In this document: piece by piece, positions 1-5,717 of the stretch | How the letters are laid out: every line of letters starts with the position of its first letter | Position numbering within the stretch: position 1 is the stretch's first letter | From: a virus | Taxonomy: Duplodnaviria > Heunggongvirae > Uroviricota > Caudoviricetes | Virus record (IMG/VR): IMGVR_UViG_2671180577_000023 | Length of the DNA: 5,717 bases | Direction: 5' to 3' (one strand) | The notes under the pieces: model-generated | Seen by the model: only the letters and a program-made list of their open reading frames with translations | Told to the model about the DNA's origin: nothing | Database searches by the model: none | Program-made: the position numbers and the translations under genes

Positions 1-97
1 TTGTCGCCCATTGTGAGTCATATTCGCCCTGACTTTCCAGAACCATACGGACTGCCCGTTGACGGACTTCAGGGGAAAAACGAGTATTTTTAGTCAT
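1..97 (-). CDS. IS3-family transposase OrfA, N-terminal 32 codons only (continues beyond window start)
   Basis: ATG at 97-95 with AGGA Shine-Dalgarno about 6 nt upstream; translation [32 protein letters not shown] matches the helix-turn-helix N-terminus typical of IS3-family OrfA. Below the ORF-track length threshold because it is partial. Confidence 0.8.
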
Positions 98-151
98 CCT
101 GTTTACCTCTTTCTCAGGAAGTTTAGTCTCCAGGATTCCCGGGGCGGTTCA
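1..151 (-). mobile_element. Left-hand partial IS3-family insertion sequence (IS629/IS1203-like): terminal inverted repeat tip at 151, element body continues left of the window
   Basis: Minus strand from 151 reads TGAACCGCCCCGGGAATCCTGGAGACTAAACTTCC, then AGGA RBS and an ATG at 97-95 opening an ORF that translates [32 protein letters not shown], a recalled IS3-family OrfA N-terminus. The same 14-nt tip TGAACCGCCCCGGG recurs at 5613 on the plus strand. Confidence 0.8.
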
Positions 152-266
152 GTGGGAGCGAGTCTGCGCCGCGCTGCGGGAGCTGAACAAGCACCGGGAT
201 ATTGTTCGACAGATTGTCGATTCATCCGGTCGTATTGTGTCGGAAAAGTGATTGCCGGAGGCGCTT

Positions 267-662
267 ATGGCGAAACCTTTTACACACGAACAGCGGGAAG
301 AACTGAAGGCACGAATTATCGGATTGGTACGCAAAAATGAACGCATGACGATATCGCAACTGGAGAGAGCGACGGGAGCAGGCTGGCATTCAGTCAGACG
401 TTGCCTTGTGGATGTACTGGCTTGTGGCGATTTATACATGTCCGGTAAATACGGTGTTTTTGCATCAGAACAGGTGTATCGCGTATGGCGTAAGACACCG
501 GAGAAAACAACTGACCAGACATTGATTCGAAAGTTACCAGACGGAGAAATTCGCCGCTACGATAGACGCCTGAACATAATCTGTCGCGAGTGCCGGAATA
601 GTGAAGTTATGCAGCGCGTGCTGGCTTTCTATCAGGGGAATTTTCAGGAGGCGGTACTGTGA
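267..662 (+). CDS. Hypothetical prophage protein, possible winged-helix DNA-binding protein (131 aa)
   Basis: ORF-track frame 252..662; the ATG at 267 is preferred because GGAGG sits 5 nt upstream. Stop TGA overlaps the GTG at 659 of the next ORF. Segment MTISQLERATGAGWHSVRRCL looks HTH-like. No family recognised. Confidence 0.6.
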   Translation: MAKPFTHEQREELKARIIGLVRKNERMTISQLERATGAGWHSVRRCLVDVLACGDLYMSGKYGVFASEQVYRVWRKTPEKTTDQTLIRKLPDGEIRRYDRRLNIICRECRNSEVMQRVLAFYQGNFQEAVL

Positions 663-718
663 GTAAATTAGCTATCAGGCTTCAATTGTCGCTGGCATTC
701 GCATCAAAGGAGAATGAG

Positions 719-1303
719 ATGACCACTTTTACAAAAGAGCAGTTAATCAGTCATGTTAGTGAAAATGTAAAGGCGATGAAATTTGCAGTAAAACAGACAG
801 CATTCAAAAATTCTCTCGAGGCAATTGAGTTGGATTTAGCACTGGCCCTTGTTGCTCAGGCTTCGCTGGAAGCAGAGCCCGTGCTTTATATGAATCGATT
901 TACCGGAAAGACATTCTCACTGGAAGAGCAACCCGGTGCTGATAAGGAACCGGAAATATACGTGCCGCTATATGCTGCCCCGCCAGACAGCGCCGCCATG
1001 CTTCAGGCTGGAAACTTTCGGGAAAAGAAGGGTTCGTCAACCAATAATTTTCGGGAAATCTCGGAAACGTCAACCAACCATCCGGTAACTCTGGATGGTT
1101 GGATAAGCTGTAGTGAGCGAATGCCGGATGACGGTCAGCACGTAATTATTTTATGTGATGGCGCATTCGTTCTTTATGCGCAATATCGAGACGGTGAGTT
1201 TTTTGATGTAGTCCGTGATGGTGATGAATTTTTCGAAACACAGAGCCGCAATGTAACCGACTGGATGCCGCTACCAGAACCGCCGCAGGAGGTGCGCCAA
1301 TGA
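719..1303 (+). CDS. Phage protein with C-terminal DUF551-like domain (194 aa from ATG 719; alternative GTG start at 659 gives 214 aa)
   Basis: ORF-track 659..1303. ATG at 719 is preceded by AAGGAG with 6-nt spacing. C-terminus WISCSERMPDDGQHVIILCDG...VTDWMPLPEPP follows the recalled DUF551 pattern common in lambdoid prophages. Confidence 0.7.
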   Translation: MTTFTKEQLISHVSENVKAMKFAVKQTAFKNSLEAIELDLALALVAQASLEAEPVLYMNRFTGKTFSLEEQPGADKEPEIYVPLYAAPPDSAAMLQAGNFREKKGSSTNNFREISETSTNHPVTLDGWISCSERMPDDGQHVIILCDGAFVLYAQYRDGEFFDVVRDGDEFFETQSRNVTDWMPLPEPPQEVRQ

Positions 1304-1383
1304 ACTGGCCTGAAGCATTTGCAATTACAGGCGTTGCTATGGCTATCACCTTTTTAGTATATGTTATTTGTCGGTGGGGGTAA
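1300..1383 (+). CDS. Small hydrophobic peptide, 27 aa (MNWPEAFAITGVAMAITFLVYVICRWG), predicted single transmembrane helix
   Basis: ATG at 1300 overlaps the TGA stop of the DUF551 gene (ATGA); AGGAGG lies 7 nt upstream. Not in the ORF track because it is under the size cutoff. Confidence 0.4.
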   Translation: MNWPEAFAITGVAMAITFLVYVICRWG

Positions 1384-1418
1384 AAACGTTCGCCGGGATT
1401 AACACCAAAGGAGGGAAT

Positions 1419-1523
1419 ATGTCGGATGATATATCACTGGCAATGGAAGGTGCGCTGGCTGTTATTGCTGTTGTGGGCGTTTACTGCCTGGTTGTGTTTT
1501 TGATGGATCGACTAGGGAACTGA
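1419..1523 (+). CDS. Small hydrophobic peptide, 34 aa (MSDDISLAMEGALAVIAVVGVYCLVVFLMDRLGN), predicted single transmembrane helix
   Basis: ATG at 1419 preceded by AAGGAGGG (1408-1415). Hydrophobic core flanked by charged residues. Not in the ORF track because it is under the size cutoff. Confidence 0.45.
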   Translation: MSDDISLAMEGALAVIAVVGVYCLVVFLMDRLGN

Positions 1524-1565
1524 ATTCATTACGATATGGGAATTCCCATATCGGGTAAAAACGGT

Positions 1566-1593
1566 TTGCGGTAAAGCGAGAGTTAAGTAGAAT
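1566..1593 (+). promoter_or_regulatory. Putative sigma70 promoter for the hok-like toxin mRNA (TTGCGG, 16 nt, TAGAAT)
   Basis: Hexamers read directly; position is consistent with a ~400-nt hok-type mRNA ending at the terminator near 2014. Confidence 0.3.
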
Positions 1594-1768
1594 TGCTGCG
1601 GGTGCTTGAGGCTGTCTGCCTCGGGCATGCCACCGTAAGGCAGACAGAGAAAAGCCCCAGTTAACATTACGCGTCCTGCAAGACGCCTAACATTAATCTG
1701 AGGCCAATTTCATGCTAGACACATGTAGGTTAGCCTCTTACGCGCCGAAAGGCAAGGAGAAGCAGGCT

Positions 1769-1924
1769 ATGAAGCAGCAAAAGGCGATGTTAGTCGCCCT
1801 GATCGTCATCTGTATTACCGTCGTAGTGACGGCACTGGTAACGAGGAAAGACCTCTGCGAGGTACGAATCCGAACCGGTCAGACGGAGGTTGCTGTCTTC
1901 ACAGCTTACGAACCTGAGGAGTAA
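1769..1924 (+). CDS. Hok/Gef-family type I toxin (51 aa, small membrane-active peptide)
   Basis: MKQQKAMLVALIVICITVVVTALVTRKDLCEVRIRTGQTEVAVFTAYEPEE has the Hok signature: N-terminal transmembrane helix then TRK.LCE.R...G..EVAAF.AYE. AAGGAG sits 9 nt upstream of the ATG. The ORF track extends the same frame to an ATG at 1712 (mok-like leader frame). Confidence 0.85.
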   Translation: MKQQKAMLVALIVICITVVVTALVTRKDLCEVRIRTGQTEVAVFTAYEPEE

Positions 1925-1992
1925 GAGACCAGGCGAGGGAGAAATCCCTCGCCACCTCTGATGTGTCAGGCATCCTCAACGCACCCGCACTT

Positions 1993-2014
1993 AACCCGCT
2001 TCGGCGGGTTTTTT
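1993..2014 (+). terminator. Rho-independent terminator ending the hok-like mRNA
   Basis: CCCGC-TTCG-GCGGG hairpin followed by TTTTTT. It is preceded at 1932-1953 by a 9-bp stem with GAAA loop (GGCGAGGGA gaaa TCCCTCGCC). Confidence 0.7.
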
Positions 2015-2133
2015 CACTTACTGTGGTTGTGAATACGATTGGTATTAGGCTATGCTAACAACATTAGCCTGACTAATTTTGTATTGACTTGATTTTTGTT
2101 AAAGAACAGGACGGAGAAGTAAGGGTACACCCA

Positions 2134-2313
2134 ATGAGCTACGCACTAAAAAAACACCCGCGATTGACTATTCCCCCTCGCGATAAAAGCGTTGTGGCAG
2201 CTCCGCGCCCGGCTATCGATGAAAATTGCACTCATCGTGAGCAGGTGAAAAATGCTTTCGATTTCGGTTTTTCTCGTTACGAGAAGGCAATGGAAGAACT
2301 TTCAAAAGTGTAA
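2134..2313 (+). CDS. Small protein (60 aa) directly upstream of the Doc-family gene; candidate antitoxin, not Phd-like
   Basis: ATG at 2134 with AAGGG 8 nt upstream; stop at 2311-2313 lies 18 nt before the Doc-like start. ORF-track frame 2089..2313 begins at a TTG. Sequence MSYALKKHPRLTIPPRDKSVVAAPRPAIDENCTHREQVKNAFDFGFSRYEKAMEELSKV shows no resemblance to Phd/YefM. Confidence 0.5.
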   Translation: MSYALKKHPRLTIPPRDKSVVAAPRPAIDENCTHREQVKNAFDFGFSRYEKAMEELSKV

Positions 2314-2331
2314 TGATGGGTATTGTGCTCT

Positions 2332-2817
2332 ATGGCTGAGATTGTTGAAGGAGTGCACTACCTTTCGTTTGATGATCTTACCGAAATTAATCGCCTTTTA
2401 ATTGAGCTTCAAACACCAGATGAACCTGTTAGTGTGCTGAGTGTTGATAATTTAAGTTCTTCTCAGTCTCGTCCCAGCATGGTTCGATGGTATGAACAGA
2501 CTAATGACATGTTTGTACTGGCATCAGTATTGATTGAAAGTCTGATTCAGAATCATCCATTTGCTAATGCAAACAAACGAACAGCTATGATGGCTGGTTA
2601 TGTCTTCTTGTTGTTGAATGGCTATGAGTTAACAGCACCAGGCGATGAAATCGTGGAAATGGCAGAGGGACTGGCCTGCAAAACCTATACTCGAGAAGAT
2701 CTCGAGAACTGGTTGTGTTATTGGTCTCGTGCGTATGACAGCCGGGAATTATGTAAAACAGGCGCAACTATTGTTTTGTATGAAACTATCAAGCTTAAAA
2801 TAGAACAGCAAAACTAA
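2332..2817 (+). CDS. Doc (death-on-curing) / Fic-fold family toxin, 161 aa
   Basis: Contains HPFANANKRTA, which fits the Doc motif H-x-F-x-(D/N)-(A/G)-N-K-R exactly. ORF-track frame 2323..2817 starts at TTG; the first ATG is at 2332. Confidence 0.8.
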   Translation: MAEIVEGVHYLSFDDLTEINRLLIELQTPDEPVSVLSVDNLSSSQSRPSMVRWYEQTNDMFVLASVLIESLIQNHPFANANKRTAMMAGYVFLLLNGYELTAPGDEIVEMAEGLACKTYTREDLENWLCYWSRAYDSRELCKTGATIVLYETIKLKIEQQN

Positions 2818-2833
2818 AGGTGCTTCTAATGAA

Positions 2834-2858
2834 AACCCGCTTCGGCGGGTTTTGTTGT
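2834..2858. terminator. Bidirectional intrinsic terminator between the convergent Doc-like and HigA-like genes
   Basis: CCCGC-TTCG-GCGGG hairpin (2836-2849) with TTTTGTTGT on the plus side and a T-run on the minus side. The hairpin and flanks (AACCCGCTTCGGCGGGTTTT) are identical to the hok terminator at 1993-2012. Confidence 0.6.
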
Positions 2859-2867
2859 ATTGGAGTA

Positions 2868-3185
2868 TCATGATATTACCTGGATCCCGTTTTTCTCTAC
2901 GACTGAAAGAAGGCGAAGAGCGGCACCTCCCGGCCGTTTTACACCACGTTCCCAGTCTGATATCAGGTTTTTACTGACGTTGAGGTATCTGGCAAAAACA
3001 GGTTGAGACAGATGCTCTCGTTCGCGCAGTGCACGGATCCTTTCCGGAGACATTACCGGCGCTGGCTGGAGACAAGTTTCATCGAATTCTCGCATAGTCT
3101 GTTTCGTTACTGCGCCGATATCATGAAGCGATTCCATCATTTCATGTACGGATGCAAGCGCATCACTGCGGTAATTTTTACTCAT
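2868..3185 (-). CDS. HigA-like antitoxin, XRE-type helix-turn-helix (COG2944-like), 105 aa
   Basis: ORF-track 2868..3185. C-terminal SPERIRALREREHLSQPVFARYLNVSKNLISDWERGVKRPGGAALRLL matches the recalled HTH antitoxin family partnered with RelE/ParE-like toxins. Its ATG (3185-3183) overlaps the stop of the upstream toxin frame (ATGAGTAA), the toxin-first order typical of HigBA. Confidence 0.8.
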   Translation of the reverse strand: MSKNYRSDALASVHEMMESLHDIGAVTKQTMREFDETCLQPAPVMSPERIRALREREHLSQPVFARYLNVSKNLISDWERGVKRPGGAALRLLSVVEKNGIQVIS

Positions 3186-3548
3186 TGGGTACCTCCGTAA
3201 ACTGACCCTGTAGAATCAGTTGTGCCAGTTGTTCATCTGTTAGATTGAGTACGTGAGGAGCCGCCTTCCGAAATGCACTTTCCGCAGTAGCGGTTATATT
3301 TTCACGTTCATTTTTTGCGTATGCATATACGAAAAAGGCCCTTGTGCCGACGCGATAGAAAATGATTGTGCGATAACCGCCAGATTTGCCGCCACCGACT
3401 CGTGGCAGACGTTGCTTGATAACGCCGTTACCCAGGTTTGCTGAGATAAGCCCGTTATCAGCCTGTTTAACAATTTCGCGCAGTGATTGGTCGGATATTT
3501 TGTTTTGCGTGCAAATCGCTCAAACCAGGCGTTTTTAAAAATGCGCAT
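3178..3548 (-). pseudogene. RelE/ParE-superfamily (HigB-like) toxin gene, disrupted by a frameshift after codon ~16
   Basis: From ATG 3548-3546 the frame reads MRIFKNAWFERFARK, the conserved N-terminus of this family, then runs into unrelated sequence (ORF-track 3294..3611). The rest of the toxin (KISDQSLREIVKQADNGLISANLGNGVIKQRLPRVGGGKSGGYRTIIFYRVGTRAFFVYAYAKNERENITATAESAFRKAAPHVLNLTDEQLAQLILQGQFTEVPNE) is intact in another frame with no start codon of its own. The break lies in the A-rich tract AAAACAAAATAT (about 3495-3506). Confidence 0.7.
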
Positions 3549-3570
3549 TTTTTGTTCCGTTATTAATGTA

Positions 3571-3585
3571 TAACACATAGTGTTA
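3571..3585. promoter_or_regulatory. Perfect inverted repeat TAACAC-ata-GTGTTA upstream of the higB-like start; candidate operator for the HigA-like repressor
   Basis: 6-bp arms with 3-bp spacer read directly; sits about 25 bp upstream of the toxin ATG in its promoter region. Confidence 0.35.
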
Positions 3586-3615
3586 CATTGCGTAGGGATC
3601 TGCAATGCCATCAGT

Positions 3616-3645
3616 TTGACAACGTCGCGTGTTCGGGGCTATATT
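3616..3645 (+). promoter_or_regulatory. Near-consensus sigma70 promoter (TTGACA, 18 nt, TATATT) driving the leader, c4-like RNA and ORF6N operon
   Basis: Hexamers read directly; the same architecture (TTGACG, 18 nt, TATATT) recurs at 5201-5230 upstream of the paralogous module. Confidence 0.6.
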
Positions 3646-3705
3646 CCTCACGCGCCAGCAAAACCTGGCGTCGGGATTAGCACCCCGGATATCGAAACGG
3701 TGCAT

Positions 3706-3726
3706 AACCGCGCTGGCGGTTTTTTT
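3706..3726 (+). terminator. Terminator-like hairpin plus T7 run in the leader, between target sites and the c4-like RNA (possible attenuator)
   Basis: AACCGC-GCTG-GCGGTT followed by TTTTTTT. The upstream CGCCAG (3653-3658) can pair with either CTGGCG copy (3665-3670 or 3713-3718), giving alternative folds. Confidence 0.45.
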
Positions 3727-3758
3727 ATGCGCTAAGCACAGTCACATTCGCGATTTAT

Positions 3759-3835
3759 GGCGGGCTGTGTGGGGGAGCCGAAAGGCTCGCCGGATGTTTC
3801 GACCGGTAGTGCTAACCCCGCACAGTTCGCCACCA
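3759..3835 (+). ncRNA. Candidate c4-like antisense regulatory RNA (~77 nt) upstream of the ORF6N gene
   Basis: A 16-bp closing helix (3759-3774 with 3816-3831) encloses a GNRA hairpin (GAGCC-GAAA-GGCTC) and two loops. Loop GTTTCGA (3796-3802) is complementary to TCGAAAC at 3692-3698 and 3873-3879; loop GTGCTAA (3809-3815) is complementary to TTAGCAC at 3677-3683 and 3842-3848. A 3-prime ACCA tail follows. The second target pair lies just upstream of the ORF6N RBS. Confidence 0.5.
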
Positions 3836-3890
3836 CGATGATTAGCACCTGACGGTGGCGAGGTAAAAATTATCGAAACGCGAGGTCATT

Positions 3891-4556
3891 ATGGCTGTTC
3901 AAATTTCTGTCGAAAACCTTTCCCCTGTTACCTATAACCAGATCCCCGTAATTACTACTGAACTGTTGGCTCACCTTTACGGAACAAAAATCAAAAACAT
4001 TTCTGATAACTTTCTGAACAACACGACGCGATTCATGCCCGGAAAGCATTACTTTAAAATTGAAAAAAACGAATTACGCGAGTTTAAGAACAGACCCGAA
4101 ACAATCGGGTTAGTTGGTAAAAATGCCCGCTCCCTCATCCTCTGGACAGAACGCGGCGCAGCCCGTCACGCAAAAATGCTCGAAACCGATCGGGCGTGGG
4201 AGGTATTCGAAAAACTGGAAGACTGCTATTTCAGCCAGGGAAAAACAGCACCAACCGAACAGCAGCCGCAGATTCAGCCACAATTCACAGCCGAAGAAAT
4301 CATCCTCCTTTGCTACATGCAGCTCTGGATGGAAAAAGCCCAGGACATCAGCAAACACCTGTATCCCATTATGAAAGAGCTGAACTCCTCATACACGAAC
4401 AAGCTGTATGACATTGCGTTTGAGACCATCTACATGGTGACGAAGAACAGAGACGCGCTACTGAGGGAGGTAACACGTCTCGACATGTCAAGTTCCGTTA
4501 TCCAGCGGGCCATGCCAATGCTGAAAAGCCTGCGGGCAAGACAATTTGAATTCTGA
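3891..4556 (+). CDS. Antirepressor-like protein with N-terminal ORF6N/KilA-N-type domain, 221 aa
   Basis: ORF-track 3891..4556; GAGG lies 5 nt upstream of the ATG. N-terminus MAVQISVENLSPVTYNQIPVITTELLAHLYGT...FMPGKHYFKIEKNELREF matches the recalled ORF6N pattern of phage antirepressors. Confidence 0.75.
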   Translation: MAVQISVENLSPVTYNQIPVITTELLAHLYGTKIKNISDNFLNNTTRFMPGKHYFKIEKNELREFKNRPETIGLVGKNARSLILWTERGAARHAKMLETDRAWEVFEKLEDCYFSQGKTAPTEQQPQIQPQFTAEEIILLCYMQLWMEKAQDISKHLYPIMKELNSSYTNKLYDIAFETIYMVTKNRDALLREVTRLDMSSSVIQRAMPMLKSLRARQFEF

Positions 4557-4560
4557 AACT

Positions 4561-4583
4561 AAAGGAGCTTCGGCTCCTTTTTT
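4561..4583 (+). terminator. Rho-independent terminator after the ORF6N gene
   Basis: GGAGC-TTCG-GCTCC hairpin followed by TTTTTT. Coordinates are approximate to within a base. Confidence 0.7.
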
Positions 4584-4610
4584 GTTGGGAAAATCCAGTG
4601 AGAGGGAATA

Positions 4611-5021
4611 ATGAACCAGACTATCTTCCTCCGAAGTAAGCAGCAGCAACAATTCGCCATTAACGCCATCCTTGCAACAACTCTCGATAAAGACAAACCC
4701 GTTACGATCCGCATCACCGATTACAAGCGGAATCTCGATCAAAATGCCAAATTTCACGCGATGGTCGCTGATATCTCCCGACAGGTTCAGTGGTGCGGCA
4801 GATGGCTAAAACCAGAACAGTGGAAAGTTTTGTTAATCAGCGGTCATGCCGTGGCGACAAAACAGGAAGCTGATGTTTTGCCTGGTCTTGAAGGTGAATA
4901 CGTCAATATCCGCGAAAGCAGTGCGCAGATGAGCGTGAAGCGTATGGCAAGCCTGATTGAGTACACAACTTCCTGGGCTGTGGAGCAGGGTGTCAGATTT
5001 ACCGACAGGAGGTATGAATGA
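4611..5021 (+). CDS. ninB: NinB-family protein (lambda NinB-like single-strand DNA-binding recombination protein), 136 aa
   Basis: ORF-track 4611..5021. Segment [33 protein letters not shown] aligns with the recalled lambda NinB core RSLDQNRKLWACLGDVSRQVEWHGRWLDAESWK. GAGGG RBS upstream. Confidence 0.8.
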
Positions 5022-5200
5022 GACGACAGCGACGAAGCATTACCGATATAGTCTGTGAAAACTGCAATTACCTTCCAACGAAACGTTCCAGAAATAAACC
5101 CAGGCCAATCCCAAAAGAATCTGACGTTAAAGCCTTCAATTACACGGCTCACCTGTGGGATATCCGGTGGCTAAGACATCGTGCGAGGAAAACAAGGTGA
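5018..5200 (+). CDS. ninE: NinE-family protein, 60 aa
   Basis: ORF-track 5018..5200. Start overlaps the ninB stop (ATGA). [60 protein letters not shown] matches the recalled lambda NinE sequence closely. Confidence 0.75.
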
Positions 5201-5230
5201 TTGACGTGATGATTTATTCGGGGCTATATT
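5201..5230 (+). promoter_or_regulatory. Sigma70 promoter (TTGACG, 18 nt, TATATT) of the second leader / c4-like / ORF6N module
   Basis: Same spacing and -10 as the promoter at 3616-3645. The downstream 40 nt (TTCCTCACGCGCCAGCAAAAYCTGGCGTCGGGATT) are nearly identical between modules. Confidence 0.55.
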
Positions 5231-5291
5231 CCTCACGCGCCAGCAAAATCTGGCGTCGGGATTGGCGTCCTGGATAGAGACCGCGACAGAT

Positions 5292-5314
5292 ACACGCCGC
5301 GAGCGTGTTTTTTA
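5292..5314 (+). terminator. Terminator-like hairpin plus T-run in the second leader (counterpart of 3706-3726)
   Basis: ACACGC-CGCGA-GCGTGT followed by TTTTTT. Sequence differs from module A but structure and position are conserved. Confidence 0.5.
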
Positions 5315-5344
5315 TTGTCGTATGCACGCGCACATCTGAATTAT

Positions 5345-5420
5345 GGTGGGCTGTGTGGGGGCGGAGAGATCCGCGCCGGTCGGTTTCCCGGTTACGCCAA
5401 CCCTGCACAGTTCACCACCA
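5345..5420 (+). ncRNA. Second candidate c4-like antisense RNA (~76 nt), diverged paralogue of 3759-3835
   Basis: Same architecture: 16-bp closing helix (5345-5360 with 5401-5416), GNRA hairpin GCGGA-GAGA-TCCGC, two recognition loops, ACCA tail. Loop ACGCCAA (5394-5400) is complementary to TTGGCGT at 5262-5268 and 5426-5432; loop GGTTTC is complementary to GAAACC near the RBS (5453-5458). Confidence 0.5.
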
Positions 5421-5474
5421 GACGATTGGCGTCGTCGGTGGTGAGTTATTAAGAAACCACTCGAGGGCGTCATT

Positions 5475-5615
5475 ATGACAACTCAAATCTCTGTTGAAAC
5501 ACTCTCCACGATTACTTACAAGCAGATCCCCGTTATCACTACCGAACTTTTGGCGCACCTTTACGGCACAGAAGCTATTCGTATTCGCCAGAATCACCAC
5601 GAAAACAAAGGTTGA
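5475..5615 (+). pseudogene. Second ORF6N antirepressor-like gene, truncated after codon 46 by the IS insertion
   Basis: GAGGG RBS then ATG at 5475; MTTQISVETLSTITYKQIPVITTELLAHLYGTEAIRIRQNHHENKG parallels the first 46 residues of the 3891..4556 protein. The frame stops at TGA 5613-5615, which is the first three bases of the IS terminal repeat. Confidence 0.75.
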
Positions 5616-5717
5616 ACCGCCCCGGGTTTCCTGGAGAGTGTTTTATCTGTGAACTCAGGCTGCCAGATCATCGTTTCCGATGGAAGCATAATAAGCTTTT
5701 TCTGCTTCTGCCGGAGG
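5613..5717 (-). mobile_element. Right-hand partial IS3-family insertion sequence (IS629/IS1203-like): terminal repeat at 5613, body continues past the window end
   Basis: Plus strand from 5613 reads TGAACCGCCCCGGGTTTCCTGGAGAGTG, sharing its first 14 nt with the repeat at 151 and diverging after, as expected for the opposite end of the same IS. Same orientation as the left copy. Confidence 0.8.
5655..5717 (-). CDS. IS3-family transposase OrfB, C-terminal 20 codons only (continues beyond window end)
   Basis: Minus-strand frame reads PPAEAEKAYYASIGNDDLAA then TGA (plus 5655-5657), ending about 40 nt inside the terminal repeat, the usual layout for an IS3-family OrfB. Confidence 0.55.
   Translation of the reverse strand, partial: PPAEAEKAYYASIGNDDLAA

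Follow-up and report, generated by a model that had tools for sequence, protein, structure and literature searches.

Insertion sequence ends bracketing a prophage segment in an Escherichia coli draft contig: an ordinary assembly pattern with probable separate IS629/IS1203-type insertions

The stretch of viral DNA analyzed here (5,717 nucleotides, hereafter the window) begins and ends in pieces of an insertion sequence (IS), which raises the question of whether the DNA between them constitutes a mobile unit bounded by two IS copies or a piece of resident prophage lying between separate insertions. The results presented below establish that the bracketing is real at both junctions, yet that a draft assembly is expected to give this look to any DNA flanked by two IS copies. 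The region itself is the early-right/nin part of a resident lambda-like prophage in an IS-rich E. coli isolate, and the features identified in it are as follows.

1-151, minus strand: left-end stub, nt 1-151 of a 1,310-bp IS629/IS1203-type IS3-family element (151/151 identity to the IS copy of E. coli ML35, L002:2501-2651)
127-151, no strand assigned: IRL, the 25-nt terminal inverted repeat pairing with 5613-5637 (inverted repeat I1, 92% complementary)
152-251, plus strand: 3' remnant of a DUF1627 gene cut by the left IS (aligned to the intact ML35 gene, L001:7331-8101)
267-1303, plus strand: DUF977 gene (267-662) and DUF551 gene (719-1303) (Pfam; in the same order in ML35 and many other genomes)
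1600-1924, plus strand: hok/sok type I toxin-antitoxin system, with a sok RNA match at 1600-1774 and hok at 1769-1924 (Rfam RF01794, 116.9 bits; PF01848 HOK_GEF)
2134-2817, plus strand: 59-aa ORF (2134-2313), a candidate antitoxin without a family match, and Doc/Fic-family toxin (2332-2817; PF02661 Fic, E = 2.9e-11)
2868-3516, minus strand: RelE/HigB-like toxin (3178-3516; PF06296 RelE, E = 5.5e-36) and, downstream of it, HTH antitoxin (2868-3185; PF01381 HTH_3, E = 1e-7)
3632-4556, plus strand: first immunity-type module (Rfam RF03163, RF01394 and RF01695, all above gathering score; Pfam)
4611-5200, plus strand: ninB (4611-5021) and ninE (5018-5200) (PF05772, PF05322)
5217-5615, plus strand: second c4-a1b1/isrK/C4 module (5224-5422) and start of an antirepressor gene, ant (Rfam; ML35 alignment)
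5613-5717, minus strand: right-end stub, nt 1206-1310 of the IS629/IS1203-type element (105/105 identity to L002:3706-3810)

Two ends of one IS3-family element

Both stubs match a single IS, the 1,310-bp ML35 copy (L002:2501-3810), at a level far beyond chance. Positions 1-151 of the window are the reverse complement of nt 1-151 of that element and positions 5613-5717 that of nt 1206-1310, which bears out the earlier note's description of two same-orientation IS3-family copies, both on the minus strand and with their tips at 151 and 5613. As that note also held, the left stub carries the N-terminus of OrfA, with its start codon at 97-95 and the first 32 codons (97 to 2) reaching the contig edge, and the right stub the C-terminus of OrfB, whose final 20 codons and stop occupy 5717-5655 (translated as PPAEAEKAYYASIGNDDLAA, followed by the stop); the IRR of this stub spans 5613-5637. 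The tips of both stubs begin TGAACCGCCCCGGG..., the IRR tip of the IS reads TGAACCGCCCCGGGTTTCC, and the two inverted-repeat arms (127-151 and 5613-5637, separated by 5,461 nt) match at 23 of 25 positions, forming the imperfect terminal inverted repeats with 5'-TG...CA-3' ends that characterize the IS3 family.

In ML35 the element is present at full length, with ends that match the stubs at 100%; this copy encodes an HTH_Tnp_1 OrfA (E = 6e-13) and an HTH_21 plus rve OrfB (E = 5e-28), and presents TG...CA ends together with an A7 slippery run at nt 373, in keeping with an orfA/orfB -1 frameshift; its RefSeq annotation is IS3 family transposase with programmed frameshift. Database matches at 100% identity are annotated as IS3 family transposase for the left stub and as IS3-like element IS1203 family transposase for the right one. 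The possibility that the stubs derive from different IS species was discarded, since both are 100% identical to one IS and the IRL stub of the right copy is identical to that of the left copy. The proposal of direct repeats of about 1.3 kb thus holds as regards the identity of the IS and its direct orientation, with the length extrapolated from the visible 151 nt of the left copy and 105 nt of the right copy.

A resident segment in its native prophage order

The interior of the window (152-5612) is identical at 5,461 of 5,461 positions to, and collinear with, an IS-free prophage in E. coli ML35, which demonstrates that the DUF1627 and ant genes were interrupted in their native positions and that nothing was rearranged. 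The remnant of DUF1627 begins with the last base of codon 224 and continues through codons 225-256 to a stop at 249-251, and the empty site in the ML35 gene reads ...caggtccagaa/GTGGGAGCG (the slash marks the junction position here and below). At the opposite end, the first 46 codons of the second antirepressor gene (5475-5612) are closed in frame by a TGA from the IS tip (5613-5615); the intact ML35 gene (L001:13325-14008) encodes 227 aa, and a look-up in the protein collection found the exact 46-aa truncated product recorded on seven contigs.

The earlier note's description of the segment as rich in toxin-antitoxin and immunity functions is well founded, with hok/sok, the Doc/Fic pair, the RelE/HTH pair and two c4-RNA/antirepressor modules. 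RefSeq names the ML35 counterpart of hok as hokD and the Doc/Fic toxin as a death-on-curing family toxin. The first immunity-type module contains c4-a1b1 targets and an isrK-like RNA (3639-3726), a C4 antisense RNA (3753-3837) and an ORF6N/P22_AR_C antirepressor gene (3891-4556). A check of the suggestion that the segment might be rearranged relative to the standard lambdoid gene order went against it, as the segment is collinear with ML35 and O104:H4-type prophages, and all 19 further contigs and genomes that we retrieved for this prophage group share the order CII-O-P-DUF1627-DUF977-DUF551-hok-Doc-HTH/RelE. When the DUF977 protein was looked up, every context returned was long and free of IS.

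Among 5,426 complete E. coli genomes, none has the left, the right or the outer-right junction, so that the full structure is unreadable from a finished genome. The 32 complete E. coli genomes covering at least 80% of the window all match only 151-5612. Draft assemblies are the only record of the host, a small E. coli clone. The window corresponds to one complete contig, CYAX01000107.1 of the draft short-read assembly GCA_001285865.1, and the IS stubs hence lie at the points at which assembly halted on meeting a multicopy repeat; because the IS is multicopy, the assembly could not cross it and every contig ends in an IS stub, which in the window and all related contigs reaches 79-153 nt into the IS. 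ISMapper reportedly addresses such breaking of short-read contigs at multicopy IS, and the window presents the same phenomenon: its ends extend only slightly into the IS, and a second contig of the assembly is capped by identical stubs; we found no difference from it. The order and orientation of contigs linked in this way via identical IS copies are not fixed by the junctions alone.

Junctions of the right and left copies

For the right copy, both ends are present in the source assembly. The contig CYAX01000113.1 (L008) opens with the same 151-nt IRL stub, after which ant resumes at a point 7 bp downstream from where the window has its right junction, and beyond this stub the contig is 100% identical to ML35 for 4.9 kb. 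Its far end is a 153-nt IRL stub of a third IS copy, in the opposite orientation, 5 kb rightward in a SASA esterase gene. In the sibling assembly GCA_001285245.1, one contig (L004) carries the same ...AAAGGT/IRR junction and another (L013) reads IRL/GGTCGTTTCA; together they define a perfect 3-bp GGT target duplication at the ant site, which establishes the right copy as a simple insertion. The source assembly presents at this copy, in place of a target duplication, a 10-bp loss. The source lineage would later have lost these 10 bp (GGTCGTTTCA) beside the IRL of the right copy, probably by slippage at a TTCA microhomology. A metagenome scaffold considered as a further carrier of the right junction (L005) was rejected, as it ends in intact ant (AAAGGTC). 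IS3-family elements interrupt the same ant gene elsewhere along its length in other strains.

The right copy adjoins the 10-nt target GGTCGTTTCA, which, aligned in tandem register, shares 8 of 10 positions with the tip of the copy itself, GGGCGGTTCA, and the unit lost in the source lineage is exactly this tip-like 10-nt sequence. Recognition of end-like targets has reportedly been described for IS911 without OrfA. That the right copy reflects end-like target recognition by the IS629 transposase, followed by an end-associated deletion, is very doubtful in our estimate, and weaker still is the idea of an excisable or amplifiable IS-bounded cassette.

The earlier note had read the different inner flanks of the two copies, GTG (152-154) and GGT (5610-5612), as a sign of independent insertion. 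These flanks differ under every scenario, so their difference is no test; what is informative is the two sides of each copy. On this basis independent insertion is sustained for the right copy, by the GGT duplication in the sibling, and is probable for the left copy. An in-situ left insertion would join ...CCAGAAGTG on the DUF1627 side to the IRR tip TGAACCGCCCCGGGTTTCC, and a simple insertion with GTG repeated would give the outer junction ...CAGGTCCAGAA(GTG)/TGAACCGCCCCGGGTTTCC. This outer-left junction, in which the N-terminal part of DUF1627 is joined to IRR, was not found by protein, IMG/VR or neighbor look-ups. We predicted 15 truncated DUF1627 products, for offsets of -6 to +10 in both frames with a stop within the stub, and looked them up by exact match. 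All were absent from a collection of 15 billion proteins, with the exception of a 222-aa contig-end partial product in an unrelated assembly (L014); the remaining three junction-specific products of the source and sibling assemblies are present in this collection. At one third of the possible offsets the frame stays open to the end of the 105-nt stub and would escape gene calling, which makes the absence of DUF1627 products weak evidence. A gapped pattern for this junction, allowing 0-30 nt, produced no matches in IMG/VR, where the DUF1627 sequence immediately upstream of the left site occurs at 13 loci, with the site intact in all 13, and look-ups of upstream neighbor proteins, made to reach the upstream contig, showed only assemblies with intact DUF1627. 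Contig L014 ends 6 nt before the left insertion site, which fits a repeat junction at that site, given that SKESA-style contigs likewise break off 3-12 nt before reaching the ant site.

Origin and meaning of the bracketed segment

Together, these results lead us to assign a probability of roughly 80% to separate IS629/IS1203 insertions into one lambda-like prophage, with the contig ends as repeat-induced breaks. The element (IS3 family, copy-out/paste-in) would have inserted separately at codon 224 of DUF1627 on the left, after codon 46 of ant on the right, and a third time in the SASA esterase gene 5 kb further right, and the left copy would be full length and a separate simple insertion. Homologous recombination between the direct copies could in principle delete 6,771 bp (the segment plus one IS), a generic possibility of which no product was seen.

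It is unlikely, on our assessment, that the left IS is instead a terminal remnant, or that its outer side was altered by an IS-mediated adjacent deletion or inversion, such that it is followed outward by DNA other than the 5' part of DUF1627. The missing canonical partner junction points in this direction, as the products expected for a 3-bp (GTG) duplication, a 4-bp duplication and 13 other offsets are absent and the gapped IMG/VR scan lacks matches; so do the secondary 10-bp loss already present at the right copy in the same genome, the third, oppositely oriented copy 5 kb to the right, which would permit inversions, and the 26 of 47 IS629 copies in O157:H7 without a matching duplication (PMC3271280). 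Against it, a third of the offsets is uncallable, which weakens the argument from absent products, the segment and the right flank contain zero SNPs relative to ML35, an indication that the prophage was intact until recently, and the end of L014 at 6 nt before the site fits a repeat junction there. Far less probable is a layout in which the ends at 151 and 5613 belong to one physical IS copy, in an excised circle of 6,771 bp or a tandem amplification (IS-segment-IS-segment-IS). The orientation, with IRL at one end and IRR at the other on the same strand, is compatible with this arrangement, and short-read junctions cannot tell it from two separate copies; nevertheless, the IRR of the window and the IRL of L008 and L013 lie at one ant target site, with the GGT duplication in the sibling, so that the partner of the right stub is the downstream contig rather than the left stub. 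The occurrence of the window's contig in several assemblies fits stable chromosomal inheritance, and a circle with such content would be without replication genes.

The classical composite transposons Tn9/IS1, Tn10/IS10 and Tn5/IS50 consist of two IS copies bounding cargo. The window resembles them in that two copies of one IS flank the cargo and the outer ends would make up a valid pair, but it differs from them in that the cargo keeps its ancestral position, a separate duplication belongs to the right copy, and there is neither a sign of movement as a unit nor a shared outer duplication. The inner ends of both copies are present and the outer IRL of the right copy lies on L008; the outer left IRR was not found, nor was a single duplication outside both IS or a second genomic context. 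That IS-segment-IS (8,081 bp) moved as a unit into its present place is therefore already contradicted and has a next to negligible probability: the valid IRL/IRR pair that its outer ends would form and its cargo of addiction and immunity modules favor it as structural arguments only, whereas the segment lies exactly where the IS-free prophage has it, the next prophage genes are 100% identical on the following contig, the duplication at the right copy in the sibling marks a single-IS insertion, and among the genomes and contigs retrieved the segment never occurs outside this prophage context. The composite-transposon-like unit envisaged in the earlier note accordingly shows no sign of movement, its segment being in native position at 100% identity to IS-free ML35, and the IS stubs at both contig ends are an ordinary known pattern and not a new mobile unit.

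The preferred reading, separate insertions into one prophage, agrees with what is known of IS629 in O157:H7, where 62% of copies lie within prophages and 3-4 bp duplications are found at 21 of 47 copies (PMC3271280). The element described here, as represented at full length in ML35, resembles IS629/IS1203 in the lambdoid prophages of O157:H7 and Shigella in its length (1,310 bp), TG...CA ends, 25-nt imperfect inverted repeats and OrfA/OrfB frameshift, as well as in its prophage bias, the frequent lack of 3-4 bp duplications and positions that vary between sibling isolates, but the two insertions differ from known ones in their sites, DUF1627 codon 224 and ant codon 46, which are occupied in 0 of 5,426 complete E. 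coli genomes. As regards method, double-ended IS stubs are the default signature of a repeat break, and a composite transposon reading requires the outer junctions. The significance of the locus beyond annotation is limited. Separate insertions would disable the DUF1627 and ant genes, and the analysis adds three previously uncatalogued IS629/IS1203 sites, at which the DUF1627, antirepressor and SASA esterase genes of one prophage, probably crippled as a result, are truncated, and demonstrates that IS positions vary between sibling isolates.

IS ends and the IS-free prophage

The ends of the window were compared with a full-length 1,310-bp element of E. coli ML35 (L002:2501-3810). This element has TG...CA termini, contains an A7 slippery run and encodes an OrfA with HTH_Tnp_1 and an OrfB with HTH_21 and rve.

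1-151, minus strand: left IS stub, reverse complement of nt 1-151 of the 1,310-bp IS (151/151 identity)
5613-5717, minus strand: right IS stub, reverse complement of nt 1206-1310 of the same IS (105/105 identity)

On translation, the left stub holds the OrfA start and 32 codons and the right stub the last 20 OrfB codons and stop, and the tips pair as an imperfect 25-nt inverted repeat (127-151 and 5613-5637; 92% complementary) whose arms are 5,461 nt apart. Exact matches in RefSeq are named 'IS3 family transposase, programmed frameshift' or 'IS3-like element IS1203 family transposase'. The earlier note's observation was thereby confirmed: the window has two minus-strand stubs, tipped at 151 and 5613, from a single IS3-family species, and they match the two ends of one IS629/IS1203-type element at 100%.

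A 46-aa reading frame (5475-5615) stops in the IS tip, and exact look-up of its product revealed that the window is identical to the entire 5,717-nt contig CYAX01000107.1 of GCA_001285865.1 and is therefore a complete draft contig, the IS stubs being the points where the short-read assembler met a multicopy repeat. The same product occurs on seven contigs, the longest of 5,717 nt, and IMG/VR holds a near-identical 5,715-nt contig with both junctions; among these contigs and in IMG/VR, no assembly spanning the left or right IS was found.

Positions 152-5612 are identical (5,461/5,461) to the lambda-like prophage of ML35, in which the order is cI, cro, cII, O-like, P-like, DUF1627, DUF977, DUF551, hok, Doc pair, HTH/RelE pair and ORF6N antirepressor, followed by ninB, ninE, ant, KilAC antirepressor, a DUF1364 (YbcO) gene, rusA, ninH and Q. 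The left IS interrupts the DUF1627 gene (256 codons) within codon 224, and the right IS interrupts the antirepressor gene ant (227 codons) after codon 46. The order from cII to the HTH/RelE pair recurs in the retrieved contigs and genomes of the prophage group, including an O104:H4 genome, over the stretch covered. Comparison with IS-free relatives, proposed earlier as a check for rearrangement, thus revealed none in the window; no complete genome was found to match past 151-5612.

Outer junctions of the two copies

To locate the outer junction of the right copy, the C-terminal ant fragments expected past the IS were predicted as a gene caller would report them and then looked up. A 153-aa fragment led to CYAX01000113.1 (L008; 5,237 nt), from the same assembly as the window, which starts with the 151-nt IRL stub exactly as in the window, joined to TTGAGGAAAAAC...; this sequence is at ML35 position 13470, which lies 7 bp further downstream than the last unique base of the window. 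Past the stub, L008 is 100% identical to ML35 over 4.9 kb, and both ends of the right copy are therefore present in the genome, on the correct strands and at one site. In this source assembly the target duplication is absent and seven target bases are gone. A 213-aa fragment with the junction peptide ...SRGGS-G-RFIEEK led to the sibling assembly GCA_001285245.1, where the ...AAAGGT|IRR junction recurs unchanged on one contig (L004) and another (L013) has IRL|GGTCGTTTCATTGAGG. The sibling thus has a clean 3-bp GGT duplication, the signature left by simple insertion of an IS3-family element; target duplications of 3-4 bp are reported for IS629 (PMC3271280). Set against the loss in the source, this duplication indicates that the source lineage inherited the insertion and then lost 10 bp, GGTCGTTTCA, beside IRL, probably by slippage at TTCA microhomology, since the lost unit ends in TTCA, as does the IS tip.

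The right IS adjoins this 10-nt target (window 5603-5612; L013:71-96; L008:142-157), which resembles the tip GGGCGGTTCA at 8/10 positions in tandem register; it is kept in the sibling with its GGT duplication, and exactly these 10 nt are gone in the source. At a fixed register, a match this good would arise by chance with a probability of ~4e-4, though it was noticed post hoc.

For the left copy, truncated DUF1627 products were predicted at 15 junction offsets (-6 to +10, including the canonical 3-bp and 4-bp duplications), in the two frames terminating within the stub. DUF1627 proteins of the siblings are the same as that of ML35, which makes these predictions sound. None was found in the protein collection as a junction product, an absence that is weak evidence because one third of the offsets give an uncalled ORF; that collection does contain the three remaining junction products from the same assemblies. 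A 222-aa DUF1627 match was rejected as a contig-end partial from another assembly, where the contig breaks off 6 nt short of the site. In IMG/VR, a gapped junction pattern together with a scan of the flanking region returned only intact sites, and neighbour-protein look-ups did not find the source-assembly contig expected to carry the DUF1627 5' part.

Cargo and the composite-unit reading

The account of the cargo as toxin-antitoxin and immunity functions holds. We detected sok RNA and hok (Rfam 116.9 bits; PF01848), a 59-aa ORF with a Doc/Fic toxin, a RelE-family toxin with its HTH partner, and two c4-a1b1/isrK/C4 RNA modules, each upstream of an ORF6N antirepressor gene.

3632-3989 and 5217-5573: paralogous control modules, ~360 nt each, 75-92% identity, flanking ninB-ninE

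Each comprises c4-a1b1 target sites with an isrK-like RNA, a C4 antisense RNA and the start of the ORF6N antirepressor gene, like the P1 immI or Gifsy isrK control units, here duplicated either side of ninB-ninE. All these cargo modules belong to the ordinary accessory content of the prophage group, and IS-free genomes have them in an identical order. An identical 20-nt GC-rich hairpin with T-run (AACCCGCTTCGGCGGGTTTT) lies at 1993-2012 and 2834-2853, just before and after the 59-aa ORF and Doc/Fic pair, which is therefore bracketed by one terminator-like element, moron style. The DUF551 gene contains two adjacent 32-nt imperfect direct repeats (1013-1077; 75% identity, 33-nt spacing) encoding a repeated NFREK/NFREI stretch.

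These data are best read as a very common IS having inserted several times, separately, into a resident prophage that is seen here through a fragmented assembly. The earlier note had instead proposed a composite-transposon-like unit; its observation and its points on cargo and a single IS species stand, but the composite unit fails where it can be tested, with the cargo in its ancestral place, the right neighbour carrying on the prophage sequence with 100% identity, and a duplication of its own at the right copy. The differing flanks (GTG and GGT), taken as a sign of independent insertion, do not discriminate, because the inner flanks of two copies differ in any scenario. Homologous recombination between direct repeats of a presumed 1.3 kb, with deletion or circularisation and a 6,771-bp product, is textbook-plausible; the product was not observed, and the possibility is not specific to this locus. 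The feature is real, but its biology is already known and assembly accounts for part of it.

IS activity across related prophages

A third IS629/IS1203 copy, in opposite orientation, is represented by a 153-nt IRL stub ending L008 (L008:5085-5237), inside the gene for a SASA-family esterase, downstream of Q; four assemblies contain the truncated 536-aa product of that gene. As the contigs are linked by identical IS copies, one of which is inverted, junctions alone do not fix the order and orientation of the pieces. The sibling is without this copy and instead has an IS600-family end joined at window 3779/3780, within the gene for the first C4 antisense RNA (3753-3837); this 102-nt stub (L004:1-102) matches elements with an IS600-family annotation at 100%. 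The DUF1627 gene is intact in CYAY01000077.1, from another assembly of the same submission series. IS positions therefore differ between close relatives, which fits the published behaviour of IS629, with 62% of copies in O157:H7 in prophages and prophage sites varying between strains (PMC3271280).

Other E. coli strains harbor independent IS3-family insertions elsewhere in the same ant gene and in the DUF1627 genes of related prophages (L006:1-493, L009:1-493, H122, H31-H37), suggesting that these prophage genes are hit repeatedly by IS3-family elements. The third, inverted copy would permit IS-mediated inversion of the region.

Follow-up and report, generated by a model that had tools for sequence, protein, structure and literature searches.

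Two short hydrophobic ORFs upstream of a prophage hok/sok locus: probable genes for single-pass inner-membrane microproteins

Background

No class of bacterial and phage genes is annotated as poorly as that of the small membrane proteins. Several of them, e.g. AcrZ, MgtS, MgrB, PmrR and CydX, are chromosomally encoded proteins of 20-50 aa with one transmembrane helix. Annotation often overlooks them, and each exerts its action by binding to a larger membrane protein, which has been identified. Another group comprises the type I toxins Hok/Gef, Ldr, Ibs, TisB, ShoB and ZorO, short single-helix inner-membrane peptides of prophages and plasmids; tandem copies are typical of the ldr, ibs and zor loci.

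We analyzed a window of 5,717 nucleotides (the whole stretch of viral DNA considered here, IMG/VR record IMGVR_UViG_2671180577_000023), in which two short ORFs, ORF1 and ORF2, lie between a DUF551-domain gene and a hok/sok locus. Like the type I toxins, both ORFs are predicted to encode short single-helix inner-membrane peptides, and ORF2 has a hok/sok locus as its physical neighbour. However, the two peptides share no sequence similarity with these toxins, and Rfam matches no antisense RNA to either of them. Moreover, type I toxins are silenced in growing cells, whereas ORF2 has a strong, accessible Shine-Dalgarno sequence and a high level of translation in healthy cells, and ORF1 appears to be co-translated with an ordinary gene. 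In size, topology and small-residue motifs, as read from the sequence, both peptides resemble AcrZ and MgtS. An action of this type is considered the most likely one for them, although they are phage-borne and have no sequence in common with those proteins.

For ORF2 there is a direct precedent. Hücker et al. (2017) found a gene named XECs145 to be translated in E. coli O157:H7 Sakai by ribosome profiling (PMC5597208). XECs145, ECs_5710 and WP_001278450.1 denote the same 34-aa protein, which occupies the same place as ORF2 between a DUF551 gene and hok/mok, but it was described in 2017 as 54 aa long, starting at an upstream ATG. The usual neighbours of ORF1 on the upstream side are the genes of Ead/Ea22-like (PF13935) and DUF551 (PF04448) proteins, whose stop codon is overlapped by ORF1 homologues at most loci, ORF1 itself being a separate cistron.

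Based on the comparison presented below, we suggest, with a probability of about 0.62, that both ORFs are translated genes for single-pass inner-membrane microproteins, which belong to two separate modules and are accessory in the prophage.

Organization of the locus

Both ORFs are present in the window sequence and in its ORF list, with the following coordinates and neighbours:

719 to 1303, plus strand: DUF551-domain gene of the mosaic Ead/Ea22-like type (PF04448, E=1.1e-20; PGAP CDS WP_000206792.1)
1287 to 1292, plus strand: Shine-Dalgarno sequence AGGAGG of ORF1, 7 nt ahead of its ATG
1300 to 1383, plus strand: ORF1, frame of a 27-aa microprotein (ATG at 1300, TAA at 1383), peptide MNWPEAFAITGVAMAITFLVYVICRWG
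1408 to 1415, plus strand: Shine-Dalgarno sequence AAGGAGGG of ORF2, its GGAGG core separated from the ATG by 4 nt
1419 to 1523, plus strand: ORF2, frame of a 34-aa microprotein (ATG at 1419, TGA at 1523), peptide MSDDISLAMEGALAVIAVVGVYCLVVFLMDRLGN
1600 to 1924, plus strand: hok/sok type I toxin-antitoxin locus (Rfam RF01794, Pfam HOK_GEF)
within 1600 to 1924, plus strand: hok mRNA leader with the sok target, mok from 1712, and hok from 1769 to 1924

The hok/sok locus was recognized by Rfam (RF01794, 116.9 bits, E=5e-27) and its hok gene by Pfam (HOK_GEF, E=5.6e-24; PGAP name hokD). According to the PGAP annotation, the gene order is DUF551, the ORF1/ORF2 segment and hok/sok, followed downstream by ninB, ninE, rusA and Q. 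The region is the early (nin-type) part of a lambdoid E. coli prophage, in which ORF1 and ORF2 are accessory genes. The region occurs in roughly 670 complete E. coli genomes; carriers include O157:H7 Sakai, O104:H4 and ML35. Holins and antiholins are encoded in the lysis cassette, beside the endolysin and spanin genes, and the position of the two ORFs between DUF551 and hok/sok, outside such a cassette, speaks against the holin-like modulators envisaged in the original prediction; neither peptide matches a holin family in Pfam or PHROGs.

The length of the ORFs alone is not significant in either case; the evidence that they are genes comes from the Shine-Dalgarno sequences, from hydrophobicity and, above all, from comparative data. 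On the plus strand of the window the AGGAGG motif occurs four times (at 646, 1287, 1409 and 5007), always 4-7 nt ahead of a start codon. Both ORFs were said to have good Shine-Dalgarno sequences at proper spacing. The AGGAGG is indeed there in both, and the 7-nt distance in ORF1 agrees with this description, but for ORF2 'proper spacing' is slightly generous, because a 4-nt spacer is at the short end of the usable range. The six frames contain 99 ORFs with a length of 20 aa or more; when these were ranked by their maximum 17-residue Kyte-Doolittle mean, Hok came first, ORF2 second (2.95) and ORF1 third (2.34).

One transmembrane helix is predicted in each peptide, at about residues 6-24 in ORF1 and about residues 11-29, behind an acidic N-terminus, in ORF2; an AlphaFold2 model of the latter is a single helix spanning residues 3-33 (pLDDT 90.6). 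The 27- and 34-aa frames with one hydrophobic helix each were thereby recovered from the sequence, the ORF list and the hydrophobicity values as originally described, and so were their charged ends, namely E5 and R25 in ORF1, and D3, D4, E10 and D30, R31 in ORF2. It is quite likely that both peptides are membrane-inserted helices.

Neither peptide could be assigned to a significant family in Pfam, PHROGs, NCBIfam or PADLOC: the best PHROG E-values for the two were 0.0065 and 0.12, nothing exceeded the NCBIfam cutoffs, and PADLOC gave no meaningful match. A search of the E. coli K-12 prophages CPS-53, Rac and Qin gave no named, experimentally studied homologue. A literature search over the full text of some 8 million papers for both peptide strings and for WP_001278450 returned no match, and none was present in the supplementary data of the EDL933 translatome study, of the Enterobacteriaceae microproteome preprint or of Pro-SMP finder.

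ORF1 and its family

The start of ORF1 lies within the end of the preceding gene: the TGA at 1301-1303 is the stop codon of the DUF551 gene and, with the ATG of ORF1, forms the overlapping ATGA (1300-1303), while the Shine-Dalgarno sequence falls in the DUF551 coding sequence, within its last codons (Q-E-V). Because of this overlap, the claim that ORF1 is translationally coupled to the DUF551 gene is structurally correct. A ribosome ending the upstream gene would restart at the ATGA, aided by the AGGAGG in the last codons of that gene, and ORF1 would therefore be made together with the upstream gene, early in lytic growth. ORF1 may thus be described as the putative last cistron of a mosaic Ead/Ea22-like or DUF551 gene array.

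ORF1 belongs to a family of 27-aa peptides with the motif MxWP(E/D)AF…YSICRWG, with homologues in at least 92 phage records (tblastn) and in more than 100 IMG/VR contigs (IUPAC pattern scan). The traits of the family, i.e. a length of about 27 aa, M-x-W-P-E/D-A-F, G11, a hydrophobic core, a C-terminal (C/F)-R-W-G and a start codon overlapping the upstream stop, are all present in the ORF1 of the window. The homologues show 52-80% amino-acid identity to this copy (16/27 in the case of 933W) and, despite the divergence, keep the length, the MxWP(E/D)AF N-terminus, G11, Y21 and the R25-W26 C-terminus. In a pattern scan with one genome per species, matches were confined to E. coli and Shigella flexneri, and the host range of the close family is narrow; a virulent Vequintavirinae phage and a P1-like phage carry homologues as well. 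The family is rarely annotated and is found neither in RefSeq annotation nor in any of the family libraries searched, and for ORF1 the description 'hidden' is apt. With its 27 aa, it also falls below the 30-aa cutoff, and thus outside the scope, of the Sakai ribosome-profiling study.

The gene upstream of the ORF1 homologues is usually of the mosaic Ead/Ea22-like or DUF551 type, and the N-terminus MTTFTKEQLI of the DUF551 gene in the window is common to other genes preceding them. ORF1 is also found behind non-DUF551 genes (the 933W L0139-type and the …GLISVEDVLR-type), and its start overlaps the preceding stop codon even though the upstream genes end in at least three unrelated ways (C-termini …LPEPPQEV[NR]Q, …GLISVEDVLR and …LKNIEQEVNR). 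On the other side, hok follows just 23 of the 63 unique ORF1 sequences.

A DUF551-ORF1 fusion ('Rosetta stone') was considered and dropped, as no in-frame fusion was found. Some ORF1 variants share 90% clusters with DUF551 proteins of 121 aa and 185 aa; these proteins do not contain the ORF1 sequence, and the shared clusters are clustering artefacts.

The spanning-tree dN/dS of ORF1, which is approximate, was 0.32 (0.37 for codons 8-27), versus 0.96-1.87 in the other frames. Part of the sample had been collected with a pattern that fixes codons 1-7, and these codons were left out of the test on codons 8-27. In that test, on a minimum spanning tree of 55 unique sequences, the substitutions were distributed 51/37/113 over the three codon positions (third-position bias, p=2e-11), and the dN/dS of 0.37 compared with 0.96 and 1.83 in the other two frames. 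One relative (L003) carries a 6-nt deletion, which is in frame. Taken as a whole, we regard ORF1 with good confidence as a real coding gene.

Damaged-looking alleles exist as well: D17, placed in the middle of the helix, is found in Sakai Sp6 and in many IMG/VR contigs, and a W26stop allele was also seen. Resident prophages often carry such alleles, with D17 or a premature stop, which suggests that the function of ORF1 is weak or dispensable there.

ORF2: annotation, translation and conservation

ORF2 is 100% identical to RefSeq WP_001278450.1, i.e. ECs_5710 of the O157:H7 Sakai prophage Sp6, and PGAP annotates it in every RefSeq genome inspected; the terms 'hidden' and 'rarely annotated' therefore do not apply to it. 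Ribosome occupancy, proposed originally as a check, has already been published for ORF2, since XECs145 contains it in frame (PMC5597208). In LB the translatome RPKM of XECs145 was 346 against 79 in the transcriptome (RCV 4.35, coverage 0.99) and in BHI the RCV was 1.14, with the caveat that the reads may multi-map over several near-identical prophage copies; the product was predicted to be an inner-membrane protein (PMC5597208). The published 54-aa form starts at an upstream ATG (PMC5597208) that has no Shine-Dalgarno sequence, whereas the start that has one, which is also the start chosen by PGAP, gives 34 aa. The Shine-Dalgarno sequence of ORF2 is consensus and unstructured; a consensus scan found no plus-strand promoter for it.

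Near-identical matches to ORF2 number only 7 among 1.84 billion representative proteins, and tblastn found copies in 4 phage records and in 9 records of a plasmid collection. Judged by these sequence searches, ORF2 appears to be a narrow, E. coli-restricted orphan, and for this reason its sequence sample is small. It consists of 16 unique sequences in two subfamilies, which have 15 of 28 shared residues identical. The short subfamily (29-aa form) has an AGGAGG, a 5-nt spacer and then a GTG or ATG start.

The spanning-tree dN/dS of ORF2, again approximate, was 0.15-0.30, compared with 0.57-2.8 in other frames, and the substitutions by codon position were 27/11/43 (p=8e-5). Between E. coli OkiPb01706 and the window there are 7 nucleotide differences in ORF2, 6 of them synonymous. 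The coding-type conservation in homologous prophages, whose lack was to have spoken against both genes, was thus looked for and found in each ORF as a frame-specific dN/dS. ORF2 is very probably a real coding gene.

The surroundings of ORF2 contain three repeat elements, all identified by a repeat search:

1378 to 1388, plus strand: left copy of the 11-bp direct repeat GGGTAAAAACG, which includes the stop codon of ORF1
1553 to 1563, plus strand: right copy of the 11-bp direct repeat GGGTAAAAACG, running on into the hok promoter region
1532 to 1553, no strand assigned: CGATATGGGAATTCCCATATCG, a perfect palindrome of 22 bp that separates ORF2 from the hok promoter

The two 11-bp repeats form the left and right edges of a 175-bp stretch carrying ORF2. 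This stretch is missing from loci of the phage 933W type, and the junction is apparent when the window is compared with 933W and E. coli M6. The RNA of the palindrome can form a 9-bp hairpin (-16.4 kcal/mol, z=-2.7). Its role as an intrinsic terminator was considered and dropped: it is not a canonical one, because it lacks a U-tract, and a terminator scan makes no call there.

The hok mRNA 5' motif is found downstream of ORF2 in 92 of 94 long-form loci and in all 8 short-form loci, and the hok promoter, 40-74 nt downstream, is the sole invariant neighbour across both subfamilies. ORF2 would be a small cassette of its own, equipped with a Shine-Dalgarno sequence and placed directly upstream of the hok/sok promoter, and it is translated in uninduced lysogens. 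The two ORFs had been presented as a pair. Our data do not support this, as they belong to different modules: ORF1 accompanies the Ead/Ea22-like or DUF551 gene that precedes it, and ORF2 accompanies hok/sok.

The comparative data also bear on the possibility that the peptides have no function of their own and that the ORFs are translated by-products. ORF1 might then be a cis device that ends upstream translation or holds ribosomes on the mRNA, ORF2 a young orphan hitchhiking with hok/sok, and the apparent constraint a result of recent common ancestry, recombination, or selection on RNA or DNA. The very narrow distribution of ORF2, its absence from many otherwise identical hok loci (e.g. 933W and E. 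coli M6) and the damaged ORF1 alleles are in line with this, as is the RNA of 1300-1523, which folds slightly better than shuffled sequence (z=-1.9). However, the synonymous excess is frame-specific in both ORFs and extends across deep divergence (16/27 and 15/28 identity), and W3, P4, A6, G11, Y21, R25 and W26 are invariant or nearly so in the 55 unique ORF1 sequences. The start codon and Shine-Dalgarno sequence of ORF2 are kept, even in a plasmid copy whose start has changed from GTG to ATG, and an intact ORF2 persists on an IncF plasmid that has lost hok. We therefore find it quite improbable that the ORFs are by-products.

A structured non-coding RNA over 1300-1523 was also dropped as a candidate, given the modest folding score and the lack of an Rfam match; the frame-specific substitution pattern points to coding rather than structured RNA in this segment.

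Possible functions of the peptides

Returning to the view that both ORFs are microprotein genes, the likeliest reading of the sequences would be that both products cross the inner membrane once, are not lethal and act by contacts between helices. The sole basic residue (R25 in ORF1 or R31 in ORF2) comes after the helix, and for this reason we infer that the N-terminus is outside and the C-terminus inside. The contacts could be made through stripes of small residues, G11/A15 and A13/A17 in ORF1 and G11/A14/A17/G20 in ORF2, and the partner might be the peptide itself or a larger membrane protein. Such a mode of action would make the peptides modulators and not lethal pore-formers; we give this an even chance.

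A membrane-depolarizing toxin was the first function to be proposed for these peptides. One or both might be type I-like membrane-damaging toxins (Hok, Ldr, Ibs, TisB, ZorO), muted by low expression or by an antisense RNA and serving prophage maintenance or abortive infection. Their size, single hydrophobic helix and charged ends fit such toxins, ORF2 adjoins a bona fide type I system, and in O55:H7 TB182A it is duplicated in tandem, as is seen in ldr, ibs and zor loci. The minus strand has two weak sigma-70-like matches, facing the ORF2 start and ORF1, which could be taken for antisense promoters, but they are no commoner than in shuffled sequence (2 versus 1.2±1.2) and neither is convincing. 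Furthermore, no antitoxin RNA family of Rfam matches 1300-1523, sok being confined to 1600-1774, and neither peptide matches HOK_GEF (Pfam PF01848), which among these genes recognizes only the neighbour at 1769-1924, or another toxin family.

The translation of ORF2 and the setting of ORF1 also speak against a toxin. ORF2 is strongly translated in healthy exponential cultures (RCV 4.35; PMC5597208), and its consensus Shine-Dalgarno sequence is unobstructed, whereas type I systems keep the translation of their toxins tightly silenced. ORF1, in turn, seems to be co-translated with an ordinary early gene and is present in virulent phages. A potent toxin is thus disfavoured for ORF2, which is well translated in lysogen cultures in both LB and BHI, and for the two ORFs together the toxin explanation is distinctly unlikely.

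Alternatively, both peptides might be superinfection-exclusion or phage-defence factors, which could, for example, bind a host transporter and block the entry of rival phage DNA, ORF2 acting from the lysogen and ORF1 early after infection. The expression of ORF2 in the lysogenic state would suit such a role, and so would its moron-like character, i.e. a self-contained cassette with its own Shine-Dalgarno sequence that is present or absent between the 11-bp repeats. The neighbouring genes include other accessory or conflict functions (hok/sok, Doc, a HigBA-like pair and ant modules), and the small-residue stripes suggest binding to another transmembrane protein. On the other hand, neither peptide resembles a PADLOC, PHROG, Pfam or NCBIfam family, and the D17 and premature-stop alleles of ORF1 are common in resident prophages, in which one would expect exclusion to be retained. 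Exclusion is, in our opinion, an unlikely role for the pair of peptides.

Significance

The conservation of the 27-aa ORF1 family extends over many phages of E. coli and Shigella, Shiga-toxin phages among them. On the present evidence, the locus is a sound but ordinary case of accessory phage microproteins, and the gains are modest: ORF1 could be entered into annotation, and ORF2 (ECs_5710) recorded as a hok-linked cassette expressed in lysogens.

A more specific proposal, which we consider highly improbable, is that ORF2 is a protein component of certain prophage hok/sok loci, an inner-membrane peptide that either tunes or neutralizes Hok in the membrane or marks the locus for lysogen expression, and that the ORF1 family is a membrane partner of Ead/Ea22-like proteins. 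What supports the hok-linked part is that the hok promoter is the only invariant neighbour of ORF2 and that ORF2 is translated in lysogens. The ORF1 family would, according to this proposal, tie the poorly understood, lysogeny-promoting Ead/Ea22-like module to the cell membrane. Should either peptide indeed modulate Hok, phage entry or the Ea22-like lysogeny module, this would matter for how stable Stx prophages are and how they are induced.

Genomic setting and anatomy of the two short ORFs

Annotation places the window in the early-right part of a lambdoid prophage. Over positions 1100-1750 it matches the E. coli ML35 chromosome at 100% identity and O104:H4 strains at 99.7%. In this prophage region, cI/cro/cII-like regulators, replication genes, DUF1627, DUF977 and DUF551 are followed by two short ORFs of 27 and 34 aa (ORF1 and ORF2, respectively), the type I toxin-antitoxin locus hok/sok, a Doc/Fic toxin pair, a HigBA-like pair, two antirepressor modules, ninB, ninE, rusA and ninH. 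The relevant features are:

1287-1292, + strand, ORF1 Shine-Dalgarno sequence AGGAGG, read from the sequence
1300-1383, + strand, ORF1, ATG to TAA, product MNWPEAFAITGVAMAITFLVYVICRWG
1408-1415, + strand, ORF2 Shine-Dalgarno sequence AAGGAGGG, with a short 4-nt spacer
1419-1523, + strand, ORF2, ATG to TGA, product MSDDISLAMEGALAVIAVVGVYCLVVFLMDRLGN
1600-1774, hok mRNA leader and sok target (Rfam, 116.9 bits)
3639-3837 and 5224-5422, + strand, isrK and C4 antisense RNA pairs (Rfam)

Sequence reading and the ORF list confirmed both predicted ORFs with their Shine-Dalgarno sequences; the + strand of the window has only four copies of AGGAGG, all 4-7 nt upstream of a start codon. The proposed coupling of ORF1 to the DUF551 gene (719-1303, + strand) is borne out structurally, as the stop codon of the latter and the ORF1 start overlap in ATGA. 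Among the 99 ORFs of at least 20 aa, Hok ranks first in hydrophobicity, ORF2 second and ORF1 third. The AlphaFold2 model of ORF2 is a single helix (residues 3-33, pLDDT 90.6).

Several neighboring loci deserve mention. In the prophage hok family represented here, the mok and hok genes (1712-1924, + strand) share one frame and a common stop codon, mok being an N-terminally extended Hok, and mokW and hokW of phage 933W are annotated likewise. In the classical plasmid R1 system the two frames differ. The Fic/Doc-family toxin (2332-2817, + strand; PF02661) is preceded by a 59-aa ORF (2134-2313), which matches nothing in Pfam and is presumably a Phd-like antitoxin. The RelE/ParE (HigB-like) toxin gene (3178-3552, - strand), upstream of an HTH antitoxin gene (2868-3185, - strand), appears frameshifted in an A-rich run near 3500, with the N-terminus MRIFKNAWFERFARKTK in one frame and the remainder (ISDQSLREIV…TEVPNE*) in another; in ML35, PGAP calls only an N-terminally truncated CDS, and the toxin is probably inactive. 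The two RNA pairs belong to a P1/P7 immI-like regulatory unit present in duplicate; each copy comprises c4-a1b1 targets, isrK and C4 antisense RNA (RF03163, RF01394 and RF01695, all above the gathering score) and is followed by an antirepressor-type gene (ORF6N gene, 3891-4556; ant-like gene, from 5475).

Coding-type conservation

Unique nucleotide sequences were joined in a minimum spanning tree, on which substitutions were counted with Nei-Gojobori site counts. ORF1 was also analyzed without codons 1-7, which are fixed by the search pattern.

Table. Frame-specific conservation of ORF1 and ORF2 (unique sequences; ratio in the proposed reading frame versus the other frames; substitutions at codon positions 1/2/3).
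ORF1, all codons: 55; 0.32 versus 1.31 and 1.87; 52/49/136
ORF1, codons 8-27: 55; 0.37 versus 0.96 and 1.83; 51/37/113 (p=2e-11)
ORF2, long form: 8; 0.15 versus 1.16 and 2.80; 4/2/13
ORF2, short form: 8; 0.26 versus 0.57 and 1.63; 15/4/23
ORF2, combined: 16 (small sample); 0.30 versus 0.64 and 1.49; 27/11/43 (p=8e-5)

The comparison shows that both ORFs are conserved as coding sequence (ratios of 0.32-0.37 for ORF1 and 0.15-0.30 for ORF2), absence of such conservation in homologous prophages having been named as grounds for rejecting the original prediction. The signal is frame-specific in both, albeit from an approximate method and, for ORF2, a small sample. In ORF1, W3, P4 and A6 are invariant and G11, Y21, R25 and W26 nearly so. 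The OkiPb01706 relative carries an in-frame 6-nt deletion in ORF1, and six of the seven substitutions in its ORF2 are synonymous.

ORF1 belongs to a conserved phage family

The exact ORF1 sequence of the window is absent from a collection of 15 billion proteins. A tblastn search revealed full-length 27-aa homologues (52-67% identity) in 92 phage records, including Stx1 and Stx2 phages (933W, VT1- and VT2-Sakai), several siphoviruses, the virulent Vequintavirinae phage Av-05 and P1-like phages, and a DNA pattern scan of IMG/VR added more than 100 members. ORF1 represents a conserved, mostly unannotated family, members of which a few GenBank submitters have named 'hypothetical', 'bacteriophage' or 'prophage protein'. 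With one genome taken per species, the close family is confined to E. coli and Shigella flexneri. In the protein collection, 90% clusters of ORF1 include DUF551 proteins of 121 and 185 aa; the fusion that these imply was rejected as an artefact of grouping very short peptides with unrelated long proteins.

In all eight loci fetched independently of the DNA pattern, the ORF1 start overlaps the upstream stop codon (ATGA or TAATG). Most upstream genes encode mosaic Ead/Ea22-like proteins with a terminal DUF551 domain (…LPEPPQEV[NR]Q), others ending in …GLISVEDVLR or …LKNIEQEVNR. Downstream, 63 unique sequences had enough flank: 40 continue into non-hok sequence, 14 directly into the hok promoter and 9 into ORF2 and then hok.

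ORF2 is a translated gene linked to hok

The claim that both genes are hidden holds for ORF1, for which PGAP makes no call, but not for ORF2, which is the PGAP hypothetical protein WP_001278450.1 in ML35, Xuzhou21 and others, ECs_5710 of prophage Sp6 in strain Sakai, and present as the exact sequence in about a thousand contigs of the protein collection. Moreover, ORF2 lies in frame behind a 20-aa extension in XECs145 (Hücker et al. 2017, PMC5597208), whose published Sakai translatome values show ribosome occupancy, and thus translation, in uninduced lysogens. In LB the transcriptome RPKM is 79.1, the translatome RPKM 346.1, the ribosome coverage value (RCV) 4.35 and coverage 0.99, and in BHI 121.3, 150.1, 1.14 and 0.84, respectively, values to which reads multi-mapping among prophage copies may contribute; under cold/osmotic stress translation is almost off (PMC5597208). 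An inner-membrane location was predicted and a machine-learning classifier judged the ORF 'real' (PMC5597208). No Shine-Dalgarno sequence was found at the upstream start chosen there (PMC5597208), which agrees with ATG 1419 as the true start.

Of 5426 complete E. coli genomes, 672 carry the region 1290-1600 at a coverage of at least 80%. Neither ORF is present in prophages CPS-53, Rac or Qin of K-12. Among 1.84 billion representative proteins, only seven ORF2 matches turned up, all near-identical; ORF2 is a narrow orphan of E. coli prophages. Its 90% cluster also holds a xanthine dehydrogenase, an unrelated long protein; a gene fusion was rejected here too as a clustering artefact of very short peptides. 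The scarce distant relatives are of a shorter, 29-aa form, (M/V)LVLKCALAIAAVMAIYCLAVVLMDRLSD, with AGGAGG and a 5-nt spacer, carried by four phages (Tritos, Evi, mEp460 and HannyBb) and by some plasmid-collection records and IMG/VR contigs. Both forms directly precede the hok promoter: the 5' motif of the hok mRNA comes 74 nt after the long form (92 of 94 loci) and 40 nt after the short form (8 of 8 loci). ORF2 is associated with hok and not with DUF551. IncF plasmid NZ_CP065616.1 (locus L215, 1216-1305) has an intact short form (ATG start, AGGAGG) adjoining a hok leader that breaks off after about 75 nt, the hok gene itself being absent; further upstream is a conserved, promoter-like TTGAGT-17-CATATT (TTGAAT-17-CATATT in Tritos).

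ORF1 directly adjoins the hok promoter via …TAAAAACGGTTTGCGG… in 933W and E. coli M6. Compared with these two, the window has 175 additional bases, which comprise ORF2 and a perfect 22-bp palindrome and are flanked by the 11-bp direct repeat GGGTAAAAACG (1378-1388 and 1553-1563). The palindrome (1532-1553, CGATATGGGAATTCCCATATCG) forms the 3' end of this stretch, contains an EcoRI site and lacks a U-tract; in OkiPb01706 one arm has an uncompensated 1-nt deletion. A protein-binding site, an RNA stabiliser and a recombination scar are candidate roles. O55:H7 TB182A (locus L004, 2630-2841) carries a tandem duplication of a 107-bp unit with ORF2, the second copy having a TTG start and no Shine-Dalgarno sequence; PGAP labels both WP_001278454.1.

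There are also signs of weak constraint. Many hok loci lack ORF2, and in strain UTME-12 everything upstream of its last 8 nt is replaced by a paa island. The ORF1 allele MIWPEAFAITGVAIAIDFLVYVICRWG, found in Sakai Sp6 (locus L224, 3344-3427) and many IMG/VR contigs, places Asp17 midway along the predicted helix, and ten IMG/VR loci have a W26stop allele; these may reflect decay in resident prophages, or a functional Asp.

Possible functions

None of the family libraries searched places either peptide, and all functional proposals are speculative. As the sole basic residue follows the helix, both peptides would be single inner-membrane helices with the N-terminus out and the C-terminus in. Small residues form stripes (G11/A15 and A13/A17 in ORF1, G11/A14/A17/G20 in ORF2) that could pack against another helix, and for this reason we consider the peptides more likely to modulate a membrane protein than to be pore-forming toxins. 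The toxin role initially proposed is disfavoured for ORF2, whose Shine-Dalgarno sequence is consensus and unstructured and which is well translated in healthy cells (PMC5597208); neither an antitoxin RNA (Rfam) nor a credible antisense promoter was found at either ORF, and ORF1 would be translated together with an ordinary early gene, in virulent phages as well. A holin-like role is likewise not borne out, both ORFs lying outside a lysis cassette, whereas superinfection exclusion is a possible, putative function.

It would be quite surprising if ORF2 proved to belong to these hok/sok loci as a protein component, or ORF1 to be the membrane partner of Ea22-like proteins. While ORF2 was already annotated, with ribosome-profiling support (PMC5597208), ORF1 is new as an easily annotated member of a broad class of phage membrane microproteins.

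Follow-up and report, generated by a model that had tools for sequence, protein, structure and literature searches.

The window analysed here is a stretch of 5,717 nucleotides that represents a piece of the early and nin region of a lambdoid prophage. Between positions 1560 and 2014 it carries, on the plus strand, a locus with the layout of a hok/sok-type system, as had been proposed in an earlier note on this DNA. The toxin gene (1769-1924) encodes a Hok peptide of 51 amino acids, which matches the Pfam family PF01848 (HOK_GEF) over residues 6-47 of 51 (E 5.6e-24, 83.9 bits, cut-off 22) and bears out the identification of the peptide made in the note. Its Shine-Dalgarno (SD) sequence, AGGAG at 1755-1759, was placed by alignment. 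The CAAGGA of this element is invariant in all of the 57 family leaders compared, and so is the hok ATG.

The full-length hok (mok-hok) mRNA is predicted to extend from 1600 to the end of the terminator T-run at 2014. This gives a length of about 413 nt, in agreement with the transcript of some 400 nt between promoter and terminator that had been envisaged. Two observations served to infer the 5´ end at 1600: the alignment to hokC, hokB, and plasmid loci, and the point at which the match to the Rfam model RF01794 ("sok") begins. This match covers 1600-1774 and the full length of the model (116.9 bits, gathering score 59, E 5.3e-27). The match is on the plus, hok-sense strand. The model as built thus describes the hok-sense leader, and Sok corresponds to the complement of its middle part. 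The promoter assigned to the mRNA (1566-1593) consists of a -35-like TTGCGG (1566-1571), a 16-nt spacer, and a -10 TAGAAT (1588-1593), the latter located 6 bases upstream of the conserved GGGTGC that forms the 5´ end at 1600. TAGAAT aligns with the TATAAT of hokC and of plasmid hok loci, and the spacing to the 5´ end of the mRNA is equal. A plain sigma-70 consensus scan of 1400-2150 flagged neither this promoter nor that of sok. Consensus strength is therefore uninformative here, and both promoters were called by positional homology instead.

The mRNA begins with the translational activator (tac) box, GGGUGCUUGAGG, at 1600-1611. This element is conserved among the 64 loci compared, where it falls into five sequence classes. 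A metastable hairpin (1602-1628) is predicted at the 5´ end of the nascent transcript by pairing of 1602-1612 with 1618-1628. Downstream of tac are a leader stem-loop of 10 + 3 bp (1612-1647), which folds as the earlier note had described it, and the upstream complementary box (ucb, or anti-SD), AAGCCCC, at 1652-1658, both placed by folding. The mok SD, GAGGC (1700-1704), is conserved in the alignment, and the ATG of mok follows 8 nt downstream, at 1712. The mok frame of 70 codons (1712-1924) is in frame with hok and shares its stop. In the processed mRNA, the mok SD is predicted to pair with dcb (1733-1737) and thereby to close the Sok-target (sokT) hairpin (1700-1737). The loop of this hairpin, which is complementary to the 5´ tail of the candidate Sok, has 7 nt, CUAGACA (1715-1721), and its first bases, CUAG, make up a YUNR motif. 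A YUNR (U-turn) motif in the target loop is a feature of the hok/sok family familiar from the literature on R1.

Downstream of hok, a 9-bp stem-loop with a GAAA loop folds at 1932-1953 (z -5.1), again as had been noticed. The fold-back inhibitory (fbi) box, CCUCAACGCACCC, was placed by folding at 1974-1986. The intrinsic terminator, AACCCGC-TTCG-GCGGGTT, is found at 1993-2014, with its hairpin at 1993-2010 and a T-run reaching 2014. Matches of the hok 3´ UTR to isrK (31 bits, gathering 50) and rsmX (25 bits, gathering 56) are below threshold and were set aside as mere resemblance to a stem-loop followed by a terminator. A second copy of this terminator sequence, at about 2832-2857, has similar weak Rfam matches.

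Predicted alternative pairings of the mRNA

For an RNA of 400 nt, minimum-free-energy predictions are no more than approximate. The full-length transcript (1600-2014) folds at -179.3 kcal/mol, with a z of -8.8 compared with 100 shuffles. The earlier note had suggested a fold of 1600-2014 as a way of looking for long-range pairing of the 5´ and 3´ regions. Such pairing is found between tac (1600-1611) and fbi (1974-1986), which form 12 pairs with one bulged C (-21.1 kcal/mol) in the minimum-free-energy fold; ucb (1652-1658) is then paired with the mok SD. In a fold of the 3´-trimmed RNA (1600-1970), tac is instead paired with ucb, and the hairpin at 1700-1737 forms. This sokT hairpin is seen only in the trimmed fold and in a local fold (-13.6 kcal/mol, z -2.8), and the mok SD accordingly has alternate partners, ucb in the full-length fold and dcb in the trimmed one. 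A third arrangement is predicted for the nascent RNA. In the first 31 nt (1600-1630), tac is sequestered in a local fold of -19.9 kcal/mol (z -5.05), which in the folding analysis gives way to tac-ucb and the leader stem once 1662 has been reached. The predicted metastable, closed, and open states are those of the published R1 scheme (PMC9841398). The stem-loop at 1932-1953 (-19.7 to -20.7 kcal/mol) probably protects the processed mRNA at its 3´ end, as the equivalent stem in R1 does for the truncated mRNA (PMC9841398).

Covariation was examined in 79 loci taken from one genome per species, which yielded 64 distinct transcript regions. For the duplex of the tac box with the 3´ UTR of the same locus, the energy is -20.0 kcal/mol, compared with -15.2 kcal/mol for UTRs of other classes and -13.4 kcal/mol for shuffled UTRs (64 loci), and the own UTR is the better partner in 59 of the 64. 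Position 4 of tac and its fbi partner are U-A in 18 loci and C-G in 16, and are never unpaired, and position 12 and its partner are G-C in 15 loci and A-U in 5. A column-based count of the distal half of tac-fbi was dropped as a measure. Pairs 8-10 look poorly paired in such a count because the register is ambiguous between classes, with a bulge in one and a mismatch in another, and the alignment-free comparison of own and other duplexes is for this reason the better measure.

The open structure is paired in 73.1% of cells across the 57 leaders, compared with 37-49% in slid controls. Within it, the tac-ucb helix is 99.5% paired with one compensatory change from UA to CG, and in the leader stem, which is 85.8% paired, both partners have changed in 7 pairs. 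The same holds family-wide for 9 pairs in the helix of the target hairpin, and the closed-form helix of ucb and the mok SD is 82.9% paired. The 3´ stem-loop (1932-1953) is 77.9% paired and has 3 covarying pairs among 34 loci. Thus, closed and open pairings both covary across 57-64 family members.

Related loci, distribution, and setting

The closest relative among the described systems is hokW-sokW of Sp5/VT2-Sakai and of 933W-like Stx2 prophages, with about 91% nucleotide identity over 1560-1996. Sp5 agrees with the present locus in every base of the hexamers of both promoters, of tac, ucb, and fbi, and of the SD sequences of mok and hok as well as the mok ATG; within the sok promoter, one spacer base differs. 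The setting in a lambdoid prophage is likewise the same, as is the in-frame mok of 70 codons. HokW is 86% identical to the Hok found here, with 7 residues different. In the antisense RNA, 6 of the first 17 positions (the 5´ tail/target) differ from sokW, including two loop bases, such that the target loop is CUAGACA here and CUGAACA in Sp5. From the sequences, these differences could limit cross-talk between co-resident copies. Two further differences fall in stems: the pair 1614/1645 is G-C here and A-U in Sp5, and the pair 1936/1949 in the 3´ stem-loop is A-U here and G-C in Sp5. The terminator and downstream flank of Sp5 hokW are unrelated to those of the present locus. The neighbours differ as well, with a DUF551 gene and a Doc-family toxin gene here and a ygiW/ydeI-like gene in Sp5.

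The hokD (relF) copy in the Qin prophage of K-12 is 96.5% identical over window positions 1755-2013. The shared part comprises the hok SD, the coding sequence, the 3´ stem-loop, fbi, and the terminator. Since the match is confined to this interval, K-12 hokD has lost what lies upstream of about 1755, i.e., promoter, tac, leader, ucb, sok, and the mok start. Leaders of the hokD/hokW clade (10 of the 57, all of the hokD/hokW type) have an extra 18-19 nt or so, at about 1669-1688 in the window, which form a GC-rich tip on the ucb-SD hairpin in the sense RNA and on the Sok terminator hairpin in the antisense RNA. This tip is absent from hokC, hokB, and plasmid loci. In hokC/mokC/sokC (gef) of K-12, the tac box is identical and Hok is 88% identical to the one described here. 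IS186 adjoins the 3´ end of that locus, and in the K-12-type hokC copy the tac-fbi pairing is weak (-13.3 kcal/mol). More distantly, hok/sok (parB) of plasmid R1 and the IncF loci have tac, fbi, ucb, dcb, mok, sokT, and Sok at homologous positions, and the mechanism is likened here to the account given for them (PMC9841398). Hok of these loci is only about 40% identical, the leader loop is longer, and tac belongs to a different class, GGCGCUUGAGGC, with an fbi that matches accordingly. Their context is that of plasmids, and they are associated with post-segregational killing.

In E. coli, the 455-bp query (1560-2014) was found at 10,988 places in 4,721 of 5,426 complete genomes, with a median of 2 related places per genome and up to 10. 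Strains with the exact sequence are ML35 and NMBU-W12E19; in O104:H4 strains it is 99.6% identical. The ML35 chromosome is 100.000% identical to window positions 151-5612, and the RefSeq genes in this stretch are DUF977, DUF551, hokD, the Doc-family toxin, an HTH/RelE-ParE pair, ORF6N antirepressors, NinB, and NinE. The coding sequence at 1769-1924 is named "type I toxin-antitoxin system toxin HokD"; for the locus, this record lists the 51-aa CDS only, with neither a sok RNA nor mok. The features of the locus are far beyond chance, given the E-value of the RF01794 match, the z of the full-length fold, and the recurrence in thousands of genomes.

In our reading, to which we assign a probability of about 0.9, positions 1560-2014 represent a type I toxin-antitoxin module of the hok/sok family that is intact, belongs to the hokD/hokW type found in prophages, and operates by the switch mechanism described below. 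This module is nothing new, but an ordinary complete copy of a well-known module, and family, subfamily, mechanism, and even the in-frame mok have all been documented previously. As judged from its sequence, the locus is a complete and apparently functional member of this thoroughly described family and subfamily. A more sceptical reading is that the sequence is intact and the locus nevertheless silent, with the mRNA locked or Sok in excess such that Hok is never produced naturally. Intactness at the level of sequence is by itself no proof of activity. The loss of the whole leader from K-12 hokD demonstrates that decay happens. Moreover, the segment is bracketed by two IS copies of the IS3 family that truncate neighbouring prophage genes, and for this reason the prophage context may be degraded. 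We nevertheless consider a relic of this kind unlikely, because none of the regulatory boxes is damaged or departs from its counterpart in the functional Sp5 hokW-sokW and because copies with at least 80% coverage of the query are kept in 3,953 of the 5,426 complete genomes. In addition, the two stem positions that differ from Sp5 (1614/1645 and 1936/1949) are compensated, which argues for continued selection on structure.

The mok reading frame

The ATG at 1712 had been pointed out as an in-frame, mok-like start and the conservation of such an ATG in homologues as a point on which the reading would turn. It opens an ORF of 70 amino acids, and it is the position rather than the frame that is conserved. 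The start is at -57 from the hok ATG here and at -56 to -58 in 59 of the 64 loci; five Enterobacter-type loci (L072-L074, L079, and L080) had no recognisable mok start by the rule used. Relative to hok, 22 loci have mok in frame (0), 32 have it at +1, and 5 at +2, the +2 frames ending at the hok start. The in-frame layout is annotated, e.g., for mokW of Stx2 phages and for mokC/hokC of K-12, which have the hok stop in common as here, and the mok frames of R1-type and IncF plasmids (+1; annotated as DUF5431) and of mokB are out of frame. The contrast to R1 drawn in the earlier note is therefore correct as far as R1 is concerned, but with 22 of the 64 loci in frame it does not set the locus apart, and the in-frame mok at 1712 reads as a normal mok start with nothing unusual to it. 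Even close relatives differ in frame. Among members of the hokC clade, L023 has mok in frame, but in L024 and L025 the frame is +2 and ends at the hok start; two members of the hokD clade, L019 and L020, have a +1 frame. These flips result from 1-nt indels, with the start position fixed, and they rule out the in-frame extension of Mok as a conserved protein. Conservation of position without conservation of frame fits the published view of R1, according to which it is translation of mok that matters and not its product, and translation need only reach the hok start (PMC9841398).

One may ask whether the product regulated by Sok is instead the N-terminally extended Hok of 70 amino acids made from the ATG at 1712, with no coupling to a separate Hok of 51 amino acids. 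The frame from 1712 to 1924 is open and includes the complete Hok domain, roughly a third of the loci have the same layout (22/64), and extended forms are annotated as proteins in public records (MokW and MokC). The frame flips among close relatives at a fixed start, the invariance of CAAGGA and of the hok ATG in 57/57 leaders, and the R1 precedent all speak against this, and HokW is toxic when expressed alone as the 51-aa form (PMC8621323). Taken together, this makes the extended form as the regulated product quite improbable. A related idea combines two of the above observations, namely that in in-frame loci a 70-aa Hok with its own activity or localisation is under the control of Sok, and that differences in the Sok tail and loop insulate co-resident prophage copies from each other. 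We give it little credence; if true, Sok would directly control a toxin isoform in in-frame loci.

Sok and the proposed switch

In the module as we read it, the antisense partner, described earlier as not yet located, can be placed by homology. The annotated ends of K-12 SokC and SokB were transferred to the window by alignment with hokC, hokB, and plasmid loci. The 5´ ends correspond to 1720 and 1719, respectively, and both 3´ ends to 1644, within the region of about 1650-1740 on the minus strand in which a Sok-type RNA had been anticipated. The annotated start of K-12 SokC, 9 nt inside mokC, is equivalent to 1720. Homology and folding thus point to a candidate Sok of about 71 nt at 1720 to 1650 on the minus strand, with a 3´ end at 1644-1650. 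The minus-strand RNA from 1720 to 1650 folds at -31.3 kcal/mol (z -5.4) into a long hairpin, which is preceded by a 5´ tail of 15 unpaired nucleotides and followed by a U-rich tail. The SD (1700-1704) and the ATG (1712) of mok both fall within the span of this RNA. The greater length compared with SokB and SokC (57-59 nt, with 59 nt for SokC) is due to the extra hairpin tip of the hokD/hokW clade, and the complementarity of SokW to the leader is likewise reported to be 71 nt (PMC8621323).

The candidate sok promoter (1727-1755, minus strand) has a -35 TTGCCT at 1755-1750, a 17-nt spacer, and a -10 TAACCT at 1732-1727. The start at 1720 is 7 nt downstream of TAACCT, a spacing expected for a transcription start. 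TAACCT matches the consensus at 3/6 positions, and the sok -10 of K-12 SokC differs from it. Both hexamers are found at the position homologous to that of the sok promoters of aligned family loci. They had been seen at this site before and dismissed as not convincing; the site stands, but the judgement does not, since the hexamers are identical to those of sokW. The hokW-sokW study (PMC8621323) reports that Northern blots detect SokW, that the RNA disappears upon treatment with mitomycin C, and that mutation of the sokW -10, which we equate with TAACCT by position, abolishes protection from HokW, with partial restoration by sokW in trans. In the same study, SokW action is partly dependent on RNase III and Hfq, and HokW is toxic and located in the inner membrane (PMC8621323). 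That this copy has no functional antisense RNA and that hok is silenced by mRNA folding alone, as the modest match of TAACCT to the consensus, its absence from the consensus scan, and the lack of a sok RNA gene in the RefSeq record of the identical sequence might suggest, is hardly credible in the face of hexamers and spacing identical to those of sokW, for which a Northern signal and an unprotected promoter mutant have been published (PMC8621323), of their shared position with the sok promoters of aligned loci, and of a downstream RNA in which the free 5´ tail, the hairpin, and the U-tail are all as expected.

For the intact module, we propose a switch in six steps, of which the first four draw on sequence, folding, and covariation and the last two are carried over from R1 hok/sok and Sp5 hokW-sokW. 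First, the weak promoter with its -10 at 1588-1593 would give rise to a stable transcript with its 5´ end at 1600 and a length of about 413 nt. Second, tac would be kept in the local hairpin during transcription. Third, in the finished mRNA, tac would pair with fbi and ucb in turn with the mok SD, resulting in a closed form that is neither translatable nor open to binding of Sok. Fourth, slow trimming of the 3´ end to the stem-loop at 1932-1953 would remove fbi, upon which tac would pair with ucb, the mok SD would be freed, and the target hairpin with its CUAGACA loop would form. Fifth, by analogy, ribosomes starting at the mok ATG would cross the SD and start region of hok and bring about translation of hok (1769-1924); because mok is in frame here, mok-initiating ribosomes would also make the extended form of 70 amino acids. 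Sixth, the short-lived Sok of 71 nt would attack the target loop by its single-stranded 5´ tail, cover the mok SD and ATG, block translation, and mark the duplex for RNase III. When synthesis of Sok stops, be it by prophage induction, loss of the element, or a shut-off of transcription, the processed mRNA would be translated, and Hok would then depolarise the inner membrane.

Least secure in this reading is the biological role, which is uncertain. In a lambdoid prophage, the module would most likely serve earlier lysis and release upon induction, as was shown for hokW-sokW, or stabilisation of the prophage. Some chromosomal hok loci are reported to be inactive in killing assays, according to the hokW-sokW study (PMC8621323). 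The practical value of the analysis is in annotation, as the coordinates can be transferred to thousands of E. coli genomes with an intact copy. The locus also shows the form that the truncated hokD of K-12 had before its leader was lost, and it is of little importance for discovery. As a minor point concerning the coding sequence, a tRNA-Arg-like hairpin near the UACG codon context of Tyr47 was considered as an editing substrate and rejected, as its local fold is no better than shuffles (z 0.23). Low-level editing of the UACG position at Tyr47 of hokD has been published (PMC12214031).

The Rfam 'sok' model and variation within the hok family

The match to Rfam model RF01794, named 'sok antitoxin', lies on the hok-sense strand (window 1600–1774) and extends from tac, the 5´ box of the hok mRNA, to the hok start. 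What the model represents is therefore the leader of the hok mRNA and not Sok RNA as such, and annotation pipelines that rely on it could assign 'sok' to the wrong strand.

Among the hok-family loci compared, the Enterobacter loci L072–L074, L079 and L080 encode a divergent Hok clade (protein MKRQSPIIRV...). Their tac box is recognisable and fbi, its 3´ pairing partner, is well paired; about 60 nt upstream of hok, no start of the upstream frame mok bearing a Shine-Dalgarno sequence was found at the conserved position by the rule applied here. This clade may have another coupling arrangement.

Within hok, the Tyr47 codon UAC and the G that follows it (window 1907–1910) constitute the motif for A-to-I editing by TadA. 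Low-level editing (6%) at the equivalent position of hokD results in recoding of Tyr to Cys (PMC12214031). The local fold around the codon in the window is not distinctive (z 0.23).

Toxin-antitoxin modules and small ORFs around hok

Two very small hydrophobic ORFs are found shortly upstream of the hok promoter. The first (27 aa, window 1300–1383) overlaps the stop codon of the DUF551 gene (ATGA), and the second (34 aa, 1419–1523) carries the annotation 'hypothetical protein' in E. coli ML35. Downstream lies a gene for a toxin of the Doc (death-on-curing)/Fic family (2323–2817; Pfam Fic, E 3e-11). The small ORF in front of it (2134–2313), annotated in ML35, has no Pfam match and presumably encodes the antitoxin. 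Together, the two form a second toxin-antitoxin module (2134–2817) directly downstream of hok/sok.

Near-identical copies of a terminator, AACCCGCTTCGGCGGGTTTT, are placed behind hok (1993–2014) and behind the Doc-family toxin gene (about 2832–2857), and the weak rsmX, isrK and istR Rfam matches at these two sites reflect this shared repeat. The hokW locus of the Sakai prophage Sp5 is without the hok-side copy, and its 3´ flank is unrelated.

A third pair, on the minus strand (2868–3611), comprises an HTH antitoxin gene (2868–3185) and a RelE/ParE-family toxin gene (3178–3516 in the RefSeq annotation). The annotated toxin begins with a non-ATG codon that reads I, and a typical N-terminus, MRIFKNAWFERFARK, is found upstream of this start in another frame (ORF 3294–3611). 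Judged from these sequence features, the toxin gene looks frameshifted near 3505–3520.

Antirepressor modules and flanking IS elements

Two tandem modules resembling P1 immI, about 75% identical to each other, occupy window 3639–3837 with 3891–4556 and 5224–5422 with 5475–5615. Each consists of c4-a1b1 targets, an isrK-like RNA and the C4 antisense RNA, followed by an ORF6N antirepressor gene, and all of these RNA matches exceed the Rfam gathering scores.

At each end, the window carries an IS3-family terminus of the IS629/IS1203 type (1–150 and 5613–5717), with the transposase on the minus strand in both copies and with TGAACCGCCCCGGG inverted-repeat ends that directly abut the prophage DNA. 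Since the 5,462 bp between them match uninterrupted prophage DNA in ML35 at 100%, this segment is bracketed in the source genome by two identically oriented IS copies. The left copy truncates a DUF1627 gene and the right copy the second antirepressor gene (5475–5615).

Follow-up and report, generated by a model that had tools for sequence, protein, structure and literature searches.

We propose that about 1.9 kb of a lambda-like (lambdoid) E. coli prophage, within positions 1560-3590 of the window (the whole 5,717-nt stretch of DNA that was analysed), very probably form an accessory slot of variable content, with the replication/early genes on one side and the antirepressor-nin genes on the other, in which three independent toxin-antitoxin (TA) cassettes of known kinds have accumulated. 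These three small modules follow one another in the order hok/mok/sok (type I), Doc with a 59-aa partner, and a HigB2/HigA2-type module on the minus strand. The preliminary description of this DNA had announced a hok-like, a Doc-family and a HigBA-type module between the early genes and the antirepressor/nin genes. All three lie where it had located them, with family scores far beyond chance; the assignments hold in view of the Pfam, NCBIfam and PDB matches, and the region is indeed flanked by the early DUF977/DUF551 genes on one side and by the antirepressor/ninB genes on the other. All the parts except the 59-aa partner belong to known, already annotated families. Our literature searches, which did return the hokW-sokW study, work on HigA2 and papers on the P2/P4 hotspots, found neither the three-module cluster nor the 59-aa protein described. 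The features of the region are the following:

1565-1599, plus strand: putative hok promoter (-35 TTTGCG at 1565-1570, 17-nt spacer, -10 TAGAAT at 1588-1593, start near G1600)
1600-2016, plus strand: full-length hok mRNA, with 5' tac/3' fbi pairing, ending at the terminator hairpin 1993-2012 and its T-run
1650-1755, minus strand: predicted Sok antisense RNA (~1720 to 1650) and its promoter, located by homology to the annotated sokW of 933W
1712-1924, plus strand: mok-like frame (70 aa) from the open reading frame list, overlapping hok in frame and collinear with mokW as annotated in 933W
1769-1924, plus strand: hok toxin gene (51-aa membrane peptide; Pfam HOK_GEF, PHROG 251, RefSeq HokD)
1993-2012, plus strand: 20-bp direct repeat, left copy (AACCCGCTTCGGCGGGTTTT); hok terminator and left joint of the Doc cassette
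2134-2313, plus strand: 59-aa partner, putative antitoxin (disordered N-terminal half; one conserved C-terminal helix, residues 34-57)
2332-2817, plus strand: Doc-family toxin (161 aa), frame intact (TIGR01550, Pfam Fic/DOC, PDB, PHROG 577)
2832-2853, no strand assigned: bidirectional terminator hairpin holding the right repeat copy (2834-2853); right joint of the Doc cassette
2868-3185, minus strand: intact HigA2-type antitoxin (105 aa, C-terminal HTH; Pfam HTH_3, PDB HigA-2)
3178-3548, minus strand: HigB2/RelE-type toxin pseudogene (1-nt deletion, A5 to A4, at 3503-3506; the frame shifts after codon 15)
3549-3587, minus strand: higBA upstream region, probable promoter/operator, with the block 3569-3587 and, in it, the inverted repeat TAACAC-ATA-GTGTTA

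Occupancy of the slot and cassette joints

In a set of 5,426 complete E. coli genomes, hok is present in 4,722, HigBA2 in 217 and Doc in 125, and only 34 carry all three modules. The loci sampled also show hok with Doc, hok with HigBA2, HigBA2 alone and hok alone; the three modules do not form a fixed block, and the cassette-like variation foreseen in the preliminary description is found. Other TA systems occupy the same slot elsewhere, namely RelBE in the Qin prophage of K-12 and ParDE and VapBC in Salmonella. Furthermore, the toxin gene of the HigBA-type module has decayed repeatedly and independently, which supports the ongoing turnover that had been suggested for the cluster. These comparisons support the view that related prophages gain and lose the three cassettes independently.

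The breakpoints between loci fall exactly at terminator hairpins. The two copies of the 20-bp repeat are exact and lie 841 bp apart, start to start, the Doc cassette being an 841-bp unit between identical hairpins. The Doc-less loci have kept a single copy of the repeat, all the Doc-bearing loci diverge from one another immediately past the right hairpin, and a related hairpin is found 3' of Doc even in Ewingella. The cassettes have one and the same Rho-independent terminator hairpin as their boundary, and this hairpin would act as the joint for their gain or loss by recombination; the identical hairpins could also reflect gene conversion between common terminators, and not a mechanism of insertion.

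The morons of lambdoid phages, a concept that arose from the HK97/HK022 comparisons, are promoter-gene-terminator insertions. The cassettes described here share with them their discrete nature, their presence or absence between collinear prophages and their Rho-independent terminator ends. They differ from them by the weakness of the hok/sok hexamers, the only ones found, by the sharing of one terminator between two cassettes and by the presence of the same 20-bp hairpin on both sides of the Doc cassette, as a direct repeat. The claim that each module has its own regulatory signals and terminator stands for the terminators only in part: the terminator scan places hairpins at 1993-2010 and 2832-2853, and the right one is common to the convergent Doc and higBA operons, which leaves two terminators for three modules; as for the promoters, the consensus scan detected none scoring at least 9/12 for the Doc or the HigBA operon.

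Defence or addiction

The link of the cluster to phage defence and prophage stabilisation, as made in the preliminary description, is one of general association, and any role of the cassettes in prophage retention or phage exclusion is a putative one. Some TA systems are known abortive-infection systems, and the slot contains different TA types according to the prophage: RelBE, Doc, HigBA2, ParDE or VapBC. A variable slot content is the signature that defined the P2/P4 hotspots (PMC9122126), and the cluster might, like them, be an anti-phage defence island selected for abortive infection or superinfection exclusion, instead of selfish addiction cassettes in a permissive site. We find this reading possible but rather doubtful. 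No model of a described anti-phage system was specifically matched in the PADLOC search: Hok, the 59-aa protein and HigB gave no match, Doc gave two marginal matches to PDC-S23 (E=0.002 and 0.0045), and HigA matched only generic models of the HTH region (RmrA, control protein, capH). One of the three toxins is dead and still decaying, and what has been published for hokW-sokW, the closest studied hok locus, is an aid to the release of phage rather than defence (PMC8621323).

The hok/mok/sok locus

Judged from its sequence, the hok/mok/sok locus is complete. The 51-aa toxin matches Pfam HOK_GEF (E=5.6e-24, 83.9 bits for a cut-off of 22) and PHROG 251, 'MokW-like host killing' (E=1.8e-32). The whole locus shows 91.6% nucleotide identity to hokW/mokW/sokW of 933W/Sp5, with compensatory changes in the leader hairpin, and hokW-sokW acts as a TA system in experiment, the toxicity of Hok being repressed by Sok (PMC8621323). 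The locus of the Stx phages 933W and Sp5 (VT2-Sakai) resembles the present one in its leader, mok, hok and sok regions and in its 51-aa toxin; it differs by its place in 933W, close to the right end of the genome, whereas ours is found in the nin region, and by its lack of the CCCGC-TTCG-GCGGG terminator present here. In the Qin prophage of K-12, in contrast to our complete locus, hokD (relF) has lost its 5' part and is fused behind relBE. The hok gene described here bears the RefSeq name hokD.

The hexamers of the hok promoter are weak and were picked out by eye; as their score is under the threshold of the consensus scan, the promoter is a putative one, and its position is supported by the Rfam hok-leader model, which begins at 1600. 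This model, RF01794, matches 1600-1774 with 116.9 bits for a gathering score of 59 and is named 'sok'; since the match is on the hok-sense strand, it models the leader of the hok mRNA and not Sok. Sok itself is antisense and would run from ~1720 to 1650. In the minimum free energy fold of 1600-2016 (z = -6.47), tac (1600-1612) pairs with fbi (1974-1986). The predicted antisense Sok, with its own promoter and terminator, lies opposite the mok start: its promoter, as read from the sequence, combines two weak hexamers, -35 TTGCCT (1755-1750) and -10 TAACCT (1732-1727), separated by a 17-nt spacer, and its predicted hairpin, followed by CUUUU, has a folding energy of -31.6 kcal/mol (z = -5.63). 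The mok-like frame would carry the ribosomes into hok.

The Doc toxin and its 59-aa partner

The toxin of the second module is assigned to the Doc family by its matches to TIGR01550 DOC_P1 (E=1.3e-35, 122.2 bits, cut-off 38.65), Pfam Fic/DOC PF02661 (2.9e-11, 44.5 bits, cut-off 24), PHROG 577 'Doc-like toxin' (1e-50) and, among the PDB entries, 9vzc, the Doc of E. faecalis (1e-12), and P1 Doc (1e-4). The Doc-type active-site motif is HxFx(D/N)(A/G)NKR; it is intact here as HPFANANKR, which the alignment places opposite HIFNDANKR in P1 Doc and HCFYNANKR in 9vzc.

Pfam, NCBIfam and PDB yielded no match to the 59-aa protein. The profile search of its family against the PDB sequences and the Foldseek search with its model found nothing, and in particular no Phd-like relationship; none of these searches detected a similarity to any antitoxin. 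The protein belongs to PHROG 2208, of unknown function, and its family comprises only 17 homologue clusters, in Enterobacterales, whose C-terminal 23 residues are nearly invariant. In the AF2 model, the helix has a pLDDT above 90, and neither a Phd fold nor a DNA-binding fold is predicted. The toxin is a Doc, but with a 59-aa partner that is not Phd/YefM the module departs from the canonical Phd-Doc type. With the Phd-Doc systems of phage P1 and of the Enterococcus faecalis chromosome (PDB 9vzc; PMC13034048), it shares a Doc-subfamily Fic toxin with its motif and a small gene immediately upstream; it differs from them by the product of this gene, which is not Phd/YefM, AbrB or RHH, and by the length of Doc, 161 aa with a C-terminal extension here versus 126 aa in P1 Doc.

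In four unrelated contexts (E. coli lambdoid prophages, a myovirus-like tail/baseplate module of Ewingella, a dinI/umuDC context and a Salmonella prophage), a Fic/Doc gene is immediately preceded by the 59-aa gene, always in the same order and with a gap of 10-18 nt, and the two genes are paired in all the E. coli loci sampled. The gene order, the co-occurrence and the predicted helix suggest that the 59-aa partner is the antitoxin of Doc. Alternatively, the two would not form a TA pair at all: Doc would modify the host translation in lytic growth, and its small neighbour would be an unrelated moron product or a regulator. The lack of similarity of the 59-aa protein to Phd/YefM or to any antitoxin, the lack of a predicted DNA-binding fold and the location of the pair inside a tail/baseplate gene module in Ewingella would agree with this second explanation, which we nevertheless judge improbable, because the adjacency, the order and the 10-18 nt spacing are kept in four unrelated contexts and because an unguarded active Doc kinase would, to judge from P1 Doc, be lethal to the lysogen. 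Furthermore, the C-terminus of Phd neutralises Doc, and the invariant amphipathic C-terminal helix of the 59-aa protein would resemble this mode of neutralisation. We thus keep the antitoxin role as the preferred reading for the partner of Doc.

The HigB2/HigA2-type module and the decay of its toxin gene

In the third module, the two genes form one operon in which the toxin comes first, and the higB stop overlaps the antitoxin start (ATGAGTAA). The antitoxin matches Pfam HTH_3 (1e-7), and its best solved relative is HigA-2 of V. cholerae (5jaa, 5j9i; E=7.9e-8, residues 45-99 on 39-93); the protein, WP_000042397.1, is identical in all the 99%-allele loci sampled. Once its frame is repaired, the toxin matches Pfam PF06296 RelE over 120/120 positions (E=1.2e-45), and its best PDB relative is HigB-2, at the marginal level of E=5e-3. 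The module resembles HigB2-HigA2 of Vibrio cholerae (PDB 5jaa, 5j9i; PMC11006873) by its toxin-first order and by an antitoxin of similar size (~104 aa in V. cholerae) whose HTH is C-terminal and whose toxin-binding region is N-terminal. It differs by its toxin, to which V. cholerae HigB-2 is only distantly related, marginally at the sequence level, by the frameshift in the toxin gene and by its location in a prophage, the Vibrio system being found in a superintegron.

The frameshift noticed in the preliminary description is real. Compared with a 99.2%-identical intact allele of 123 aa in L007, in which the A5 run is kept, the toxin gene has lost one A at nt 47 (delA47). The same deletion is found in at least 7 independent assemblies, which rules out a sequencing error. 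The prophage has no intact, translatable higB, and its module is a decayed member of the family; no ATG, GTG or TTG start occurs in the toxin frame past the deletion. PGAP/RefSeq annotates the shifted gene with a CDS of 112 aa that begins with ATT; this call of an intact CDS is probably wrong, though in view of it some residual expression of the shifted higB may occur.

Across lineages, the toxin gene shows four independent lesions: delA47, delC287, an IS66 insertion and, in another allele, insG95. The first is common to all the three-module loci sampled and is widespread, being found also in the deposited complete phage genome PhiR12_3; delC287 and the IS66 insertion are secondary lesions on the delA47 background. 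The comparison of the substitutions in higB and higA as a sign of relaxed selection gave 2-4 versus 1 mismatches, in loci too similar to discriminate. Phase variation at the A-run was considered and rejected, given that the run is only 4-5 nt long and that secondary lesions occur on the deleted allele. A higB kept alive as an attenuated working TA by a low-level -1 ribosomal slippage at A AAA T, giving a trickle of toxin, would fit the wide distribution of delA47, PhiR12_3 included, and the perfect re-pairing of the AAA codon 3500-3498 on 3501-3499 (a single-tRNA -1 slip at a second A4 run that enters the toxin frame exactly), but we regard it as most improbable, the site having neither a stimulatory element nor an X XXY YYZ heptamer, delC287 and IS66 having accumulated on the delA47 background as expected of a gene already out of use, and an intact A5 allele existing in L007.

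Upstream of higB, the block 3569-3587 is conserved between 84%-diverged alleles while its flanks diverge, and the homology between these alleles stops at 3587; this points to a probable promoter/operator. Neither for Doc nor for higBA did the inverted-repeat tool, with the thresholds it applies, report an upstream operator. The repeat TAACAC-ATA-GTGTTA (6+6 bp) was seen only by eye.

Proposed model and conclusions

In the model we propose, each cassette would act in its own way. The folded and stable hok mRNA would be silenced in two ways, by its own 5'-3' tac-fbi pairing and by Sok, a short-lived antisense RNA; upon the loss of Sok, mok and hok would be translated and the membrane peptide would kill the cell. 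By analogy with P1 Doc, the Doc toxin would phosphorylate EF-Tu and halt translation, and it would be held in check by the co-transcribed 59-aa protein, most likely via its conserved C-terminal helix, this protein being probably devoid of a folded DNA-binding domain. In the third cassette, HigB would be a ribosome-dependent RNase toxin, dead through the 1-nt deletion, and the intact HTH antitoxin would probably persist as an autorepressor; it might also neutralise related toxins that enter the cell.

A broader reading, which we put forward only tentatively and hold to be rather unlikely as a whole, would join these elements. The hok-side site of the prophage (3' of hok here, 5' in K-12) would be a terminator-anchored TA hotspot in the lambdoid prophages of Enterobacteriaceae, working as a defence/competition island, and the 59-aa protein would be a new minimal Doc antitoxin, made of a disordered region and one helix and devoid of a DNA-binding domain; the 0.84-kb Doc unit would travel even into the tail-gene modules of unrelated phages.

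In conclusion, the region is a tidy case of a known pattern rather than a new system, and it leaves the current understanding of TA systems unchanged. The partner of this Doc-subfamily toxin, annotated only as 'hypothetical', may well represent a new family of small antitoxins. The slot offers a compact natural example of prophages shuffling addiction-type cassettes: all its occupancy states are found in sequenced E. coli, its joints are resolved to the base at the shared hairpin, and one of its toxins is caught at several stages of decay while the cognate antitoxin is kept.

Occupancy of the prophage slot

The three toxin modules of the window are confirmed and behave as cassettes subject to turnover, as the preliminary description had proposed: the occupancy of the slot varies and lesions recur in one of the toxin genes. 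The features on which the analysis rests are the following.

Features of the window
1302-1382 and 1419-1523: tiny hydrophobic ORFs of 26 and 34 aa, in the DUF551-hok interval
1712 (start): mok frame, overlapping hok (ORF list)
1769-1924: hok (Pfam HOK_GEF, E=5.6e-24; PHROG 251, 'MokW-like host killing')
2134-2313, plus strand: 59-aa ORF, 18 nt 5' of Doc
2332-2817, plus strand: Doc-subfamily Fic protein (TIGR01550, E=1.3e-35; Pfam, 2.9e-11)
2868-3185, minus strand: HTH antitoxin, 105 aa (best solved match V. cholerae HigA-2, E=7.9e-8)
3178-3516, minus strand: toxin CDS of 112 aa annotated by PGAP (13619-13957 of the compared locus L001)
3616-3645: strong promoter of antirepressor unit 1, TTGACA-18-TATATT
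5201-5230: strong promoter of antirepressor unit 2, TTGACG-18-TATATT

Among 5,426 complete E. coli genomes, the hok part is found in 4,722, the HigBA2 cassette in 217, the Doc cassette in 125 and all three elements in 34, and the slot is filled by varied combinations.

Content of the slot (sampled loci, and K-12)
hok only: O157:H7
hok+Doc: O157:H7 F6294, 13E0725, M11, ETEC
hok+HigBA2: O145, RM9387, HCP4S3_I4
HigBA2 without hok: SLK172, phage PhiR12_3
relBE+hokD: K-12 Qin (relB-relE-hokD at the equivalent place)
Hok+Doc+ParDE+VapBC: Salmonella

In the Salmonella enterica locus (GCA_011585245.1, 2496-5009), four TA modules, namely Hok, the 59-aa/Doc pair, ParE/ParD and PIN(VapC)/VapB, are packed within 2.5 kb.

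Pairwise BLAST places the cassette joints at the terminator hairpins. In the Doc-less loci, the alignment stops at 2012 and restarts at 2834, with 20 bp matching 1993-2012 and 2834-2853 alike, these two segments being an exact 20-bp direct repeat, AACCCGCTTCGGCGGGTTTT, spaced 841 bp. The Doc-bearing lineages all diverge immediately 3' of the second hairpin, and a hairpin of related type also lies 3' of Doc in Ewingella. Recombination also breaks within the modules and operons themselves: in phage PhiR12_3, higB differs from the window by 3 mismatches and higA by 40 (an antitoxin 13% diverged), and in an O157-type locus the 59-aa gene shows 0 mismatches and doc 36 (7.4%). Varied occupancy, joints at hairpins and breaks within modules together argue against a fixed conserved block.

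The attribution of a terminator and of regulatory signals to each module holds only in part. Doc and higBA run towards each other and end at a common bidirectional hairpin (2832-2853), which leaves the three modules with two terminators in all. For neither operon did the consensus scan detect a promoter scoring 9/12 or better; a block at 3569-3587, kept between diverged alleles and containing TAACAC-ATA-GTGTTA, hints at a candidate higBA operator.

Genomic setting

Over positions 151-5612 the window matches a lambdoid prophage of E. coli ML35 at 100% identity; in that prophage the genes run cI/cro/cII, replication genes, DUF1627, DUF977, DUF551, a 34-aa ORF, hokD, a hypothetical gene, Doc, the HTH gene, the RelE/ParE toxin, an ORF6N antirepressor, ninB, ninE and ant, on to Q. 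This order confirms the position of the cluster, after the early genes and ahead of the antirepressor/nin genes. At each extremity (1-150 and 5613-5717) the window consists of an IS1203/IS629 end; an IS orfA start runs leftward from about position 97, and by our reading of the end sequences the two copies have the same orientation. This IS-flanked arrangement of the 5.46-kb piece is absent from the complete E. coli genomes of the collection, where the best coverage is 96%.

Two tandem P1-immI-like antirepressor control units occupy 3616-4556 and 5201-5612. Each contains an ORF6N antirepressor gene and matches to the Rfam c4-a1b1, isrK and C4 antisense RNA models, all above the gathering score; the second ant gene is interrupted at 5613 by the IS. 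The 34-aa ORF at 1419-1523 is annotated in all related prophages as hypothetical protein WP_001278450.1 and has no match in Pfam, NCBIfam or PHROG. A perfect 22-bp palindrome, CGATATGGGAATTCCCATATCG, lies at 1532-1553, directly 5' of the inferred hok promoter, and is kept in related loci, where it appears as a reverse self-match in BLAST.

The hok/sok locus

The hok/sok locus is complete and shares 91.6% identity with hokW/mokW/sokW of 933W and VT2-Sakai; hokW-sokW acts as a TA pair and aids Sp5 release (PMC8621323). K-12 hokD, in contrast, matches only from 1755 onward, because relBE takes the place of its 5' part. The Rfam model RF01794 'sok' has its hit (116.9 bits, 1600-1774) on the hok-sense strand, up to the hok AUG; what it models is therefore the hok mRNA leader and not the antisense RNA. 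When the annotated sokW feature is transferred, Sok falls on the minus strand, from about 1720 down to 1650, a stretch which folds as a long hairpin with CUUUU after it (z = -5.63). The hexamers TTGCCT-17 nt-TAACCT can be read 5' of it. Compared with 933W, the first leader hairpin of the hok mRNA shows G:C to A:U changes that are compensatory. In the fold of 1600-2016 the 5' end pairs with 1974-1986 (z = -6.47), a predicted closure corresponding to the tac-fbi arrangement of hok mRNAs.

The HigBA2-type remnant

The 105-aa HTH protein has the same length and domain position as V. cholerae HigA-2, and the gene 5' of it, which it overlaps by ATGAGTAA, encodes a RelE-fold toxin. Once its frame is repaired, this toxin gives a full-length match to PF06296 (E=1.2e-45), with HigB-2 as the top PDB matches. 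Alignment to an intact 123-aa allele (99.2% identical) confirms the frameshift noticed earlier: one A of an A5 run (3503-3506) is missing and the frame is lost after codon 15. No ATG, GTG or TTG was found in the downstream frame, yet in PGAP (RefSeq) the gene is treated not as a pseudogene but as a CDS with an ATT start codon, named 'RelE/ParE family toxin'. Toxin fragments of 68 to 98 aa are annotated as CDS in other lineages.

The deletion is found in all sampled three-module loci and in phage PhiR12_3. Further lesions occur on this background: delC287, in O104:H4 among others, and an insertion of IS66 accompanied by a duplication of 8 bp. The lesion insG95, in a diverged allele, is independent. 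The antitoxin protein is identical across all near-identical loci. The pattern is that of a dead toxin and a retained antitoxin.

The Doc module and its 59-aa partner

The Doc motif HPFANANKR is intact, and the nearest solved structures are E. faecalis Doc 9vzc (1e-12; PMC13034048), then P1 Doc. The 59-aa ORF has no match in Pfam, NCBIfam, PADLOC or PDB and is assigned to PHROG 2208, 'unknown function'. Its homologues form only 17 clusters (E. coli, Salmonella, Ewingella, metagenomes), in which the length is kept and the last 23 C-terminal residues are nearly invariant; in the AF2 model the N-terminal half is disordered and a single helix, residues 34-57, is predicted with confidence. The gene lies directly 5' of a Doc gene in every context examined: in lambdoid prophages of E. 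coli and a prophage of Salmonella, in a dinI/umuDC setting, and within the tail/baseplate module of a prophage of myovirus-like type in Ewingella. From this constant association we infer that the 59-aa protein would be the cognate Doc antitoxin, of a family unrelated to Phd.

PADLOC returned generic HTH matches and two marginal Doc matches only, and no test run supports the suggested defence role. In conclusion, the toxins, like the HigA-type antitoxin, are all members of known families and have RefSeq annotations already, the 59-aa partner of Doc is the only uncharacterised component, and the cluster is a clean but ordinary case of TA accretion in the accessory slot of a prophage.

Follow-up and report, generated by a model that had tools for sequence, protein, structure and literature searches.

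A Doc-family toxin gene and its small upstream partner in a lambdoid Escherichia coli prophage: a putative antitoxin that may consist of little more than a Doc-neutralising helix

Introduction

How is a Doc-family toxin kept in check when the gene directly upstream of it encodes a protein of only 59 amino acids, in which no recognisable DNA-binding domain is detected? The question is raised by two adjacent genes in the stretch of DNA analysed here, a viral record of 5,717 nucleotides that we refer to as the window. In the Phd-Doc modules of P1 (PDB 3K33, 3DD7) and E. faecalis (9VZC), which have the same gene order and Doc motif as the window, a C-terminal Phd helix of about 22-28 residues inserts into Doc, and an N-terminal DNA-binding domain (YefM-type in P1, a beta-dome in E. 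faecalis) autoregulates the operon. The latter domain is missing from the window protein; the former mode of neutralisation we presume, by analogy, to apply here as well. The helix is separable from the rest of the antitoxin: alone (residues 52-73 or 52-79) it binds Doc in the P1 and E. faecalis structures (PDB 3DD7; PMC13034048), and a SUMO-fused Phd-C by itself neutralises a Doc toxin (Ernits et al. 2023, PMC10440598; C. doosanense Doc:PanA).

The Doc-family toxin gene

The downstream gene of the pair (2332..2817, plus strand; ATG at 2332, TAA at 2815-2817) encodes a protein of 161 amino acids (WP_000818160), labelled a death-on-curing family toxin in RefSeq and belonging to PHROG 577, "Doc-like toxin". 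Judged from its sequence, it is a Doc-family toxin with an intact catalytic motif. The protein matches TIGR01550 (DOC_P1) with E = 1.3e-35 and 122.2 bits (cut-off 38.65), as well as the Pfam Fic family (PF02661; E = 2.9e-11, 44.5 bits, cut-off 24), and its sequence matches in the PDB are the Doc chains of 9VZC (1e-12) and 3K33 (1e-4). The motif HPFANANKR (2554..2580, plus strand; residues 75-83) fits the pattern HxFx(D/N)(A/G)NKR, and H75, F77, N79, N81, K82 and R83 show no variation across 29 homologues. The preliminary description of this DNA was thus correct in reporting an exact Doc motif. It was equally correct in giving the toxin about 35 residues more than P1 Doc (161 against 126 amino acids), a distant relative that scores 38 bits in blastp. 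The extra length comprises a conserved stretch reaching to about residue 141 (WLCxWSRxYDSRxLC), followed by a variable tail of about 20 residues. An AF2 model built with 29 close homologues is all-helical and of low confidence (pLDDT 52.9), below what a search for related folds or a verdict on the C-terminal extension would need.

The small partner gene

The upstream gene (2134..2313, plus strand; ATG at 2134, TAA at 2311-2313) encodes the 59-residue putative antitoxin WP_000119356, a hypothetical protein in RefSeq and a member of PHROG 2208, of unknown function. A Shine-Dalgarno sequence, AAGGG, can be read at 2121..2125 (plus strand), 8 nt 5' of the ATG. The small ORF is a real gene under selection: its frame is the only one open in 16 of 16 loci, substitutions indicate purifying selection (pS 0.70, pN 0.21, pN/pS 0.285), and the family contains 39 clusters at 50% identity, with all lengths between 38 and 95 amino acids.

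The association of the two genes is far beyond chance. At every one of the 30 loci with this Doc subfamily, from Enterobacterales, Gilliamella, Pseudomonas and temperate phages, this small ORF lies immediately upstream of doc on the same strand with a gap of 0-18 nt, which bears out the operon-like arrangement first proposed from gene order and spacing in the window. Here the intergenic spacer (2314..2331, plus strand; TGA TGG GTA TTG TGC TCT) is 18 nt long and contains no terminator, and the two genes share a reading frame. The last antitoxin codons of relatives, S-K-V (TCN AAG GTN), provide an AAGGT Shine-Dalgarno sequence for doc; the window equivalent, AAAGTG, is weaker. More distant Docs recovered in the same scan (loci L032-L034) have TIGR02609 antitoxins as their partners.

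The pair is transferred as one unit among prophages and chromosomes. Its sites represent at least five unrelated genomic settings: the nin region of a lambdoid prophage, the tail region of a Salmonella prophage, the Providencia chromosome between topA and sodC, a Y. pestis site between fliE and a glycosylase gene, and, in Pseudomonas phages Sirocco and LPPA56, a position beside the integrase. When the pair decays, the toxin goes first: among 24 species loci, four (L022, L027, L028 and L030) have a frameshifted or truncated doc beside an intact small ORF, and none has a broken small ORF beside an intact doc. The doc gene of P. aeruginosa PAO1 is likewise frameshifted (PMC1626090).

As a separate observation, YPTB1706 and YPTB1707 of Y. 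pseudotuberculosis, which may or may not belong to this family, were scored as essential by TraDIS, although short genes are easily called essential in error. YPTB1705 carries the annotation of a phage tail protein, whereas the Y. pestis locus that we recovered is the one between fliE and the glycosylase gene.

Insertion site and regulation

Both genes lie within an inserted cassette of 821 bp (2013..2833, plus strand) that is missing from the otherwise collinear region between hokD and the HTH/RelE genes in E. coli GE3, which has a precise empty site. On the left, the hokD intrinsic terminator coincides with one copy of a 20-bp direct repeat (AACCCGCTTCGGCGGGTTTT; 1993..2012, plus strand), as located by a terminator scan and by BLAST against the GE3 empty site, the left arm of which ends at 2012. 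On the right, the same two methods place the cassette's own intrinsic terminator at 2832..2853 (plus strand), of which 2834-2853 is the second copy of the repeat. At 0.41-0.43, the GC content of the cassette is lower than that of the flanks (0.47-0.54). Among 5426 complete E. coli genomes, 120 carry at least 80% of positions 1900-3000 and 4544 have a partial match; the small gene itself occurs in about 2% of the complete genomes of this species, O104:H4 outbreak strains included. The same prophage region holds two other toxin-antitoxin loci, hok/sok and a RelE-like pair.

A consensus scan of the window found no strong sigma-70 promoter upstream of the small gene. A candidate promoter/operator at 2040..2072 (plus strand), suggested by recurrence in relatives, consists of an extended -10-like element, TGGTATTAG, followed by the imperfect palindrome TTAGGCTA-N12-TAGCCTGA (2045-2072). 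In 8 of 21 loci the sequence TGGTATT is found again, 59-117 nt 5' of the small gene. TTGACT-N17-CATTAT (overlapping TATAAT or TATAAG) is present in other loci, with a palindrome in the spacer; the palindromes between -35 and -10 have arms of 7 to 11 bp in L005, L009 and L014, and measure 22 bp in L005 and L014. Because the small protein lacks a DNA-binding domain that we could recognise, the usual type II autoregulation appears to have no obvious basis here.

Structure of the small protein

The small protein has no match in Pfam, NCBIfam or the sequences of the PDB. Its AF2 model contains one helix, residues 34-58, and no strands, with block means of pLDDT of 86-93 over residues 31-59, so that structure prediction of the protein alone, which the preliminary description had named as a check, gives a single helix and no sign of a diverged Phd. 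A Foldseek search of the PDB with this one-helix model returned no matches, a result that is informative only as excluding a Phd-like fold. The helix (HREQVKNAFDFGFSRYEKAMEELSK; 2233..2307, plus strand) is amphipathic and is the best-conserved part of the protein (pN/pS 0.185); from the model and from the similarity to doc_partner described below, it is predicted to be the Doc-binding, neutralising element.

The 33 residues that precede the helix are basic and proline-rich and have no secondary structure in the model. They include a conserved motif, R-L-x-I-P-x-R-D-K (2161..2187, plus strand; residues 10-18), likewise modelled as unstructured, in which I13, P14 and R16 each reach 90% conservation or more among 39 cluster representatives. 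We considered whether this motif could be a vestige of the AbrB strand "GVILPKE" and rejected the idea, as hhalign of the N-terminal 33 residues with the AbrB part of the doc_partner alignment scores 6.4, equal to shuffles. A role as a pseudo-substrate that mimics the EF-Tu Thr382 loop was also rejected: the motif has no conserved Ser or Thr, and position 19 varies. Inspection of the 59 residues found no Fic-inhibitory motif, [ST]xxxE[GN], in agreement with the preliminary description; THRE, which it had singled out, falls short by one residue, as does SRYE.

Relationship to other Doc antitoxins

Residues 33-58 of the small protein align with positions 53-77 of TIGR02609 (doc_partner) at an hhalign score of 23.0 (P = 7.8e-4), which was reached by none of 200 column shuffles and by none of 200 helix-only shuffles. 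In an anchored PSSM comparison, the helix scores z = 3.7-5.1 with the doc_partner C-terminus and about 0 with the tails of MazE, YefM and RelB, used as negative controls. Conserved positions coincide (Q37/Q57, A41/A60, Y49/Y68 and L56/L75, small protein first), being invariant or nearly so in one family, and the conserved end of the doc_partner helix, ...RYxxALxxLAE, has a counterpart in the 59-residue protein. These comparisons suggest that the C-terminal helix is related to that of the AbrB-type doc_partner/TasA antitoxins, with the qualification that the likeness extends over about 25 residues, is of modest significance and could reflect convergence of amphipathic helices. Three Phd-type tails align in the same register, weakly (z = 1.7, 2.0 and 3.4), P1 Phd itself being among the weak cases; hhalign of the small protein with P1 Phd, for which our sequence is identical to that in the PDB, scores 13.8, inside the shuffle range, and aligns another segment. 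The doc_partner match together with the weak, same-register likeness of the Phd tails leads us to propose that in the small protein the modular element that neutralises Doc, known as "Phd-C" (PMC10440598), stands on its own, and that the protein is not an unrelated solution to the same problem.

Several known systems can be set beside the pair. In TasA-TasB (TIGR02609), the MazE/AbrB-type antitoxin is encoded upstream of Doc, as here, and its C-terminal helix aligns with residues 33-58; the Docs partnered with TIGR02609 also have a segment, LLxNGYELTA, in common with the Docs of the small-protein family. TasA/doc_partner differs in its N-terminal SpoVT/AbrB domain with a GNS motif, whereas the window protein matches neither TIGR02609 (E <= 0.1) nor PF04014. 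Among the closest are the small proteins of an alignment in supplementary file 2 of Fico and Mahillon (2006, BMC Genomics 7:259, PMC1626090), who listed them, under the name "group 2", as putative antitoxins for homologues of Doc. They come from composite Doc loci, the Docs being TasB homologues, in Y. pestis CO92, KIM and 91001, S. Typhi Ty2 and P. aeruginosa PAO1. These belong to the same family: they lie upstream of a Doc homologue, and their alignment ends in ...HxxQVKNAFxFGFxRYEKAMEELSKV, as does the window protein. They were catalogued by similarity of the upstream ORFs only, without a structure, a link to the TasA or Phd C-terminus, or an experiment, and the E. coli prophage copy and the cassette boundaries are absent from that paper. 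Their "group 3" (Vibrio cholerae, Shewanella) is a small antitoxin of 56 amino acids, also without a known domain and encoded upstream of Doc homologues. Compared with the helix profile of the small-protein family, its tail, ...THQKTFTKLADM, reaches z = 4.2, but its N-terminus differs and lacks hxIPxRDK, and it forms a separate sequence cluster. The Panacea Phd-C (PMC10440598) resembles the window helix at the level of concept, as a portable linear segment that neutralises Doc and functions when detached; it is normally attached to a Panacea domain, and a stabilising tag was needed for the piece on its own, whereas the window protein is apparently free-standing by nature, with a short conserved N-terminal tail. 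FicT/FicA is unlike the window pair, which has neither the inhibitory (S/T)xxxE(G/N) motif nor HxFx(D/E)GNGRxxR.

These comparisons change two statements of the preliminary description. Its view that the small protein bears no resemblance to Phd/YefM stands as far as the fold is concerned (no PF02604 match, one helix, no significant hhalign score with P1 Phd). As a general verdict it goes too far, and so does its proposal of an uncharacterised antitoxin type: the C-terminal helix matches TIGR02609 doc_partner, Phd-type tails are weakly alike in the same register, and the family was catalogued in 2006 (PMC1626090).

Discussion

We consider it likely that the pair is a two-gene type II toxin-antitoxin cassette in which the antitoxin has been reduced to a portable Doc-neutralising helix. 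The decay of the toxin before its partner and the likeness of the helix to known Doc antitoxins both fit ordinary toxin-antitoxin logic. The cassette is a moron of a lambdoid E. coli prophage, situated in its nin region, and the pair moves between prophages and chromosomes; its two genes are probably transcribed together from a promoter within the cassette, with coupled translation. From what P1 Doc does, the 161-residue protein is expected to be a Doc-type kinase of the Fic fold that would phosphorylate EF-Tu and so halt translation. The 59-residue protein is predicted to be its antitoxin, with little beyond the portable neutralising element, and helix 34-58 is predicted to dock on Doc as the Phd tail helix does in the crystal structures for P1 and E. 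faecalis. For the hxIPxRDK motif, candidate roles are a protease degron, an additional contact with Doc, or a weak contact with DNA. A search of the searchable literature found no toxicity or neutralisation experiment on this family of small proteins and Docs.

Other accounts of the small protein and of its toxin fare less well. The ORF is short and has no domain match, and might be a chance or non-functional frame beside a solitary or otherwise regulated Doc; with 39 clusters at 50% identity, a pN/pS of 0.285 with synonymous sites saturated, a sole open frame in 16/16 loci, synteny with Doc in 30/30 and a good Shine-Dalgarno sequence, the probability of this is virtually nil, and we regard a chance ORF as ruled out by the conservation data. 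That the protein is a highly diverged Phd/YefM antitoxin, and the pair a classical phd-doc module, is suggested by the position of its gene upstream of doc, as phd is, by the weak same-register similarity of Phd-type tails (z = 1.7-3.4), and by the name "prevent host death protein" that some genome annotations give to homologues. This is nonetheless highly improbable. The protein has no PF02604 or NCBIfam match, a PDB profile search finds no Phd, the P1 Phd score of 13.8 lies in the shuffle range over a different segment, the model is one helix with no beta-sheet and no Foldseek match, and the stretch preceding the helix, at 33 residues, is too short and contains too much proline to form a YefM/Phd domain of about 50 residues; the profile, hhalign, AF2 and Foldseek results together rule out a YefM/Phd fold. 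Nor, in all probability, is the toxin a classical Fic enzyme that transfers AMP or another NMP, with the small protein as a FicA-like inhibitor. The Pfam assignment is to the Fic/DOC family as a whole, which would allow this very unlikely reading, but the motif is the Doc-type HPFANANKR (NKR) and not HxFx(D/E)GNGRxxR, the TIGR01550 score is far over its cut-off, and the partner has no (S/T)xxxE(G/N).

The purpose of the pair admits a wider choice. It may be a phage accessory system and not a self-addiction module, with Doc modifying a host or phage target and the small protein serving as a regulator, chaperone or trigger sensor; abortive infection, superinfection exclusion and translation tuning are examples of such roles. 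In favour of this, the cassette is low in GC, ends in a terminator of its own and sits as a moron in the nin region of a prophage beside two other toxin-antitoxin loci, it occurs in several unrelated temperate phages, its small protein has a conserved N-terminal motif with no role in simple neutralisation, and Fic/Doc proteins may have other activities and targets (PMC10440598). PADLOC, however, assigns the small protein to no defence system and yields only marginal matches for Doc, the pair is also found at plain chromosomal sites outside prophages, the helix resembles known Doc antitoxins, and it is the toxin that decays first. We think this explanation unlikely, although the accessory and toxin-antitoxin readings are not mutually exclusive. 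Doubtful to a similar degree is the proposal of a minimal antitoxin without domains, in which the Doc-neutralising helix is combined with hxIPxRDK as a new module to give a prophage abortive-infection switch that operates without DNA-binding autoregulation. The motif might then be a degron or trigger sensor that frees Doc upon phage infection, or make a non-canonical contact with DNA or with the Doc active site.

The preferred reading, a toxin-antitoxin cassette with a helix-only antitoxin, would be a variant of a known Doc pairing and not a new kind of system, the family having been catalogued in 2006 and the idea of a modular helix being established. If confirmed, it would provide a function for PHROG 2208 and its "hypothetical protein", and the prophage region, with hok/sok and the RelE-like pair, would have a third toxin-antitoxin locus. 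The portable helix that neutralises Doc would then exist free-standing in nature, which would indicate that a type II antitoxin can shed its DNA-binding domain and yet persist across gamma-proteobacteria and temperate phages. In that event the pair would be relevant to the way in which antitoxins are built up from interchangeable parts, and to the regulation of modules of this kind when no repressor is evident.

The Doc gene and its upstream partner

The locus is probably a Doc toxin-antitoxin module in which the antitoxin, a relative of known Doc partners, is reduced to the helix alone. The Doc gene (2332-2817, plus strand; WP_000818160) encodes 161 amino acids that score 122 bits against the TIGR01550 profile (cut-off 38.65) and match Pfam Fic (E = 2.9e-11); among PDB sequences the protein retrieves the Docs of E. 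faecalis (9VZC, 1e-12) and P1 (3K33, 1e-4). Residues 75-83, HPFANANKR, fit the signature HxFx(D/N)(A/G)NKR and are invariant among 29 homologues. The protein exceeds the 126-aa P1 Doc in length because homologues are conserved up to about residue 141, beyond which they diverge. Docs with AbrB-type partners and E. faecalis Doc are about equally distant from it (56-62 bits), and P1 Doc is further away (38 bits).

The partner gene (2134-2313; WP_000119356) encodes 59 amino acids, has an AAGGG Shine-Dalgarno sequence 8 nt upstream, and is separated from doc by 18 nt containing no terminator. Its product has no match in Pfam, NCBIfam, or PDB sequences and lacks the (S/T)xxxE(G/N) motif. The preliminary description, which had reported an exact Doc motif, a toxin longer than that of P1, the 18-nt spacing, and the missing (S/T)xxxE(G/N) motif, was correct in all of these statements, and its observation of a Doc with a small, non-Phd upstream partner is confirmed.

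A word-indexed search with the small protein yielded 17 close clusters, and an exhaustive profile search, run over 1.84 billion representatives, yielded 39, all of 38-95 aa except two large proteins with multi-stretch matches; no fusion to a known domain was present among the 39. Two parts are conserved in the family: a linear motif near the N-terminus (hxIPxRDK, residues 11-18) and a near-invariant C-terminus (QVxNAFxxxFxRYEKAxExLSKV). Across 16 gap-free loci, pS is 0.70 (synonymous sites are saturated) and pN 0.21, with pN/pS of 0.285 overall and 0.185 within the helix, and none of these loci has an alternative open frame over the gene.

By scanning one genome per species with a Doc alignment, plus three contig look-ups, we recovered 30 loci with a Doc from the same subfamily (at least 45% identity), from Enterobacterales, Gilliamella, Pseudomonas, and Stutzerimonas. 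The small gene is directly upstream of Doc, on the same strand and 0-18 nt away, in 30 of 30. Of the 24 species-level loci, four (L022, L027, L028, and L030) have a frameshifted or truncated Doc beside an intact small gene, and the reverse, a broken small gene with an intact Doc, never occurs among the 24; this asymmetry is expected of a toxic gene and its protecting gene.

At the junctions of the recovered loci (L002-L031), the antitoxin gene ends in invariant codons (S-K-V, TCN AAG GTN) that form an AAGGT Shine-Dalgarno sequence 5-15 nt upstream of the doc start; the window has a weaker AAAGTG at this position. Because these codons serve doc as well, the C-terminal conservation may in part act at the RNA level.

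The small protein as a probable stand-alone Doc-neutralizing element

AlphaFold, given the 39-sequence family alignment, models a single helix (residues 34-58; block-mean pLDDT 86-93 across residues 31-59) with no secondary structure ahead of residue 34, and thereby rules out a YefM/Phd fold. Foldseek found no match to the model in the PDB. Homology to P1 Phd (sequence checked against the PDB, exact) was likewise not significant, as the hhalign score of 13.8 falls inside the shuffle range and a different segment is aligned.

A relationship emerged elsewhere. In the most distant Docs of the genome scan (Symploca, Sphingomonas, Mesorhizobium), the upstream genes are TIGR02609 doc_partner, which encode an AbrB/MazE domain and, after it, a C-terminal helix that ends in ...RYKVALQKLAE. 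Profile-profile comparison pairs small-family residues 33-58 with doc_partner residues 53-77, the extreme C-terminus in both, with a score of 23.0 (P = 7.8e-4). Shuffled controls all stayed below this: the best of 200 column shuffles of the whole alignment scored 18.6, and the best of 200 helix-only shuffles 19.1. Positions (near-)invariant in one family and conserved in the other are Q37/Q57, A41/A60, Y49/Y68, and L56/L75. When tails were scored, ungapped and anchored at the C-terminus, against a PSSM of the small-family helix, three doc_partner tails gave z of 3.7-5.1 and three Phd-type tails 1.7-3.4, with z of about 0 for MazE, YefM, and RelB control tails. The first 33 residues do not resemble the AbrB domain. 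The small protein is probably a stand-alone form of a modular Doc-neutralizing C-terminal element. The interpretation in the preliminary description is supported in part: it rightly held that the partner is not Phd-like and is a candidate toxin-antitoxin partner of Doc, and its proposal of an uncharacterized antitoxin type gives way to a relationship with known Doc partners through the C-terminal helix.

The "group 3" Docs of Vibrio and Shewanella have a different 56-aa partner without a known domain (PMC1626090, supplementary file 2); at z = 4.2, the Vibrio tail (...THQKTFTKLADM) is also significant against the same helix profile. Doc antitoxins of the helix-only kind may have more than one origin.

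In crystal structures, Doc is contacted by residues 52-73 of P1 Phd (PDB 3DD7) and by a bent helix, residues 52-79, of E. faecalis Phd (PMC13034048). Ernits et al. (2023) showed that a SUMO-fused "Phd-C" segment, detached from its domain, suffices to neutralize a Doc, and remarked that antitoxins consisting solely of a neutralization element exist (PMC10440598). Given these precedents, we infer a most likely mechanism in three steps: Doc would phosphorylate EF-Tu, the helix of the 59-aa protein would dock on Doc and block it, and the labile, unstructured N-terminus would provide turnover.

Genomic context and mobility

The window matches the E. coli ML35 chromosome at 100% identity (O104:H4 outbreak strains, 99.8%) and spans a lambdoid prophage nin region, in the order DUF977, DUF551, hok/sok, small gene and Doc, a convergent HTH/RelE-like pair, an ORF6N antirepressor, NinB, and NinE. 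Relative to E. coli GE3, which has the equivalent hokD to HTH/RelE layout without the small gene and Doc, the window carries an 821-bp insert (2013-2833) flanked by identical 20-bp direct repeats (1993-2012 and 2834-2853) of the hokD terminator hairpin, AACCCGCTTCGGCGGGTTTT. GE3 has one copy of this hairpin and no cassette, and the paired copies therefore suggest gain or loss through recombination at the terminator. The GC content of the insert is 0.41-0.43, versus 0.47-0.54 around it, and the pair occurs in just 120 of the 5426 complete E. coli genomes. Elsewhere it is found in unrelated surroundings: in a Salmonella prophage between tail and KilA-N genes, between topA and sodC in the Providencia chromosome, between fliE and a glycosylase gene in Y. 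pestis, and, in the Pseudomonas phages Sirocco and LPPA56, beside the integrase. The cassette, which brings its own terminator, is a classic moron.

Several relatives have TTGACT-N17-CATTAT promoters (overlapping TATAAT/TATAAG) with a palindrome in the spacer. In Providencia and Morganella (L005, L009, L014) these near-consensus promoters precede the small gene by 60-100 nt, and the spacer-filling palindromes (for example, the 22-bp TAATGAAAGTT|AGCTTTCATTA) look operator-like, though no DNA-binding domain is known in the antitoxin. The window itself has only a weak promoter candidate, TGGTATTAG followed by TTAGGCTA-N12-TAGCCTGA.

Other modules adjoin the cassette. Directly upstream is a complete hok/sok type I locus (1600-1924), comprising sok RNA (1600-1774; Rfam, 116.9 bits), a mok-like ORF (1712-1924), and annotated hokD (~1769-1924). 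Convergent on doc, a third toxin-antitoxin-like pair (2868-3611, minus strand) encodes an Xre/MqsA-like HTH protein (2868-3185) and a RelE-like toxin (PF06296) with an apparent frameshift: ORF 3294-3611 contains the N-terminus (MRIFKNAWFERFARK...), and the remainder lies in a different frame (3178-3516), to which RefSeq assigns a non-ATG start. The toxin is likewise in two pieces in GE3. A P1/P7-type immunity RNA set (c4-a1b1 targets, isrK, C4 antisense RNA) occurs in two tandem copies (3639-3837 and 5224-5422), each followed by an antirepressor gene (ORF6N/P22_AR_C at 3891-4556; the second starting at 5475); these are therefore duplicated C4-controlled antirepressor modules flanking ninB and ninE.

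Relation to earlier work

The small protein is labeled hypothetical in RefSeq and is PHROGs family 2208, "unknown function". A pair of Y. pseudotuberculosis genes that may or may not belong to this family, YPTB1706 ("prevent host death") and YPTB1707 ("death on curing"), is listed as essential in a TraDIS study. We found no experiment on the small-protein/Doc pairing in the searchable literature. Fico and Mahillon (2006) classified homologues of Doc (TasB) according to the gene that precedes them, and their "group 2" (Y. pestis CO92/KIM/91001, S. Typhi Ty2, P. aeruginosa PAO1) has, in the supplementary alignment, the same C-terminus as the window's small protein (PMC1626090); the pairing is therefore already on record as a putative composite toxin-antitoxin locus, described there without structure, mechanism, or experiment. 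The pairing has thus been catalogued bioinformatically, and a specialist would find the module tidy rather than surprising.

Follow-up and report, generated by a model that had tools for sequence, protein, structure and literature searches.

In the stretch of DNA analysed here (5,717 nucleotides, hereafter the window), a fragment of an E. coli-type lambdoid prophage carries a toxin gene of the HigB2/RelE type together with an antitoxin/repressor gene. The toxin gene has lost a single A near its 5′ end, and is very probably an inherited pseudogene of the PF06296 family, in which the combination of a dead toxin and a live antitoxin mainly represents an obligatory intermediate of toxin–antitoxin decay. 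The finding is well accounted for by what is already known: the toxin gene belongs to a known family, has been inherited in its frameshifted form and adjoins its intact antitoxin.

Organization of the locus

The module is located in the moron region of the lambdoid prophage, with the replication genes on one side and the nin genes on the other, and its features are collected in Table 1. The native toxin codons that follow the start (MRIFKNAWFERFARK) contain most of the family-invariant block K5-N6-A7-W8-F9-E10-R11-F12, after which frame 0 continues as TKYPTNH... for 69 unrelated codons, giving 84 aa in all. The body of the toxin, which reads ...KISDQSLREIVKQADNG...GGGKSGGYRTIIFYRVGTRAFFVYAYAKNERENI...FTEVPNE and ends with a TAA at 3180-3178, occupies another frame, which is open over 113 codons and contains no ATG, GTG or TTG.

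The antitoxin gene is situated immediately downstream of the toxin gene and overlaps its stop. The 8-nt overlap between the antitoxin ATG (3185-3183) and the toxin stop, which had been noticed from the sequence beforehand, was found as ATGAGTAA at 3185-3178, and the antitoxin, likewise taken to be intact, is indeed an open ORF of 105 aa with its own GGAGG. Since the frameshift product terminates at the TAA 3296-3294, 108 nt before the antitoxin ATG, the translational coupling of the two genes is broken.

The imperfect palindrome, which is also kept in the O157-type allele (79% identical by alignment), is likely to act as the operator and promoter region, to judge by its sequence and position. 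The ungapped inverted-repeat finder gave no report of this palindrome, which contains a 1-nt bulge, and the sigma-70 scan detected no promoter on the toxin strand, its sole find being a divergent promoter on the + strand at 3616-3645. At the other end of the module, the GC-rich hairpin is likely a bidirectional terminator.

Table 1. Features of the toxin–antitoxin module and its surroundings, in positions of the window
Feature	Position	Strand	Basis or remark
Toxin ATG	3548-3546	minus	opens frame 0
15 native N-terminal toxin codons, including the start	3504..3548	-	sequence read directly
A4 run, site of the 1-nt deletion	3503..3506	-	alignments to intact alleles
Toxin body KISDQSL...FTEVPNE + TAA, -1 frame relative to the ATG	3178..3501	-	PF06296 match
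Premature TAA of the frameshift product	3294..3296	-	108 nt upstream of the antitoxin ATG
ATT, RefSeq/PGAP start of the 112-aa 'toxin' (WP_226867305.1)	3514..3516	-	annotation and sequence
GGAGG Shine-Dalgarno, 6 nt before the antitoxin ATG	3192..3196	-	sequence read directly
Intact HigA2-like antitoxin/repressor, 105 aa, WP_000042397.1	2868..3185	-	ORF and HTH match
Imperfect palindrome TGTAACAC-TA-TGTGTTATACA	3567..3587	-	just upstream of the toxin start
GC-rich hairpin with A and T runs on its flanks	2832..2853	.	between the convergent antitoxin and Doc genes

Family and fold of the toxin

When the two frames are joined, the resulting protein of 123 aa matches the Pfam family PF06296 (RelE/HigB2 type) with an E value of 2.2e-45 over profile positions 1-120 of 120, which is far beyond chance. 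Together with the ORF reading of both frames, this match bears out the two-frame layout of the toxin that the sequence-only reading had described. A search for homologues yielded about 1900, nearly all of which are 123-129 aa long and encoded in one frame, and the residues K5, N6, A7, W8, F9, E10, R11, F12, R14 and K15 are invariant among them. The window copy has no single ORF of 123-129 aa, its KNAWFERF block and its body being placed in separate frames, and is therefore a pseudogene of the family and not a functional member. The label "HigB-like", which had been given to the toxin, is acceptable in a loose sense, but the protein is properly of the HigB2/PF06296 type, a different Pfam family from that of the Proteus HigB. 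NCBIfam offered no family for the toxin and none for the short IS-end peptides.

An AF2 model of an intact allele, 98% identical to the window copy, reached a pLDDT of 72 and a pTM of 0.70. Its best matches in the PDB are HigB2 chains, although these matches are weak (prob 0.94, TM 0.44-0.49, E 0.03).

Origin of the frameshift

Intact alleles that encode the 123-aa toxin at 96-99% DNA identity are present in the complete E. coli genomes HCP4S3_I4, SCU-104, 2013C-3033 and JNEC-KY203. In the alignment, the intact alleles have CGCAAAAACAAAATA where the window has CGCAAAACAAAATA, that is, CGC-AAAAA-C-AAAA-TA, encoding R-K-N-K-I, against CGC-AAAA-C-AAAA-TA. As the run is A5 in the intact alleles and A4 (3506-3503) in the window, one A has been lost, directly after codon 15. 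The suspected 1-nt loss in a homopolymer run is thereby confirmed, and it agrees with the frame of the body, which is +2/-1 with respect to the ATG. The homopolymer does lie in the tract that had been proposed, but the affected run is the first one, after codon 15, and not the second (AAAAT). The ancestral length of the run, for which an alignment to intact homologues had been suggested, is given by these alleles as A5. A +2 insertion in place of the -1 deletion was ruled out by the alignment to the intact allele.

The A4 allele is inherited and widespread. Positions 151-5612 of the window are 100% identical to E. coli ML35, and the toxin region is 100% identical in eight complete genomes (ML35, FORC_029, FORC_043, FORC_069, NCCP15648, NCCP 13905, NCCP 13983 and TOE17). 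The same run length is accompanied by other SNPs in PS2Canimalfeces12 (PS2C) and LZHX12, and by a second 1-nt deletion, of the C at 3263, in 17 O104:H4-type genomes, cM8a and AST198. In NMBU-W12E19, which is listed with the A4 genomes, the 5′ half of the toxin has been removed by an IS66 element. A4 is also present in the genome of the phage PhiR12_3, from ECOR13, which is the only related record in the phage collection. A pattern scan that accepted either run length retrieved seven A4 and seven A5 contigs from IMG/VR and seven of each from metagenomes, so that A4 accounts for 14/28 of the viral and metagenome contigs; intact close alleles account for 12/28. Among public contigs, 188 carry the exact 84-aa frameshift product and 210 its O104-type variant, while the two commonest intact toxin proteins are found on 272 and 654. 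Position 3487 is G in every intact allele sequenced and A solely on A4 backgrounds, which fits a single ancestral event followed by phage transfer and recombination.

Decay of the toxin and conservation of the antitoxin

Comparisons among the intact alleles give dN/dS values of 0.04-0.17 for both genes, which corresponds to strong purifying selection. In the toxins of the A4 clade, the events that could be placed are six non-synonymous changes (3515 F>L, 3512 A>T, 3472 I>M, 3420 I>L, 3284 E>A and 3263 A>V), two synonymous changes (3531 and 3487) and the deletion at 3263, a second frameshift, the polarity of the changes being inferred from a handful of recombining haplotypes, with mixed backgrounds for both A4 and the 3263 deletion. 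The 6:2 ratio is that expected with no constraint and, although the counts are small, differs from that of close intact pairs (Fisher p 0.03). As far as substitution patterns can tell, these comparisons show that the constraint on the toxin is relaxed in the A4 clade.

The window toxin itself carries E89A (3284), which is absent from all intact alleles sequenced. The frameshift had been described as so recent that no other substitution had yet degraded the toxin frame, of which it is correct that the body frame is still open; E89A, however, is a non-synonymous change, and A4 sits in many E. coli lineages and in a phage, with sister lineages that bear second lesions. Lesions of independent origin are found as well. 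On an A5 background, 23CRST047 and L040 combine delA 3281 with delC 3263, and L036 combines a 6-nt deletion with delC 3263. In the O157-type allele (79% identical), the toxin is split by a +G in a G-run in the FORC_041 type, which makes up about a quarter of the spread sample. Within the close-allele group, the toxin is intact in 6 and broken in 32 of 38 complete genomes, of which 13 were sequence-checked and the rest assigned by match length and identity, in a count that is inflated by clonal O104:H4 isolates.

The antitoxin has a C-terminal HTH of the Xre type, recognized by PF01381 (HTH_3) with an E value of 1e-7 over residues 50-94 and by the alignment with V. cholerae HigA-2, with an E value of 8e-8 over residues 45-99. 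It is preceded by an N-terminal extension of about 44 residues that is nearly invariant across alleles; no similarity of its sequence to residues 1-36 of VcHigA2 could be detected, the alignment beginning only at residue 45. All 12 sequenced copies of the allele, that of the window included, encode the same WP_000042397.1 protein, irrespective of whether the toxin is intact or broken. Among the A4 haplotypes of the window allele, the antitoxin shows no non-synonymous and one synonymous difference, which amounts to one variable site in the antitoxin against eight in the toxin (p 0.04). With respect to the O157-type allele, the antitoxin protein is 99% identical, with one V/I difference, and the toxins are 86% identical. 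In the chromosome CP026839.1, which has the A4 background, an IS that ends in TAGACTGGCCCC and is presumably IS2 has inserted into the antitoxin gene behind nt 204.

Interpretation of the two-frame toxin gene

A missing A might simply be an error of sequencing or assembly, with the gene being intact in the real genome, since homopolymer indels are a common type of error and the window is a single sequence; this had been put forward as the main alternative. Nevertheless, at least 30 complete genomes assembled independently of one another share this A4, among them those of the O104:H4 outbreak strains, which have been re-sequenced many times. It also occurs in a phage genome, 14 viral or metagenome contigs and hundreds of draft contigs, and it is linked to the marker A at 3487, which is never seen in sequenced A5 alleles. 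For an indel common to dozens of independent assemblies, the probability of a read error is next to nil. It is also very improbable that the toxin is rescued, as a regulated low-level product, by programmed -1 ribosomal frameshifting or by transcriptional slippage. The shift needed is indeed -1, and ACA-AAA-U would permit a perfect re-pairing of the tRNA-Lys one base back, with MRIFKNAWFERFARKTKISDQ... as the product, but the site contains an A_AAA tetramer only and no X_XXY_YYZ slippery heptamer, shuffled sequences fold as well as the 78 nt that follow the site (z +0.67), and the same flanking sequence is found in the intact A5 alleles. Moreover, second frameshifts and non-synonymous changes build up in the A4 lineages, and the conserved two-frame arrangement that had been named as a sign of programmed frameshifting did not appear, the approximately 1900 homologues and the intact alleles being single-frame. 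Efficient transcriptional slippage requires longer runs than 4 A, for which the 4-A runs here are too short. In principle, a -1 slip of the tRNA-Lys on A_AAA, within ACAAAAU (3503-3497), could give traces of a nearly wild-type toxin (N16T).

The pseudogene view has against it the RefSeq annotation, in which the window-type allele figures as an intact toxin of 112 aa and not as a pseudogene. This entry, WP_226867305.1 ("RelE/ParE family toxin"), is treated by PGAP as an ordinary CDS, in ML35 and FORC_069 among other genomes, and is found on 110 contigs, and would correspond to an N-terminally truncated, active toxin made from the ATT at 3516. Such a product is hardly to be expected, as ATT is a very poor initiator, the sequence upstream of it (TTTGAGCG) contains no convincing Shine-Dalgarno, and ribosomes from the strong upstream ATG cross the ATT site in another frame. 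The 112-aa product would be devoid of residues 1-11, including the invariant K5-R11, and, according to the AF2 model, of strand beta1 and half of helix alpha1; furthermore, the ATT has become ACT in O104:H4, AST198 and PhiR12_3. Internal initiation of a truncated toxin was accordingly rejected as a candidate, both for the lack of ATG, GTG or TTG in the body and for the lack of K5-R11 in the product from the ATT.

Under ordinary toxin–antitoxin decay, which is the preferred explanation, ribosomes that start at the ATG 3548 would read the 69 out-of-frame codons and then stop at 3296-3294, and for want of a canonical start codon in the body frame, no HigB2-like mRNA interferase would be made. Although deprived of translational coupling, the antitoxin has its own GGAGG and an intact ORF and is most likely still made. 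Autorepression most likely takes place as well, with the C-terminal HTH acting on the operon promoter at the palindrome ahead of the toxin gene, an assignment made by analogy with V. cholerae HigA2. The toxin may go first at no cost, whereas losing the antitoxin first would be lethal. Once the toxin is gone, the antitoxin would become dispensable, as is suggested by the IS-disrupted antitoxin on the A4 background of CP026839.1.

An alternative that accepts the dead toxin is that selection maintains the orphan antitoxin for anti-addiction or superinfection immunity, in which it would neutralise HigB2-like toxins that related lambdoid phages bring in, and that the repeated toxin loss itself is adaptive, which is considered unlikely. 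Orphan antitoxins have been proposed as anti-addiction modules (PMC7354431; PMC10790755), and a homologous intact toxin does circulate on other mobile elements, namely as the O157-type allele, mostly intact in 179 complete genomes, and as the intact close alleles of the 12/28 contigs. In addition, the N-terminal half, which in V. cholerae HigA2 is the toxin-neutralising part (PMC5416850), is almost invariant across all alleles, and at least five independent toxin lesions (A4, delC3263, delA3281, IS66 and the O157-type +G) have left the antitoxin intact each time, with the predominance of broken toxins in the close-allele group pointing the same way. Given the 99% identity of the antitoxin and the 86% identity of the toxin to their O157-type counterparts, cross-neutralisation is plausible, and so, on these similarities, is an anti-addiction role of the antitoxin. 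However, a dead toxin with a live antitoxin is to be expected even in the absence of selection, since loss in the opposite order is lethal. No second toxin copy was detectable by megablast in the A4 genomes (copies above ~75% DNA identity), the antitoxin is cut by an IS in one A4 genome and has two extra amino-acid changes in PhiR12_3, and the clonality of the O104:H4 genomes inflates the counts. That toxin loss is both recurrent and adaptive, with the antitoxin serving as a trans-acting immunity against the 86%-identical HigB2-like toxins of competing lambdoid phages, is regarded as quite unlikely. If true, it would represent a phage-borne anti-addiction or anti-abortive-infection gene that spreads through pathogenic E. 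coli such as O104:H4, and the lambdoid phages disarmed by it would include Stx-converting ones.

Significance for annotation

Ordinary decay being the favored reading, the main value of the finding lies in annotation. RefSeq calls the locus an intact RelE/ParE toxin in ML35, the FORC and NCCP strains and others, and for this reason censuses of E. coli toxin–antitoxin systems, including those of the O104:H4 outbreak lineage, over-count functional toxins here. The locus also provides a natural allele series, composed of the intact toxin, A4, A4 with a second deletion, an IS-cut toxin and an IS-cut antitoxin, which is ready material for testing whether prophage orphan antitoxins cross-protect against related incoming toxins. 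Literature searches did not bring up any publication devoted to this prophage module of E. coli.

Comparison with known systems

PF06296 toxins are known as the "HigB2/RelE" family, in which the toxin gene precedes the antitoxin gene and the toxin cleaves mRNA in a ribosome-dependent manner (PMC11980606). Of the solved structures, the HigB2 of the HigB2-HigA2 system of Vibrio cholerae (PDB 5JA8, 5JAA and 8A0X; Hadzi et al., 2017, PMC5416850) comes closest to the toxin in sequence and in fold and shares PF06296 with it, and HigA2 is the nearest to the antitoxin. In both modules, the toxin gene comes before the antitoxin gene, and in both antitoxins the Xre-type HTH is C-terminal, with an extension on its N-terminal side. 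The relationship is nevertheless distant, with an E value of 5e-3, ~22% identity and a TM of 0.44-0.49 for the toxins. Moreover, the V. cholerae module resides in the superintegron, whereas the window copy belongs to a lambdoid prophage and its toxin is a frameshifted pseudogene.

Much closer are the intact E. coli alleles of HCP4S3_I4 (WP_077168034.1) and O157:H7 (WP_001217944.1 with WP_000042395.1), which share the locus, the palindrome and the ATGAGTAA overlap with the window. Their DNA identity to the window is 98.9% for HCP4S3_I4 and 79% for the O157-type, with an antitoxin protein that is identical or 99% identical. They differ in having A5 and a continuous 123-aa toxin, in contrast to the A4 and E89A of the window.

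The HigB-HigA system of Proteus vulgaris Rts1 (PF05015 / PF09907 types) shares the toxin-first order, and its HigB and the window toxin both belong to the RelE/ParE superfamily, whose toxins are ribosome-dependent mRNases. It belongs, however, to another Pfam family, and PvHigA is without the disordered neutralising segment (PMC5416850), so that the architecture of the antitoxin differs.

Degraded type II TA loci and antitoxins without a partner are well documented, both in E. coli, where they have been surveyed (PMC10790755), and elsewhere (PMC7354431). They likewise consist of an antitoxin left after the decay of its toxin, and the function proposed for them is the cross-neutralisation of incoming homologous toxins (PMC7354431; PMC10790755). 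What sets the window apart is that its toxin remnant is still almost full length, which makes the origin of the orphan unambiguous.

Annotation and decay of the toxin-antitoxin pair

Frameshifted alleles of the HigB2-like toxin carry no pseudogene flag in any case in the PGAP annotation, neither in the window (3178-3516, minus strand) nor in its relatives. Instead, PGAP annotates shortened CDSs of 112, 85, 68 and 98 aa as "RelE/ParE family toxin", which are represented in RefSeq by WP_226867305.1, WP_309487867.1, WP_228355587.1 and WP_286338887.1. One of these four CDSs uses ATT as its start codon, and the 98-aa CDS begins at an ATG that arises from a T>G substitution at 3472.

One lesion and one possible lesion of the antitoxin are found on the background of A4, the toxin allele that has lost one A from its run of five. 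In the chromosome CP026839.1 (3964-5487), an insertion sequence, presumably IS2-like as recognised by its end, TAGACTGGCCCCCTGAATCTCCAG, is inserted after nt 204 of the antitoxin, and this interrupted antitoxin is the next decay step of the toxin-antitoxin module. A second A4 sequence, a contig of ERZ1035048, has one additional A in an antitoxin A-run at the equivalent of window position 2973; given the coverage of 2.3x, this may be an assembly error and not a true frameshift.

The antitoxin alleles differ in the state of their partner toxins. Those paired with the allele ending in GIQVIS are nearly all broken, being intact only in the E. coli genome HCP4S3_I4 and in the homologous locus L031, and those paired with the allele ending in GIQAINV are nearly all intact, with the phage PhiR12_3 as the exception. 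The association may stem from common ancestry or from the two antitoxins working differently. Another toxin variant, the 122-aa E. coli homologue P0009, shows EKA-FSSMRTQRMRENIT at the site of the conserved block AFFIYAYAKNERENIT. This looks like two close compensating frameshifts within the catalytic core, which would make P0009 another inactive toxin.

Neighboring modules and boundaries of the prophage piece

Together with the HigB2-like pair, the hok/sok and Doc modules bring the window to three toxin-antitoxin systems inside about 2 kb. For the 59-aa ORF directly upstream of the Doc gene, presumably the source of a Phd-like antitoxin to Doc, family searches returned no match. The Doc gene is convergent with the HigA2-like antitoxin gene, and the two share a predicted hairpin terminator.

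Features surrounding the HigB2-like pair in the window
Feature	Position	Strand	Remark
IS3-family terminus, left	1-151		Same orientation as right terminus
hok/sok type I module	1600-1924
sok	1600-1774		Rfam match, 116.9 bits
HokD-like ORF	1712-1924		Annotated hokD in E. coli ML35
59-aa ORF	2134-2313	+	Directly 5' of Doc gene
Doc/Fic-family toxin, intact	2323-2817	+	TIGR01550, E 1.4e-35
Hairpin terminator (predicted)	2832-2853
Consensus-like promoter	3616-3645		TTGACA-18-TATATT; directed into C4-type copy 1
c4-a1b1/isrK/C4 antisense RNA module, copy 1	3639-3837	+	Rfam
ORF6N/antirepressor gene	3891-4556		Downstream of copy 1
c4-a1b1/isrK/C4 antisense RNA module, copy 2	5224-5422	+	Rfam
ORF6N/antirepressor (Ant) gene, truncated	5475-5612		Downstream of copy 2; 46 codons remain
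IS3-family terminus, right	5613-5717		Same orientation as left terminus

The 5.46-kb prophage piece is enclosed by two IS3-family termini with the inverted repeats TGAACCGCCCCGGGAATCCTGG and TGAACCGCCCCGGGTTTCCTGG. The left end contains the start of OrfA (minus strand, from 97) and truncates a DUF1627 gene, while the right end contains the C-terminus of OrfB, reading PPAEAEKAYYASIGNDDLAA before the stop, and truncates the second Ant/ORF6N gene. This bracketing by IS3-family ends was found in no complete E. coli genome of the collection searched, so the piece may come from a strain rich in IS elements, Shigella for example.

Antisense RNA modules and antirepressor genes

Both C4-type modules are recognized by the Rfam families RF03163, RF01394 and RF01695, all above the gathering score. 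The promoter directed into the first copy is divergent from the putative one of the HigB2-like toxin, and each copy is followed by an antirepressor gene. This layout is similar to that of the immI region of P1/P7, but in the window it is duplicated.

Follow-up and report, generated by a model that had tools for sequence, protein, structure and literature searches.

Antisense RNA switches of temperate phages

In phages P1 and P7, the immI operon has the order a1-b1-c4-a2-b2-icd-ant1/2 and encodes the antisense RNA c4 (Citron and Schuster, 1990, as cited in PMC8198154). RNase P cleaves the c4 RNA in these phages (PMC11143913), and their heteroimmunity rests on loop sequences that fix specificity (PMC12197685). 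Another relevant system is the isrK-orf45-anrP-isrJ locus of the Gifsy-1 prophage of Salmonella, described by Hershko-Shalev et al. in 2016 (PMC4825925). At that locus a terminator produces the 77-nt IsrK RNA, some transcripts read through downstream, and a processed species of ~80 nt, STnc1160, comes from the 'orf45' region (PMC4825925). The AnrP protein induces the prophage, and IsrK supplied in trans resulted in a ~140-fold rise in anrP translation and a ~8-fold rise in the long transcript (PMC4825925). The model proposed by these authors employs two alternative cis folds and translational coupling via orf45, without a trans-acting c4-like repressor (PMC4825925). This literature handles IsrK and c4 as unrelated: IsrK has been derived from the gene for an ASH-domain protein in one report (PMC8825220), and IsrK and c4 are listed separately in another (PMC12197685).

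Two further phage systems resemble the locus analyzed here in part. In P4 (PMC4825925), a small RNA is processed from the leader of its own operon, pairs with complementary sites on either side of itself, and restrains anti-immunity or replication genes. P4 differs in that its RNA acts by premature transcription termination and not by occlusion of a ribosome binding site (RBS). A further element of this kind goes back to a 1999 study (as cited in PMC10732415). In P22, too, a small RNA, sar, keeps ribosomes from their site on an antirepressor mRNA (PMC12197685). However, sar is a true cis-antisense RNA that comes from the other strand and spans the ant RBS, whereas the RNAs described below are all encoded on the same strand; no promoter-like site was found on the minus strand between 3450 and 5500.

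Organization of the two modules

The window, meaning the whole 5,717-nt stretch of DNA that we analyzed, represents the nin region of a lambdoid prophage from E. coli. It contains a self-contained cassette, module 1, that extends from promoter to terminator (3616-4588). The part ahead of the gene, 3616-3890, is blank in the RefSeq annotation, and the gene that follows is named only "ORF6N domain-containing protein". The first-pass annotation had read 3616-3890 as a c4-like antirepressor module, and this reading is supported by matches to three Rfam families, by the spacing of P1 immI and by identity of the gene product to AnrP. That annotation had left undecided whether the element was known. 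The C4, c4-a1b1 and isrK covariance models all score above their gathering (GA) thresholds, so the element is already catalogued. All Rfam matches in the window fall on the plus strand, to which every coordinate below refers.

A predicted sigma-70 promoter occupies 3616-3645, with -35 TTGACA (3616-3621), an 18-nt spacer and -10 TATATT (3640-3645). Direct reading and a promoter scan both agree with the first-pass assignment; with 11 of 12 matches, no other site in the scan resembled a promoter more closely. Among 94 distinct relatives, TTGACN is kept in 80 and TATATT in 72, and the predicted transcription start lies near G3652. No LexA box was found near either promoter of the window, where the only CTGT-N8-ACAG match with at most one mismatch is at 975-990; antirepressor loci of the LexA-controlled type (Gifsy GfoA/GfhA, N15) have such a box at the promoter. 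An operator-like inverted repeat was also sought near the promoter of either module, and none was found. In P1, by contrast, Oc4 overlaps the promoter, whereas the promoter here has no C1-type operator.

Downstream of the promoter is an IsrK-like short leader RNA of 75 nt (3652-3726), delimited by the Rfam matches, the fold and the terminator. The isrK model (RF01394) matches 3652-3726 with 74.3 bits (GA 50), and c4-a1b1 (RF03163) matches 3639-3691 with 47.4 bits, a marginal pass over its GA of 46.7. The promoter ahead of the leader is conserved, and an antirepressor gene lies downstream on the same strand. The predicted fold begins with hairpin 1 (3652-3671), followed by hairpin 2 (3672-3687), whose CGGG/CCCG stem presents site A1, TTAGCAC, in its loop. 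The first-pass annotation described this hairpin and its loop correctly; the 7-mer itself is confined to 3677-3683. Site B1, TCGAAAC (3692-3698), and an intrinsic terminator, AACCGC-GCTG-GCGGTT followed by T7 (3706-3726), could be read directly where they had been placed, and a terminator scan found the latter too. Terminator-like hairpins occur in 84 of the 94 relatives and comprise 12 or more distinct stem sequences. The terminator had been taken to suggest an added attenuation step. It adds nothing to the P1 design, as P1 has the same arrangement of a hairpin and a U-run between b1 and c4, which the isrK model finds at 35 bits. The terminator in the window (T7) is stronger than that of P1, and the one in the Gifsy-1 homologue is known to release a discrete small RNA. 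TAAGCAC in the spacer (3734-3740) was considered as an extra target copy and rejected, since relatives with another A specificity share the spacer.

The c4-like antisense RNA spans 77 nt (3759-3835), and its boundaries are those of the annotated 77-nt P1 c4 RNA. The C4 model (RF01695) matches 3753-3837 with 75.1 bits (GA 45). The minimum free energy (MFE) fold is as the first-pass annotation had drawn it: a 16-bp closing helix (3759-3774 with 3816-3831), a GAAA hairpin of the GNRA type (3775-3788), a second hairpin (3789-3807) whose loop, AUGUUUCGA, contains B' GTTTCGA (3796-3802), an unpaired stretch, AGUGCUAA, containing A' GTGCTAA (3809-3815), and an ACCA tail (3832-3835). Its energy of -48.6 kcal/mol (z = -6.2) was not matched by any of 200 shuffled sequences. 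Comparison with homologues likewise upheld a stable fold: compensatory changes affect 11 of the 26 pairs in 32 relatives, and the fold is maintained through such changes among 86 distinct relatives.

The second copies of both sites are present immediately ahead of the gene, in agreement with the first-pass annotation. Site A2, TTAGCAC (3842-3848), covaries with A', of which it would be the target, and is the counterpart of P1 a2. Site B2, TCGAAAC (3873-3879), is the counterpart of b2 and ends 2 nt before the Shine-Dalgarno sequence (SD) GAGG (3882-3885); the antirepressor ATG is at 3891. We tentatively describe a hairpin that presents A2 (3827-3861), in which TCGCCACC (3827-3834) pairs with GGTGGCGA (3854-3861) and leaves A2 in a 19-nt loop. 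This hairpin is part of the MFE fold of the full leader, and it and the c4 closing helix are mutually exclusive. In 34 relatives including P1, 89.7% of cells are paired, although covariation in this count of a hand-specified helix is weak. RNAalifold gave no consensus structure around A2, with divergent subgroups aligned out of register. It is for these reasons that the hairpin is called tentative.

The gene itself (3891-4556) encodes a 221-residue protein with ORF6N and P22AR_C domains according to Pfam. The protein matches the PHROG anti-repressor Ant family (1e-81) and is 80% identical to the N-terminal part of Gifsy-1 AnrP over 144 residues. The product is thus an antirepressor and, judging from its leader, one that would be controlled by RNA. 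An intrinsic terminator with a GC-rich 8-bp stem and a T-run (4561-4588) lies directly 3' of the stop codon. The antirepressor-type genes found downstream in 18 representatives include ORF6N (11), Bro-N (3) and Rha (1) types.

A module of the same design with another specificity, overlooked in the first-pass annotation, lies at 5201-5474 and matches isrK, C4 and c4-a1b1 with 75.5, 66.7 and 50.5 bits, respectively. It consists of a promoter (5201-5230), an IsrK-like RNA (5237-5313) with A1 TTGGCGT (5262-5268) and B1 GAGACCG (5277-5283), a c4-like RNA (5344-5420) with B' CGGTTTC (5381-5387) and A' ACGCCAA (5394-5400), and the downstream sites A2 (5426-5432), B2 GAAACC (5453-5458) and SD (5463-5467). 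The second antirepressor gene, which encodes an ORF6N domain according to Pfam, starts at 5475 and is cut after codon 46 (5475-5612), with an IS3-family element occupying the sequence from 5613 onward; E. coli FORC_069 has an intact version encoding 227 residues. IS3-family ends flank the segment that carries both modules, and none of the complete E. coli genomes or individual loci compared extends across the IS junctions. Given these ends and the disruption of the second gene, the prophage may be defective.

Module 1 and P1 immI each encode a 77-nt RNA in which a long helix encloses two hairpins, two recognition elements are exposed and the 3' end is an ACC(A) tail, and both have one target pair upstream of this RNA and one pair downstream, with b2 at the RBS and an antirepressor gene beyond. 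The spacing is almost identical. Relative to the 5' end of c4, the P1 annotation places a1 at -88, b1 at -74, a2 at +80, b2 at +109 and the start codon at +127; the corresponding positions in the window are -82, -67, +83, +114 and +132. The Rfam scores of P1 are 68.8 bits for C4 and 51.0 bits for c4-a1b1. The two loci differ in that icd lies between b2 and the antirepressor gene in P1, whereas B2 directly precedes the gene in the window. Moreover, the P1 antirepressor is Ant1/2 and that of the window an ORF6N/P22AR_C protein, and P1 is a plasmid prophage whereas the window belongs to the nin region of a lambdoid prophage.

The Gifsy-1 locus is a direct homologue, with 80% DNA identity over ~600 nt. 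It has the same three Rfam matches in the same order (79.3 bits for isrK), with the C4 match exactly over the published 'orf45', and it shares with module 1 the promoter -10 block, the leader hairpins, the terminator and the c4-like RNA. Its specificity is different, with TTGGCGT at A where module 1 has TTAGCAC and TCACCG at B where module 1 has TCGAAAC. The stop codon of the 45-codon 'orf45' overlaps the anrP start (AUGA), whereas the corresponding frame in the window has 31 codons without such an overlap. A coupled uORF of this type is part of the published mechanism and not of what defines the Rfam family. Rfam detected no isrJ match downstream of the antirepressor gene in the window, where a plain terminator takes its place. 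The cassette in the window lies upstream of ninB, and that of Gifsy-1 just downstream of the Q gene.

Loop-target pairing, proposed mechanism and alternative explanations

Loops A' and B' are exact 7-nt complements of the four sites at 3677-3683, 3692-3698, 3842-3848 and 3873-3879. Each 7-mer is found three times, always in the orientation required, in a stretch of at most 190 nt; the expected occurrences in the whole 5,717-nt window, both strands counted, are 0.66 and 0.93. Among the 86 distinct relatives, both loops and both target pairs vary together, giving 32 specificity combinations that comprise 9 types of A' and 24 types of B'. Complementarity between cognate loops and targets averages 6.7 to 7.3 nt at all four sites, compared to 3.7 to 4.4 nt for non-cognate ones. 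The predicted cognate duplexes range from -7.3 to -10.3 kcal/mol, and those across the two modules from +1.1 to -4.9 kcal/mol. In every specificity type B2 either adjoins the SD or overlaps it, and the B2 match is on average longer than that of B1 (7.3 versus 6.7 nt), as it is in P1 (8/8 versus 7/8). Neither a uORF nor a purely cis-acting structure accounts for the fact that A2 and B2 follow the loops just as closely as A1 and B1.

We consider it probable, from these sequence comparisons, that module 1 is a P1-immI-type RNA switch of the IsrK subfamily that keeps a prophage antirepressor silent. In this mechanism, transcription would start near 3652 from the conserved promoter, which has no recognizable operator, and the majority of transcripts would end at 3706-3726, yielding a ~75-nt leader RNA with A1 and B1. 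Some transcripts would pass the terminator into the downstream genes, as shown in the Gifsy-1 homologue. The ~77-nt c4-like RNA would be excised from these read-through transcripts, as shown for P1; an acceptor-like helix with an ACCA tail is the type of substrate that RNase P cleaves in P1/P7. GTTTCGA and GTGCTAA would pair with B2 and A2 upstream of the SD and block translation of the antirepressor. For this repression step we draw on P1 and on the covariation found here; the Gifsy-1 experiments, the only direct ones on this subfamily, showed activation of antirepressor translation in trans by the leader RNA. The leader RNA carries the same 7-mers and would compete for the c4 loops, in trans and, within the unprocessed transcript, in cis, as has been partly shown in Gifsy-1; it would thereby act as a decoy that relieves repression. 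The balance of terminated leader, processed c4-like RNA and mRNA would then decide antirepressor synthesis and the push to induction. As the loop and site sequences would fix specificity, modules of unlike sequence should not cross-talk.

Several Gifsy-1 results bear on this mechanism. Read-through of the terminator, the processed ~80-nt species STnc1160 and activation by IsrK in trans agree with it. Mutations C159U and C162U in the c4 loop strongly derepressed, and changes made in A1 to compensate failed to bring repression back (PMC4825925), which is compatible with another partner, for example A2. Constitutive expression of orf45/STnc1160 worsened IsrK toxicity (PMC4825925), which a simple model in which c4 represses and IsrK titrates does not predict. 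Nor does a pure decoy model predict that A1 mutations in cis (G28A and G31A) increase basal anrP translation, as was reported (PMC4825925).

The published Gifsy-1 model could be applied literally, so that 3759-3835 would be mRNA with the uORF 'orf45', the full-length transcript would adopt an inactive fold, the leader RNA would bind it in trans and free the ribosome site of the uORF, and translational coupling would switch the antirepressor on. We regard this as rather doubtful, even though the model has mutational support at a locus that is 80% identical (PMC4825925). In its MFE fold, the 249-nt leader as a whole indeed forms cis pairs between A1 and A' and between B1 and B', with the SD and AUG partly hidden (-109.4 kcal/mol versus -93.0 for the modular fold), and an AUG is found at the 5' edge of the c4-like RNA in 64 of 66 relatives. 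However, the uORF is not conserved as a coding unit: its length runs from 8 codons to over 64, indels in the loops change its frame, and 2 of the 66 relatives have no ATG. In the window (3757-3852) its stop lies 38 nt before the antirepressor ATG. P1-like processing, if it occurs, would cut between the U and the G of the uORF AUG and destroy the start codon. Stem substitutions are compensatory, which is the signature of an RNA, and the model assigns no role to A2 and B2 although both covary with the loops.

Less likely still is attenuation resembling that by the P4 CI RNA, in which the c4-like RNA would pair with A1 and B1 on the nascent transcript and enforce termination at 3706-3726 instead of blocking the RBS. 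In its favor, B1 ends 8 nt ahead of the terminator stem, and an alternative stem (3698-3715) overlaps the 5' arm of the terminator and abuts B1. The Gifsy-1 authors raised attenuation by analogy with P4 CI/seqA, and IsrK in trans gave the ~8-fold rise of the long transcript (PMC4825925). On the other hand, Enterobacter relatives have retained A1, B1, c4, A2 and B2 yet lack a U-run terminator (absent from 10 of the 94 relatives), and a non-systematic inspection revealed no obvious counterpart of the alternative stem in module 2. Attenuation also leaves the link between B2 and the SD unexplained, and co-expression of orf45/STnc1160 did not lessen the IsrK effect in Gifsy-1 (PMC4825925). That the hairpins and repeats arose by chance, or are a degenerate, functionless relic in an IS-bracketed fragment, we consider extremely improbable. 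The IS3-family flanks and the disrupted second gene would suit a relic, but three Rfam matches exceed curated thresholds, fewer than one occurrence of each 7-mer is expected per window, covariation is seen both in the structure and between loops and targets, and module 1 lacks none of its parts between promoter and terminator and has identical copies elsewhere.

Distribution and implications

Several complete E. coli genomes carry identical copies of module 1, and many Stx-converting phages, both Stx1 and Stx2 converting, have modules that are ~99% identical to it. Sequences related to this cassette and gene occur in 861 of 5,426 complete E. coli genomes. The cassette is a textbook type of phage immunity RNA switch with all its parts already catalogued, real but ordinary. 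The fresher point, not stated in the cited literature, is that a single circuit appears to underlie both IsrK/'orf45' and P1 a1b1/c4. We extend this to a broader proposal, for and against which we find the case evenly balanced: IsrK with orf45 and P1 a1b1 with c4 would represent one ancient three-RNA circuit in which a decoy arises by termination, an antisense RNA by processing, and the mRNA is the target. IsrK would serve mainly as an anti-antisense sponge, and the loops would form a combinatorial address code (at least 9 × 24 loop types) that permits independent switches in polylysogens or even next to each other in a single prophage, of which the two modules here would be an example.

The annotation of 3616-3890 as a catalogued regulatory cassette is settled. 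An antirepressor can set off induction of a prophage, and toxin production by Stx phages is driven by induction. Decoy and antisense gating with exchangeable specificities would therefore be relevant to cross-talk between prophages. Together, the comparative data suggest that the Gifsy-1 IsrK results be read again in light of P1 c4.

An RNA cassette ahead of an antirepressor gene

We read the sequence between 3400 and 4200 directly and found every element listed by the first-pass annotation, all on the plus strand. A promoter (TTGACA, 3616-3621; 18-nt spacer; TATATT, 3640-3645) was identified by reading and by a promoter scan, in which it ranked first across 3450-5500 (11 of 12 positions matching). 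Our operator search at this promoter revealed no LexA box and no operator-like repeat. Downstream lie a hairpin (3672-3687) that presents the first upstream target site, A1 (TTAGCAC, 3677-3683), in its loop, the second, B1 (TCGAAAC, 3692-3698), and a terminator-like hairpin with seven T residues (3706-3726), the latter also recovered by a terminator scan. The c4-like RNA (3759-3835) folds with a 16-bp closing helix, a GAAA hairpin and an ACCA tail (minimum free energy [MFE], -48.6 kcal/mol; z = -6.2). Its second hairpin carries the loop AUGUUUCGA, and its unpaired element is AGUGCUAA. Second copies of the targets, A2 (TTAGCAC, 3842-3848) and B2 (TCGAAAC, 3873-3879), are followed by GAGG (3882-3885) and the ATG at 3891. 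Both 7-mers occur three times, within at most 190 nt and in the orientation that pairing requires, versus fewer than one occurrence expected for the whole window. An intrinsic terminator (4561-4588) follows the antirepressor stop codon, and the cassette (3616-4588) is therefore self-contained.

The first reading had left open whether this element was already catalogued. Scanning the whole window against Rfam at the gathering threshold (GA) returned three plus-strand matches: C4 antisense RNA (RF01695, 3753-3837; 75.1 bits, GA 45), isrK (RF01394, 3652-3726; 74.3 bits, GA 50), and c4-a1b1 (RF03163, 3639-3691; 47.4 bits, GA 46.7). The c4-like interpretation was thus correct, and the finding is real but ordinary. 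The 221-amino-acid product of the downstream gene contains ORF6N and P22AR_C domains (Pfam), belongs to the PHROG "anti-repressor Ant" family (E = 1e-81), and is 80% identical over 144 amino acids to AnrP, whose expression induces Gifsy-1 (PMC4825925).

An alternative hairpin (3827-3861) can also be drawn, in which TCGCCACC, from the 3' strand and tail of the c4-like RNA, pairs with GGTGGCGA downstream. It displays A2 in its loop, as the upstream hairpin displays A1. This hairpin and the c4 closing helix are mutually exclusive; for the hairpin, pairing stands at 89.7% across 34 relatives, P1 among them, with little covariation.

Counterparts in P1 and Gifsy-1 and conservation among relatives

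The P1 GenBank record annotates a1, b1, a 77-nt c4 RNA, a2, b2, and icd. Relative to the c4 5' end, P1 a1, b1, a2, b2, and the ATG lie at -88, -74, +80, +109, and +127; the corresponding offsets here are -82, -67, +83, +114, and +132, in the same order. The terminator had been read as suggesting an added attenuation step, which was not borne out. The P1 b1-c4 interval (L145, 3285-3312) also has a hairpin and U-run (ACCGCAG...TTGCGGT ATTTTTG), over which the P1 record annotates no feature. The isrK model matches it at 35 bits (E = 8.5e-6, below gathering). This places the terminator in the ancestral design.

In Gifsy-1, the counterpart is the isrK-orf45-anrP-isrJ locus (Hershko-Shalev et al., PMC4825925). 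In the Gifsy-1 sequence (L002), the Rfam models match isrK at 4019-4095 and C4 at 4121-4204; the latter coincides exactly with the published "orf45," and anrP follows at 4259. The Gifsy-1 authors described "orf45" as a 45-codon ORF coupled to anrP, with a conserved nucleotide but not amino acid sequence (PMC4825925). Across 66 distinct sequences, the frame opened by the conserved AUG at the 5' edge of the RNA ranges from 8 to more than 64 codons, the frame shifts after the loops, and the ATG is absent in two. In the window this frame spans 31 codons (3757-3852) and stops 38 nt before the antirepressor ATG. The annotated 5' end of the mature P1 c4 RNA is at the GG of this AUGG, and processing as in P1 would thus eliminate the start codon. 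Judged from these sequences, an RNA function explains the conservation pattern better than a coding function.

Relatives were retrieved with a conserved 24- to 26-nt pattern from the first two hairpins, which yielded 120 viral contigs and 22 bacterial species genomes from Escherichia, Shigella, Salmonella, Enterobacter, Erwinia, Lelliottia, Leclercia, Lonsdalea, Leminorella, Atlantibacter, and Pseudocitrobacter. We collected 144 modules, 94 of them distinct; TTGACN is conserved in 80 and TATATT in 72 of the latter, and 84 carry the terminator-like hairpin, whose stem occurs in at least 12 sequence versions. The fold was compared across 32 distinct c4-like sequences: compensatory double changes affect 11 of its 26 predicted pairs, and hardly any pair is disrupted. 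Both recognition elements are hypervariable. Parsing succeeded for 86 modules, in which the 3' element takes 9 forms and the hairpin loop 24; 32 combinations of the two occur. Cognate complementarity averaged 7.1 nt for A upstream, 7.1 for A downstream, 6.7 for B upstream, and 7.3 for B downstream, compared to 3.7 to 4.4 nt for loops set against targets of other types; the upstream and downstream pairs thus both follow the loop sequences. The downstream B site adjoins or overlaps the Shine-Dalgarno sequence in all types. In 18 representative modules, the downstream gene encodes ORF6N (11), Bro-N (3), Rha (1), or a product with no Pfam match (3).

The few mismatched cases (L004, L009, L014, L082, and L115) are evidently recombinants or truncations. 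In four viral contigs (L115, L004, L009, and L082), the downstream target pair or gene is mismatched to the c4 loops; B2 of L115 belongs to another specificity type, and such recombinant hybrids might escape repression. In a group from Enterobacter spp. (L123, L126-L129, L142, and L143), leader hairpins, c4-like RNA, and the two target pairs are all retained without a U-run terminator. The gene downstream encodes a protein of about 145 amino acids (MTTSNALFTTPF...) without a Pfam match that is not a recognizable antirepressor.

Mechanism and alternatives

The mechanism to which we are committed combines P1-type logic with the Gifsy-1 findings. The promoter, which has no recognizable operator, would produce a mostly terminated leader of about 75 nt carrying A1 and B1, and the c4-like RNA would arise from read-through transcripts. 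Through base pairing of its two exposed elements with A2 and B2, at the ribosome site, this RNA would prevent translation of the antirepressor; the leader, with identical 7-mers, would compete for the c4 loops and relieve repression. Repression via a2 and b2 has been shown in P1, and RNase P processing of its RNA is cited in PMC11143913. In Gifsy-1, read-through and a processed species of about 80 nt were demonstrated, the leader in trans activated about 140-fold, and loop mutations derepressed (PMC4825925). We infer that in this subfamily the c4-like RNA represses and the leader acts as a decoy.

Two observations fit this mechanism less well. The MFE fold of the whole 249-nt leader (-109.4 kcal/mol, versus -93.0 for the modular fold) pairs A1 and B1 with their c4-like elements in cis and partly buries the Shine-Dalgarno sequence, matching "inactive structure A" of the cis-structure/uORF model proposed for Gifsy-1. 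Moreover, co-expression of the orf45 region did not relieve toxicity in Gifsy-1 (PMC4825925). We therefore keep both that model and a P4-like attenuation model as rivals to the P1-type mechanism.

A second module, the prophage setting, and what is new

The same Rfam scan detected a second complete trio (C4, isrK, and c4-a1b1) at 5224-5422, within a plus-strand module at 5201-5474 of different specificity (TTGGCGT/ACGCCAA; GAGACCG-GAAACC/CGGTTTC). With the ORF6N antirepressor gene that it drives, it spans 5201-5612; the two antirepressors are 48% identical. Predicted loop-target duplexes range from -7.3 to -10.3 kcal/mol for cognate and from +1.1 to -4.9 kcal/mol for cross-module pairs. By these energies, pairing should be orthogonal, and the prophage's two switches should therefore be largely independent. 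Two modules per locus also occur in two other compared loci (L012 and L026).

From 151 to 5612, the window is 100% identical to the chromosome of E. coli ML35 and 99.9% to FORC_069. The annotated context is a lambdoid prophage nin region, in the order cII and replication genes, DUF977, DUF551, hokD, doc-type toxin, RelE/HTH pair, module 1 with its ORF6N gene, ninB, ninE, module 2 with its Ant gene, KilAC Ant, rusA, ninH, and Q. IS3-family (IS1203/IS629-like) ends (TGAACCGCCCCGGG...) in the same orientation occupy the first 150 nt (1-150) and last 105 nt (5613-5717) and flank 5,462 bp of prophage; the right-hand one disrupts the second antirepressor gene after codon 46. Neither junction is spanned by any complete E. 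coli genome or compared locus. The intact prophage of FORC_069 has a third antirepressor-type gene (KilAC; L001, 11674-12396), 74 nt after the module 2 Ant gene.

Toxin genes lie upstream of module 1. A hok/sok type I locus occupies 1600-1924 (sok RNA, RF01794, 1600-1774, 116.9 bits in the Rfam scan), where sok and the beginning of a hokD-like ORF (ending at 1924) overlap. A Fic/Doc-family gene (2323-2817; death-on-curing toxin in RefSeq) follows a 74-amino-acid ORF without a Pfam match (region 2089-2817) that could be its antitoxin. A RelE/ParE-like toxin and then an HTH antitoxin (2868-3548) lie on the minus strand, opposite to the RNA module. A frameshift appears to split the toxin near 3500-3516, with its N terminus (MRIFKNAWFERFARK) and remainder (KISDQSLREIVK...) in different frames; the RefSeq coding sequence starts at a non-ATG codon.

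Query-related sequence is present in 861 of 5,426 complete E. coli genomes. The module and the first ~350 nt of its gene are 98 to 99% identical in many Stx1- and Stx2-converting phages (Min27, 24B, YYZ-2008, JLK-2012, and others) and 80% identical to Gifsy-1. The kind of element, its families, and near-identical copies are all known already: the c4 and c4-a1b1 motifs were reported from Proteobacteria and phages by Weinberg et al. (2010), and both C4 and isrK appear in an existing Rfam-based annotation of E. coli O157 EDL933. In the literature found on them, we saw no statement that IsrK/"orf45" is the P1 a1b1/c4 circuit. The Gifsy-1 paper does not mention "phage P1" and compares IsrK only with P4 (PMC4825925), a 2025 review treats IsrK and c4 as separate entries (PMC12197685), and, according to a 2022 paper, IsrK originated from an ASH-domain gene (PMC8825220). 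The only moderately fresh content lies in this synthesis, in which IsrK/"orf45" would correspond to P1 a1b1/c4, and in the wide range of specificities.

Follow-up and report, generated by a model that had tools for sequence, protein, structure and literature searches.

Two C4/isrK-family RNA modules with different pairing addresses in the nin region of a lambdoid prophage

The heteroimmunity of phages P1 and P7 has been attributed to c4, an antisense RNA which acts as repressor of ant (reviewed in PMC12197685). The locus described here raises the question of whether two regulatory systems of this type, differing in specificity, can be carried together by a single prophage. The original prediction proposed that a viral DNA stretch of 5,717 nucleotides (IMGVR_UViG_2671180577_000023; the whole of this stretch is called the window below) contains a c4-like module (module A, 3616-3890) and, about 1.6 kb downstream, a second one (module B, 5201-5474), the pairing elements of which have changed in a compensatory way. 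The interpretation favoured by our analysis, to which a probability of roughly 75% is given, is that the window holds two paralogous and self-contained c4/IsrK-type riboregulatory modules with different addresses, which would derive from recombination, the gene of module B having been removed by an insertion sequence.

The window corresponds to the early-right/nin region of a lambdoid prophage. Ends of IS3-family elements are found at both flanks (1-151 and 5613-5717), and the segment from 151 to 5612 has 100% identity with an E. coli ML35 prophage, in which the counterpart is located between the replication genes and rusA-ninH-Q; homology to intact prophages ends at 5612. The genes are ordered as hok/sok, a Doc-type toxin pair, an HTH antitoxin with a frameshifted RelE-like toxin, module A with its ORF6N antirepressor gene (an ORF6N domain protein according to the E. 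coli ML35 annotation), ninB, ninE, and module B with a gene cut by the insertion sequence. From module A onwards, the features are the following.

3616..3645, plus strand: promoter-like site of module A, TTGACA-18-TATATT (11/12 consensus positions)
3639..3726, plus strand: leader of module A, c4-a1b1 and IsrK-like short RNA (Rfam)
3706-3721, plus strand: terminator-like stem of the module A leader, followed by a T run (hairpin)
3753..3837, plus strand: putative c4-A antisense RNA, with closing stem and GAAA-capped hairpin 1 (Rfam C4, fold)
3891..4556, plus strand: antirepressor-like gene A, 221 aa, ORF6N + P22_AR_C (Pfam)
4561..4588, plus strand: terminator-like hairpin ending module A
4611-5021, plus strand: ninB, between modules A and B
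5018-5200, plus strand: ninE, between modules A and B
5201..5230, plus strand: promoter-like site of module B, TTGACG-18-TATATT (10/12 consensus positions)
5224..5313, plus strand: leader of module B, c4-a1b1 and IsrK-like short RNA (Rfam)
5292-5308, plus strand: terminator-like hairpin of the module B leader, followed by a T run
5339..5422, plus strand: putative c4-B antisense RNA (Rfam C4, fold)
5475..5612, plus strand: ORF6N N-terminus of antirepressor gene B, first 45 codons, cut by the insertion sequence after codon 45
5613..5717, no strand assigned: end of an IS3-family element (IS1203/IS629-like), the rest matching IS3-family transposase loci

The order of parts is common to both modules, namely promoter, a1/b1 leader with terminator, c4, a2/b2 at the ribosome site and ORF6N gene, and the copies are spaced 1584-1586 bp (repeat finder), in agreement with the distance and the similar promoter architecture first proposed. 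The terminator-like hairpins in both leaders and the near-identical beginnings of the modules were likewise recovered, the leaders (3632-3691 versus 5217-5276) sharing 92% identity and the a1 site holding most of the differences. As for the description of the modules as lying side by side, they belong to the same element and have the same orientation, but they are not adjacent, since antirepressor gene A, ninB and ninE intervene. In a search of Rfam (cmscan), three families scored above their gathering scores in both modules, spanning 3639-3837 and 5224-5422.

3639-3691 (A) and 5224-5276 (B): c4-a1b1, RF03163, 47.4 and 50.5 bits (gathering score 46.7)
3652-3726 (A) and 5237-5313 (B): isrK, RF01394, 74.3 and 75.5 bits (gathering score 50)
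3753-3837 (A) and 5339-5422 (B): C4, RF01695, 75.1 and 66.7 bits (gathering score 45)

Judged by these scores, both modules are members of C4, c4-a1b1 and isrK. The predicted fold of c4-A has an energy of -49.1 kcal/mol (z -6.1) and that of c4-B of -44.5 kcal/mol (z -4.3), and both minimum free energy structures take a Y shape which matches the c4 of P1 and P7, with a long closing stem, a tetraloop hairpin 1, a hairpin 2 loop holding b' and a single-stranded a'. The stem changes which had been described are present: in the closing stem, one pair is C-G in module A and U-A in module B and another is G-C in A and G-U in B, and hairpin 1 has been recoded and still pairs (GAGCC-GAAA-GGCTC in A versus GCGGA-GAGA-TCCGC in B).

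The elements through which each c4 would recognize its targets, here called its address, are all located on the plus strand.

3677..3683, plus strand: a1 of A, TTAGCAC, complement of a' (duplex -8.7 kcal/mol)
3692..3698, plus strand: b1 of A, TCGAAAC, complement of b' (duplex -8.4 kcal/mol)
3796-3802, plus strand: b' of A, GTTTCGA, hairpin 2 loop
3809-3815, plus strand: a' of A, GTGCTAA, single-stranded
3842..3848, plus strand: a2 of A, TTAGCAC, exact complement of a'
3873..3879, plus strand: b2 of A, TCGAAAC, exact complement of b'
5262-5268, plus strand: a1 of B, TTGGCGT, complement of a'
5277-5283, plus strand: b1 of B, GAGACCG, pairing with b' with one G.U
5381-5387, plus strand: b' of B, CGGTTTC
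5394-5400, plus strand: a' of B, ACGCCAA
5426-5432, plus strand: a2 of B, TTGGCGT, matching a'
5453-5458, plus strand: b2 of B, GAAACC, matching b', with a GAGG Shine-Dalgarno next to it

In register, a' and b' of each c4 fit the a1/a2 and b1/b2 sites of their own module and not those of the other. Between A and B, a' changes from GTGCTAA to ACGCCAA and both targets change in step, from TTAGCAC (3677, 3842) to TTGGCGT (5262, 5426), just as the original prediction stated. The parallel shift claimed for the second loop and its targets stands for b' and for b2 (GAAACC, 5453), but not for the b1 of module B, which is GAGACCG and not GAAACC. With regard to the start of translation, b2 of module A is placed 2 nt upstream of a GAGG Shine-Dalgarno (3882-3885) and ends 11 nt before the ATG (3891), and b2 of module B adjoins its GAGG Shine-Dalgarno and ends 16 nt before the ATG (5475).

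TTGGCGT occurs 3 times in the window versus 0.93 expected, which is unremarkable on its own, and complementary sites of 6-7 nt would be compatible with a chance or low-complexity resemblance without real RNA elements. Such a resemblance was nevertheless ruled out, its probability being practically nil, by the six Rfam matches above curated thresholds and by position-specific co-variation, the recognition sites being found at homologous positions in the 97 relatives listed and the stems co-varying. These relatives were obtained by searching IMG/VR for the c4 scaffold, and at least 120 loci were found among the matches listed; the 97 unique modules among them contained at least 13 a' strings, at least 29 b' strings and at least 38 combinations. 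In the 97 listed modules, an exact complement of a' of at least 7 nt was present at the a2 position in 99% of cases within a module versus 9% between classes, and a complement of b' of at least 6 nt at the b2 position in 97% versus 12%. In addition, at least 10 different a-words were found at both a1 and a2 of listed modules with a complementary a'. This three-way co-variation is the main support for considering the short sites as real recognition elements and for assigning A and B, as their sequences suggest, to different specificity classes. Moreover, the fact that a2 and b2 co-vary with the c4 loops argues that c4 pairs with the leader of the mRNA as it does in P1.

For the stems, the wider alignment supported the claim of compensatory change: RNAalifold, applied to 48 relatives including P1 and P7, found compensatory changes at 14 of the 24 stem pairs. 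The position which is C-G in module A and U-A in module B is one of them (UA 36, CG 5 and UG 4 in the 48 relatives). Hairpin 2 was not recovered by RNAalifold from these 48 relatives, given the variable length of the b' loops and a stem with hardly any variation; this stem is based on the single-sequence folds and on the difference between P1 and P7 (GCTGG/CCAGT versus GCCGG/CCGGT).

The extent to which both addresses are separated was estimated by means of duplex energies, summed in register over the four sites and with P1/P7 as yardstick. The cognate sums were -34.2 kcal/mol for A and -36.1 kcal/mol for B, versus crossed sums of -18.3 kcal/mol for c4-A on B and -13.3 kcal/mol for c4-B on A. 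The contrast is the same as that of P1 versus P7, where two bases are changed in each of a' and b' and the sums were about -33 kcal/mol for cognate and -13 to -15 kcal/mol for crossed pairing. The crossed combinations are not equivalent: a' of c4-A forms seven pairs with the a-sites of B by means of three G.U wobbles (-4.6 kcal/mol), and a' of c4-B meets three A.C mismatches on the a-sites of A, an asymmetry which arises because all three differences in the a-elements are transitions. A GUUUC core is also common to both b' loops. Therefore, with regard to the heteroimmune-type pairing originally claimed, pairing is indeed kept within modules, with a contrast like that of P1/P7, but orthogonality is not clean, owing to G.U pairs and cross-pairing through the shared core. 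Wide-window duplex scans were dropped as a measure of cross-talk. Without restriction of register, sites of nearly cognate strength appear (for example, a' of c4-B on GUGGCGA at 3855-3861, -8.5 kcal/mol), but equally strong off-register sites arise even between P1 and P7, so these scans were not taken as predictive and the in-register energies were used, the off-register pairings standing as a caveat. Given that the addresses of A and B differ, each c4 should act mainly on its own leader and, on these calculated energies, probably does so, like the c4 of heteroimmune P1 and P7.

A scheme can be proposed for the operation of each module. A strong constitutive promoter would drive transcription of a leader carrying a1 and b1 as decoy sites, and the intrinsic terminator would stop most transcripts, giving rise to a short IsrK-like RNA. 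The read-through transcript would contain the c4 RNA (about 80 nt), presumably released by processing, and then the leader of the ORF6N/P22_AR_C antirepressor mRNA. Both c4 elements, b' in the hairpin loop and single-stranded a', would pair with b2 and a2, and, because b2 abuts the Shine-Dalgarno, pairing at b2 would block the access of ribosomes to the antirepressor start and thus repress translation. The a1/b1 leader or the short RNA would compete for the c4 elements, representing the activating side of the switch. In this way, the modules could provide trans-acting immunity, cross-repression between them being presumably absent.

This scheme has to be weighed against a purely cis switch of the IsrK type, in which the long transcript would be held in an inactive fold by pairing of the a1 region with the 3' half of c4, short IsrK would open this structure in trans and a small ORF, then translated, would couple to the antirepressor, the differences between A and B serving only to separate two self-circuits, with neither a trans repressor nor immunity. 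Experiments on the closest studied homologue, that of Gifsy-1, speak for such a switch (PMC4825925). There, IsrK in trans raised the translation of anrP 139-fold, a1 mutations de-repressed anrP in cis, the G28A/G31A and C162U/C159U changes de-repressed singly and re-repressed when combined, and co-expression of the c4 homologue STnc1160 failed to relieve IsrK toxicity (PMC4825925). The cis effect of a1, together with the result for STnc1160, means that a simple model with c4 as repressor and IsrK as sponge does not fit. Module B is co-linear with the Gifsy-1 locus at 7 of the 9 named positions, and the Gifsy-1 pairs G28/C162 and G31/C159 are a1:a' pairs in module B. Furthermore, each module has an AUG in the corresponding position at the c4 5' end (3757 in A, 5343 in B), opening ORFs of 31 and 33 codons, and in both a copy of the c4 5' arm, which may be part of a cis structural layer, is found downstream of a2 and can pair with the c4 3' arm to give an alternative fold. 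Nevertheless, the published Gifsy-1 model, which explains the a1:a' pairing, gives a2 and b2 no role (PMC4825925), yet in 97-99% of the 97 listed modules both change together with a' and b'. In addition, the small ORFs stop 38 nt (A) and 30 nt (B) short of the antirepressor ATG and encode peptides that diverge beyond six residues, which makes classical coupling doubtful here, and the c4 of P1 and P7, with the same fold and layout, have been reviewed as trans-acting repressors (PMC12197685). An exclusively cis mechanism is thus considered unlikely, and the reading as two c4/IsrK-type modules with different addresses is retained, a cis structural layer probably coexisting with c4 pairing.

A further complication concerns the gene under the control of module B. 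The original prediction had assigned an ORF6N gene to this module, and an ORF6N start is in fact present, but it forms only a 46-codon stub (5475-5615) cut by the IS3-family element. In E. coli ML35, the intact gene B encodes 227 aa and is followed by a KilAC antirepressor gene. The IS3-family insertion would have removed antirepressor B and left the rest in place, promoter, decoy, terminator, c4-B, a2 and b2 of module B being intact. As the module lacks a payload, the B specificity controls nothing in cis, and c4-B, if made, is without a cis target of consequence in this genome.

It could be argued that module B is simply a decayed duplicate, the remnant of a prophage broken by insertion sequences, and that the differences between A and B are ordinary paralogue divergence. 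The truncation of gene B, the IS3-family ends flanking the segment on both sides, the frameshift in the neighbouring RelE-like toxin gene and the mere 48% identity between proteins A and B would all be in keeping with decay. Against this, nothing is missing from the RNA part of B, which shares 98.9% identity with its counterpart in inducible Stx phages and keeps its six recognition sites complementary; between A and B, the stem changes compensate each other and, for a as for b, the three sites have changed together; and the same pair is found uninterrupted in 16 complete E. coli genomes. Decay is accordingly regarded as quite improbable, and the retained reading, in which only the gene of an otherwise complete module B was lost, allows a further suggestion, since the address of c4-B exactly fits the ant leaders of Stx phages of the VT2-Sakai type. 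The Ant of one Stx phage, phi24B, is known to speed induction (PMC3064807).

On this basis, a broader and tentative proposal can be made, which we regard as possible and no better than speculative: c4 would constitute a large two-part address code with a' and b' strings in free combination, prophages would stack two to four non-cognate modules, the three copies of an address element, in decoy, antisense loop and mRNA site, would be recoded jointly after duplication with the rest unchanged, as in a tandem pair of Symbiopectobacterium considered below, and the whole would act, beyond the control of each module's own antirepressor, as a trans-acting layer of immunity between co-resident and incoming phages, in which the orphan c4-B would silence the antirepressor of Stx phages and affect their induction. 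Orphan c4-B, with its VT2-Sakai address, is thus a candidate for the modulation of toxin-phage induction by a defective prophage.

The relationship with Stx phages also bears on the origin of the pair. Module B shares 98.9-99.3% identity with the leader before ant-roi of VT2-Sakai and of many Stx1/Stx2 phages, where the B-type leader also follows ninE; 3 nt differ between module B and the VT2-Sakai ant leader, all of them outside the recognition elements. The module A of phage PhiR12_3 shows 100% identity to the present one and has the same surroundings, and in Min27 the other nin slot, before ant-roi, is occupied by an A-type RNA of about 99% identity. The antirepressors are mosaics as well: Min27 Ant consists of the N-terminal ORF6N half of protein A and the C-terminal half of a B-type Ant, and the PhiR12_3 protein of an A-type N-half and a third C-terminus. 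These mosaics, together with the 48% identity of proteins A and B, point to modular recombination and not to recent duplication, and the comparison supports an origin of the pair by modular recombination filling two alternative slots of the nin region. A recent local duplication was rejected on account of the divergence of the proteins and of the fact that each module is found alone elsewhere at 99-100% identity. The recombination between phages that had been suspected is supported by the A-type RNA in the other slot of Min27 and by the antirepressor halves swapped among Min27, PhiR12_3 and the window.

How frequent such a combination is was determined in several collections. In INPHARED, 253 records match module A and 276 match module B, at one place in every record (blastn). 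The segment from A to B was found, at a coverage of at least 80%, in 16 of 5426 complete E. coli genomes, where the pair is uninterrupted. Among the matches listed from IMG/VR (at least 120), at least six loci hold more than one C4 module, with two to four modules each; one of these listed loci carries the same pair as the window, and another shows four consecutive modules with a pitch of about 850 bp. In data with one genome per species, where the pattern was loosened for genome contigs and false hits from GC-rich genomes made up about half of 120 loci and had to be filtered with nhmmer, two C4 modules were found in 6 of about 61 genuine loci, the carriers being Pseudomonas putida, Pectobacterium, Symbiopectobacterium, and Azoarcus and Thiocystis MAGs. 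All multi-copy loci were confirmed by Rfam. Multiple modules are therefore uncommon but recurrent, at about 5-10% of the sampled loci. The claim that two such systems together are unusual holds for the exact pair (16/5426 E. coli genomes) and agrees with the single match per phage record, but arrangements of two to four modules recur.

In the 12 distinct multi-module arrangements, the modules always differ in a', b' or both, with targets changed to match, and none of the 12 shares both a' and b'. As a sign that identical addresses are avoided, however, 0/12 is not significant versus random pairing, the rough chance of a shared class being about 0.06. A particular case is the tandem pair of Symbiopectobacterium, in which the modules are 93% identical and b1/b'/b2 hold 11 of the 17 non-coding differences (p = 4e-10).

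With respect to what was already known, c4 antisense RNA and c4-a1b1 were listed in Proteobacteria and phages by Weinberg et al. 2010, and, as the RNA families are known, the elements themselves are no discovery. No paper on specificity classes or on stacked or tandem c4-like modules in lambdoid prophages was found, which is not proof of absence, and the stacking of modules with different specificity appears to be undescribed. The present analysis extends the logic of P1/P7 to lambdoid prophages, with a co-variation that spans many lambdoid-type modules and many specificity classes, no co-resident pair in the sample sharing both addresses. With many classes and distinct co-resident addresses, antirepressor cross-talk among the prophages of polylysogens such as EHEC becomes directly testable.

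Finally, the locus can be placed among the known systems. The CI RNA of satellite phage P4 (seqA/seqC), cited by Hershko-Shalev et al. 2016 as a structural analogue of IsrK (PMC4825925), is also a processed small RNA between upstream and downstream copies of its target, but it causes premature transcription termination of the replication genes. Stx phages (VT2-Sakai, the 933W group, Min27, phi24B) are related through their ant-roi region, with an RNA of module B type before ant in VT2-Sakai and many Stx1/Stx2 phages and of A type in Min27, and differ from the window in giving a single blastn match per record for each module; no discussion of these RNA elements was found in the papers on those phages.

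The immI region of P1/P7 resembles the window modules in the order of promoter, a1, b1, c4, a2, b2 and regulated gene, in the Y-shaped c4, where hairpin 2 presents b' in its loop and a' is unpaired, in the 7-nt a site and the b site at the ribosome binding site, and in the fact that few bases in a' and b' set specificity, with targets changed to match. In the annotated geometry of P1, a has 7 nt and b 8 nt, a2 is just past c4 and 10 nt separate b2 from the start codon. In P1, RNase P cuts c4 out of the primary transcript. The differences are that P1 has an icd ORF coupled to ant, whereas no icd-like ORF was found in the window between b2 and the antirepressor, the ORF6N gene starting directly after b2; that the window antirepressor is ORF6N + P22_AR_C, and Ant1/Ant2 of P1 are of the KilAC type (Ant1 = PF03374); that the window has an intrinsic terminator between b1 and c4, which would yield an IsrK-like short RNA; that its element carries two modules; and that this element is a lambdoid prophage whose repressor is of the CI/LexA type, P1 having C1.

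The closest known locus is isrK-orf45/STnc1160-anrP of Salmonella Gifsy-1, which has a terminated short RNA, a read-through mRNA and a downstream antirepressor, as predicted for the window modules. As in isrK, the short RNA of each module would comprise three hairpins, end at an intrinsic terminator and share its promoter with the antirepressor. C18, G28, G31, A107 (AUG), G114, C159 and C162 of Gifsy-1 fall on the same bases of module B, and the a address deduced from the published positions would be TTGGCGT, as in module B. It differs in that the published model relies on cis structural switching with activation by IsrK and coupling through orf45, STnc1160 not being treated there as a c4-type trans repressor (PMC4825925), and in that the small ORFs of the window stop well short of the antirepressor ATG. 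The demonstrated role of IsrK in Gifsy-1 is the control of the prophage's own antirepressor (PMC4825925). In this context, the co-variation of a2 and b2 suggests a mode of action at least partly like that of the P1 c4 system, both for the Gifsy-1 IsrK locus and for the leaders of ant in Stx phages.

Tandem repetition of c4 modules was found in other loci as well. In the IMG/VR locus L107 (UViG_2806310672_000003, 2349-5108) four complete modules follow one another at a pitch of about 850 bp, each consisting of promoter, IsrK-like leader, c4, targets and a small gene whose product begins MATTP; the b' recognition loops are all different (4/4), and the a' element CTGCTAA is common to two modules. 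A tandem pair with 93% identity is present in Symbiopectobacterium sp. RP (210-1230 of locus L235), where 11 of the 17 non-coding differences lie within b1, b' and b2, that is, in the recognition element and its upstream and leader targets (Fisher p = 4e-10). Judged from the distribution of these substitutions, it looks as if one address element had been re-coded in a coordinated way after duplication. Among the matches listed for the IMG/VR loci L002-L121, an identical b' can be paired with several a' and vice versa; AGTGCT, TACGCC and AGTTCC, for instance, are three a' elements found together with b' ATGTTTCGA. Since the sites are interleaved, all six following the order a1 b1 ... b' a' ... 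a2 b2, one determinant cannot be exchanged by a single crossover.

For the proteins, the antirepressor genes of three phages were compared (positions are those of the phage loci L124, L125 and L126, not of the window):

L124, 4260-4937: antirepressor gene of Min27
L125, 4276-4947: antirepressor gene of PhiR12_3
L126, 4275-5009: antirepressor gene of VT2-Sakai

At the level of sequence comparison, the antirepressors of these phages are mosaics. Min27 Ant combines the N-terminal ORF6N half of protein A, the intact antirepressor of module A, with the C-terminal half of a B-type Ant, and that of PhiR12_3 joins an A-type N-half to a third kind of C-terminus. The crossover is located near the conserved LILWTERGAARHAKMLETD segment, and the RNA module goes together with the N-terminal half.

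The borders of the window and its toxin-antitoxin loci were annotated as follows:

1-151, minus strand: IS3-family (IS1203/IS629-like) element end, starting TGAACCGCCCCGGG
1600-1924: complete hok/sok locus, a toxin-antitoxin system of type I (Hok ORF plus an Rfam match to sok of 116.9 bits)
1712-1924: Hok ORF, annotated as HokD in E. coli ML35
2323-2817 (region 2134-2817): Doc/Fic-type 'death-on-curing' toxin gene with the motif HPFANANKRTA
2868-3185, minus strand: intact HTH antitoxin gene
2868-3548 (region), minus strand: RelE/ParE-like toxin upstream of the HTH antitoxin gene, in two reading frames
5613-5717, same orientation as the left end: IS3-family (IS1203/IS629-like) element end, starting TGAACCGCCCCGGG

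Since intact prophages are homologous to the window over exactly 151 to 5612, two IS copies flank a 5.46-kb prophage piece. The left end also encodes, on the minus strand, the start of the transposase OrfA. A small ORF 5' of the Doc/Fic-type gene may be its antitoxin. The RelE/ParE-like toxin has its N-terminus, MRIFKNAWFERFARK, and its conserved body, ...SDQSLREIVKQADNGL...EVPNE, in different frames, with the frameshift close to an A-run at about 3500-3510; in E. coli ML35, where the sequence is identical, the annotation shows an uninterrupted gene that begins at a non-standard start.

Directly 3' of a2, the 5' arm of c4 recurs in both modules (GGTGGCG, 3854-3860, in A; GGTGGTG, 5437-5443, in B), and this copy is complementary to the c4 3' arm (CGCCACC, 3829-3835, and CACCACC, 5413-5419, respectively). 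Copy and 3' arm vary in step, likewise in the modules of three IMG/VR loci (L026, L034 and L107). Folded by themselves, segments 3829-3860 and 5413-5443 each give a hairpin that places a2 within its loop or close to it, a predicted structure which may compete, as an alternative, with the c4 closing stem.

Finally, each c4 RNA is overlapped by a short ORF:

3757-3852: 31 codons, module A, conserved AUG at the c4 5' end
5343-5444: 33 codons, module B, conserved AUG at the c4 5' end

Their stops lie 38 nt (A) and 30 nt (B) upstream of the antirepressor ATG. The peptides differ beyond residue six, and conservation of this region looks to be at the RNA rather than the protein level. The start AUG of both occupies a position equivalent to that of orf45, the small ORF over the c4 region of Gifsy-1 in the Salmonella isrK locus.

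Follow-up and report, generated by a model that had tools for sequence, protein, structure and literature searches.

The window analysed here, a stretch of 5717 bp, is the entire short-read draft contig CYAX01000107.1 (L003) of the E. coli assembly GCA_001285865.1. Both of its ends stop within IS629/IS1203-type repeats, with the IRL end of one copy at 1-151 and the IRR end of another at 5613-5717. Two paralogous modules were found in this prophage DNA, each consisting of a promoter-like site, an isrK-type RNA, a C4-type RNA and an antirepressor gene of the ORF6N/P22_AR_C family. The first module is intact, and the antirepressor gene of the second is interrupted by the right-hand IS. The main features are as follows.

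1..151, minus strand: IRL-proximal 151 nt of an IS629-type copy with the orfA start, cutting a DUF1627 gene
3616..4556, plus strand: intact paralogous module 1, with a promoter-like site, isrK, C4 and a 221-aa ORF6N/P22_AR_C gene at 3891-4556
5201..5230, plus strand: sigma-70 promoter-like site of module 2, TTGACG-18 nt-TATATT, with 10 of 12 consensus matches, placed to start near the isrK 5' end
5224..5276, plus strand: c4-a1b1 motif, the upstream C4 decoy sites (RF03163, 50.5 bits against a gathering threshold of 46.7)
5237..5313, plus strand: isrK-type small RNA (RF01394, 75.5 bits against 50, matching the full-length model)
5339..5422, plus strand: C4-type antisense RNA of module 2 (RF01695, 66.7 bits against 45)
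5426..5458, plus strand: C4 target boxes in the ant leader, UUGGCGU at 5426-5432 and GAAACC at 5453-5458, exact complements with predicted pairing
5475..5612, plus strand: 5' stub, 46 codons, of an ORF6N/P22_AR_C antirepressor gene, 100% identical to codons 1-46 of WP_000211434.1 of strain FORC_069
5610..5612, no strand assigned: GGT target triplet, single in the intact allele and repeated beyond the IS at positions 81-83 of contig L006
5613..5615, plus strand: stop codon TGA of the stub, from the first three IS bases
5613..5637, on the right-hand IS: its terminal repeat
5613..5717, minus strand: IRR-proximal 105 nt of an IS629/IS1203-type IS3-family element, with the orfB 3' end, 100% identical to annotated IS1203; the contig ends inside it

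Several other genes were observed in the window. A hok/sok type I toxin-antitoxin locus, comprising an Rfam sok match at 1600-1774 (116.9 bits) and a HokD-like ORF at 1769-1924, lies between a DUF551 gene and a Doc/Fic toxin gene (2323-2817). The hok locus and the Doc/Fic gene are each followed by an identical 20-nt terminator-like hairpin, AACCCGCTTCGGCGGGTTTT, at 1993-2012 and 2834-2853, respectively, and the DUF551 gene contains an imperfect 33-nt tandem duplication with 75% identity (1013-1077). A RelE/ParE-family toxin gene on the minus strand (3178-3611) adjoins an HTH antitoxin gene (2868-3185) and is split over two frames, with the match to the RelE N-terminus in ORF 3294-3611 and the rest in the frame ending at 3178. 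The same split is present in E. coli FORC_069, where PGAP annotates a 112-aa product, and the toxin is probably frameshifted.

Comparison with the prophage of FORC_069 located the break in the second antirepressor gene to the base. Window positions 151-5612 were 99.9% identical to this prophage in a gapless alignment with 5 mismatches in 5462 nt, which ended exactly at 5612. None of the mismatches fell within 5200-5612, and at least nine complete genomes among the matches listed were 100% identical over 5200-5612 and matched nothing beyond. The plus-strand ORF 5475..5615 of the window encodes only 46 aa, MTTQISVETLSTITYKQIPVITTELLAHLYGTEAIRIRQNHHENKG, and bases 5613-5626 read TGAACCGCCCCGGG. 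The codons at the break are AAC AAA GGT CGT TTC ATT in FORC_069 and AAC AAA GGT TGA ACC GCC in the window; since GGT is followed by CGT in the intact allele and by TGA in the window, the stop codon of the stub is wholly IS-derived. The stub ends directly after Gly46 because the IS begins with 5'-TGA, and IS629 termini of this kind give an instant stop whenever they land in the right frame. An earlier note on this DNA had described a second ORF6N gene of 46 codons that stops at 5613-5615 on the first three bases of the IS, and both the ORF listing and the IS alignment agree with that description. Its further reading as an insertional knockout was borne out by the FORC_069 allele, which is colinear until 5612 and there runs on to 227 codons (WP_000211434.1, 'phage antirepressor Ant'), with loss of activity as the expected consequence.

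Pfam searches further showed that the gene was cut in the middle of a domain, as had also been claimed. The intact orthologue contains an ORF6N domain at residues 12-98 (70.9 bits) and a P22_AR_C domain at residues 127-199 (85.1 bits). The stub matched positions 3-36 of the 86 positions of the ORF6N profile (PF10543; 28.8 bits against a cut-off of 27.8), and no match to P22_AR_C (PF10548) was found in its 46 aa. The break therefore falls between profile positions 36 and 37, with 50 of the 86 positions lost from the stub, and the downstream remnant carries ORF6N positions 37-86 together with the full P22_AR_C domain. Both the intact paralogue at 3891-4556 and the intact orthologue span ORF6N positions 3-86; these two proteins are 48% identical overall, and 66% identical over the 44 aligned residues of the stub. 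The mid-domain cut is far beyond chance, and the stub is a pseudogene of an ORF6N/P22_AR_C family member without complete domains. Because only ORF6N positions 3-36 are kept and P22_AR_C is lost, the domain content indicates that the protein is almost certainly inactive. The family name and the precedents of P22, Gifsy and P1 suggest that Ant would bind a phage repressor and inactivate it.

The sequence beyond 5612 was assigned to an IS3-family element of the IS629/IS1203 type. Window 5613-5717 matched a PGAP-annotated 1310-bp 'IS3-like element IS1203' of E. coli O157:H7 MB41-1 at 105 of 105 positions (E=3e-52), and a full-length IS copy of strain 4/2-1 at 104 of 105 (99%); the other end of the latter copy was identical to window 1-151 over all 151 nt. 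Two reference IS copies that were compared are 96.0% identical to each other, and IS629 sub-types have been described as 4-5% apart (Rump et al., PMC3271280, citing Ooka et al. 2009). The visible end is the IRR, that is, the transposase-distal end, and the IS lies on the minus strand. The C-terminus of the minus-strand orfB can be read within 5613-5717 as ...EAEKAYYASIGNDDLAA or, in a longer read-out, as ...AEKAYYASIGNDDLAA. The terminal repeat at 5613-5637 and the sequence at 127-151 form 25-nt arms that are 92% complementary and face each other across the contig (inverted repeat I1). Termini as in the window (TGAACCGCCCCGGG..., 5'-TG...CA-3') bound the annotated 1310-bp reference copies, in which the transposase, with orfA and orfB joined by a programmed -1 frameshift, was seen; the window shows 105 nt of the element at this insertion. 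Inverted repeats, near-identity to the references and a target duplication within 3-4 bp, the last through a sister assembly, all characterize the element as IS629/IS1203.

The IS copy at the left end of the window has the same orientation as the right-hand copy and interrupts the DUF1627 gene (window 152-265), which has 256 codons, at codon 224. The IRL end of this copy was 92.7% identical to O157 IS1203, whereas copies in other strains that carry the annotation 'IS3 family transposase' matched it at 100%. A search for the far side of this copy with a predicted DUF1627-IS fusion peptide returned two candidates, neither of which was fused to an IS. We considered whether the two same-orientation IS ends delimit a composite transposon with a 5.46-kb segment and rejected this, since both sides are colinear with the uninterrupted prophage and the right-hand copy has a target duplication of its own.

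The earlier note had stated that only one junction of the right-hand IS is visible. This is correct for the window, where the far junction is invisible because the short-read contig breaks in a multicopy IS repeat, but not as a property of the locus. A short-read contig that ends in IS sequence gives no basis for calling a locus boundary. To find the far junction, the 181 C-terminal residues that the stub lacks were used as a query against the protein collection. The search returned WP_053890286.1, a 208-aa partial protein that consists of a read-out of the IS IRL followed by G-RFIEEKHFF... to the natural stop, and whose IS-derived start shares the reading frame of window ORF 59-340. Its contig is CYDI01000063.1 (L006) of assembly GCA_001285245.1, here called the sister assembly. 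Positions 1-80 of L006 are identical to window 72-151, the IS IRL end, ending ...CCCGGGGCGGTTCA, and through window 72-151 they are also 100% identical to the IS copy of strain 4/2-1. Immediately after the IS, L006 reads GGT CGT TTC ATT GAG..., the in-frame remainder of ant, and then continues for 6 kb at 99.9% identity colinear with FORC_069, through genes for a KilAC antirepressor, YbcO, RusA, NinH and Q and through lysis genes. A second contig of the sister assembly, the 2042-bp L004, carries an identical 46-codon stub that runs into the IS.

The three junctions can be read as ...aaaggt|TGAACC in the window, ...GGTTCA|ggtcgtttc in L006 and aaaggt^cgtttc in the intact allele. For the window's own genome, a simple insertion would predict a far side that reads GGTTCA-GGT-CGTTTCATTGAGG followed by the ant remainder, with GGGGCGGTTCAGGTCGTTTCATTGAGG as the expected junction string and GCGATGCAGTGAAGGCGGCA as a site in the ant 3' part. 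The single GGT of the intact allele flanks the IS on either side, a 3-bp duplication and hence a simple transposition event, as demonstrated in the sister assembly rather than in that of the window itself. Both comparisons that the earlier note had proposed thus came out as it predicted: the far end of the IS in the sister assembly gave GGT and the in-frame rest of the ORF6N gene, and the related prophage of FORC_069, which lacks the IS at this site, showed a single GGT. The duplication of 3-4 bp that it expected is 3 bp long. The reference copies in strain 4/2-1 and in O157:H7 MB41-1 are likewise flanked by 3-bp duplications (CAG and AGT, respectively), and the copy in O103:H2 strain 129 by AAG or AAAG, that is, 3 or 4 bp. 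Target duplications of 3-4 bp have been reported for IS629, with 62% of its copies located in prophages (Rump et al. 2011, PMC3271280).

We regard a simple insertion of an IS629/IS1203-type element into codon 47 of the second Ant gene as highly likely. IS insertions can also be accompanied by larger losses, as in strain 111, where an ORF6N stub and IS1203 are followed by a 5'-truncated DUF6645/SASA gene and ant-3', ninG and Q are missing. An IS-associated deletion or rearrangement of this kind in the window's own genome, with the rest of ant and perhaps nin/Q genes lost, would be compatible with its unseen far junction and with the same-orientation IS629-type copy 5.46 kb away at 1-151. It appears clearly unlikely, however, given that the sister assembly combines the identical stub junction with a perfect GGT duplication and a colinear downstream prophage, and that the stub contig recurs (L003 in two samples and at least five further similar places, L004 likewise in two samples). 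This recurrence also bears on the suspicion of a chimeric join at a repeat, in which case the gene would really be intact. The window is a short draft contig with repeats at both ends, and metagenome scaffold L005 shows the intact allele, ...AAAGGTC, one base past the site. Against an assembly artefact, which we consider extremely improbable, the junction was recovered from several independent assemblies, under four NCBI protein accessions and on seven contigs; the reciprocal junction has a matching 3-bp duplication, which an assembler would not create; and IS-to-ant fusion ORFs are known from further assemblies (WP_251361318.1 and WP_261290075.1).

Whether the split gene might keep or gain a function, through the 46-aa peptide alone or through a fusion ORF, was considered as well. 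A 213-aa fusion ORF begins at a TTG within the IS end and extends into the remnant, comprising ORF6N positions 37-86 and the full P22_AR_C. It has been annotated by NCBI, and its P22_AR_C domain is complete (85 bits). Nevertheless, its start is a TTG codon, each of the two pieces is without half of the ORF6N domain, PGAP calls equivalent splits pseudogenes, and a scan of both strands of a full-length reference IS copy found no promoter-like site. Because the reference IS copy is without such a site, the fusion ORF is regarded as an annotation by-product, and activity of either piece seems very improbable.

The interrupted allele is known from about seven short-read contigs. Seven NCBI contigs encode the stub protein (accessions CTT79202.1, CTT79688.1, CTU05306.1 and CTW70122.1). 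Scaffold L005 (ENA, 514 nt) had also been listed with the 46-aa protein and was rejected as an eighth carrier; it stops one base beyond the insertion point, cut by the contig end, and its final ...AAAGGTC belongs to the intact allele. The junction occurred in 0 of 5,426 complete E. coli genomes, and exact-junction scans gave no match to the near junction in GTDB representative genomes and none to the far junction in JGI metagenomes. The insertion looks recent and lineage-restricted.

IS629 insertions into genes of prophages are well documented, and complete genomes proved to contain IS629/IS1203 copies that had entered orthologous ORF6N ant genes independently. In O103:H2 strain 129 (L012 2776-3066), the IS follows codon 97 and the gene is simply split into two annotated pseudogene halves, and in strain 111 (L011 2776-3120), it follows codon 115 and is accompanied by the deletion up to the DUF6645 gene. 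The insertion in O157:H7 MB41-1 (L002 4276-5031) is near the 3' end of the gene, where the annotated 251-aa CDS likewise ends in an IS-borne TGA. These three cases and the window share the gene family, the position after ninE, the isrK/C4 leader and the IS type, and differ in the insertion site, which is codon 47 in the window. The shared orientation of the IS in these ant genes was rejected as a sign of bias, since a query made of the stub and the IRR end on one strand recovers just that orientation. Compared with known IS629/IS1203 prophage insertions in EHEC and other E. coli, the insertion in the window has the same termini, duplication size and prophage location; it differs in that its codon-47 site in this ant allele is absent from the 5,426 complete genomes and in that here the ends alone of the element are visible, not its body. 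The three independent cases indicate that IS insertion into prophage ant genes, and the annotation of the products as pseudogenes, is routine.

Upstream of the insertion, the whole of module 2 is 100% identical to its uninterrupted relatives, which supports the earlier statement that the c4-like RNA and its promoter were left intact at the sequence level. The matches to C4, c4-a1b1 and isrK all exceed the Rfam gathering thresholds, and paired sites lie both upstream and downstream of C4. The isrK terminator is formed by a stem at 5292-5308 and a T-run, closing at 5313. Two single-stranded segments of the C4 RNA are predicted to recognize its targets. ACGCCAA (5394-5400) is complementary to UUGGCGU at 5426 and to the c4-a1b1 box of the same sequence at 5262-5268, and CGGUUUC (5381-5387) is complementary to GAAACC at 5453 and, with one G-U pair, to GAGACCG at 5277. 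These helices are short (6-7 nt) and were assigned from the positions of the complements alone, a G-U-tolerant contiguous scan being too noisy. An SD-like GAGGG (5462-5466) lies just 3' of the target boxes, followed by the ant ATG at 5475. A GTG-started frame of 57 codons (5305-5478) runs through the C4 region and overlaps the start of ant in an ATGA, an arrangement also described in Gifsy-1 for orf45. The ATG at 5343, the positional equivalent of the first AUG of orf45 in Gifsy-1, opens another frame, which stops at 5444.

Module 1 has the same layout. Its promoter-like site at 3616-3645 matches 11 of 12 consensus positions, and the Rfam trio is complete, with c4-a1b1 at 3639-3691, isrK at 3652-3726 and C4 at 3753-3837. 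The two modules (3616-3890 and 5201-5474) are about 75-92% identical, and both C4 recognition boxes differ between them, being UUAGCAC and UCGAAAC in module 1 versus UUGGCGU and GAGACCG/GAAACC in module 2. Since the boxes are different and no cross-complementarity between those of module 1 and module 2 was found, the two tandem modules look heterospecific. The arrangement resembles the heteroimmunity of P1 versus P7, but inside one prophage. The start of the module 1 ant gene reads ATGG, without an ATGA overlap. In the sister strain, the leader of the ant-1 module seems to have been hit by an IS as well: positions 1-102 of L004 are 100% identical to an IS600 end, and the join, seen on this single contig, corresponds to window position 3780 and falls within the first hairpin loop of C4-1.

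To place module 2 among known regulatory systems, we compared it with the immI region of P1/P7 and with the isrK region of Gifsy-1. In P1 immI, the c4 RNA blocks the ant leader (PMC8198154). Like the c4 - icd - ant1/2 arrangement of P1/P7, module 2 matches the C4 and a1/b1 models and has complements on both sides of C4, with the downstream ones located by the antirepressor RBS. Unlike P1, the host is a lambdoid prophage, the antirepressor is of the ORF6N/P22_AR_C type, two heterospecific modules stand in tandem, and the regulated protein has been destroyed. No clear icd-like coupled ORF is apparent either, the sole ATGA-overlapping frame being GTG-started. In Gifsy-1, the short IsrK with its a1/b1 region opens the leader and activates translation of anrP, whose product in turn switches on AntQ, a toxic protein (Hershko-Shalev et al. 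2016, PMC4825925). Module 2 resembles the isrK-orf45-anrP locus in the order of the promoter, IsrK and its leaky terminator, a structured region ('orf45' there, C4 here) and the antirepressor, and in both systems the antirepressor start is about 240 nt from the predicted transcription start. Unlike in Gifsy-1, however, the orf45 frame is not conserved, and module 2 can no longer yield its antirepressor, which would interrupt the cascade at the protein step.

Taken together, the analysis supports the interpretation of the earlier note. A 1.3-kb IS629/IS1203-type element has most likely transposed into codon 47 of the second ant gene, in the lambdoid nin region downstream of ninE, and duplicated the target triplet GGT. 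As the element starts with 5'-TGA, translation of the stub stops right after Gly46, and Ant-2 activity would be lost. Some 1.3 kb of IS sequence in antisense orientation would now separate ninE from the genes that follow it (the next antirepressor gene, the ninG-like gene, ninH and Q), and polarity on early-right transcription is possible. The intact ant-1 and the downstream KilAC-type antirepressor could provide redundancy for the lost gene. Judging from its intact sequence, the module 2 cassette probably still makes its RNAs, which would now control just the 46-codon stub. The proposal that the prophage makes an immunity RNA whose target gene is dead thus applies to the protein output, which is lost, but not to the RNA target sites, as the leader and the RBS are still present.

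The 258-nt cassette was found in 925 of the 5,426 genomes, at up to 4 places per genome, and the cassette is standard in Stx-converting and other lambdoid phages. Given this frequency, a role in trans is conceivable, but speculative: the orphan isrK/C4 RNAs might be retained for action on other lambdoid prophages or incoming phages of the same C4 specificity. Alternatively, IS hits on antirepressor modules, such as the one that module 1 also seems to have received in the sister assembly, might be selected for prophage 'grounding'. We consider both readings unlikely.

The knockout of the module 2 antirepressor gene by the IS is real but ordinary, and its only mildly interesting aspects are the isrK/C4 cassette, now orphaned, and the tandem arrangement of heterospecific modules. 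Its value is mostly for annotation: the 46-aa protein deposited as 'putative antirepressor protein Ant' corresponds to the 5' stub of a pseudogene that an IS has split, and the second half of this pseudogene appears on another contig under the name 'partial P22AR C-terminal domain protein'. For the lysogen, the insertion is a minor step of prophage decay, in which one of three tandem antirepressor genes was lost and its RNA control cassette was kept; this loss would matter only if the orphan RNAs cross-talk with other prophages.
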